Shown in pieces: positions 1 to 35,143 of a DNA stretch of 35,143 nucleotides. A program made the position numbers and the translations under genes. The DNA is taken from positions 1 to 35,143 of IMG/VR virus record IMGVR_UViG_3300033067_001722; one strand, written 5' to 3'. Origin of the DNA: a virus (taxonomy: Duplodnaviria > Caudoviricetes). The stretch's first letter is position 1. The number at the start of each line of letters is the position of its first letter. The notes under the pieces were generated by a model, which worked only from the letters and a program-made list of their open reading frames with translations, was not told where the DNA came from and searched no databases.

Positions 1-288
1 AAAGCTGCGGATATGCTGCAAGGCCTCAACACCCCCGCGGGACGGCAGCAAATCCCCGAAATGAACCTCTGGCAAGGGCTTATCCGGCCGTTCCGGACAG
101 CGGATATGGCCCTAACCGGCATGACCACTCACGGGATTCAAAAGGAAGCCGCGGAACTTCTCGCGCAGCCACCTTCTCCCGAGAGTATTAAACGTCTCCA
201 AGAAATCGCAATGTTCGATCCGAACGTGCGCCGAATTCTCACTGCCCGCTCTGGCCTAATCTCCGGCGCGGAACAAACTCAGGAGTAG
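1..288 (+). CDS. C-terminal fragment of a probable internal virion/DNA-ejection protein (5'-truncated)
   Basis: Frame 1 is open from the window start to the stop at 286-288. The sequence is helical and Ala/Gln-rich and sits just before the tail fibre, where podovirus ejection proteins usually lie. Function is inferred from position only. Confidence 0.45.
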   Translation, partial: KAADMLQGLNTPAGRQQIPEMNLWQGLIRPFRTADMALTGMTTHGIQKEAAELLAQPPSPESIKRLQEIAMFDPNVRRILTARSGLISGAEQTQE

Positions 289-292
289 TAAA

Positions 293-1642
293 ATGGCCTG
301 GAATGGCTCTGGTACTTACGTCCTCCCTTCGGCATATACGCCGGCGGTGAATGGGACAATCATCGACGCGGCGGATTATAACGGCGCGTTGAATGACATC
401 GCTACGGGGATTTCCAACTGCTTCGCAGCAGATGGCCAGAAGACCCCCACCGCGAATCTTCCGATGGGGAGTTTCAAATTTACCGGGCTCGCTGCGGGAA
501 GTGCTGACGGTCAGAGCGTTCGCTATGAGCAGGTTTATCTTCAAGCCGAGGAAACTGTAACAGCGAGTGCAGGGACTACGGATATCTCCACCACTCGCGC
601 TGCGACGTTGGTTATTAATGCTTCCGGAACCCCAGCCATTACCGGGTTCGGAACAGCCGCTGCTGGATTCCGAAGGTTTGTTCGTGTCGGTGGCGCGTTT
701 AGCGTTACCTATAACTCCACCTCGATGAAGACTCCCGGGGCGGCGAACCTCACTTTCGCGGTGGGGGATGTTTTTGATCTTGTTTCCCTCGGCAGCGGGA
801 ATTGGAAGATTGATTCCTATACCTTGAATTCGGGGGTTGCTGTTTCCCTGAATCAAGTCGGGGCTGCGTCGGCTGCCGCCGCTGCAGATCATACCGACTA
901 CACGATTAACTGGAAATGGAAACTTACTTCTAGTACCTACGGCCTGAGGATTAATGAGCCCTCCGCTTCGACTTTTGCAGGCGGGATTCTTGTCTACGCG
1001 GAAACTACCGTTACTTCTACTGCTGTCCCATTTCTTGTGAAATGCAGCGGGCCAGGTTCAACCTATGATGGTTATTTCGGTTTCTACACTACGGGAGGGG
1101 TTCTTGGCTCGGTAATGGTCAGAGCAGCCACTAGCGGATTTGGTGCTGGGGGTGTTCTTGATTTGAAATCGGCGCCTGCCGTTTCTGGTGCAGGGGGTGC
1201 GCTTAATATAACCTCCGGTGGTGGCGCTGGGACTGGCGCAGGTGGGGACATTAACATTACCACCGGAGCCGGCGCTAGCGCGGCGGCGGGGAATATCGTC
1301 ATGACTCCTAGCCTGACGGGGACGACGAAAGGCCAGATCCAGCTTGCAGGCTATATGCGAGTCACAAGCGGGACCGCTCCGACTATCGCATCCGGCGCAG
1401 GCTCTGGCGCGATTATTGGTGGCTATGACAACGCCTTTGGAATTGTCACCGGAACTTCTCCCGCATCCCCGATCGTCATCAACCTCGGCCGGACAATCGC
1501 AGGAGGCTACGCCGTTGCGAATTGCACCCAAAGCGGCATCACTCTCCACTGCACCGTTTCCACGACACAGATTTCCATCGCCTACGCGGGAGGGACTCTC
1601 AGCAGTGGACAAACCATTACCGTTATCATGCTCGGTGGGTAA
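293..1642 (+). CDS. Tail fibre/tailspike-like virion protein
   Basis: 449 aa. The N-terminus MAWNGSGTYVLP...NGTIIDAADYNGALNDIATGISNC resembles podovirus fibre anchor domains. The body is G/A/T/S-rich with GGxLxIxxG repeats. Confidence 0.75.
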   Translation: MAWNGSGTYVLPSAYTPAVNGTIIDAADYNGALNDIATGISNCFAADGQKTPTANLPMGSFKFTGLAAGSADGQSVRYEQVYLQAEETVTASAGTTDISTTRAATLVINASGTPAITGFGTAAAGFRRFVRVGGAFSVTYNSTSMKTPGAANLTFAVGDVFDLVSLGSGNWKIDSYTLNSGVAVSLNQVGAASAAAAADHTDYTINWKWKLTSSTYGLRINEPSASTFAGGILVYAETTVTSTAVPFLVKCSGPGSTYDGYFGFYTTGGVLGSVMVRAATSGFGAGGVLDLKSAPAVSGAGGALNITSGGGAGTGAGGDINITTGAGASAAAGNIVMTPSLTGTTKGQIQLAGYMRVTSGTAPTIASGAGSGAIIGGYDNAFGIVTGTSPASPIVINLGRTIAGGYAVANCTQSGITLHCTVSTTQISIAYAGGTLSSGQTITVIMLGG

Positions 1643-1643
1643 C

Positions 1644-1874
1644 ATGAAACAAGAAGTGACTCAACAAGTAGAAAAAGCCGTTCCAGCGGTGGTCGGAACG
1701 GCTATTACTGTCGCGGATGTGAATACCTACGTCACAATCGGGGTCGGGCTTGCGACTCTGGTTTATGTGCTGTATCAGACCTACGTTTTGCATTGGAAGT
1801 TTCAAGAGGCAAAGCGGCGGCTGGAGGCGCATCAAGAGCAGAGCCCCCTCGATTCGGATTCTGCCCCACTCTGA
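1644..1874 (+). CDS. Putative class II holin (T7 gp17.5-like)
   Basis: ATG at 1644 directly after the fibre stop. 76 aa: VEKAVPAVVGTA..., a hydrophobic helix YVTIGVGLATLVYVLYQTYVL and a charged C-terminus. Position after the tail fibre matches T7 gp17/gp17.5. Confidence 0.6.
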   Translation: MKQEVTQQVEKAVPAVVGTAITVADVNTYVTIGVGLATLVYVLYQTYVLHWKFQEAKRRLEAHQEQSPLDSDSAPL

Positions 1875-2157
1875 CAAAATTCGCTCCCCAGAGAATAGCC
1901 AGTGGCCCGCCCACTGGCTTTCCTTTTGGGCCGATCTTCCTCGGAGCATGGCCGATGGGGGAGATTAGGCCGTATTTACACGCGAAGTTTAGCCAGTCGC
2001 TGGCGCGGCCCTTTCTCATGGCGAAAGCCGCGCCGAGTTCTTCCTGGGTTCGGGGTTTCTCGAGAAGGAAAGCCATCATCGCTAGGAGTCGCTCGATGGT
2101 TTTTCCGTTTCGAGTTGCGCGACCACGGGGAGAAGGCAGCTTTGGAGTTTCTGACAT
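1732..2157 (-). CDS. Winged-HTH-like DNA-binding protein
   Basis: Start MSETPK at 2157 preceded by an AAGGA Shine-Dalgarno. LLEKPRTQEELGAAFAMRKGRASDWLNFACKYGLI fits a wHTH pattern. Confidence 0.55.
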   Translation of the reverse strand: MSETPKLPSPRGRATRNGKTIERLLAMMAFLLEKPRTQEELGAAFAMRKGRASDWLNFACKYGLISPIGHAPRKIGPKGKPVGGPLAILWGANFVRVGQNPNRGGSALDAPPAAALPLETSNAKRRSDTAHKPESQARPRL

Positions 2158-2342
2158 GGGCGTTTTCCTTGTGCGAGTGCGCGATAGTGGTAGTAGAGGG
2201 TATATCGGTGCATTCCAATCCACTCGGCCATGTTGGGGACTTTTTCCCCGCGGGCTTGGCAGAGTCTGAGATAACCATGCAGGCAGCAGTAGTCTTCTGA
2301 GAGAATTTTCGCCTGAAGGTTGTCCATTCGAGGGTTTTTCAT
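2082..2342 (-). CDS. Small hypothetical protein, possible HTH with Cys/His residues
   Basis: 86 aa with an ATGA overlap with the upstream gene. VPNMAEWIGMHRYTLYYHY is HTH-like. Confidence 0.55.
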   Translation of the reverse strand: MKNPRMDNLQAKILSEDYCCLHGYLRLCQARGEKVPNMAEWIGMHRYTLYYHYRALAQGKRPCQKLQSCLLPVVAQLETEKPSSDS

Positions 2343-3544
2343 TCTCCCAGCCCCTCGATGAGTTTGACGACCATTCGAGTATGCCGGTCGACAGAAATCA
2401 TCCCCGCTTGAATCATCCCGACGAGAATTGTCTCGAATTCGTCTGGATCGGGGTAGTGCTTGTGCATGTATCGATAGAGGAGGGAGAAATGCGCTTTTCC
2501 CTCATATCGATCGAGGAAGGCGAGAATCTGTTGCGCAGCATTCGCCCCTTCCTTCATCCCGATCTTGGAGTAAACCTGCGGCATTTGCTTCTCAAGCTCA
2601 GACACAAGCGCCACCGCCCTTTCAAGAGTGGCGCGAGTAATGATAAGCGAATCGTCTTGCGAAACAGCGAGGCACATTGCAACTTTATGCGTAAGCGTTT
2701 GCTTCCGCGCAATATAGCCGCCGAGGAGAGTTTTATCGATTTGCTTCGATTCGACTTTGTGGAAATGTTCATACCAGGCTCTCCCCCATTCTAGAGCATC
2801 TTCGGAAAGTGTGATTTCTCCGCAGAGTTGAGATATTCTCTCCAAGTCACGGATAAGACGTTGGCGGCGTTCTTTATGGTCGTGGGGCATAAAGTCGCGG
2901 GGATAGGCAATATACCGCTCTTTTGCATCAGCGTAGACGAAGAGCATTCGGGAGGTAAGCCCGCCTCCGATGAGGTATTGTGGGACATTTTCAGCAATCC
3001 AGGAGGGAGTGGTACAAGCGATAAGGTTCAGGCAAGGAGTGGGAATGAGAAGTTCCCCATCCTTCCGCGTTCGTTTTTTCATTTCCCGGCCGTCCCAGAT
3101 GTGGACAAGCTGGTCGATCATTTCCGTATCGCGGGGATTTAGGGTGATTCCGAATTCGGAACTGTTGATAATGAGTGGAAATTGAGTTGCCATTTCCCCG
3201 GAAGGGAGTTGGAACTCTTCCCCTACTTCGGCAAAAGCATCGTATAGGGCCTGCCACGTAAGCGTCGCGGGGCCAAAGTGAATACCAGGGAGTTGTTTGA
3301 GGATGTGAGTGATTCCCAAGTCAGCGGTTGTGCTTTTCGCGACAACACCAGGAGGGGCGACGATGAGAGTGTAAAGATTAGGATACCAGGAAAAATCTCC
3401 CATGTCGATCCAGACTTTTCGTCGAAGGGCGGCTGCAATTGTCGCCACTCCAACCCAAAAGTACATATAGGTAGGAGCTTCTCCCCATTTAGCGTGTTCC
3501 ACGAATGCCGTGAGCCAGTCATTATTTTCCCTTTCGTTAGACAT
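2339..3544 (-). CDS. DUF3987/YfjI-family P-loop protein, putative replicative helicase
   Basis: Contains YPNLYTLIVAPPGVVAKST (variant Walker A), LIINSSEFG (Walker B region), LNLIACTTP and GGLTSRMLFV (Arg finger). Lies downstream of the DNA polymerase. Confidence 0.75.
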   Translation of the reverse strand: MSNERENNDWLTAFVEHAKWGEAPTYMYFWVGVATIAAALRRKVWIDMGDFSWYPNLYTLIVAPPGVVAKSTTADLGITHILKQLPGIHFGPATLTWQALYDAFAEVGEEFQLPSGEMATQFPLIINSSEFGITLNPRDTEMIDQLVHIWDGREMKKRTRKDGELLIPTPCLNLIACTTPSWIAENVPQYLIGGGLTSRMLFVYADAKERYIAYPRDFMPHDHKERRQRLIRDLERISQLCGEITLSEDALEWGRAWYEHFHKVESKQIDKTLLGGYIARKQTLTHKVAMCLAVSQDDSLIITRATLERAVALVSELEKQMPQVYSKIGMKEGANAAQQILAFLDRYEGKAHFSLLYRYMHKHYPDPDEFETILVGMIQAGMISVDRHTRMVVKLIEGLGE

Positions 3545-3761
3545 AATCACGTTCTTCAGGAGAGTATGCTACTAGTTTTGGTGGCACATCGTCAGTTAGC
3601 CAGCGATGATAAGCTGCCCACTGGCCAGGAAAACGAAGTGGAAATTTTGTTGGATGGTTCTCAGTGCTATGGCCATCCTCTATATGATTGAAATCCCAAA
3701 TTTGTAGCGAAGGTAGATATTTGTACCAAGCTGTTACTGGTTTCATTTGTAATACCTCCAC
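3537..3761 (-). CDS. Hypothetical protein
   Basis: 74 aa ORF overlapping both neighbours in an operon-like arrangement. Confidence 0.5.
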   Translation of the reverse strand: MEVLQMKPVTAWYKYLPSLQIWDFNHIEDGHSTENHPTKFPLRFPGQWAAYHRWLTDDVPPKLVAYSPEERDYV

Positions 3762-3931
3762 TGCCCTGCAGCCCTTTCGAGACGGACTTTAATTAAGGCT
3801 TCCTTTTGCTCAGGAGTTTTCTGCTGCTCCCATTCAGTTTTGCTAATGCCGAATCGGATGCCGATGAGAAGCATATCTCGCTCCCCGATGTTATTTTCAA
3901 CATACTCCCGCAGGTCTGATTCAATAGTCAT
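3743..3931 (-). CDS. Hypothetical protein
   Basis: Start MTIESDLREY overlaps the polymerase stop (ATGA). 62 aa. Confidence 0.55.
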   Translation of the reverse strand: MTIESDLREYVENNIGERDMLLIGIRFGISKTEWEQQKTPEQKEALIKVRLERAAGQWRYYK

Positions 3932-6366
3932 TTGCAATGCCCCCAACTCTGCGTTGAGCAATTAATCCCCACCGGAATAATCAATGGCTCCGGGTATGGA
4001 ACCACAATCTGCGAAAGGGACCGAAGCTTCTCAACCTCTTCATCCCGTTTAGACGTAAGAAACTGCCCCGCCAGGGAATCGTGGACTTGGATAAGCAGTT
4101 GAATAGAAGTTTCGCCAGCTTGTTCCGCCCCATCGATCGCCACGAGGGCGCGGTTAATAACGCCTGCAACGGTGCTCTGCGGTAGCCAGCCGAGAAGTTC
4201 TGGAAGATTAACACGTCCGAGTGTATAAAGCCGCGCGCCGAAAAGGTTCTCAACATAGCCTCGCTTCGATGCAGCTTCTTCCGTGCGGAGGTGCCAGCGT
4301 TTGACACCCGGGTGCGCGGCAAACCAGTTAGCCCTGAAGCGGCTGGCTTCGTGTACTGTAATACCAAGTGCCTGAGCAAGCTTTCTATCCCCGACACCGT
4401 AATTCGTGGCATGAACGCCGACCTTTGCCTTACCGCGGAAGGCTTCACCGATCTTCGCGCGGTGGTCTTTATAGTTTGGATGACTTTCCGCGAGTTCTTC
4501 ATAGGGGATGGATTTGATGTTGAAAATATCGCAGGCGTTCATGCAGTGCATGTCGATACCGCCGCGGAGGGCCTTTTTTAGCGGGGCGTCATCACATTCC
4601 CAGACGACGACTTGAAGGTCAGCGCGGTCCAGATCCATATCGAAAAAGGTGTATCCGGGATCTGGGATGAATAGCTTTCGTATGTTTGGCAAATGGATGT
4701 AGTCTTTGTCCTTGATTTTTGCCTTTTCCGCAACGGGGATGTTTTGTAGATTCATGCCACTCCCAAAAGCATTTTCGGAAGAGGAGAAGCGGAAGGTTGT
4801 TGGCCCAGCGATGGAGAATGAGCAGCGCATTCGGCCATCGGCGTCTAACTTCGCGTCGATAAAGGTACTTAGGAAGACGCCGATAGAACGCAGTTCCACG
4901 ATAAGTTGACATACACGTTTTAGCATTGGCTCCCGCTCGGCGATTAGGGCCATAGCGGGAGAATTGGTTGTGAGGGAGTCCCCGGCGAGGTTTTTTACCC
5001 CTGGGATACCGAGATCGGTGTAGAAGAACTTCGATAGCTGCGCCGGGGATTTTGGGTTTAGCTCATGCCCAACAAGATAGTTCAACTGGTCCTGGCGATT
5101 AAGCCCAGCTTCGATTAACTCCCGGCGCAGTCCTTCCCGTTGGGGAGTATCGATGCGAATCCCCCGGTTCATCATCCGAAGGACAGGGAAGAAAAGCCGC
5201 TGCTGGAAACACGCATGGGAGAAATGCCTCTCCCCGCGCTCTAGGGCTTGTTCCCAAATCTCCGGCCAGATTTCCCAGGTGATGCAGGAATCCTTGCAGT
5301 TATAGGTCCAGTATTGCTTCTCCCCGATGGATGGGTCCCATTCCTTAATCTCGTCTTTCCAGTAGATGTGGTCCTGGGAATACATCGCGGAGAGGAAGTC
5401 CAGCCCCTTCCGCATATTCGAGAAGCAGGAATGGTGCCCGATCATTGTGTCGTAGACGGACGAGGGGACAATTCCCCAATGGCGCCAGAAATACTGGCAA
5501 TCGTAGAGGTAATTCTGCCCGACGGAATCGACGGCCGGGTGCATGAACAGCCGGGCGATTTTATGAACGATTACCGCTTCTTCTTCGGGGGTCCAGTAAA
5601 ACGGCTTAGAATCATCCACCGTGAGGAAGGGGAGACAAATGGCTTCGGTTGCGCTCCAGGCGATTCCGAGGCAGGCGATATGGCCCCCTCGGGTTTCCAA
5701 GTCGGGGGCAATTCTAAAGCGAGAATGGGAACTTTGCGCGAGGTCAGCTTGCTCGATAAGGGCATCGAGCCAGTATACAGCCTGAGCAAAGGTCGGTTCG
5801 ATGATGAAGTCATAATCGCGGCTTAGTTGGGTTCCCTCGAAAAGAGCTTTCGCCCTGGCGAGGTCGATTTGGAGAATATGGCTCTGCGAGGGGTCACGGA
5901 CGAGGCCACGGGGGTGGATCGTCGGGAGGACCGTCCAGGGCTTCCCGGTCATGCCAAGGCGGCTTCCGCGCCATTTGGTGATGCCCCGGTGGCCTGTGGC
6001 GACCCATAGGCCGAGTTCCCCCAGGGTGATGACGAGGGATGGATTCACCCGAGCGAGAGTCTCATCCAGAACCCGTTTCCGGGCGGCTAGCTCCGGGGAA
6101 ACCCACGTCCCATTCGCGTTTTCCCAAGCTGGTCCGGGGCAGGTCTTTCGCTTCGAGAGGTGGATATCGATATCGTCGTCAGGGGGAGTTGTCTCCAGAA
6201 CTGAGATAACGAAACAGTTATTCTTGAGCAATCCTTTCCTCGATAAAAGATCGAAGAAAAGCCCCCCGGCGTAATCGCTCAGGGGGCTCTGTGCGGACCG
6301 CTCGGCGTTGCTCGGGAAATCGGTGATGATTACAATCCGGGCATCAGGTGGTCCGAGGGTTTTCAT
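3928..6366 (-). CDS. polA: Family A DNA polymerase with N-terminal UDG-like domain and 3'-5' exonuclease
   Basis: UDG-like LVITLGELGL...PTIHP. Exo motifs DLET, GQNYLYD and YNCKD. Pol motifs RFSSS...NLQNIP, DMDLDRADLQVV (A), RGKAKVGVHATNYG (B) and LIQVHDSL (C). Confidence 0.93.
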   Translation of the reverse strand: MKTLGPPDARIVIITDFPSNAERSAQSPLSDYAGGLFFDLLSRKGLLKNNCFVISVLETTPPDDDIDIHLSKRKTCPGPAWENANGTWVSPELAARKRVLDETLARVNPSLVITLGELGLWVATGHRGITKWRGSRLGMTGKPWTVLPTIHPRGLVRDPSQSHILQIDLARAKALFEGTQLSRDYDFIIEPTFAQAVYWLDALIEQADLAQSSHSRFRIAPDLETRGGHIACLGIAWSATEAICLPFLTVDDSKPFYWTPEEEAVIVHKIARLFMHPAVDSVGQNYLYDCQYFWRHWGIVPSSVYDTMIGHHSCFSNMRKGLDFLSAMYSQDHIYWKDEIKEWDPSIGEKQYWTYNCKDSCITWEIWPEIWEQALERGERHFSHACFQQRLFFPVLRMMNRGIRIDTPQREGLRRELIEAGLNRQDQLNYLVGHELNPKSPAQLSKFFYTDLGIPGVKNLAGDSLTTNSPAMALIAEREPMLKRVCQLIVELRSIGVFLSTFIDAKLDADGRMRCSFSIAGPTTFRFSSSENAFGSGMNLQNIPVAEKAKIKDKDYIHLPNIRKLFIPDPGYTFFDMDLDRADLQVVVWECDDAPLKKALRGGIDMHCMNACDIFNIKSIPYEELAESHPNYKDHRAKIGEAFRGKAKVGVHATNYGVGDRKLAQALGITVHEASRFRANWFAAHPGVKRWHLRTEEAASKRGYVENLFGARLYTLGRVNLPELLGWLPQSTVAGVINRALVAIDGAEQAGETSIQLLIQVHDSLAGQFLTSKRDEEVEKLRSLSQIVVPYPEPLIIPVGINCSTQSWGHCK

Positions 6367-6523
6367 TGAGCGAGCCTACCTTTCCTTGGAACCATTCTCC
6401 CCCGCATTTCATTCTTGCGAAGAAGATCGGCTCCGGGTTTGTGAAGTGTTTATCATTATGGCAGAACTCCGACGTTTTCCCGTATTTCCGGTAAACGCAA
6501 AAAAAGCAGGAGTTATTGGCCAC
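6344..6523 (-). CDS. Small Cys-rich (probable Zn-binding) hypothetical protein
   Basis: GTG at 6523. (M)ANNSCFFCVY...FCH...KCGGEWF fills the gap between MazG and polA and overlaps both. Confidence 0.5.
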   Translation of the reverse strand: MANNSCFFCVYRKYGKTSEFCHNDKHFTNPEPIFFARMKCGGEWFQGKVGSLNENPRTT

Positions 6524-6878
6524 TTGGTTTATCGGCGCGAGCGATTGCATGGGCGTCGGAGTAGGAGACGGGGTATCGTTTTTGGAGCTTCGCGATGTTG
6601 GATTCGATGATGAATTCTCGGGGGAGAGCGAGGGTGTTTCTGATACCCGCCAGGTAGAATTCCAAATCTCCGAGTTCTTCAATGACATTCTCCCGATCAA
6701 GGGGTTTTCCGTAGATGACGTGCTTTTTCACCGCGTCGAGGAGTTCCCCGGCTTCACCGGCGATTCCGATTGCCATGTGGAGAAAGTCGCATTTCCCGTG
6801 GTCGAGGGAGGCGAGGATATCTTCCCCGCCTTTGACCCGAACCGCGACGAAGTCGGAATAGGTTTCTTCTGAGAACAT
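6513..6878 (-). CDS. mazG: MazG-like nucleoside triphosphate pyrophosphohydrolase
   Basis: GIAGEAGELLDAVKK...EELGDLEFY gives the ExxE...ExxD motif, followed by NIAKLQKRYP. Confidence 0.9.
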   Translation of the reverse strand: MFSEETYSDFVAVRVKGGEDILASLDHGKCDFLHMAIGIAGEAGELLDAVKKHVIYGKPLDRENVIEELGDLEFYLAGIRNTLALPREFIIESNIAKLQKRYPVSYSDAHAIARADKPSGQ

Positions 6879-6890
6879 GAGGGCTCCGAG

Positions 6891-7754
6891 TTAGTACAAC
6901 GCTAGTTGATGGTTTCTTGGTACAGTAAAACCGGCTGCGGCTGCATGACCGCCACCGCCATATTGTTTTGCTATTTCTGATACATCAATGCCCGTAGCAG
7001 CAGCGCGTAAACCGAAAGTGCGGCCTTCCGCTGTATCCCAATAGCAAGCTGCAAAAAACTCGTTTTGTGCCATTAGATGCGCGGCGTCACTTACCAACGT
7101 ATACGGAAGATTTGCTACTGGCACCTCATAACCGCCGATTACCATACGCCGTTTGCAGACGCTCACTAGCTCGGCAACGTCCTTGTGATGCTTACGCTCA
7201 ATGGCAGCCCCGGCCGCGGTCATTTTCAATAGTTCTACTTGATTCGCACTCATTAGCTTATCCCATAGCTCGAAGCTGTATTCATGCGAGAATACGTACG
7301 CCTGAATCTCGCGCGTACCTGGCAACTTGAAGCGCCACAGGTCGCGGTCTTCTACATGGCCCAACAGTAGCGGTCGGGCTTCCCCTGGAAACAGATAGTC
7401 CCAAGCGAGTGTCGCTCCCGAGCGGTTCAAGTCACAAAACCATCCAAATCGATCACCCAGGCCATTACCGTTTGTCGCAACTTCCTGTTCTTTCAATGGA
7501 CGCAAATCTTCAATAGCTGTTTTGTGGTGGTCAATTAGACATACGCTATTTGCGACTTCCAACATTTGTTCTACTACAACGCGCTTGTAGCTAAAATCTA
7601 CTAGGAACACATCGCGCCCAATCACATCAGGTGGCTTTTGTGAATAAACGCCAGCTACATAATCAGCGTTAGTGCCGTATTTACGCCAAAAACACCAGGC
7701 GGCGCTAAAACCATCAGCGCAATTGCCGTGATATATGACTAAAGGTCTTGTCAT
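6891..7754 (-). CDS. DHH/DHHA1 phosphoesterase (nanoRNase NrnA/NrnB-like)
   Basis: Contains YHGNCADG, VDFS, IDHHKT, SGATLAW, EDRDLW and the C-terminal DHHA1 motif YGGGGHAAAAGF. Confidence 0.88.
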   Translation of the reverse strand: MTRPLVIYHGNCADGFSAAWCFWRKYGTNADYVAGVYSQKPPDVIGRDVFLVDFSYKRVVVEQMLEVANSVCLIDHHKTAIEDLRPLKEQEVATNGNGLGDRFGWFCDLNRSGATLAWDYLFPGEARPLLLGHVEDRDLWRFKLPGTREIQAYVFSHEYSFELWDKLMSANQVELLKMTAAGAAIERKHHKDVAELVSVCKRRMVIGGYEVPVANLPYTLVSDAAHLMAQNEFFAACYWDTAEGRTFGLRAAATGIDVSEIAKQYGGGGHAAAAGFTVPRNHQLALY

Positions 7755-7788
7755 TTGTACTAACCTTTACATGAATTAAAATTGAAAA

Positions 7789-7917
7789 TGGCGGTAGGGG
7801 CTTTTCACCCCTGAGAGAGCCTTATCCAGAACTCCTATTTATCCCCATGCGGCTATTCGAGGTGGGGAGAACTCCCGGATAGGAGGGGGGAGCACCACTT
7901 CCCCAGGTTGGCCGCCA
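7789..7917 (-). ncRNA. Candidate structured non-coding RNA
   Basis: Intergenic. Closing stem UGGCGG/CCGCCA, internal stems using G-U pairs on the minus strand, and a 5-bp/7-nt-loop hairpin just before the 3' CCGCCA. Confidence 0.45.
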
Positions 7918-7943
7918 ACCTCACGTCAATGCAGGTGCGAGAA

Positions 7944-8132
7944 TTAGGGTGTTTTCGGTACTTCTCGAATTTCCGAAATGCGGAGATGCGAATGGATGTA
8001 AACGATTTCCTTTTGAAAAGCAGGAACTCGTTGCTCATTTCTGAATTCCCAATCGCCATGGGCATTCAGGGTTTCAAAGCGAATAGTTACGTCCCAACCA
8101 GCGTGGGCGTCGATGGTGATTGCAGTTGTCAT
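7944..8132 (-). CDS. Hypothetical protein
   Basis: 62 aa with an ATGA overlap with the upstream ORF. Confidence 0.6.
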   Translation of the reverse strand: MTTAITIDAHAGWDVTIRFETLNAHGDWEFRNEQRVPAFQKEIVYIHSHLRISEIREVPKTP

Positions 8133-8323
8133 GGTTTTTCAGGGTTAGGGTTTGGAAGTCCGCTATATAATGGATACCCATCGATATGCGGTTCATTTGT
8201 GCGCCGTTCTAGCTCTTCGTCCGATGGGCGAAGGTAAATACATTCATTTCCAAGTTCGAGTTTCTCGCACTCGCAAACAACCCGAGTACAAACACCCGTT
8301 GAACCTCGAAGGAGCTTTTCCAT
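8129..8323 (-). CDS. Hypothetical protein
   Basis: Start MEKLLRG 1 nt after the upstream stop. 64 aa with Cys residues. Confidence 0.55.
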   Translation of the reverse strand: MEKLLRGSTGVCTRVVCECEKLELGNECIYLRPSDEELERRTNEPHIDGYPLYSGLPNPNPEKP

Positions 8324-8324
8324 A

Positions 8325-8642
8325 TTAAGCCGCGGCGTTATATTCCGCGAGAGCCCATTCGATATCTTCTTTCGTGGCCCCGCCGACGAGGGCTTTTTCC
8401 GCGAGGGCCTTGAGGATGCCGTTTCGCCGTTGGGCAATTTCCAGTTCGGTTTCTTGCTTCGTTGCCCAGATTTCCCGTCCGCGCCAGGCAATGCGGAGGT
8501 TGGTCAGGCCGTCTTTCTTTGCTTTGACTTCGGCGGAATCGAGGATTGCGCGAGCTTGTGTGATGGTGACGAAATCGTCATCGGTATTCTGCCCGAGCAT
8601 ACCAAAGTCGCCGGGGTAGATTCGAATTTCTTTAAAGGCCAT
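8325..8642 (-). CDS. Hypothetical protein
   Basis: 105 aa with a GGAG Shine-Dalgarno upstream. Confidence 0.65.
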   Translation of the reverse strand: MAFKEIRIYPGDFGMLGQNTDDDFVTITQARAILDSAEVKAKKDGLTNLRIAWRGREIWATKQETELEIAQRRNGILKALAEKALVGGATKEDIEWALAEYNAAA

Positions 8643-8716
8643 AAATGCTCCAAAAGAGTGGGAAAAGGTGGGCCTTTTATTCTCATGCCCAGGAGACCGG
8701 CTACCCAGCAGGGAGC

Positions 8717-9184
8717 TTAGACCTTTGTATAGCCCGTGACCTCATCCAGAATCACATCTGGTTCCGTCGGGTGCGGCTTTTGTCCGATGGTGATTCGGAT
8801 GAATTGGCCGTTGAGGGCGGAAAGGGGCTTGCCGTTGACACCGGCAGCATCCCGCAGGCGGCCCAGGCGGATGTTCTTATTCGGGCCGGTGGCGATCTGG
8901 CCGTTGTTCATGTCCAGCATGATCCCGAGGTTGGTGATAACCTTCTCGGGAGCATTCGGCACCATCGCGAGGTATTCCGGATCGGTGATTTCCAGCTTGC
9001 AGTCCAGGCGAGTCCAGGGAGTTTCGGGCTTCCCCGGCTTCCGGGAAACGCCGGAGTTGAGCTTCATTTCCATGATCTGCGCGACGGTTTCCCCGATCGG
9101 GAGTGGATCGCGGCGGGTAGCGTTTTCCTCCAGGGCTTGATCCATGAGGTTTTGCGCTTCAACGGGGTCGAAAAGACGGGACAT
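8717..9184 (-). CDS. Putative single-stranded DNA-binding protein (DUF669-like)
   Basis: PLPIGETVAQI...WTRLDCKLEI...LGRLRDAAGV...LNGQFIRITI fits the OB-like phage SSB pattern. Located in the Sak4/exonuclease module. Confidence 0.6.
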   Translation of the reverse strand: MSRLFDPVEAQNLMDQALEENATRRDPLPIGETVAQIMEMKLNSGVSRKPGKPETPWTRLDCKLEITDPEYLAMVPNAPEKVITNLGIMLDMNNGQIATGPNKNIRLGRLRDAAGVNGKPLSALNGQFIRITIGQKPHPTEPDVILDEVTGYTKV

Positions 9185-9263
9185 TTTAGGTTCCTTGGTA
9201 ATTGGCGGAAGGGATGAGAACTCAGAATGAATCCGCCTTGTTCAAACTGAGGGGGTGATCTTG

Positions 9264-9539
9264 TCAGAAAGGGATGTCTTTGTCAAGTTCTTCGTGTCTT
9301 CGGAGGTCGGAAATCTCATCATCAGGGCGCCACGTTGGGTCTTTCTTATGCGCTGGGAGGTTATTCCAAGTTCGCATAAGCGCAATAGTTTGTTTCGCGG
9401 TAAGTGAGAGTTGTGTGCTAGGGCCTGTTTTTAGGGAAATGCTTTCAATAAACTCACGCTCCCAGCTATTCAAATATTCCCACGCAGCTTGGCAATTTTG
9501 TAACATTGCGCAAAGACTCTCTGGGAAAACGTTCGCCAT
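9264..9539 (-). CDS. Hypothetical protein ending in SSB-tail-like DKDIPF
   Basis: 91 aa with LNSWEREFIESI...LTAKQ and C-terminus EELDKDIPF. Confidence 0.65.
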   Translation of the reverse strand: MANVFPESLCAMLQNCQAAWEYLNSWEREFIESISLKTGPSTQLSLTAKQTIALMRTWNNLPAHKKDPTWRPDDEISDLRRHEELDKDIPF

Positions 9540-9542
9540 GAT

Positions 9543-9764
9543 TTACTCCACGACGGGAGGGTCCGGCTGCGCGAAGAATTCCCGTACAGCCCCGGGGAGG
9601 GTTTTAGTGCTGTTCGGGTAATCGTAGGTGTTACCGAGTTCGGCGCAGACGGAAATCGGACCTTCCTCCGGAGCGCCGACGATTCGGTCGACAGTTCCTC
9701 CCATGAGGATAAAGCCGCCGGAAGGAAGTTCGACGATGGTAAGGGTGCGCATGAGTTGTTGCAT
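9543..9764 (-). CDS. Hypothetical protein
   Basis: 73 aa with an AGGAG Shine-Dalgarno, tightly packed with neighbours. Confidence 0.55.
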   Translation of the reverse strand: MQQLMRTLTIVELPSGGFILMGGTVDRIVGAPEEGPISVCAELGNTYDYPNSTKTLPGAVREFFAQPDPPVVE

Positions 9765-9773
9765 AAGAATCTC

Positions 9774-10040
9774 CTATTGAAAAATTGCGATGACGACGAG
9801 GTCATCAGTAAAATCGGTAGTGAAGTTGAGGTTTATCCGCTTAGGATCAATCGGGAGAAGCCAGTAGATTTCGACATGCTGTTTTCCCCCGGTTTCCGTC
9901 CAAAGCCAGTCACCGACTGGAATCTGATACCGCTGGTAAAAATAATGCTCCGGAATCTCCAGCGTTTGCTGCGTGTTATTCAGCGGCCCCCCGACAAATT
10001 GGACGAAACACCGCTTGCGATAATCGGGAGGGGGCGCCAT
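9774..10040 (-). CDS. Hypothetical protein
   Basis: 88 aa with FVGGPLN, a motif common in small phage proteins. GGAGG Shine-Dalgarno. Confidence 0.6.
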   Translation of the reverse strand: MAPPPDYRKRCFVQFVGGPLNNTQQTLEIPEHYFYQRYQIPVGDWLWTETGGKQHVEIYWLLPIDPKRINLNFTTDFTDDLVVIAIFQ

Positions 10041-10041
10041 T

Positions 10042-10902
10042 TTAACCTCCAGTTGCGAGCTTCATCCGGGCTTCCCATTTCTTCACGATTTGGGAAAAGT
10101 CCGCGGGAAGTTTGGATTGGATTGGGAGATTTCGAGTTTTCACATCGGCCTGGGAGTTTGCCGTATCCCAATAGAACTTATCCCCCTCCCGCACGGTGTA
10201 GATGACATCGGAGAACGGCTGCGGGAGTTGCGCGGTGATGGCTTTTCCCGGCGCGGAGAGCATGAGTTTCGTTCCGCCGGTAATCTGATCGACTTCGCGT
10301 TCTACGTGGGCGATTAGGACGAAGTTACAGTTGCATCCGGAGGTAAACTTATGAATAAGGGCCATGAGCGCGTTTTGTACGAGCCCCCAATCGGCCATAT
10401 CTTTGGTAGGTTTTGTACCGATAACCATTTCAAAGAGCATCCGGGTAAGGGCAGACAAAGAATCGACGACGAGAACCGTCTGGTTACTCCATGAATCCAC
10501 AGGCCCGAACTTTTTCCCGGACTTCTGGTCGGGAAAATCGTTGAGAACCGTGTAGAGGTCGATGACGGGGTTATTCTTTCCCCGGTCCATGTCCCGCATT
10601 TTAGCAAGGCCAGCAAGGTCAAACTTGCCGATGCTGTCGGCCGTTTTCTGAAGGGAGGCGAAGCCTTGCGTTCGAGGCTGGATGTAGTGCCAGTGGAGAT
10701 TCTCAGGAATGGGCTTTCCTGAGTCGGAATAAGCACCGACGAGGGTTTCGAGGCCAGGTTCGAGGAATAGGGCGAAGACTTCGAGGCCAGACTCGACGAG
10801 GGTGGAGATTGCATAGGTTTTCCCGCTTCCGGACGGGCCGAAGAGGAGGACGTTGAAACCGGGATAGGCGAGGTGCGCGCCGAGGTTGTTCATTTCAGAC
10901 AT
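10042..10902 (-). CDS. AAA_24/Sak4-like ssDNA-annealing ATPase
   Basis: Contains LFGPSGSGKT, VLVVDSLS, DWG, LIAHVERE, FSDVIY and KTR. Confidence 0.82.
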   Translation of the reverse strand: MSEMNNLGAHLAYPGFNVLLFGPSGSGKTYAISTLVESGLEVFALFLEPGLETLVGAYSDSGKPIPENLHWHYIQPRTQGFASLQKTADSIGKFDLAGLAKMRDMDRGKNNPVIDLYTVLNDFPDQKSGKKFGPVDSWSNQTVLVVDSLSALTRMLFEMVIGTKPTKDMADWGLVQNALMALIHKFTSGCNCNFVLIAHVEREVDQITGGTKLMLSAPGKAITAQLPQPFSDVIYTVREGDKFYWDTANSQADVKTRNLPIQSKLPADFSQIVKKWEARMKLATGG

Positions 10903-11248
10903 TGTCGATAACTCCTAAGATTTGATTTGCCCGAGCCAGAAGTTCATGCCGGCGGAATTCGGGGGAGAATTTTCCCCACGCTTTTGCAAGGTCGGGGCCG
11001 GACCAGGCATCCCACCACATGAGGGGTTTGAGGAGGCTTCCTCCGGTTTGGTATTGGGTTCCGTGTTTCTCACAGGGGAAGCAGAGGATGATGTATTCTC
11101 CACTGGAGGAGAGTTCCAAACCGGCCCAGGTTTCGCCGCAGGTTTTGCAGATGTATCGATATCCTCGTGTGGTTCCCGCGAGAGTTCCACCGAGAGGGAA
11201 TGTCTCATTTCGATAAACCACGTTTCGATTTCGATTTTGAGGAGACAT
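10895..11248 (-). CDS. Hypothetical protein with Zn-ribbon-like motif
   Basis: 117 aa with CKTCGETW...CEKH. Confidence 0.6.
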   Translation of the reverse strand: MSPQNRNRNVVYRNETFPLGGTLAGTTRGYRYICKTCGETWAGLELSSSGEYIILCFPCEKHGTQYQTGGSLLKPLMWWDAWSGPDLAKAWGKFSPEFRRHELLARANQILGVIDNV

Positions 11249-11261
11249 TGATTATCCTCGG

Positions 11262-11570
11262 TTAGTGGCTTTCCCAGGATTTGCGTAGCGCGGAAAAGGA
11301 GGCTCGCACTCGTTGCCAGAGAGTTTTGGAGGAATAATTCGCGCTTTCGCATGGGAGCCTCCGGTAGAGCAAGCGGAATAGCCAGAGGGGGGAGGTGATT
11401 TCAGCGTGTGATGTTTGGGTCGAGGGAAGGAAAGTTATAGGCACGTAGGTAATCGCTAACATCGCTGGGGGGAGATGTTTCAATGAAATCACTTGAATTC
11501 TCGGCTCCGAGCCATCTTCCATTTTCCCCATCCAGACCTCCCCCGGCTTCGGCAAGTCGGAGGAGTTCAT
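11262..11570 (-). CDS. Hypothetical protein
   Basis: Start MNSSDLPKPGEVW, with a typical phage PKPGxxW opening. Overlaps the upstream ORF by 170 nt. Confidence 0.45.
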   Translation of the reverse strand: MNSSDLPKPGEVWMGKMEDGSEPRIQVISLKHLPPAMLAITYVPITFLPSTQTSHAEITSPLWLFRLLYRRLPCESANYSSKTLWQRVRASFSALRKSWESH

Positions 11571-11751
11571 ACCGCTGTTGTGCTGCGAGAATGGAATAGT
11601 GGAGGGTAATGGCTTCGAGCTTCTTCGAGAGAATAGTTTGGGCATGGTCTTTCCGGAGTTTGGTGACAGTATCGAGGAAAAGCCGGTCGGGTTCGGAGGC
11701 GAGCCAGTTTTGAATTCGTGTGAAGAAATGGCGGGGGGAGGGGATTTTCAT
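11401..11751 (-). CDS. Hypothetical protein
   Basis: 116 aa with a TAATG overlap with the upstream gene. Confidence 0.55.
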   Translation of the reverse strand: MKIPSPRHFFTRIQNWLASEPDRLFLDTVTKLRKDHAQTILSKKLEAITLHYSILAAQQRYELLRLAEAGGGLDGENGRWLGAENSSDFIETSPPSDVSDYLRAYNFPSLDPNITR

Positions 11752-12026
11752 TATCCCCCCTGAAGCTGCGCGAGAAGAGCCTGATCCGCCGCGAGTTGGG
11801 CGGATTCCGCCGCGATCTTCGCTTCAAGGTCGGTGATAGCGTCGGCTTTTTCCTGATTGTAGATAATAGGAATCCAGGAAGGCAGCGCCGTTTTGATTCT
11901 CTGTGCGATGTAGATTTCCAGCCACCCGGGTTGGGCGACGTTGTTGATTTTGATCTGCGCGGATAGGGAGGTGATGTTCGTATTCGCGAGGGTGGTGAGA
12001 TATGCAAGATTGTCGAGGGAGGACAT
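11751..12026 (-). CDS. Hypothetical coiled-coil protein
   Basis: 91 aa with an AAGGA Shine-Dalgarno and a C-terminal heptad pattern. Confidence 0.6.
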   Translation of the reverse strand: MSSLDNLAYLTTLANTNITSLSAQIKINNVAQPGWLEIYIAQRIKTALPSWIPIIYNQEKADAITDLEAKIAAESAQLAADQALLAQLQGG

Positions 12027-12037
12027 GGGATTTTCCT

Positions 12038-12289
12038 TTAAGGTTGAGAAGGGTCGGAGGCAAGACCACGCCAGGGTTTTGAATCGTACCAGAACTCTGT
12101 GACTTTCGCAGCTTTTTCGGGAGTGTTATTCCCCTTAAACCAGCGGCCATTCTCGAATTTTCGATACCAAGGTCCTGTAAGGTGCATTCGAGAAATCTCA
12201 TAAACACCTGGGTAGACGGGGAGAATCGTCGAGTCAAACCACGGCGTTTTCTTCAGTTCTTGTGAGTGGGTTCCAGATTCTGACGGCAT
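12038..12289 (-). CDS. Conserved-looking phage hypothetical protein (start uncertain)
   Basis: TPWFDSTILPVYPGVYE...WRGL pattern typical of small proteobacterial phage proteins. Confidence 0.6.
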   Translation of the reverse strand: MPSESGTHSQELKKTPWFDSTILPVYPGVYEISRMHLTGPWYRKFENGRWFKGNNTPEKAAKVTEFWYDSKPWRGLASDPSQP

Positions 12290-13169
12290 AATTTCCTCCA
12301 GTGAGCCACGGCTCGGGGTCGTTGGACATGCAGGGTTGTTGAAAGAGGCATCCTCCGAAGGATGAACAAGCTTCGGCGAGATTTACGTCCCAGTATCCGG
12401 ACTTCCAGCATTCAATTGCCCGTAGGATATCTCTGCAACACTGCTCATGCCATTCGGCGATATGGTGAGGAGTTCGTATCGTGATAGCTTCGGCGTGCTT
12501 GATGGAAGTTTTAAGAATACAAATTCCCCGGACAACGACCTGGCTCGCGGGGATTCCATATTCCCGGGCAGCCCACGCATAGCCAGTGAATTGAGAGCGT
12601 CGGTTCCATTGTTTTGCCCATTGGTCACCAAGGGCGGAAGTGGTTTTGTCGTCATAGATGCTAATCGCTCCGGCGTAGGTTGCGATCATGTCGGCGCGGC
12701 CGGAGTAGATGATAGGCTCACCAGTCTCCGGATGCACGACGCGATCAGGGTCGAGGGGAAGGGCGAAGGAAAATTCCACCATCGGATTCCCGTCTTTTCC
12801 CCGATATGGTTGGATAGGATCGGTTTCGAGGGGGAAGGCGGCCCAATAGTAGGCAAAGGCTTCGATGAGGCGATCGAGGGATTTAGCCGCGCCAGAGCCG
12901 TGGGAGGGAGGCTCGAAGTCGCCATAGGCGGCGATCATGGCTTCGAGGCCGGCTTTGATTGCTTGGAGAGGGGAAAGGCCCTGACCATAGAACAGCCGGC
13001 GGGTTGTTTCCAGGCCATGCGCCCAAGCCCCGCCAGCGTGGAGGTGGACAGATTCTCCCTTCGGCTTGAAATGACGGCCGAATTCCCACCACATTTTCCG
13101 GGGGCACTCGGCGAAGGCCGAGCGCATGGTATTATCGAAAATCAAAGGGAACGGGGGCCTATTAACCAT
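12234..13169 (-). CDS. PD-(D/E)XK exonuclease, Cas4/AddB-like with probable Fe-S cluster
   Basis: Start MVNRPPF at 13169. Contains ECPRK, G..H, VE, GRADM, DDKTT, QFTGY and C-terminal CSSFGGCLFQQPC (1+3 Cys staple). Confidence 0.85.
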   Translation of the reverse strand: MVNRPPFPLIFDNTMRSAFAECPRKMWWEFGRHFKPKGESVHLHAGGAWAHGLETTRRLFYGQGLSPLQAIKAGLEAMIAAYGDFEPPSHGSGAAKSLDRLIEAFAYYWAAFPLETDPIQPYRGKDGNPMVEFSFALPLDPDRVVHPETGEPIIYSGRADMIATYAGAISIYDDKTTSALGDQWAKQWNRRSQFTGYAWAAREYGIPASQVVVRGICILKTSIKHAEAITIRTPHHIAEWHEQCCRDILRAIECWKSGYWDVNLAEACSSFGGCLFQQPCMSNDPEPWLTGGNYAVRIWNPLTRTEENAVV

Positions 13170-13593
13170 TATGATTCTCCCAAGATTTACGAGCGCAGGC
13201 GGCTTCAAACAGGTGAGAATGAAAACCCAAGCTCCGTTGTGGGAGAGTTGTGTAAGCTCTCCAACGCTTTGATCGGTTATCGAAACAGACGCCCACAATT
13301 CCCGACGTGTTCAAACGGGAAAACCTTTCCGCTGGTTTCACAATATCCCACCGTTCTTGCTGGTTTTCAGCCCGAGTACAAAAAGCTAAATTAGCTTTCC
13401 GACAGTCGAGTTTGTTGTGGTTAATGTGTTTAACCTCTTGTCCAGTTTGCGCATTCATTACCATTCGATGAAAGAGCCGTAAACCTCCGGCAGAAGCATA
13501 ACCGGCATTGTTTAGATGCCAAGTATATTTATCCAGAAGCCAGGTGTCCTCTGGATCCCAGACGAGGGGAAAAGGCGGGCGGACAATGGCCAT
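13162..13593 (-). CDS. HNH-AP2 homing endonuclease, possibly inactive
   Basis: HRMVM...KHINHNKLDCRKANL...EN is HNH_3-like. NTSGIVGV...KRWRAY...LG...EAACAR is AP2-like. Confidence 0.85.
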   Translation of the reverse strand: MAIVRPPFPLVWDPEDTWLLDKYTWHLNNAGYASAGGLRLFHRMVMNAQTGQEVKHINHNKLDCRKANLAFCTRAENQQERWDIVKPAERFSRLNTSGIVGVCFDNRSKRWRAYTTLPQRSLGFHSHLFEAACARKSWENHNG

Positions 13594-13594
13594 A

Positions 13595-13792
13595 TCAATA
13601 CTCCGTCCGTTTGAAGATAGTGACTTCGCCGTTCGCCGCGCGGATTTTCTTCGCGAGGGAGACGGCTTCGGAGAGGGCGATTTTCCCGTCTTCGTGAACA
13701 TGCGAGGAAATTACTGTATTCTCGGCGGAATCAGCGACGAGGATGTATTCCGTTTCGTCGGTGCGCTTCTCTTCGATAAGTTCAATGGGCAT
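13595..13792 (-). CDS. Hypothetical protein
   Basis: 65 aa with an AGGAG Shine-Dalgarno. Confidence 0.6.
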   Translation of the reverse strand: MPIELIEEKRTDETEYILVADSAENTVISSHVHEDGKIALSEAVSLAKKIRAANGEVTIFKRTEY

Positions 13793-13801
13793 GAAAGGCT
13801 C

Positions 13802-13990
13802 CTAAAAGAAATCAACGTCAGTGGGTTTTTTAACCTCGGCTTTCCTCTGCTTTTCGAGGACTTTCCCCGAATCGGAGAGGAATGCTAGGACGGTTTCGAG
13901 GGGAATTTCTTCCCCGGAGAGAACCCGGGCTTTTATTTCCCGGGCGGTTTGCTGGAGTGCTTCGGGATAGGGGTTAGGCGAGGTTGCCAT
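13802..13990 (-). CDS. Small protein ending DVDFF (paralogue of 14727-14936)
   Basis: 62 aa with a GGAG Shine-Dalgarno. Confidence 0.65.
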   Translation of the reverse strand: MATSPNPYPEALQQTAREIKARVLSGEEIPLETVLAFLSDSGKVLEKQRKAEVKKPTDVDFF

Positions 13991-14186
13991 TTACCGGCTC
14001 CACCGCAATCAGCGGGAAATGGGGGAACTTTTTCTTTGCTTCCGCGAGGGCGGAATCAGCGTAGAAGGCAGGAATCGGTTTCCCGAGGGGATAGAAGGCA
14101 ACCCGGACGGAGGTGTCCGGGGATTTTCCCTCAACCAGACGAATCTGGCGAAGGGGCTGCCAGAGGAGATTTTGAGCAGCCGGCAT
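13974..14186 (-). CDS. Hypothetical protein
   Basis: Start MPAAQN 1 nt after the upstream stop. 70 aa. Confidence 0.55.
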   Translation of the reverse strand: MPAAQNLLWQPLRQIRLVEGKSPDTSVRVAFYPLGKPIPAFYADSALAEAKKKFPHFPLIAVEPVNGNLA

Positions 14187-14187
14187 T

Positions 14188-14523
14188 TTAATGGCCCTTT
14201 GCGCGGGTGAGGATTTCCGCGGCTTCGACGGAAGCTTCTTCCTTACTCCCGACGGGCACAACCTCGCAGACTCCGAGCTTTACGAGAAGAGCCGTTTCCT
14301 GGGTGTAGAAGTCGGAAAGGATATGTTTCAGTTCATTGCCGGATTCGTTATCGCTGCAAGTGGCTTCGCAAATCTCAGCGGGCGACTTACCGGCTTTTGT
14401 CCCGGAGGCGATTATATCGGCCAGGCCGTCGGTCAGGGCTTTCGTTTGCGCCCTGCGCATTTCGAGGAGTTGAATCAACACGAGCATGCGGAGATTGGGA
14501 GAGAGAGACATGGAATTATCCAT
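14188..14523 (-). CDS. Hypothetical protein
   Basis: 111 aa helical ORF. Confidence 0.6.
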   Translation of the reverse strand: MDNSMSLSPNLRMLVLIQLLEMRRAQTKALTDGLADIIASGTKAGKSPAEICEATCSDNESGNELKHILSDFYTQETALLVKLGVCEVVPVGSKEEASVEAAEILTRAKGH

Positions 14524-14596
14524 ACCGGGAACAGCCGGCGACTGAGGGAGTGAGAAAACTCCACTGATAAGCCCGAAAGGGGCTTATCGCTGGGGT

Positions 14597-14740
14597 TTAT
14601 TCGTCGAGGAAGGGGACTTCAATTTCCCCTTCTCCCCGGCAGGAGGGGCATACGGTGCCTTCCCGCTGCCCCTCCCCGGAACCGGAGCAGGTTCCGCAGA
14701 GAACCCATTCCGTGATCGAGGGGGATTCAAAAGAAATCAA
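14597..14740 (-). CDS. Small DnaJ-type zinc-finger protein
   Basis: Two CxxCxGxG repeats (CGTCSGSG and CPSCRGEG). Probable TTG start at 14740. Confidence 0.6.
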   Translation of the reverse strand: MISFESPSITEWVLCGTCSGSGEGQREGTVCPSCRGEGEIEVPFLDE

Positions 14741-14936
14741 TTTGGGACTCGTCCGGTTTGGGTTTGGAGTTCCGGGATTTTCCCGTTCGTTGGGCTTCTG
14801 GCTTGGAGGACCAGGATTTTCGGATTGTGGCAATATAGCGCCGGACTGTCTCAAGGGAAGGAATAATCCCCTTCGCCGCAGCAGCGCGATGATGTGCGAT
14901 TTCATCTTTGGAGAATGGTTCAGGGTTTTCAAGCAT
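14727..14936 (-). CDS. Small protein ending QIDFF
   Basis: Start MLENPEPF overlaps the upstream stop. 69 aa. Confidence 0.6.
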   Translation of the reverse strand: MLENPEPFSKDEIAHHRAAAAKGIIPSLETVRRYIATIRKSWSSKPEAQRTGKSRNSKPKPDESQIDFF

Positions 14937-15291
14937 TGGGGTCAACCTTTCCGGCTGCGATGTCGTCCAGATCAAGGAAAAAGGCTTCCCGGCCTTTGCG
15001 GAAATAGGGCATGTTTTCCTTCGAGACGGCGCCGACAATGAAAAGGTCCAGGGCTTTGCGAAGGTTGGAGTATTGGGGAGAGAGAATATTCCCTCCTTTG
15101 GGCAGAACTTGCGTGATTTCATGCATGAGGCAGCCGCAGACCATGCCGAGGATTTGGGCATTCTCCGGGGAATTGTGGGAAACGGTTTTCCCTTCCAGGC
15201 CAGAGGTGAAGGCGTTGATGGTTTCAATTGTGCGGGGGCGTTCCATGAGTTTTCCTATCGAGTGGGGAGGGGTTAGAGAATCTCCACGCAT
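14929..15291 (-). CDS. Hypothetical protein
   Basis: 120 aa ORF; the start may be the downstream MERPRT. Confidence 0.55.
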   Translation of the reverse strand: MRGDSLTPPHSIGKLMERPRTIETINAFTSGLEGKTVSHNSPENAQILGMVCGCLMHEITQVLPKGGNILSPQYSNLRKALDLFIVGAVSKENMPYFRKGREAFFLDLDDIAAGKVDPNA

Positions 15292-15623
15292 TCGGCGCAG
15301 AGGTGGAGGGAGACATCATCGTAGATAAGCTCCTCAGGCCGGGAGTAATTCGCGGCGAAGGCTTTGAGGTTCATTGCCGTATCGCGGATTTCCCCGGATT
15401 TTGCTTTTTCCCGGAGGAAAATGCCGAAGAGGGTTTTGTTCTGAGTGCCGCAGCAGAGGCAGGTTTGGATTGTGATTCGGGCGATGTAGCATTGTTTTTC
15501 CCATTGGGGGATGAATGGCGCGAAAACCGGGCGATTTTGCTTTTTCTTGAGGTTTCCGGATTCGATAGCGTGGTTGTGCGCTTCAGCTTCGATTTCATCG
15601 AGAAGGGAATTGTGAGAGGCCAT
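15273..15623 (-). CDS. Hypothetical Zn-binding protein
   Basis: 116 aa with CLCCG...LCAEC. Confidence 0.65.
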   Translation of the reverse strand: MASHNSLLDEIEAEAHNHAIESGNLKKKQNRPVFAPFIPQWEKQCYIARITIQTCLCCGTQNKTLFGIFLREKAKSGEIRDTAMNLKAFAANYSRPEELIYDDVSLHLCAECVEIL

Positions 15624-15625
15624 GG

Positions 15626-15961
15626 TTATTTCTCCGATTTTCCCAGAATCCGGGCGAGTGCGTCGTCGAGATTTTCTTCAGGGGGCTTTGTCCCGAGAGC
15701 GGCTTCGAGAAACTTCGCATCATCGGTGGAGGAGACGGGGATAATCTCAAGCCGCGAGGGATCATCCCGGACGAGGAGGGTCAACCCCTCGCAGAGTTCG
15801 CCTTTTCCCTCGCGGCGCAGGGCGCGGATGAGGTTGTAGAAACGAAACCGGAGTTTTTTCGGGTCCGGATGGGGAATAGTGAGAATTTCCCCGGAAGTTG
15901 CCCGGGTGAGGGCTTCGAGGAAGGCCGGGGGGTATCCCGAGGATATGGAAGGTCCAGGCAT
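15626..15961 (-). CDS. Hypothetical protein
   Basis: 111 aa containing LRFRFYNLIRALRR. Confidence 0.65.
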   Translation of the reverse strand: MPGPSISSGYPPAFLEALTRATSGEILTIPHPDPKKLRFRFYNLIRALRREGKGELCEGLTLLVRDDPSRLEIIPVSSTDDAKFLEAALGTKPPEENLDDALARILGKSEK

Positions 15962-16032
15962 GGGAGCATTGTACCATGTTGGAGTGAGGGCCGGAACTAG
16001 GGGAAACCCTAGTCCCGGGATTTTCCCGGAGA

Positions 16033-16410
16033 TTACTCCCCGATCCGGAGAGGGGTCCGCTTGCCGGAAATCGGGTTCAGCGTTTCCCGGGAGACGAGAT
16101 GCGGGAGGGAGGGACGCTCCGAGAGAATCCGGGAAGCCTGCGGGGAGATATCGCAGAGGACCCCCGCGACGATGAGCAGGTGGAGGGGAATGCCCGACTG
16201 ATCCGGGACGAGTCCGGGAATGCCGCTGCGAGGCTTTTCCCGACCGGTGGAGGGTACCGGATGAGGCTTACCGCCAGGGGCCATATAGGCAGTACCTGCG
16301 GCTTTGATCTTGCGAGCCTTGTTCCGTTCCGTCCGCGCCCTTTGCAGGCGGGAAGAGGGATTCCGGTCACGATTGCGCCCGTACTTCTGGCCCTTTGCTT
16401 GCTTCGCCAT
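16033..16410 (-). CDS. Basic hypothetical protein
   Basis: 125 aa with a K/R-rich N-terminus and an AAGGGG Shine-Dalgarno. Confidence 0.6.
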   Translation of the reverse strand: MAKQAKGQKYGRNRDRNPSSRLQRARTERNKARKIKAAGTAYMAPGGKPHPVPSTGREKPRSGIPGLVPDQSGIPLHLLIVAGVLCDISPQASRILSERPSLPHLVSRETLNPISGKRTPLRIGE

Positions 16411-16453
16411 GAAATTCCCCTTTCGCGGGAATGAGGGGCGGGATTTTCCCGCT

Positions 16454-16558
16454 CGACCCTTTAGTGTGATATCGCAGTAGATTTAACCACTAGGAGGGGG
16501 CGTCCCCCGCTTGATTTTACCCTAATGCCTTGCTCCACGATACCACGCTAAAGGGCCG
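16454..16558 (-). ncRNA. Long intergenic stem-loop (RNase III site or ncRNA)
   Basis: Arms 16535-16558 and 16454-16477 pair at 23 of 24 positions on the minus strand, four of them G-U. Confidence 0.6.
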
Positions 16559-16581
16559 ATCCATAGACCGGCCGCCGGGAA

Positions 16582-17223
16582 TTAGAACCCGGCTTCGGCT
16601 TCCTCGTCGTCGGCCTTCTTCGCCATGCGAGCGGCCTTTTCCTGAGCGCGGCGGGCCTTGACTTGCGCCAGGGCTTGTTGATAACGCGGAAGGGCCTTGA
16701 CCTTCGAGCGTTGACCTTGCTCGATAACCTTGCCGGTGGAATCCTTCTTATCTTCCGTGAGTTGTTCCCATTCCGCCGCGACTTCCGCGATGGTGCCGGT
16801 GTATTCCTCACCCTTCGACGCGGCGCGGAGTTGACGGAAGACGAACGCGGCTTCGACTTCGACGGTGTATTCCGGAGTGCCGTCACCTGCGACTCGTTCG
16901 ACCTTCCAGATGCCAGCGCGGAGGTTTTCAAATGCCTTGACAATCGCGGCGCGGAGGGATTCCGGGGTCCGGTCCTTGTCTTGCAGTTTCGAGGTATAAC
17001 CCCGAGCGCGGGAAATTAGACCTTCGGTAATCGCGGCCAGTTGCGTGGCTTCCGGAACTTCCGAGGGATTCAGGGAAACGGGTTCGACATTTTCCCCGAA
17101 AGTGGCGGTGATCGTGCCATCGTCGAGAACGGAAAAAGACATCTGGCGCTTCGAGCCTTCCTTCGCGGGGGGAGCGGAGGTTTCGCCTTCGGTAACGGTC
17201 GGGAGGTTGACGGTTTCGGTCAT
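16582..17223 (-). CDS. Conserved-looking early phage protein
   Basis: 213 aa with strong codon bias and an acidic C-terminus DDEEAEAGF. Confidence 0.75.
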   Translation of the reverse strand: MTETVNLPTVTEGETSAPPAKEGSKRQMSFSVLDDGTITATFGENVEPVSLNPSEVPEATQLAAITEGLISRARGYTSKLQDKDRTPESLRAAIVKAFENLRAGIWKVERVAGDGTPEYTVEVEAAFVFRQLRAASKGEEYTGTIAEVAAEWEQLTEDKKDSTGKVIEQGQRSKVKALPRYQQALAQVKARRAQEKAARMAKKADDEEAEAGF

Positions 17224-17319
17224 GATTCGAGTCTCGCAGTGAGTGGTGGGAGGGAGTTCAGTGTAGCGGGTTTCGCTTCCACTGGAATAGGGGCTTTCCC
17301 CTATTCCAGAGGTCAGCGA

Positions 17320-17508
17320 TTAGCACGCGCCGGCGTACATGCTACCCCAGGCCAGTTGCGCCGAGGCAACAGCGCGGGCGACATAGGTCAGCGAGTACAT
17401 CAGGCGGGCATCGGCGCCGCTGATGCGATCCTGAACTGAGACGAGGTCGCCGGTTGCTTCGTTCAGCAGCACGCGCAGGGGGCCATGGTTGAAGTGATAG
17501 AGCATCAT
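17320..17508 (-). CDS. Hypothetical protein
   Basis: 62 aa with a GGAGA Shine-Dalgarno, downstream of a sigma70-like promoter. Confidence 0.6.
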   Translation of the reverse strand: MMLYHFNHGPLRVLLNEATGDLVSVQDRISGADARLMYSLTYVARAVASAQLAWGSMYAGAC

Positions 17509-17552
17509 AGTTCGTTCTCCGAGGAGGGGGGTCTATCGTCGTTCTGAGGGTG

Positions 17553-17580
17553 ATTCTAAAGGATCGGGGGAACCCGTCAA
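17553..17580 (-). promoter_or_regulatory. sigma70-type early promoter
   Basis: Minus strand TTGACG-16 nt-TAGAAT with an AT-rich upstream element (TTGTTACAATAAAA). Confidence 0.6.
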
Positions 17581-17658
17581 GGGTTTTATTGTAACAAGCG
17601 AGCCGCTAGAACGCGCCAGGATCGAACGCGGGAAGGGGGAGGCCCCTTCCCCCTTAGG

Positions 17659-18480
17659 CTACTTGATCGAAGCCGCTGCGAGTGCCTTTTCGTCGTCCGA
17701 GCCGTTGAGGTTGATAAGTCCAGGTTTCACGAGCCATTCGGGCATGAGCGCATCCCGGGGGCCATAGCCTGACAAAGCAGCGGCAAGAGTGGAATACATA
17801 TTCCGGTCAATTTGAATCGAGAGGGCAGTTGCGAGGCTAGCGATATTCGAGAGGGGGATTTTAATAGAAAGTAGCAGACCCTGCGCGCCATCTTGAGATT
17901 CTGCGAATTTAGACAATTGGTGCAAAGTCAGAGAAACACTGCCGCCGGTTTTTTGGTAGTCCCATGCAGCGCGGGCAATGCGGGAGGTGACTTGCGAGAT
18001 GTATTCAGCGTTTGCACTGGCAGGGTATGACGTGCAAACCTCTAGATTCATCGCAGGCTTGGCGATTTTCGGCCGGTAAACTGCGCTCTGAGGGTGGCCG
18101 GAGAGATAGCGGGGAACGCTCCAGACTCCACCAGAAACCCGATATTCGGGGGTGGAGGCTTTCCCCTTAACATCAAGCTTTGCGAGGGCTTTATCGAAAG
18201 CCTCGTGTGCTTCGGAGGATCGGCCGGAATCGAGAAAGTCTGCGAGGGGTTGTTTTACAAGACCGGTCCAAGAACCTGCCCATGCGTTTTGAATGATCCC
18301 CCGCAGGTTAGAACCGGCTTTGGTAGGGTCTGAAGAGGCTTCGCGGTAGAGGGTGAAGAATTCGGTCAGGGTCCCTTTGAAATGATAGTAGGCGGCATTC
18401 CTTTCAACTTTCCGGGAGTTCCGGACTCGAATGGTTTCGATGGGGAATCGAGTCATGATAGAGGGGGAAAAACGGGCCAT
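17659..18480 (-). CDS. Partner of the AAA_5 ATPase (degenerate vWA/CobT-like)
   Basis: 273 aa directly downstream of the MoxR-type ATPase. GGVWSVPRYLSGHP resembles the motif preceding vWA-like domains in such pairs. No intact MIDAS DxSxS is visible. Confidence 0.55.
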   Translation of the reverse strand: MARFSPSIMTRFPIETIRVRNSRKVERNAAYYHFKGTLTEFFTLYREASSDPTKAGSNLRGIIQNAWAGSWTGLVKQPLADFLDSGRSSEAHEAFDKALAKLDVKGKASTPEYRVSGGVWSVPRYLSGHPQSAVYRPKIAKPAMNLEVCTSYPASANAEYISQVTSRIARAAWDYQKTGGSVSLTLHQLSKFAESQDGAQGLLLSIKIPLSNIASLATALSIQIDRNMYSTLAAALSGYGPRDALMPEWLVKPGLINLNGSDDEKALAAASIK

Positions 18481-18483
18481 GCT

Positions 18484-19812
18484 TTAACCCCTCAGGAAAG
18501 CAACAACAGCCGGAAGGCGGAGGACATCGGCCCAGCATTCAACGAGGGCACCACGCTTGCAGGTGACTTCCAGAACGGTTTCCCGGGCCATGCCTTCATG
18601 AAGGAAGAGGGGACCGCGCCTAACAGCCCGAGCAGTGGCGACAACATCCATTATCTCCCGCTTCTCTGCGAAGGCCCGAACGGCTCGCACGCATTCAAGC
18701 CAGAGGGAATCTCCCCGGGAAAGGTGCGCTTCGATGCGAGGATCGAGATTCCATTCGATGATTGCAAAGCGGTCACGGAACGCGCCATCCATGCGGGACC
18801 GGCCGGAGTATTCCATCGTCGCCCCGGAGCCGTCAGTGTTCCCGCCAGCGATAAGGCGGAAATGAGGGTGCAGGGGAATCGTTGCGTCAGGGAAGGCAAT
18901 GAAACCATTATCCAGAGCATTGACCACTAGCTGCGCATCGGGGGCGGATGCGTCGATTTCATCCCAGAGGAAGGGGTGGCCGAATTCGATAGCTTCCCGG
19001 AAAGGGGTTCGGACATACTCCCCGGTTGCATTCTTGTACCCGAGAAGTGCGAAGGCATCGGAAACCGCGCCGGTAGCGTAGAGGGTGTAATCCGGGCGAT
19101 TGAAATGGACTGCGAGAATGTCCCGAACTTGTTTCCCGGCAGTGGTTTTGCCTGACCCGGCAGGACCCTTGAGGAAGGCTTGTTCTCCGGCTTTCAGAAC
19201 TCGAATGAGTTCGGGCAGTTTCGGGTGGCAAATGCCTTCCACCTTAATCGCTTCCGCAGGGGGAGGGAAGTGAATATGCGTCTCGCCGATGCCCGGGATT
19301 TTTCCCGCTTTCGCGGCTTCGATAACGAGGCGCAGGGCCGTTTCCGCGATGGAAGGCGCTGCGGCGGTAATTGCTTCTCCCGCGATTTTCCGGGCTTGGT
19401 TTTGGGTGCAGTAGTCGGAGCGAACGCTATCAAGGTCGGAGCGTAGTCCCCCGATGCTTCGCAAAGCCCGGTCGATACTCTCGCGGAGGGTTTCGAGTTC
19501 GGGACTATTGCGCTCTGAGTTAGACCCATTGCGCTCCGCTGCGCTCGCCGCTGGCGCGGGAGTATCGTCATCGGTCCAATCTTCCACCTTCGGCGCGGTC
19601 TTTGGGGGAGTGTAGGTAACCCCTCCTACCCGTTGCGCAGTGGCGAGGGTTGCGCTCGCCATCGCGGGATAGTTCATAAGCCGGTCGATAATCTGTGCCT
19701 TGTTCAATTCCCCATTGCGAAACTTCAAGCCAGCGACTCGCGCGGCAGACATTAGGGAGACAACACCTAGCGCTTCCAGTTTGGTGCGGAGTTCGTAGTT
19801 ATCCATGCTCAT
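18484..19812 (-). CDS. MoxR/CobS-like AAA_5 ATPase with N-terminal helical extension
   Basis: Contains GPAGSGKT, LLGY...GEYVRTPF, FLWDEID, HPHFRLIAGGNT and MDGAFRDRF. Confidence 0.88.
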   Translation of the reverse strand: MSMDNYELRTKLEALGVVSLMSAARVAGLKFRNGELNKAQIIDRLMNYPAMASATLATAQRVGGVTYTPPKTAPKVEDWTDDDTPAPAASAAERNGSNSERNSPELETLRESIDRALRSIGGLRSDLDSVRSDYCTQNQARKIAGEAITAAAPSIAETALRLVIEAAKAGKIPGIGETHIHFPPPAEAIKVEGICHPKLPELIRVLKAGEQAFLKGPAGSGKTTAGKQVRDILAVHFNRPDYTLYATGAVSDAFALLGYKNATGEYVRTPFREAIEFGHPFLWDEIDASAPDAQLVVNALDNGFIAFPDATIPLHPHFRLIAGGNTDGSGATMEYSGRSRMDGAFRDRFAIIEWNLDPRIEAHLSRGDSLWLECVRAVRAFAEKREIMDVVATARAVRRGPLFLHEGMARETVLEVTCKRGALVECWADVLRLPAVVAFLRG

Positions 19813-20015
19813 GCCCCCGCCTTGCAGAATTCGACCATATGACGCGCGGTAGCAATCGCATCCCGCCGATCATCCGTGAAGTAATCCGCATCGGGGAATG
19901 CCTCCCCGTGGATATACAGCCGGCATCGATATTCACCAAGATCGGCGCACTTCGTGATCTTCACATGCTTTACCGCATTCACATGGGGGACGATGGTTAC
20001 AAGTCGATATGTCAT
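19809..20015 (-). CDS. Hypothetical early protein
   Basis: 68 aa with EYRCRLY...ADYFTDD..DA..TA and an ATGA overlap. Confidence 0.7.
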   Translation of the reverse strand: MTYRLVTIVPHVNAVKHVKITKCADLGEYRCRLYIHGEAFPDADYFTDDRRDAIATARHMVEFCKAGA

Positions 20016-20026
20016 GACCTACCCCC

Positions 20027-20173
20027 TTAGATAGTTTGCATGTGAATAACTACCGCTTCAATTCGCGAATCCGGGAAGACACTCCCGAAATGTGCGGCGG
20101 CCGCATAGTGGGCAAAAAATGCAGTTTGAAGCCCGAGCACGTCGCTTGTGTAGGTCACTTGATAGGCAATCAT
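20027..20173 (-). CDS. Hypothetical early protein (first gene of the left arm)
   Basis: AGGAG Shine-Dalgarno before MIAYQVTY. 48 aa. Confidence 0.55.
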   Translation of the reverse strand: MIAYQVTYTSDVLGLQTAFFAHYAAAAHFGSVFPDSRIEAVVIHMQTI

Positions 20174-20224
20174 CACTCTTCTCCTATTCCCGGGGAGACC
20201 ATCTCCCCTTCGTGCTTCTACACA

Positions 20225-20917
20225 TGCAACCCCCATGCCAGCCTAAAAACCGCCCTTTTTCCCCTACCCCGCAAAAACCGTGCCTGAAAACTGCCAAAAT
20301 CTGTCACTTCCCGGGAAATTCCCCCGACACTTCTCGGCGCAAAGTGACAAAACTCGCCGCAGCATGCAGGAAATGTGCCAGGTATTCCCGTGCGGAGCGC
20401 ACGTTGTGCAGGGTTGCCCGTGCTTCCGTTCTTCCGTTACTCGGGACCCCGCGTGTGTCCCTATGTCCTACTAGGGTATGGGGGTATTCCTCTCCCCTGC
20501 AAGGAGCGTGCCAACCTCCCTCTGTCAAGCACTGTTACGTCTTGTTACAAATAAAAAAAATTAGGACACTACCCCCTGAGAGTGCATATCCCTATACCTG
20601 ACTAGGATATAAGGTCACTATGGGGGGGGTCGTTTACTGGAAGAACGGAAGGTCGGGGAAATGCGCACAATCCCCGGGAAGGGGTCTAGGCGGGCGATAG
20701 GGGAAATTCCCGGGGAGAGGCTACCCCCATAGCGGGAAGGGCCAGCGTGCAGACAGGCGGGCCGCTAGGCCCCTGCATGGGCATCCGCGAAGCGGAGGGG
20801 GCTGATGCTCCCTCGGCGCAGCCGAGGCCGCTAGCATACAAAGCGCGCGCCCGCGCGTAGCAGGAAGCGTGCCAACCCTTCTCCCCTGCAATTCCCATGC
20901 CATCAAGATTCGTGCCA
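20225..20917 (-). promoter_or_regulatory. Array of seven sigma54 (-24/-12) promoter motifs
   Basis: Minus-strand 16-mers matching TGGCACG-N4-TTGCW at 20225-20240, 20270-20285, 20365-20380, 20498-20513, 20859-20874, 20887-20902 and 20902-20917. Confidence 0.8.
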
Positions 20918-20921
20918 GTTC

Positions 20922-20946
20922 AATGCGAATGAGAACGATTCGCATT
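20922..20946. promoter_or_regulatory. Fur-box-like palindrome
   Basis: AATGCGAAT-GAGAACG-ATTCGCATT. The central 19-mer matches GATAATGATAATCATTATC at 12 of 19 positions. Confidence 0.5.
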
Positions 20947-21033
20947 TCTCCCCGTGGGGGAAAATCCTTCCCAAACCCCCGGGGGTATTCCCCAGTTGCC
21001 GGGGTGCCTGGGGTGGGGGTTTAGCCGAGGCTA

Positions 21034-21090
21034 TCCAATGACAGTGATTTTTAGCCTCGAAACTCCAATGACAGTGATTTTGGGCTTCAA
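21034..21090. repeat. 30-bp-period tandem repeat
   Basis: TCCAATGACAGTGATTTT is identical at 21034-21051 and 21064-21081, and the tails are similar. Confidence 0.85.
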
Positions 21091-21105
21091 ATTTGAACGC
21101 TCCTC

Positions 21106-21133
21106 TTGATTTCGGGGAAAAGACTGGTATTGT
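21106..21133 (+). promoter_or_regulatory. Possible sigma70-type promoter for the late arm
   Basis: TTGATT-16 nt-TATTGT with an extended -10 TG, followed by AGGAG and the ATG at 21156. Confidence 0.4.
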
Positions 21134-21155
21134 CCGAAGATTAGGAGATGCCCTC

Positions 21156-21779
21156 ATGGCCGCGACGCAGATTAAGAAGGTCCGATATACCACCGATGCG
21201 GTGATTGACGTGATTTTGACGAATCCGTCGATTTCCCAGGGGGAATTGGCCGAGATGTTTGGGTATACCCAGACATGGATTTCGATTATTATCAACTCCG
21301 ATGCCTTCAAAAATCGGCTTGCGGAGCGAAAAGGCCAATTAATCGATCCCCAAATCACGGCTTCCGTGGAGGAACGGCTTGAAGCCCTGGGAAAAGCCTC
21401 CCTCGACCGCCTTCTCGACCGTGTGAATAGCTCCGTCCCCCTCAAACCCCTCGAACTCGTCGCAATGGCGAAACTCGGGGTCGGAAATCGCGCGGATAAG
21501 CCCGTCGCCCCGCAGCAGCAAAACAACCTCTACGTCCTTTCCATGCCTGCGCCTGCGGCCTCTTCGAAAGAATGGCTCTCCCAGGCCCGCCGGCCCCCGG
21601 GGGATGTCGTCGAAATGGAAAAAACCGACCGGGGGTTTACTCCTCCTGTAGAAATTTTGGAGGCGACCGCAGGTCGCAGCGGCAGTACGATGAATGGCAC
21701 TCTCGCGGAACGCACAGGTCCTTCCGATCTGTATACTATTCCGAAAAAGCTCGCCACCTTCCCCCGGAAAGACGCATAA
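21156..21779 (+). CDS. HTH protein, putative terminase small subunit
   Basis: ILTNPSISQGELAEMFGYTQTWISIII is an HTH, followed by a helical region and QQQNNLYV. First gene of the late arm. Confidence 0.55.
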   Translation: MAATQIKKVRYTTDAVIDVILTNPSISQGELAEMFGYTQTWISIIINSDAFKNRLAERKGQLIDPQITASVEERLEALGKASLDRLLDRVNSSVPLKPLELVAMAKLGVGNRADKPVAPQQQNNLYVLSMPAPAASSKEWLSQARRPPGDVVEMEKTDRGFTPPVEILEATAGRSGSTMNGTLAERTGPSDLYTIPKKLATFPRKDA

Positions 21780-21780
21780 A

Positions 21781-22089
21781 ATGGCTTATCCGCACCCGAA
21801 TCTTCTACCGATTGGCGCCGGCGGGGTTTCCCAGAAACTCACTCTTTCCGGAACCCATGTTCAATCCGCTGTCGTCACAAACACCGAAACGCCGGTTTAT
21901 TACAACGTTTTCGCCACCGCCGATGCGTTTGTTCGGGCTGGGACAAACCCCACCGCGGTTGCTACCGGCGTCGACCAGTTCATTCCCTCAAACCTCCTTT
22001 TCCGCCTCGGCCCGTTGAAAGTCGGCGAGCGTTTCTCCTTCATCGCCGCTTCTGCCGGCGGTTTTGTCTACCTCACCCCGGAGAATTAA
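21781..22089 (+). CDS. Small beta-rich virion protein
   Basis: 102 aa starting MAYPHP, with FVRAGTNPTA and GFVYLT. Confidence 0.6.
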   Translation: MAYPHPNLLPIGAGGVSQKLTLSGTHVQSAVVTNTETPVYYNVFATADAFVRAGTNPTAVATGVDQFIPSNLLFRLGPLKVGERFSFIAASAGGFVYLTPEN

Positions 22090-22091
22090 AT

Positions 22092-22403
22092 ATGAAATGG
22101 CTTGATTCCCTCCTTGGGCGAAAGCAGCCTGAGCCTGCTCCTCCCCCGGTTCTCGTCGAAGTCCTGGCCGAACCCGCACCCCCGCCGGCCCCGGAAATTC
22201 CCCTTTTCCCTAATCCTCGAGATTTCCCCCGGGATCGTTACGACGGCTATTGGGAAATCTACGAAGCCGGGCATAATCACTCCTTCGTCCGCGTTATGCG
22301 GCGTTCCGGCTGTGAAGTCCTCGGCGAGCAAATGCTCCGAAACGTCGATGTCCGGACTTTCATCGAAGAACATATGGCCCGCGTTATGAAAGGGGTGCAA
22401 TAA
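22092..22403 (+). CDS. Hypothetical protein
   Basis: 103 aa with a Pro-rich N-terminus and a GGAG Shine-Dalgarno. Confidence 0.6.
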   Translation: MKWLDSLLGRKQPEPAPPPVLVEVLAEPAPPPAPEIPLFPNPRDFPRDRYDGYWEIYEAGHNHSFVRVMRRSGCEVLGEQMLRNVDVRTFIEEHMARVMKGVQ

Positions 22404-22795
22404 TGGCTCTCGGTTTTGTCACCAACCTCCGGAATGCCCGGCTTGACGCTATTACCACCGCCTGCGGTGGTTCGGCGCTTCTCCGCATCTATTCCGGCAC
22501 ACGTCCCGCTACGGGTGGAACTGCGACGACCCTTCTCGCGGAACTTACCTGTAACGCGACCTTCGCGCCTTCCGCCTCCGGCGGGGTTCTTACCCTAAAC
22601 GCGATTACCCAGGATTCTTCCGCTGACTCTACCGGCACGGCCTCCTGGTTCCGGATTCTCACCTCCGGCGCAGTTGCACAAATCGACGGAAACGTCGGGA
22701 CTTCGGGTTCTGATCTGAACCTAACAACCACCGCCATCGTTGCAACGCAGCCTGTTTCCATCTCCTCTTTCACCATCACCGAAGGAAATCCGTAA
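22403..22795 (+). CDS. Virion structural/accessory fibre protein
   Basis: RNARLDAI...LRIYSGTRPA...GTASWFRI...DGNVGTSGSDL is a recurrent phage structural family pattern. Confidence 0.7.
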   Translation: MALGFVTNLRNARLDAITTACGGSALLRIYSGTRPATGGTATTLLAELTCNATFAPSASGGVLTLNAITQDSSADSTGTASWFRILTSGAVAQIDGNVGTSGSDLNLTTTAIVATQPVSISSFTITEGNP

Positions 22796-22796
22796 A

Positions 22797-23390
22797 ATGG
22801 CCCTCTCTACCCCCCAATTGCAGACCCTTAAAGCTGCCATCAACGCGAATCCTGTCTGGGCTGCCTTTCCCCAGGATTCCGACGGCTATTTCAACCTCGC
22901 GGCAGTTCTGAACGTCACCGCTGCCCCGGCCTTCACCGTCTGGCGGACGGAAACGCCCACGAATGCCATCATTGACGCGATTAATCTCGCTGGCTATACC
23001 CCGAACGACACGATTCTCGACACTGATTCCGGAGACATTCTCCAGCGGAAAAACGGCCGCCTCCTCACCGCGCAGACGAAGCAGATGAATCTCCAGATTC
23101 TGCTCCAAGGCCGAGATAAACTTGATTGCTCGAAGGCGATCGTCCGGTCGAATCTCCGGGATGCGGTTATTCTCCTTCCCACCGGCACTGGTGGGGCGAT
23201 GACTTCTCCCGGCGGGGCGTCTGGCGCGACTACGCTGACCGTCTGCACCCGGCTTGCGACGGAAGCGGAGAAAATCCTTGCAGCCCCCGCGCAAGGCTCC
23301 GACACCACCGGCACTGTCACCGCTCGGGTTCTCGGCTTTGAGGGGAAACTCTCCGCCGCCGATGTCCGAGCCGCGCGCGAACTCCCCTAA
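22797..23390 (+). CDS. Hypothetical virion-associated protein
   Basis: 197 aa starting MALSTPQLQTLKAAI. Confidence 0.65.
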   Translation: MALSTPQLQTLKAAINANPVWAAFPQDSDGYFNLAAVLNVTAAPAFTVWRTETPTNAIIDAINLAGYTPNDTILDTDSGDILQRKNGRLLTAQTKQMNLQILLQGRDKLDCSKAIVRSNLRDAVILLPTGTGGAMTSPGGASGATTLTVCTRLATEAEKILAAPAQGSDTTGTVTARVLGFEGKLSAADVRAARELP

Positions 23391-23401
23391 TCTGGTGAAA
23401 T

Positions 23402-23908
23402 ATGGCTACCACTACCATTAGCTATACCACAGCGACGACTATTACCTGTAGCGTCGCTTCCGTCGCTAGTTCTTCCACCTGGGTAGCCGGCCAGGAATCG
23501 AATGAAATCGATAATACCACGAACAAATACGATGACGCGCTTGTTCAAGGGAAAATCACAGTCGGAACTACTCCCACCGCCTCGACGCTAATTCTCGTCT
23601 ACGTTTGGGGCTCCGACACTTCCGCGGCGACGACGAACCTCGATACTATCGATGGGGTGGATTCTACGGAAACCCTCACTTCCGCTGGAGTTCGAGATGG
23701 TTTCTTGAAACTTGCTGCGTCGATTAATGTAGACGCGACCACTTCCAATCGCTCATACTGGTTCGGTCCCTTTTCTGTCGCCGATCTTTTCGGGCAAGTT
23801 CCGCGCTTCTGGGGTTTGTTTGTTACCCACAATACCGGGGCGAACCTAAATTCCACAGCCGGAAATCATAGCTTCACCTACACCGGCATTAAGTTCGACA
23901 CGGCCTGA
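23402..23908 (+). CDS. Thr/Ser-rich beta-sandwich virion protein
   Basis: 168 aa; composition and position between structural genes. Confidence 0.65.
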   Translation: MATTTISYTTATTITCSVASVASSSTWVAGQESNEIDNTTNKYDDALVQGKITVGTTPTASTLILVYVWGSDTSAATTNLDTIDGVDSTETLTSAGVRDGFLKLAASINVDATTSNRSYWFGPFSVADLFGQVPRFWGLFVTHNTGANLNSTAGNHSFTYTGIKFDTA

Positions 23909-23914
23909 TAGACC

Positions 23915-25189
23915 ATGATCGAGCTGGCCGACAAGTGGACTAGACAGCCGCAGCGACCGACAGGCGTTTCTGCCGATTGGAAATCGCGCGGACTTGTCGC
24001 GCTGTTTGACACTAGGCGACAACTTGAGCTAGTCCATAACAATCCGGCGAGTTCCTCGGGAACGTCGTCGCGTCCAAGTCTTTTAGGCGTAACTGCTGAC
24101 TTTGCAACGACGGCAAGCCAGCGCTATTCGCACAGGCCGCCATACGCCACAACCGGCGCGCTAACCATCATTGCGTTTGGCGATGTTGCAGCGCTCACCG
24201 ACTACACGGCGATTATCGCCAAGCAGGCCACGACGACGACGTATGGCGCATATGAATTGCGCATGGGGGCCTCAGGCCCCACGGCTGGCGACCCGTTCTT
24301 TGTCCGCGCGGATGCAACTTCGTTTGGGTACGTCTACACATATGGGCTTGCCCTTGCGCCCGGCGTGTCGCAGGTAGTCTCGTTGCGCACTGCCGTAGGC
24401 TCCTCGAACGACACGGCCGCGGTGTTCGGGGTTGGCCGGTCTTTCGCTACGCTGGCCTCTGCTGGTGGTGGTCCTGTCGCCCCTGCTGACAATGGCTCTG
24501 ACGTCATCATCGGCGGCCGTTCCGATGGCGTAACGCACCTTAATGGGCGCCTCTACTATGTAGCGCTATTTAATCGGGCGCTGACTGACGGCGAAGTTCT
24601 GTCGATAGTTGCCAACCCTTGGCAGCTTTACGCCAAGCGTCCGAAGCGGCTATTCTTATCCGTTGGCGGCGGTGGAGGCGTTACCGGCACGGCCGCGGTT
24701 ACTCTTGGAAATGATACCTCCTCTGCAACTGGTACGACGACGGTAAAAGGCACCGCCGCCCCGACGCTGGGGAATGACACTTCTTCCGCGACGGGTGTTG
24801 TCGGTTCTGTTTCCGGAACCGCGGCGATTACCCTCGGCAACGATACTTCCTCTGCCCAGGGAACCACCTCAATCGGTGGAACCGGCGCGGTTACTCTCGG
24901 AAATGACACTTGCTCCGCTTCTGGCGCGGTTGGCTCCGCGATTACCGGCACCGCTGCCATTACCCTGGGAAATGACACCTCCAGCGCGACGGGCACAACG
25001 AAGATTCTCGGTTCCGCCGCGATTACGCTCGGCGCTGACTTCTCCACGACGCAGGGCACGACTAAAATCCTCGGCTCTGCGGCTATCACCCTCGGTGACG
25101 ATTTCGCCACGGCCTTCGGGACAAGCGGAACCCCGACGACCATAACTTCCCCCCGCGGACTCACTATTCGGATTGGACTGGCGCTATGA
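23915..25189 (+). CDS. LamG/concanavalin-like domain protein with C-terminal repeat stalk
   Basis: IIGGRSDG...LNGRLYYVALFNRALTDGEV is the LamG C-terminal motif. It is followed by a Gly linker and seven repeats of about 20-22 aa (GTAAxTLGNDTSSAxG). Confidence 0.75.
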   Translation: MIELADKWTRQPQRPTGVSADWKSRGLVALFDTRRQLELVHNNPASSSGTSSRPSLLGVTADFATTASQRYSHRPPYATTGALTIIAFGDVAALTDYTAIIAKQATTTTYGAYELRMGASGPTAGDPFFVRADATSFGYVYTYGLALAPGVSQVVSLRTAVGSSNDTAAVFGVGRSFATLASAGGGPVAPADNGSDVIIGGRSDGVTHLNGRLYYVALFNRALTDGEVLSIVANPWQLYAKRPKRLFLSVGGGGGVTGTAAVTLGNDTSSATGTTTVKGTAAPTLGNDTSSATGVVGSVSGTAAITLGNDTSSAQGTTSIGGTGAVTLGNDTCSASGAVGSAITGTAAITLGNDTSSATGTTKILGSAAITLGADFSTTQGTTKILGSAAITLGDDFATAFGTSGTPTTITSPRGLTIRIGLAL

Positions 25190-25683
25190 ATTTCTCCCAA
25201 GCGTTTGATATTCTCCTCTCCCCGAGCCATGAGGGGGAATATTCTCCTCCCCGCGCTGGTGATCCGGGTGGGGAGACCAAGTTCGGCATCTCCAAGCGGA
25301 GTTATCCGCATCTCGATATCCCCAACCTCACGAGGGAGCAGGTGAAGCCAATTTACCTCCATGACTATTGGGGGCCGGCTGGCTGCGACGCAGTTCCGAA
25401 GCTTCTCAAATTCTCCCTCTTCGACTTTGCTGTTAATTCCGGCTGCAAACCCGCTGTGAAGGAACTCCAAAAGCTCGTGGGAGAATTTCCCGACGGCATC
25501 ATCGGCCCGAGGACTCTCGGCGGGATTGAAATGTGGGACCCGTTGGAACTCGCAATCACTTATAACCTAACCCGCCTTGATTTCATGACCTCCCTCGCAA
25601 ATTGGGTCGCCAACTCGAAAGGCTGGACTCGCCGTATTAACTCCAACATCCGCCTAATCTTTCAGGAGGCGCATAAGCCATGA
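25186..25683 (+). CDS. Endolysin, glycoside hydrolase family 108 with peptidoglycan-binding domain
   Basis: Contains HEGEY...DPGGETKFGIS, FDFAVNSG, DGIIGPRTL and KGWTRR. Confidence 0.9.
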   Translation: MNFSQAFDILLSPSHEGEYSPPRAGDPGGETKFGISKRSYPHLDIPNLTREQVKPIYLHDYWGPAGCDAVPKLLKFSLFDFAVNSGCKPAVKELQKLVGEFPDGIIGPRTLGGIEMWDPLELAITYNLTRLDFMTSLANWVANSKGWTRRINSNIRLIFQEAHKP

Positions 25684-26084
25684 ATCCGCTGCTCATTTCC
25701 CCGATTCTCGAGATTGGAAAAGCGATCCTCGACCGCTTCGGCCCGGAGGATAAGGCTGAAAAGCTCAAGGCCGAGGCTGAGTTCCTGAAAATGGCCGCTG
25801 ATGGCGAACTCAAGCAGATTATCGCTCAACTCCAAATCAACGCCCAGGAAGCGGCGCATCCTTCGATTTTCGTCGCGGGTTGGCGCCCCTTCTTCGGCTG
25901 GAGCGGTGGGGTTGGGTTTATCTACGCGACAATTATCCAACCCCTCCTTGCGTGGTATAGCACGATACACAATATTCCCGTCCCTCCGACCCTTAATATG
26001 GACCTCCTCTGGGTCGTTATCACCGGTATGCTCGGAATCGGCGGCCTCCGTACCTTTGAAAAAGCTAAAAGAGTCACGAAATGA
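25680..26084 (+). CDS. Holin (3TM gene-transfer-agent holin family)
   Basis: Contains INAQEAAHPSIFVAGWRPFFGW and GMLGIGGLRTFEK. Confidence 0.85.
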   Translation: MNPLLISPILEIGKAILDRFGPEDKAEKLKAEAEFLKMAADGELKQIIAQLQINAQEAAHPSIFVAGWRPFFGWSGGVGFIYATIIQPLLAWYSTIHNIPVPPTLNMDLLWVVITGMLGIGGLRTFEKAKRVTK

Positions 26085-26281
26085 GGCGTCCTCCCCGCAT
26101 TGAAGTTCGGCAATCGACAGACGGCTATTGGTATGTCACTATTCTTGCCGCGAACAACCGGAAACTCTACCACGCTGGTGGGTACAATTCCGCGAGAAAC
26201 GCCGAACGCTCTCTTACCGCTCTCCATTCCGCCCTTTGGCATGGGGAATCCTTCCGCATCCCTTCTCCGAAAAGGAAATAA
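26081..26281 (+). CDS. DUF1508/YegP-like small protein
   Basis: DGYWYVTILAANNRKL...GYNSARNA matches the DUF1508 pattern. Confidence 0.65.
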   Translation: MRRPPRIEVRQSTDGYWYVTILAANNRKLYHAGGYNSARNAERSLTALHSALWHGESFRIPSPKRK

Positions 26282-26283
26282 TC

Positions 26284-26637
26284 ATGGGCTTTCTCGAAGA
26301 ACTCTTTAATCCAAAACTCACCGCCGAGCGGCGTCTCGCGAAAGAAGGCGAGAGCATGAATCAGGGTGTTATGGCGAAACAGCAGCTTCCCATGCCGCCG
26401 CAAGCTCCGCCGCCGCAGGTTGGGCAGAATAGCCTCTCGACAATGCCTTCCGTTCCGGCGGGGATGACTCTCGCTCAATTCCAAGCCCAACAAGCCGCCG
26501 AGCAGCAGAAGAAAATGGAAATCGCGAAAGCAATGGCCGCGATGCAGGCGCAGGGTGGTTCTCCCGGCGCTGTCGCACAGCCGATGCCGCAGGCTCCGCA
26601 GAAACCGCTCCGCGTTCCGTACAACGTCCCTCGGTAA
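26284..26637 (+). CDS. Q/P/M-rich low-complexity protein
   Basis: 117 aa starting MGFLEELF, with an AAGGA Shine-Dalgarno. Confidence 0.6.
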   Translation: MGFLEELFNPKLTAERRLAKEGESMNQGVMAKQQLPMPPQAPPPQVGQNSLSTMPSVPAGMTLAQFQAQQAAEQQKKMEIAKAMAAMQAQGGSPGAVAQPMPQAPQKPLRVPYNVPR

Positions 26638-26639
26638 AA

Positions 26640-28088
26640 ATGGCCGCTTCTCCCGAAATCATCTGGAAACCTCTGCCGGGGCCTCAGACCGACTTGATTC
26701 GGTGCCCCTGCTTTGAGGTTTTCTACGGCGGTGCTCGGGGAGGCGGAAAAACCGAGGGCTCGATTGGCGACTGGTTTAACCACGCCCAACTCTACGGGGA
26801 AAATGCTGCGGGCCTCTTCGTCCGGAGGAAGCTAACCCAGCTTACTGACGCGATTAAAAGGTTCCGCCGGTATGGTGCGAAAATCGGCGCGAAATGGTTC
26901 GAGCAGAAGAAAGAACTCCACATGCCCAATGGGGCGGTGTTGAAATTCGCCTATCTCGATTCCGACGACGATGCGGAAGAATACCAGGGCCACGAATACA
27001 CCCGGGTTTACATCGAAGAAATCACCAATTTCCCCTTCCCGAGTCCGATCATGAAGCTAAAAGGTACTCTCCGGAGTGCGAAAGGCGTCCCCTGCGGAAT
27101 GCGGGCGACGGGAAACCCTGGCGGGCCTGGCCACCATTGGGTAAAAGCTCGCTACATCGACCCTGCGCCGAAGGGCTACAAAGTAATCGCAGAGGAAGAA
27201 GAAATCCAAGTCGGCCCGGACGAATTCGTCATGGCTGTTATTGAGCGGGTATTTATCCCCGCGAAGTTGCAGGATAATCCCGAGTTGCTCAAGAACGATC
27301 CGACGTATATCATGCGTCTGCGGGAAACTGGCTCGGAAACCCTTGTCAAAGCTTGGCTGGAAGGGGATTGGAATGGCGTCGATGGGACTTTCTTTTCTGA
27401 GTTCTCGGAGCAACGGCATGTATTGGCCGGAAAGTTGGTTCTGCCCGAACACTGGACCAAATTTCGGGCGATGGACTGGGGTTCAGCGGCTCCTTTTTCA
27501 GTCGGTTGGTACGCTGTCGCTGACGGAACCACCGAGCTTCCCCGTAACGCTCTCGTCAAATTCGCCGAATGGTACGGCTGGAACGGGAAACCAAACGTCG
27601 GCCTAAAAATGTCCGCGAATCTCGTTGCGCAGGGGATCATGCGGAGGGAAAAGTCCTTCGGGCGAATCACCTACGGAGTCGCGGATCCCTCGATTTTCAG
27701 CAACAATGGCGGTCCGTCCATTGCTGAAATGATGATCGTCGAAGGCTGTTCTTGGTTCCGGGGAGATAATGCTCGCCAAGCTGGCTGGGAACAACTCCGC
27801 AAACGCCTCGCCGCGGAAACGCCCCTCATCTACTTCCACGAAAGCTGCGAGAATACAATCCGCACTCTTCCGTATCTTCAGCATGATGATAAAAACCCTG
27901 AAGACCTCGACACCGATGCGGAAGACCACGCCGCGGATGAAACCCGATACGCTATCATGTCCCGGCCGATGACCCGGGACGAGACAAAAGCCCGCGGGCC
28001 TCTCGACCTTTCAAACGCCCGGCCTCTCCCGACTATTAACGAACTCCTCAAACGGCAAAAAGCCCGCTCTCTGGAAAACGTACTATGA
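26640..28088 (+). CDS. terL: Terminase large subunit
   Basis: Contains YGGARGGGKT (Walker A), VYIEE (Walker B), TGNPGG, nuclease MDWG and EDHAADETRY. Confidence 0.95.
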   Translation: MAASPEIIWKPLPGPQTDLIRCPCFEVFYGGARGGGKTEGSIGDWFNHAQLYGENAAGLFVRRKLTQLTDAIKRFRRYGAKIGAKWFEQKKELHMPNGAVLKFAYLDSDDDAEEYQGHEYTRVYIEEITNFPFPSPIMKLKGTLRSAKGVPCGMRATGNPGGPGHHWVKARYIDPAPKGYKVIAEEEEIQVGPDEFVMAVIERVFIPAKLQDNPELLKNDPTYIMRLRETGSETLVKAWLEGDWNGVDGTFFSEFSEQRHVLAGKLVLPEHWTKFRAMDWGSAAPFSVGWYAVADGTTELPRNALVKFAEWYGWNGKPNVGLKMSANLVAQGIMRREKSFGRITYGVADPSIFSNNGGPSIAEMMIVEGCSWFRGDNARQAGWEQLRKRLAAETPLIYFHESCENTIRTLPYLQHDDKNPEDLDTDAEDHAADETRYAIMSRPMTRDETKARGPLDLSNARPLPTINELLKRQKARSLENVL

Positions 28089-30121
28089 GCCTCGAAAACC
28101 AAACCGAAATCGAAAACGGCGCTCCGGAAGCGGAGGATGACGAAATGCGTGAGGCCGCGCGGAAGAAAAAGGCGCTAGAATATCTCGACGTGATTAAAGC
28201 CCGGGAGAAGGAATTCGAGACCGGCTGGTGGAAAAGCGCGAAGAATTCATACAATCTTTATGCCCAACCTGCGAAGGAACCGGGGGAGAAGAATACATCC
28301 GCGTATAACATCCTCTATTCCAACACAGAAGTTCTTGTCCCTTCCCTCTATTCCGCCACGGCGAAACCCGATGTCCGTGCGCGATTCCGCGACACCGTAC
28401 TAAAACCAATCCCCGAGGTTATCGAGCGTTTCCTCGTAATCGCAACTGATGGCTGCCAGCCCGGCGCGGAAAGCTTCGATGACGCAATTAAAGACACGGT
28501 TCTTTCCTCCCTTGTTGCCGCCAGCGGCGTTACGCGCCTGCGTCTTTATGAGGATCAGGAATTCCCGCTTCAGTATGAATCCGTGGCTTATAAGGATTTC
28601 CTCTGGGGGAAGGCGAAGAAGTGGGCCCGCGTTCCTTGGATTAGTTTCGCCTACGACCTCACAAAAGAGGAGGTTATCAAGCAATTCAAACTGAGTGAGG
28701 ATGAATATACCGAGCAATACTTCCCCGGCGCAACGGTTGCAGGAGAAGAGAAGAAAACCTGCCGGGTTTACGAATACTGGTGCAAGGAAACTCGTGAAGT
28801 CTGGTTCCTCTCCGAAGATTGGAGGGAATCGGTGCTGTATATCGCCCCCGATCCGATGGGGTTGAAAGGCTTTTTCCCAACGCCGGGGCCTTTGCTGCTG
28901 ACGTTGAAGCCCGGAGAACTTGAGCCGATTCCGTTGTATGAATACTACCGTAACCAAGCGGAAGAACTGAACCGCGTTACGACTCGGCTGAATAAGGTCC
29001 TCTCCGCTATTCGCGTTCGCGGGGCTTATTCCTCCCTTCTCGGTGATGACATGGCGAAGATTCTCGCCGATGGAGAAATGGAAAATGGGCTTGTCCCAGC
29101 TAGTGAATCCGCAATGCTTGCGCAAGGAGGTGGTTTTGAAAAACTCATTTGGATGCTCCCGCTCGATAAGCTCATCGCCGTGGCTACGCAACTATATCAA
29201 GCACGAGCGCAGATTAAGCAAGTTATCTACGAACTCACGGGGATTTCGGACATTATCCGAGGCTCGAATGTTGCGTCGGAAACAGCTACTGCTACCACTA
29301 CGAAGGATAAATGGGGTACAATCCGGCTTCGTAAGATGCAAACTGCTGTCGCCAATTACGTCCGGGATCTTTTTCGACTGTCTGTCGATTGCGGAGCAGC
29401 GAAAGTACCTGCGGAAACTTGGAAGAAACTCGTCCAGCTTCCGATCCCCCTCCAAGCTGAAAAGGCAGCCGCTCAGCAGCAGATGAATTATCAAATGCAG
29501 GTAGCCATTTCCCAGGGGCAGCAGCCGCAACCCGATCCGAAAATCACGCAGCTTCTGCAAACTCCATCGTTGGAAGAGGTCCTTCAGAAAATCAACTCCG
29601 ATGTTGATCGGACTTTCACGATTAACATTCAGACTTCCTCCACTATTGACCTTGACACTTCCCAAGATAAGGCCGAAGTTTCCGAATTCATGAACGCGAT
29701 GGGGCAACTTCTCGCCGGGCTTCAGCCGCTGGCCGCACTCGGCCCGACTGGTCTCGAAGCGGCGAAAACTATCCTCGTCTCGGTCTGCAAGAGATATAAA
29801 TTCGGCCTTGGAATCGTCGATTCTATCGAAGCCATCCAACCGCCTCCCCCGCCGCAGGAGGAAAAGCCAACCGGCCCGCCTCCGCCGAGTCCGGAGGAAA
29901 CCGCCGCGATTCAAGCCGAGGCCCAGGCAAAACTTGCCAAGGTCCAAGCCGATCTCGAGATTATCGCCGCGAAGAAAGAGTACGAACTCGCCAAAATCGC
30001 CCACGATCGGGAGATGCTGGCCATCGAACTTGAACGCGCGCAATTGAGCATTGCTGCGTCAAAGGCTAAAGTCACTTCCCAATCGGTGAAACAAAATGCC
30101 CCTCTACGCAACCCGGTGTAA
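28085..30121 (+). CDS. Portal protein
   Basis: 678 aa after terL, with YNILYSN...PSLYS, YELTGISDIIRG and a C-terminal coiled-coil barrel. Confidence 0.88.
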   Translation: MSLENQTEIENGAPEAEDDEMREAARKKKALEYLDVIKAREKEFETGWWKSAKNSYNLYAQPAKEPGEKNTSAYNILYSNTEVLVPSLYSATAKPDVRARFRDTVLKPIPEVIERFLVIATDGCQPGAESFDDAIKDTVLSSLVAASGVTRLRLYEDQEFPLQYESVAYKDFLWGKAKKWARVPWISFAYDLTKEEVIKQFKLSEDEYTEQYFPGATVAGEEKKTCRVYEYWCKETREVWFLSEDWRESVLYIAPDPMGLKGFFPTPGPLLLTLKPGELEPIPLYEYYRNQAEELNRVTTRLNKVLSAIRVRGAYSSLLGDDMAKILADGEMENGLVPASESAMLAQGGGFEKLIWMLPLDKLIAVATQLYQARAQIKQVIYELTGISDIIRGSNVASETATATTTKDKWGTIRLRKMQTAVANYVRDLFRLSVDCGAAKVPAETWKKLVQLPIPLQAEKAAAQQQMNYQMQVAISQGQQPQPDPKITQLLQTPSLEEVLQKINSDVDRTFTINIQTSSTIDLDTSQDKAEVSEFMNAMGQLLAGLQPLAALGPTGLEAAKTILVSVCKRYKFGLGIVDSIEAIQPPPPPQEEKPTGPPPPSPEETAAIQAEAQAKLAKVQADLEIIAAKKEYELAKIAHDREMLAIELERAQLSIAASKAKVTSQSVKQNAPLRNPV

Positions 30122-30464
30122 AACCTGTTCCGACGACGACACTATCTGGCGTCGGATCGAAGAGCGCGATAATCTCCCCCTCTGCCGTAAATGCCAGGGG
30201 GAGGTTTTTCGCATCATCTCCGCGCCGAGTTTGCTCCCCGAAATCGCTCCTTTTATTTCCCCGAACTCCGATAAACTCATCGATTCCCGGGCGAAATGGC
30301 GTGAAGATTTAAAACGCTCCGGAGCAATCCCCTGGGAACCGGGGCTGAATGAGCAAATCTCCCGAAACCGGGAGTACGCGAAGGAAAAAGCTTTCAAACC
30401 CATTGCTGACGCAGTGGATAACGCAGTGGCCGCGGCCGTTGCTTCTGGTAAACTGGAGACCTAA
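30096..30464 (+). CDS. FmdB-like zinc-ribbon protein
   Basis: MPLYATRCKTC...CRKCQG...RIISAP. Confidence 0.75.
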   Translation: MPLYATRCKTCSDDDTIWRRIEERDNLPLCRKCQGEVFRIISAPSLLPEIAPFISPNSDKLIDSRAKWREDLKRSGAIPWEPGLNEQISRNREYAKEKAFKPIADAVDNAVAAAVASGKLET

Positions 30465-30467
30465 CTC

Positions 30468-31409
30468 ATGGAAGATGATATCAGCCCTAGCGAAATCGCG
30501 GAAGCGATTGGCAAGGACCTTTTCTCCTCGGACGAGGGGGATAAAGGCACAGAACAAGTCGCCGCTCCCGCTCTCGGGGACACTTCTCCCGCTATTCCCG
30601 ATCCCCAGCCTGGTCTGACCGCGGCGGAAATCCGCGCTTTGCCGAAATCCTGGCGGAAGGAATACGAAGAGCATTGGAAAAAGGCTCCGCGGGAGATTCA
30701 AGATTACGTCTACCAGCGGGAAGACCAATTCCATAAGGGAATTCAGCAATACCAAGGGGGTTACCAGCAATGGAACTCCCTAATGCAGCCATATCAGCAG
30801 CTTTTGCAACAGCATCCGAATGTTAACCCTGTTGAGATTCTCCAGGGCCTGTTCAACGCGCATTTGCAGCTTCTCTCCTCTCCGCCGGAGCAGAGGAAAA
30901 CCCTTGCCGCGCAGATGATGCAGGCGTATGGGATCGACCTTTCCGGAAATCCGCAGCAGCAGGGAGAAACCGACCCGCGGTTGGGCCAAGCCCTTGAAAA
31001 AGCCGCCCGGCTTGAAGCTCGAATTGCTCAAATCGAAGGCAATCTCACCGCGCAACAACGCGCCGCTTACGAATCCGAGCTAAACAAAAACCTCTCCGTC
31101 GTGGAAGCTTTTGCTTCCAACCCGAAGAACAAATATTGGTCCGAAGTGGCAACCGACGTTCATCGGTTCCTTTCGACTAAAGCCGCCGCGGATCTTGAAT
31201 CCGCTTATGAACTTGCCTGCTATGCGAATCCTGTCGTGCGCGCTAAAATCCTGGCCGAACAGCCAGCCGATGGCGCCCCGGGCAAACAGTCGCAAGGTGG
31301 GAAATTCCCCAACATCACGCCGTCGGGTGCCGCTCCGCGTAAACAACGCACCGGAACCATCGACGACACGATTAACGGGATTGTCGCGAAACACTATTCC
31401 ACCCATTAA
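30468..31409 (+). CDS. Capsid scaffolding protein
   Basis: Acidic and helical with PKSW...W, LESAYELA; located just before the major capsid gene. Confidence 0.75.
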   Translation: MEDDISPSEIAEAIGKDLFSSDEGDKGTEQVAAPALGDTSPAIPDPQPGLTAAEIRALPKSWRKEYEEHWKKAPREIQDYVYQREDQFHKGIQQYQGGYQQWNSLMQPYQQLLQQHPNVNPVEILQGLFNAHLQLLSSPPEQRKTLAAQMMQAYGIDLSGNPQQQGETDPRLGQALEKAARLEARIAQIEGNLTAQQRAAYESELNKNLSVVEAFASNPKNKYWSEVATDVHRFLSTKAAADLESAYELACYANPVVRAKILAEQPADGAPGKQSQGGKFPNITPSGAAPRKQRTGTIDDTINGIVAKHYSTH

Positions 31410-31422
31410 GGACTGTTAAATC

Positions 31423-32400
31423 ATGGCCTCTCCAAATAGCGTCTTCACCGAGATTGTCTCGACGACCTTCCGCAACCATGCGAAGGAAATCGCGGATAAC
31501 TTCTCGAAGCATAATGCCCTCTATCGCCGCATCGCGCAGAAGGGCAAAACCCGCAGTGAAAGCGGCGGCTACTCCATCGTGCAGCCGCTGGAATACGCCG
31601 CCAACGGCACGTACCAGCGGTATTCCGGCTTCGACGTTCTGAACGTTGCGCAGTCGGACGTCTTCACCGCTGCGGAATTCAACTGGCGGCAAATCGCTAT
31701 CAACGTCGTTTCCTCGGGGTATGAACTCCGCGTGAACGCCGGTGCGCAGCGAATCGCCAATCTTGCGAAGTCTCGCATCAAGAATGCGATCCACACCTTC
31801 GCGAATAACTTCTCCGCCGATATGTACGGGGATGGTACTCTCACCAACCAAATCGATGGTTTGCAGAAGATCGTCGCTGACGCTGGCACGGGTACTGTTG
31901 GCGGTATTAACTCCTCGACCTGGAGCTTCTGGCAGAATAAGGTGCAGTCTGCCGCCGCTCCATTGCAAGGTGGCGCGGGTATTACCCCGTCGGGCACGCA
32001 AGGCATCATGGAAAGCCTCATGCTTCCCCTGTGGATCGAACTGACCCGGGGTAATGACAAGCCCGACCTGATCGTCGCGTCGAACGATTACTTCACGTTC
32101 TACGAAACGGGTTTGGTTTCTACCAAGCGTTATGTCGATGAGCAGGAAGCTTCGGGCGGTTTCACCTCCCTGCAATACAAGGGCGTCCCGGTGATCTTCG
32201 ACGGTAACTCTGGCATGGCCGCCGCTCATATGTATTTCCTTAACACGAACTACATCGAGATGGTGACCCATTCCGACGCAAACATGACCGTTATGGATGA
32301 GGCGAAGCCTTATAACCAAGACGCCGTGGTCGTGCCAATCCTCTGGATGGGTAACATGGTCTGTTCGAATCGCGCCCTGCAAGGCGTGGTCAAGGCCTAA
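31423..32400 (+). CDS. Major capsid protein
   Basis: 325 aa, strongly codon-biased. Contains IADNFSKHNAL, SGGYSIVQPLEY, YGDGT, PDLIV and NRALQGV. Confidence 0.9.
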   Translation: MASPNSVFTEIVSTTFRNHAKEIADNFSKHNALYRRIAQKGKTRSESGGYSIVQPLEYAANGTYQRYSGFDVLNVAQSDVFTAAEFNWRQIAINVVSSGYELRVNAGAQRIANLAKSRIKNAIHTFANNFSADMYGDGTLTNQIDGLQKIVADAGTGTVGGINSSTWSFWQNKVQSAAAPLQGGAGITPSGTQGIMESLMLPLWIELTRGNDKPDLIVASNDYFTFYETGLVSTKRYVDEQEASGGFTSLQYKGVPVIFDGNSGMAAAHMYFLNTNYIEMVTHSDANMTVMDEAKPYNQDAVVVPILWMGNMVCSNRALQGVVKA

Positions 32401-32430
32401 TCCCAACTTCTTCTCAAAAGGAAATAAATC

Positions 32431-33183
32431 ATGCGTCTCGCTCCAATTACCGGAATCGTCGGCTCGCTGCTGGACTTTTCCGCTTCGGAAGACTATACTT
32501 CAACGACTTCGGGCTATACGGGCATTGCCCCGGGCACGATTATCCAAGCGGCTCCGACCGATGGCATCGATACCGGCTCGAACGTTCCGAACTGGATCGC
32601 GAGTGAACTGATGTACGTGGTGAATACCTCGTCCAGCACGTTTGCTCCGGGCCGGCTCGTCCACATCGATAAAAACGGTGCCATTCTCGATATGCCGAAC
32701 ACGGCCAATACCGGCCGCCCGGTGTACGTCTGCCTGACCAACTTCTCCGCGGGTAATACCACTACCCAAGGCGGGTGGGTTCTGCGCCGGGGTATCGCTC
32801 CGGTTTCGTACTCCGCAGCGGCTACTGCCGGGGCGATGTATTTCGCCGCGGCTGGCCAAGCGACGCCGACTCTTACCGCCGGTAAGAACCTCCTGAATGC
32901 CACCTGCCTGATCGCGGCGGCGTCGGCGTTTACCCGGACCTGCACCACGAAGAATGGCTCGAACCAACTCTTCGTCGGCCGCAGCCAGGGCATTTTCATC
33001 GGCCAAACGCCCTCCGGTACTGGTATCGCCGCTTCGACGGTTACCGGAATTTCGCCTGACGGCCAGTACGTCACCCTCTCGGCGAATATGACGGCCTCGG
33101 GCACTGTCACGGTGACTTTTACCCCGACGAACTTCGGTATCTGCCATCTGGATAACGCCTTCGTCCAAGGTAACATCACTTAA
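32431..33183 (+). CDS. Capsid decoration/minor capsid protein
   Basis: 250 aa immediately after the major capsid gene, beta-rich, followed by a terminator. Confidence 0.6.
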   Translation: MRLAPITGIVGSLLDFSASEDYTSTTSGYTGIAPGTIIQAAPTDGIDTGSNVPNWIASELMYVVNTSSSTFAPGRLVHIDKNGAILDMPNTANTGRPVYVCLTNFSAGNTTTQGGWVLRRGIAPVSYSAAATAGAMYFAAAGQATPTLTAGKNLLNATCLIAAASAFTRTCTTKNGSNQLFVGRSQGIFIGQTPSGTGIAASTVTGISPDGQYVTLSANMTASGTVTVTFTPTNFGICHLDNAFVQGNIT

Positions 33184-33191
33184 TCCACTTC

Positions 33192-33262
33192 GGGGGAGGG
33201 GAGTCAGTCGCTCCGGCGATTGTCTCCCGTTGGAGGGGTTGGCTCTCCCTCCCCCACTTTTT
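33192..33262 (+). terminator. Rho-independent terminator-like long hairpin
   Basis: GGGGGAGGGGAGTCAG...TTGGCTCTCCCTCCCCC followed by ACTTTTT. Confidence 0.65.
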
Positions 33263-33279
33263 CCCAGGAGACTTCCCCC

Positions 33280-33873
33280 ATGAGTGTTGATAACGAACGT
33301 CCGCCGTATGTTGTTTTTGAAGTTCGCTCGGTCGAAGATCGAAATGCGAGCATCGAAGCCGGCCATTACGTTGCGAAGGACGTGAACTTCGCCATCGTCA
33401 CCAGGCCAGGATCGAGGGATTCCCTCGAAATCGAAGCTGAATCCTGGCTTGCTTCTCTCAAACAAAAGGGCTCCGGGCCGAATCCCGTGATCCCGCCGAA
33501 TTGGTATAAGGGCTTCCAAGCCGCTTATGATGAGTGGAAGAAGGGCAATATCCTTCCCGCGCATGGAACCCCGATTAAAGGCTGGGGCGTGCTTTCCCCG
33601 TCTCTCCAGGAAACCCTCATCCGCGGCGGCTTCCTTACCGTCGAGGACCTCGCGCAAGCGGGCGATTCCGAACTCGCGAATGTCGGAACTGGCGGAATCT
33701 CCCTCAAGCTCAAAGCCCAAGCTTGGCTTGAAGCTGCCGCCAACGCCGGGAAAAGCGCCGAGCGCGTTACCGAACTCGCGCAGAAAGTCGCTGACCTGAC
33801 CGCTCTCGTGGAGAAGCTCCTCGAAGAGAATAAAGCCCTCAAGGCCGCGAAACCCGCTACTATCAAGGCGTAA
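33280..33873 (+). CDS. Conserved morphogenesis-region protein with HhH-like motif
   Basis: 197 aa starting MSVDNERPP, with GTPIKGW, FLTVEDLA and a C-terminal coiled coil. Confidence 0.7.
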   Translation: MSVDNERPPYVVFEVRSVEDRNASIEAGHYVAKDVNFAIVTRPGSRDSLEIEAESWLASLKQKGSGPNPVIPPNWYKGFQAAYDEWKKGNILPAHGTPIKGWGVLSPSLQETLIRGGFLTVEDLAQAGDSELANVGTGGISLKLKAQAWLEAAANAGKSAERVTELAQKVADLTALVEKLLEENKALKAAKPATIKA

Positions 33874-33876
33874 AGA

Positions 33877-34578
33877 ATGGGAACCCTCACAGCTTTGCAG
33901 ATTGTCCAAGAATTCGCAGGGCTGCGGGGGCTGCCCGTGCCCTCGGCGCTTGTTGGTGCTACGGATAAATCCACCGCGCAATACCGTTCTGTTCTGAACG
34001 AGGTTGTTCGGAAACTCCAAGGGTATAAGTGGGAGAGCCAGAAAATCCGGGCTACTTGGACGGCCGTGGCGACTTCCGATCAAGGGGCGCTGACGACGCT
34101 TTTCCCTGGTTTTGAGTCTCTCGTCTATAACACCGGCTGGGCGACGACCCGGAAGATTCCCCTAATCGGGCCGCTCACTGATTCCGAATGGGCGACGCAA
34201 CAGGCATTGTCTCTCGTCGGGCCGCCGTATAAGTTCTGGATTTCCCAGGGGCATATCTACATCACCCCGGTTCCTACCGCGGGGGAAACGTATTCCATGA
34301 TTTATCAGAGTGAATACGGGTATTACTCCGGCGGTGCAGCGGTTCCGGGGCTTCTAGTAGATTCCGATACCCTTCTTTTCCCCGATGATGTCGTTCTCAA
34401 AGGCTTCGAGGCGCGTTGGAAGAAGGTAAAAGGCGAGCCCTACCTCGATGATGAGGGAGAATTTCTCGACCTTATCGCAAAGAGGAAGGCCCCGACGCTT
34501 CCCACGCAGCAGCTTGACGTCACCCTGGCCAACGTCCAGCCGCGAATCTACATCCCTGTCGGAGATTGGCCGGTATGA
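33877..34578 (+). CDS. Head-tail adaptor (tail tubular protein A-like)
   Basis: 233 aa starting MGTLTALQIVQE, with IYITPVP; position before the nozzle gene. Confidence 0.7.
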   Translation: MGTLTALQIVQEFAGLRGLPVPSALVGATDKSTAQYRSVLNEVVRKLQGYKWESQKIRATWTAVATSDQGALTTLFPGFESLVYNTGWATTRKIPLIGPLTDSEWATQQALSLVGPPYKFWISQGHIYITPVPTAGETYSMIYQSEYGYYSGGAAVPGLLVDSDTLLFPDDVVLKGFEARWKKVKGEPYLDDEGEFLDLIAKRKAPTLPTQQLDVTLANVQPRIYIPVGDWPV

Positions 34579-35143
34579 TTCCCCGCTCCGCCGCTGCCGC
34601 GAGAGGGCAGAATAGCGCCTTCAACCTTCTCCCCGCTGTTGGCGGGTTGAATGCTGCTGCCTCCCTCATGGCGATGCCGAAGAAAGACGCGGTTGTTCTT
34701 GAGAATTTTTTCCCCTTCCCGGATAGGCTTCAGCAGAGGGAAGGCTACACCTCCCATGTGACGGGCCTCGCCTCTCCCGCGTATCGGATGCACGTTTATT
34801 CCGGCTCGACGGGTACGGAAAAGCTCTACGCCACTACAGATTCTGGGGTTTATGATGTCACCACCGCGGGGGCTGTTGGCGCTGCCGCGATTGCTCTCAC
34901 GAATGGGAAAACCTCCGGCGCGATGCTATCCACCGGCGCGGCGCATTACCTCATGCTGGTAAATGGAACGGATTCCCTCGTTCAATATAACGGCACCGCC
35001 TGGAGTTCCGTTGCGACTCTAGGGGTTGTCAATACCAACACCCTTTCCGCTGTCGAAGTCTACCGCCAGCGGCTGTATTTCGCAAAGAAGAACTCGCTGA
35101 CCTTCTATTTCCTGCCGGCGAACTCAGTTTCGGGGACGATGAC
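34575..35143 (+). CDS. Tail nozzle/packaged-DNA stabilisation protein (3'-truncated)
   Basis: ATGA overlap. PAVGGLNAAASL...DAVVLENFFP...REGY followed by beta-propeller-like sequence; runs off the window end. Confidence 0.7.
   Translation, partial: MIPRSAAAARGQNSAFNLLPAVGGLNAAASLMAMPKKDAVVLENFFPFPDRLQQREGYTSHVTGLASPAYRMHVYSGSTGTEKLYATTDSGVYDVTTAGAVGAAAIALTNGKTSGAMLSTGAAHYLMLVNGTDSLVQYNGTAWSSVATLGVVNTNTLSAVEVYRQRLYFAKKNSLTFYFLPANSVSGTM

Follow-up and report, generated by a model that had tools for sequence, protein, structure and literature searches.

Sigma-54 sites in the control gap of a tailed phage, one of which resembles the promoters of bacterial pilin genes

Why should a phage gather, within 700 bp, seven -24/-12 sites for the sigma-54 RNA polymerase of its host, an enzyme described as staying closed until an activator remodels its complex (PMC5095919)? 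The DNA that raises the question, which we call the window, is a 35,143-base virus record from a tailed phage, with an Mx8-like capsid protein, a portal, a terminase and a family A DNA polymerase (3928-6366) fused at its N-terminus to a uracil-DNA glycosylase-like domain. Complete relatives measure 40-43 kb, so that part of the genome must be missing from these 35.1 kb. The early and replication genes are read leftward, starting at about 20176, and a putative small terminase at 21156 opens the late arm, which is read rightward; the seven sites fall between the two arms, in what is the control gap of a podovirus. Its main features are as follows.

20027..20176, minus strand: first early open reading frame, 48-49 amino acids, no assigned function
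20225..20240, minus strand: gene-proximal sigma-54 -24/-12 site, with GG and GC at fixed spacing; predicted early promoter, predicted +1 at 20214
20270..20285, minus strand: weaker sigma-54 site, between a predicted activator box and the promoter, in the place taken by an IHF box in relatives
20365..20380, minus strand: sigma-54 site, its end 4 bp from the second of two palindromes listed below
20498..20513, minus strand: consensus ('perfect') sigma-54 site, not retained in close strains
20859..20917, minus strand: terS-side trio of sigma-54 sites (20917-20902, 20902-20887 and 20874-20859), their starts separated by 15 and 28 bp, with no gene following
21106..21133, plus strand: sigma-70-like promoter of terS; 47 of 76 loci have such a site 5' of terS, where two control windows gave 7 and 5
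21156..21779, plus strand: putative small terminase (terS), first gene of the late arm; its homologue lies immediately 5' of the large terminase in MW202489

All seven of the minus-strand 16-mers named in a preliminary description of this DNA are present where it placed them. The filter used to find them allows at most two mismatches to TGGCACG-N4-TTGCW, which we take to be the sigma-54 consensus, with GG and G fixed. It returns seven sites on one strand within 700 bp, whereas the largest cluster in 300 dinucleotide shuffles of the window holds two, and none of 2000 shuffles of the local region (20001-21150) exceeded two: the cluster is far beyond chance. When both strands of the whole window are scanned, only four further sites pass the filter, all isolated and all on the plus strand. 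The array had also been said to be no simple tandem repeat. This is true of the spacers, which differ, and only partly true of the flanks: some are shared between sites (18 nt at 89% between 20499-20516 and 20860-20877, plus a 23-nt family of three copies), showing that local duplication played a part.

Relatives were gathered from viral, metagenome and genome collections through homologues of TerS (the putative protein 21156..21779 has itself no match in Pfam or PHROG). This gave 93 loci with a terS match, the window included, reduced to 81 by removal of near-duplicates, 79 of which have more than 100 bp upstream. Relatives with 32-94% TerS identity retain sigma-54 sites at this location, between terS and the early genes, and they do so at the sigma-54 spacing only. 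In the 79 upstream regions, spacer N4 yields 60 sites in 32 regions against a shuffle mean of 1.3, while N2, N3, N5 and N6 yield 1, 4, 3 and 1; these loci are related, and the counts take no account of kinship. The surmise that the sigma-54 recognition code itself is under selection is supported by this result. Among 63 held-out loci, not previously inspected, 20 contain 29 sites (1.05 expected), and in five whole relatives 11 of the 14 sites with at most one mismatch fall in the gap. The remaining 47 of the 79 upstream regions, many of them short, have no site; the cultured or deposited distant relatives MW202489, OP596615, MW291508, PP438425 and MF497422 have no array and 0-2 scattered sites each. 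Orientation toward the early genes, first noticed in the window where it applies to all seven sites, holds less strictly across the family (of 78 sites, 61 face the early arm and 17 the opposite way). Mutual exclusion between sigma-54 and strong sigma-70 sites is not significant (p = 0.25). Could the motif be bound by a phage protein, or be neutral debris of duplication? This is scarcely credible. Flanks shared between sites and the loss of one site in close strains would fit such an origin, but the family logo, TGGCAYG-N4-TTGCW (from sites chosen with that consensus), leaves the spacer free, N4 alone is enriched, and the same arrangement of site and upstream palindrome is found in bacterial chromosomes, as described below.

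Close strains were available as X2-X5, which are runs from two studies. The X3 and X4 contigs match the window up to 20214/20213, that is, up to the predicted +1, and then continue with a different leader; judging from such breakpoints, first genes seem to have been swapped behind a fixed promoter in the X3, X4 and X5 strains. The segment with the site at 20498-20513 is replaced in X3 and X4, and X5 diverges at 20483. This site, rightly called perfect for its match to the consensus, is therefore dispensable; the other six show no change among the rows listed in this comparison. Beyond about 20200-20450, depth is greater in X2-X5, with a peak at 20599-20719 in X4 and X5, and it is flat in X1, contig depth being a measure that cannot show ends. 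In X4, 265 other letters replace 20006-20170.

The seven sites are not equivalent, and only the gene-proximal one looks like a true enhancer-dependent promoter, a status that we hold to be highly probable for 20240-20225. The first base of this site lies 64 nt from the first start codon backed by a ribosome-binding site (RBS). In 10 of 22 loci of the family (1.65 expected) the last site lies 50-85 nt 5' of such a start, a range that was set after the distances had been seen and outside which the other 12 loci fall. Upstream of the window's site are two palindromes.

20291..20307, no strand: GACA-N5-TGTC palindrome centred at -85, predicted PilR-type activator box; best site in the window, 19.9 bits, by a matrix of pilin promoters
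20344..20360, no strand: second GACA-N5-TGTC palindrome, centred at -138 (about -93 from the site 20285-20270); second best site in the window, 13.6 bits

The family was represented by 13 gene-proximal promoters, namely the ten with the 50-85 nt distance and three (L047, L081, L011) added by eye. Of their 13 upstream windows, 6 contain GACA-N5-TGTC, with 11 copies in all, against 0.6 in controls and 0-1 for other spacers, with copies often 20-23 bp apart; at a looser threshold the palindrome is enriched only 3-7-fold, other spacers giving 0.5-5. TGTC-N9-GACA is found seven times upstream of the same 13 sites (0.8 in controls). The Pseudomonas aeruginosa-type pattern TGT-N11-ACA has seven matches in 6 of the 13 windows (0.8 in controls), and is weak in our window and clear in L013, L042 and L047. 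An IHF box separates enhancer and promoter in 9 of the 22 listed loci, the relatives' boxes lying at -37 to -84, whereas the window has no IHF consensus box at up to one mismatch. With the consensus of PMC2709558, 7 of 16 IHF boxes lie 10-60 nt upstream of a sigma-54 site (0.73 expected), three of them at -52.

Where else does this layout occur? A cassette derived from the phages, consisting of a sigma-54 site with GACA-N5-TGTC upstream, was searched for in 352 bacterial genomes belonging to two phyla. It gave 19 matches, 15 of which precede type IV pilin-like genes and four of which do not. The phylum around G008 (Archangium; 201 genomes) contributed 13 matches in 10 genomes, the reversed control giving none; ten precede a pilin, nine by Pfam and one by a pilin-like start cut by the end of the locus. 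The phylum around G007 (Phycisphaeraceae; 151 genomes) contributed six, with none in the control, and five of these precede prepilin-like starts as read from translations. Conversely, 30 loci fetched by pilin family gave 34 pilin starts, 20 of them with a sigma-54 site; GACA-N5-TGTC is present 19 times in 16 of these 20 promoters (other spacers 0-4), and TGT-N11-ACA fits six. A matrix built from 18 of the 20 ranks the two palindromes of the window first and second in its whole length and reaches at least 8 bits in 10 of the 13 family promoters against 1 of 62 control windows; it is partly circular, because its sites were picked with the phage-derived half-site, and three of the 20 promoters of the set are also cassette matches of the G008 phylum. 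The window's -85 box shares 15 of 17 bases with the box that precedes pilin genes in L173, L175 and L176. The pilin promoters compared come from the two phyla only, with Proteobacteria outside the sample, and a pilin search of plasmids found nothing.

The boxes thus likely point to a pilin regulator of the PilR type as their predicted binder, PilR being named because pilin genes lie downstream of the bacterial boxes. In P. aeruginosa and Myxococcus xanthus, pilA is known to be switched on by PilR (PMC6058289, PMC6211767), and Npa activates pilin expression in commensal Neisseria (PMC6528607). The published consensus for P. aeruginosa PilR is TGT-N11-ACA, not GACA-N5-TGTC (PMC8035640), and we found in the accessible literature no account of GACA-N5-TGTC as a PilR site or in company with sigma-54. 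Major type IV pilin promoters (pilA in P. aeruginosa and M. xanthus; pilE in commensal Neisseria, with RpoN, IHF and Npa, PMC6528607) share with the phage the -24/-12 site and the upstream palindromes at about -75 to -140 and, with its relatives, the intervening IHF box. Unlike them, the cassette sits on a phage, where it heads small early genes; in the window it has no IHF consensus and is accompanied by additional sigma-54 sites beside the boxes.

Our preferred reading, which we regard as probable, is that the gene-proximal site and the two palindromes copy the layout of a pilin promoter and would form an early promoter fired by the host sigma-54 polymerase with an active PilR-type activator. 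It starts from what is observed, that is, the sites with their spacing and conservation, the palindromes, the match to pilin promoters and a sequenced part devoid of any activator gene. Because the layout is that of a pilin promoter, firing would likely be restricted to times when the PilR-type activator of the host is active. Sigma-54 holoenzyme would sit as a closed complex at 20240-20225, the activator would bind at -85 and -138, and it would then loop over, with the help of IHF in relatives and without a consensus IHF box here, to open the promoter at about 20214. Infection would start in pilin-making cells, plausibly the very cells to which the phage can adsorb. The sites at 20285 and 20380 would overlap the activator boxes or abut them, and might weaken or adjust firing, while the trio would likely hold docked polymerase and not fire. 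Of the three roles first suggested for the array (a landing pad or sponge for the polymerase, a ratchet or shield for entering DNA, and gating on a host activator), gating is the best supported, for one or two sites rather than seven. The nitrogen or stress activator then envisaged was rejected, as NtrC-, NifA-, CRP- and LexA-type patterns show no clear enrichment in the 79 upstream regions.

The preliminary description had seen no gene for a bacterial enhancer-binding protein, and this is borne out: a sigma-54 activator gene (PF00158, with a GAFTGA loop) is found neither in the window, incomplete as it is, nor in any of five complete relatives. The early arm does encode an ATPase of another kind.

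18484..19812, minus strand: CobS/MoxR-type AAA+ ATPase, not a sigma-54 activator; matches phrog_249 and PF07728, not PF00158

This protein has GYKNATG at the position of the activators' GAFTGA and was rejected as a sigma-54 activator on this ground and for its lack of PF00158. With its long N-terminal extension, it makes up with an adjoining DUF7192-like gene the first large early genes (17659-19812). It might nevertheless be that the promoter, though truly enhancer-dependent, answers to some other host member of the activator family whose box is similar, or to a factor that comes with the virion. We find this improbable. In its favour, four of 19 bacterial matches do not lie before a pilin-like gene, and, the window being incomplete, a virion-borne factor could sit in the missing part. 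A preprint (10.64898/2026.10.06.757011) also puts forward a phage AAA+ protein that lacks GAFTGA as a factor acting on sigma-54 polymerase. Against this, the 15 other matches precede pilin-like genes in two phyla, PF00158 has no match in the five complete relatives, and the AAA+ gene of the window lies behind the promoter and therefore cannot start the first round. As for the host, comparison of the endolysin with plasmids and the homologues of a phosphoesterase named none, and three members of the phage family sit in metagenome-assembled genomes of three different phyla, where mis-binning is possible.

If the gene-proximal site is a PilR-type promoter, as we prefer to think, what are the terS-side sites for? 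Two more features are needed here.

20843..20858, minus strand: CG run over the stretch that would melt behind the site 20874-20859
20404..20670, no strand: long imperfect palindrome, 47-nt arms 70% complementary, with a T tract inside (20551-20561)

G+C behind the site is 0.46 for 10 gene-proximal sites versus 0.66 for 43 other minus-strand sites (p = 0.008), and a CG run follows none of the former versus 17 of the latter; the run also occurs by itself, 16 of its 42 matches having a site directly before them. In the family the terS-side sites stand in tandem at 15 or 18 bp, and a single sigma-54 holoenzyme covers about 30 bp. Clusters equivalent to the trio are found in L006, L021, L022, L023, L025, L026 and L035. 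The top 15 sites of the pilin matrix include no activator box upstream of the trio, and the nearest RBS-backed start lies about 700 nt beyond it. We predict from this arrangement that the trio likely docks polymerase without firing, because it has no activator box, is packed too tightly for polymerases to sit side by side and ends in a CG run; the use of such a dock is the weakest step of our account. A fixed non-coding RNA running from the trio to the T tract was considered and rejected, the order of site and tract differing among relatives.

An alternative would be that the terS-side sites serve packaging or replication, a polymerase bound or firing there marking the concatemer junction for terminase or priming an origin at the long palindrome, by analogy with the packaging promoters of T7. 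This we consider very unlikely. The trio does lie 240-280 bp 5' of terS and is aimed at the long palindrome, scanning the neighbours of 24 distinct unrelated tandem arrays found a terminase at 6, of which five share the divergent layout of the window, and cumulative GC skew turns near 20,000. Yet this skew also tracks gene direction, upstream of the trio there is no activator box, the other 18 arrays have no terminase among the scanned neighbours, and the proposal is silent on the gene-proximal site.

Other boxes crowd the gap. Our labels Fur, DnaA, LexA, SlmA, OmpR, CRP, FNR, NtrC and NifA refer to what we take to be the consensus of each. Fur-, DnaA- and IHF-like boxes surround the terS-side sites. 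In the 63 held-out loci, DnaA boxes number 27 (0.4 expected), OmpR-like boxes 13 (0.2), SlmA-like boxes 8 (0.8) and Fur-like boxes 3-5 (0.2-0.6); IHF patterns are also enriched in the 79 upstream regions, and the sets of boxes vary between relatives. Ordered arrays of DnaA boxes are present in 12 of the 79 loci and absent from the window; in L008, L010, L012, L013 and L039 the gap contains exact DnaA boxes grouped in clusters of 3-6. Tandem sigma-54 sites in L004, L025, L026, L096 and others have beside them a 12-bp palindrome resembling the SlmA box (11 matches in 10 of 79 loci). In the window, 20928..20945 is presumably a Fur-box-like palindrome, and a direct repeat within the long palindrome (20533-20549) resembles what we assume to be an OmpR-type box. 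When 20200-21150 was compared by blastn with 50,697 phage records, 289 matched; all 40 matches listed fall on the Fur-like box, and many T5-like phages are among them. The long palindrome has a z of -4.9 as an RNA fold but of +0.4 when 220 nt with the T tract at their centre are folded as DNA; a T-tract palindrome is common in the family (z of -2 or less in 15 of 28 loci versus 8 of 28 in the control). Nine of 52 contigs of at least 6 kb end 400-800 nt before terS (1.0 expected), a count to which L003, whose record starts at an arbitrary point, and two kin, L070 and L074, contribute. Such ends near the T-tract palindrome may reflect a genome end or an obstacle to assembly.

This abundance invites a different explanation, in which no site fires and the gap is a mosaic of high-affinity boxes for host proteins (sigma-54, PilR-type, Fur, DnaA, IHF, SlmA-like) at or near a genome end or origin, which would hold, shield or ratchet entering DNA, or titrate regulators after amplification, in the manner of the injection-stop region of T5. 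For the gap as a whole we judge it unlikely; it may be right for the terS-side trio alone. The enrichment of DnaA, OmpR-like, SlmA-like and Fur-like boxes in held-out loci, in sets that vary between relatives, speaks for it, as does the excess of contig ends, although these include the arbitrary start and the kin just mentioned and may stem from the T-tract palindrome. Like our gap, the T5 region is a non-coding mosaic of host-protein boxes (10.1101/866236), with DnaA, LexA and Fur consensus boxes, the Fur-like ones in common with the window. However, no sigma-54 site is found there, and the idea that the T5 repeats are sigma-54 sites was rejected on this account; T5 also has 10-kb terminal repeats and two-step entry, whereas the phage of the window is known from contigs. 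A mosaic leaves unexplained the ordered geometry of palindrome, IHF box, promoter and RBS, as well as the breakpoint of close strains at +1. In T5 (AY543070), a LexA consensus box (L150:9411-9426) and four Fur consensus boxes (9553-9708) accompany the DnaA boxes of the injection-stop region, and a second LexA box lies with DnaA boxes at 6121-6228; the accessible part of the preprint (10.1101/866236) discusses DnaA and names neither Fur nor LexA.

The cassette extends well beyond this family. It is present in 78 viral stretches, against 4 with spacer N6, and 36 of 60 distinct viral cassettes have an RBS-backed reading frame close behind, none of them a pilin. The centres of the palindromes are most frequent at -84 to -88 and at -95 to -98, and an IHF-like box lies between palindrome and site in 18 of the 60 (control 2). 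The 31 first genes scanned behind viral cassettes comprise two anti-restriction proteins, one AAA+ protein of the window's family and, for the most part, genes of no known function. That AAA+ protein, of the CobS/MoxR family, is encoded in L222 directly behind the cassette. Exact tandem pairs of sigma-54 sites were counted in 57 viral stretches, 38 of them at an 18-bp period (a raw count with no control pattern), and in none of 61 genomes around G008; a blastn search of two tandem arrays against cultured phages returned chance matches only. Two unrelated phage contigs, L124 and L142, have about 14-17 sigma-54 sites within 600 bp before the terminase module.

We offer a broader proposal, tentative and open to serious doubt: many unrelated lytic phages would check their host first, their first promoter being a copy of a pilin promoter that fires only when PilR and sigma-54 are active, while tandem CG-clamped sites would hold closed complexes, as a guard or marker of the genome end and a means of concentrating holoenzyme, the phage staying silent in a non-piliated cell until the pilus programme resumes. 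The usual view is that early phage promoters are strong and unconditional; a promoter that needs an AAA+ activator of the host would tie the onset of infection to the state of the host. If so, a mutation in pilR or rpoN could stop such phages at two points, the receptor and transcription, which would change how resistance is read, and the tandem CG-clamped sites would make of sigma-54 polymerase a DNA-binding block rather than an enzyme. The cassette is short and searchable, and at least 60 distinct viral contigs carry it, so that it could serve to mark phages linked to pili and give a clue to their hosts.

We found no description of PilR-driven phage promoters or of tandem sigma-54 arrays in phages in a search that covered mainly open literature. 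The nearest works concern CtrA-controlled phages (PMC9437464) and YuA (PMC10914365). In alphaproteobacterial phages that bind pili or flagella, clusters of CtrA sites linked to 'lytic deferment' resemble our gap in that a large intergenic or terminal region is dense in sites for a regulator of appendages, and they too have arisen in unrelated phages (PMC9437464). CtrA has been shown to bind and modulates existing promoters, whereas the factor predicted here is an obligatory AAA+ activator of sigma-54 polymerase, hence an on-switch, unlike CtrA; the accessible text of that paper does not mention sigma-54 or RpoN. Pseudomonas phage YuA (PMC10914365; NC_010116) is similar in having no polymerase of its own and in its reported use of host sigma-54. 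Its annotated -24/-12 promoters differ in being single and in lying in the structural region, with no enhancer or array described in the text available to us (PMC10914365), and the first 50 of its 58.7 kb have no site within one mismatch of the sigma-54 consensus. Three annotated '-24/-12' fragments of YuA (L151:38392-47312) have no plus-strand site closer than four mismatches to this consensus.

Finally, one more element of the gap is shared by many relatives.

20976..21033, no strand: family-conserved block with a C/G palindrome and a short hairpin, at matching positions in many relatives

It is a candidate signal for terminase, packaging or end processing. The stretch 20976-21079, just 5' of terS, combines a 30-bp direct repeat with the short hairpin and the C/G palindrome, about 40 bp apart. 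A palindrome of another kind, 14 bp long and present in three copies in Stenotrophomonas phage BUCT555 (L153:473, 2371 and 37885), matches what we take to be the bacterial parS consensus.
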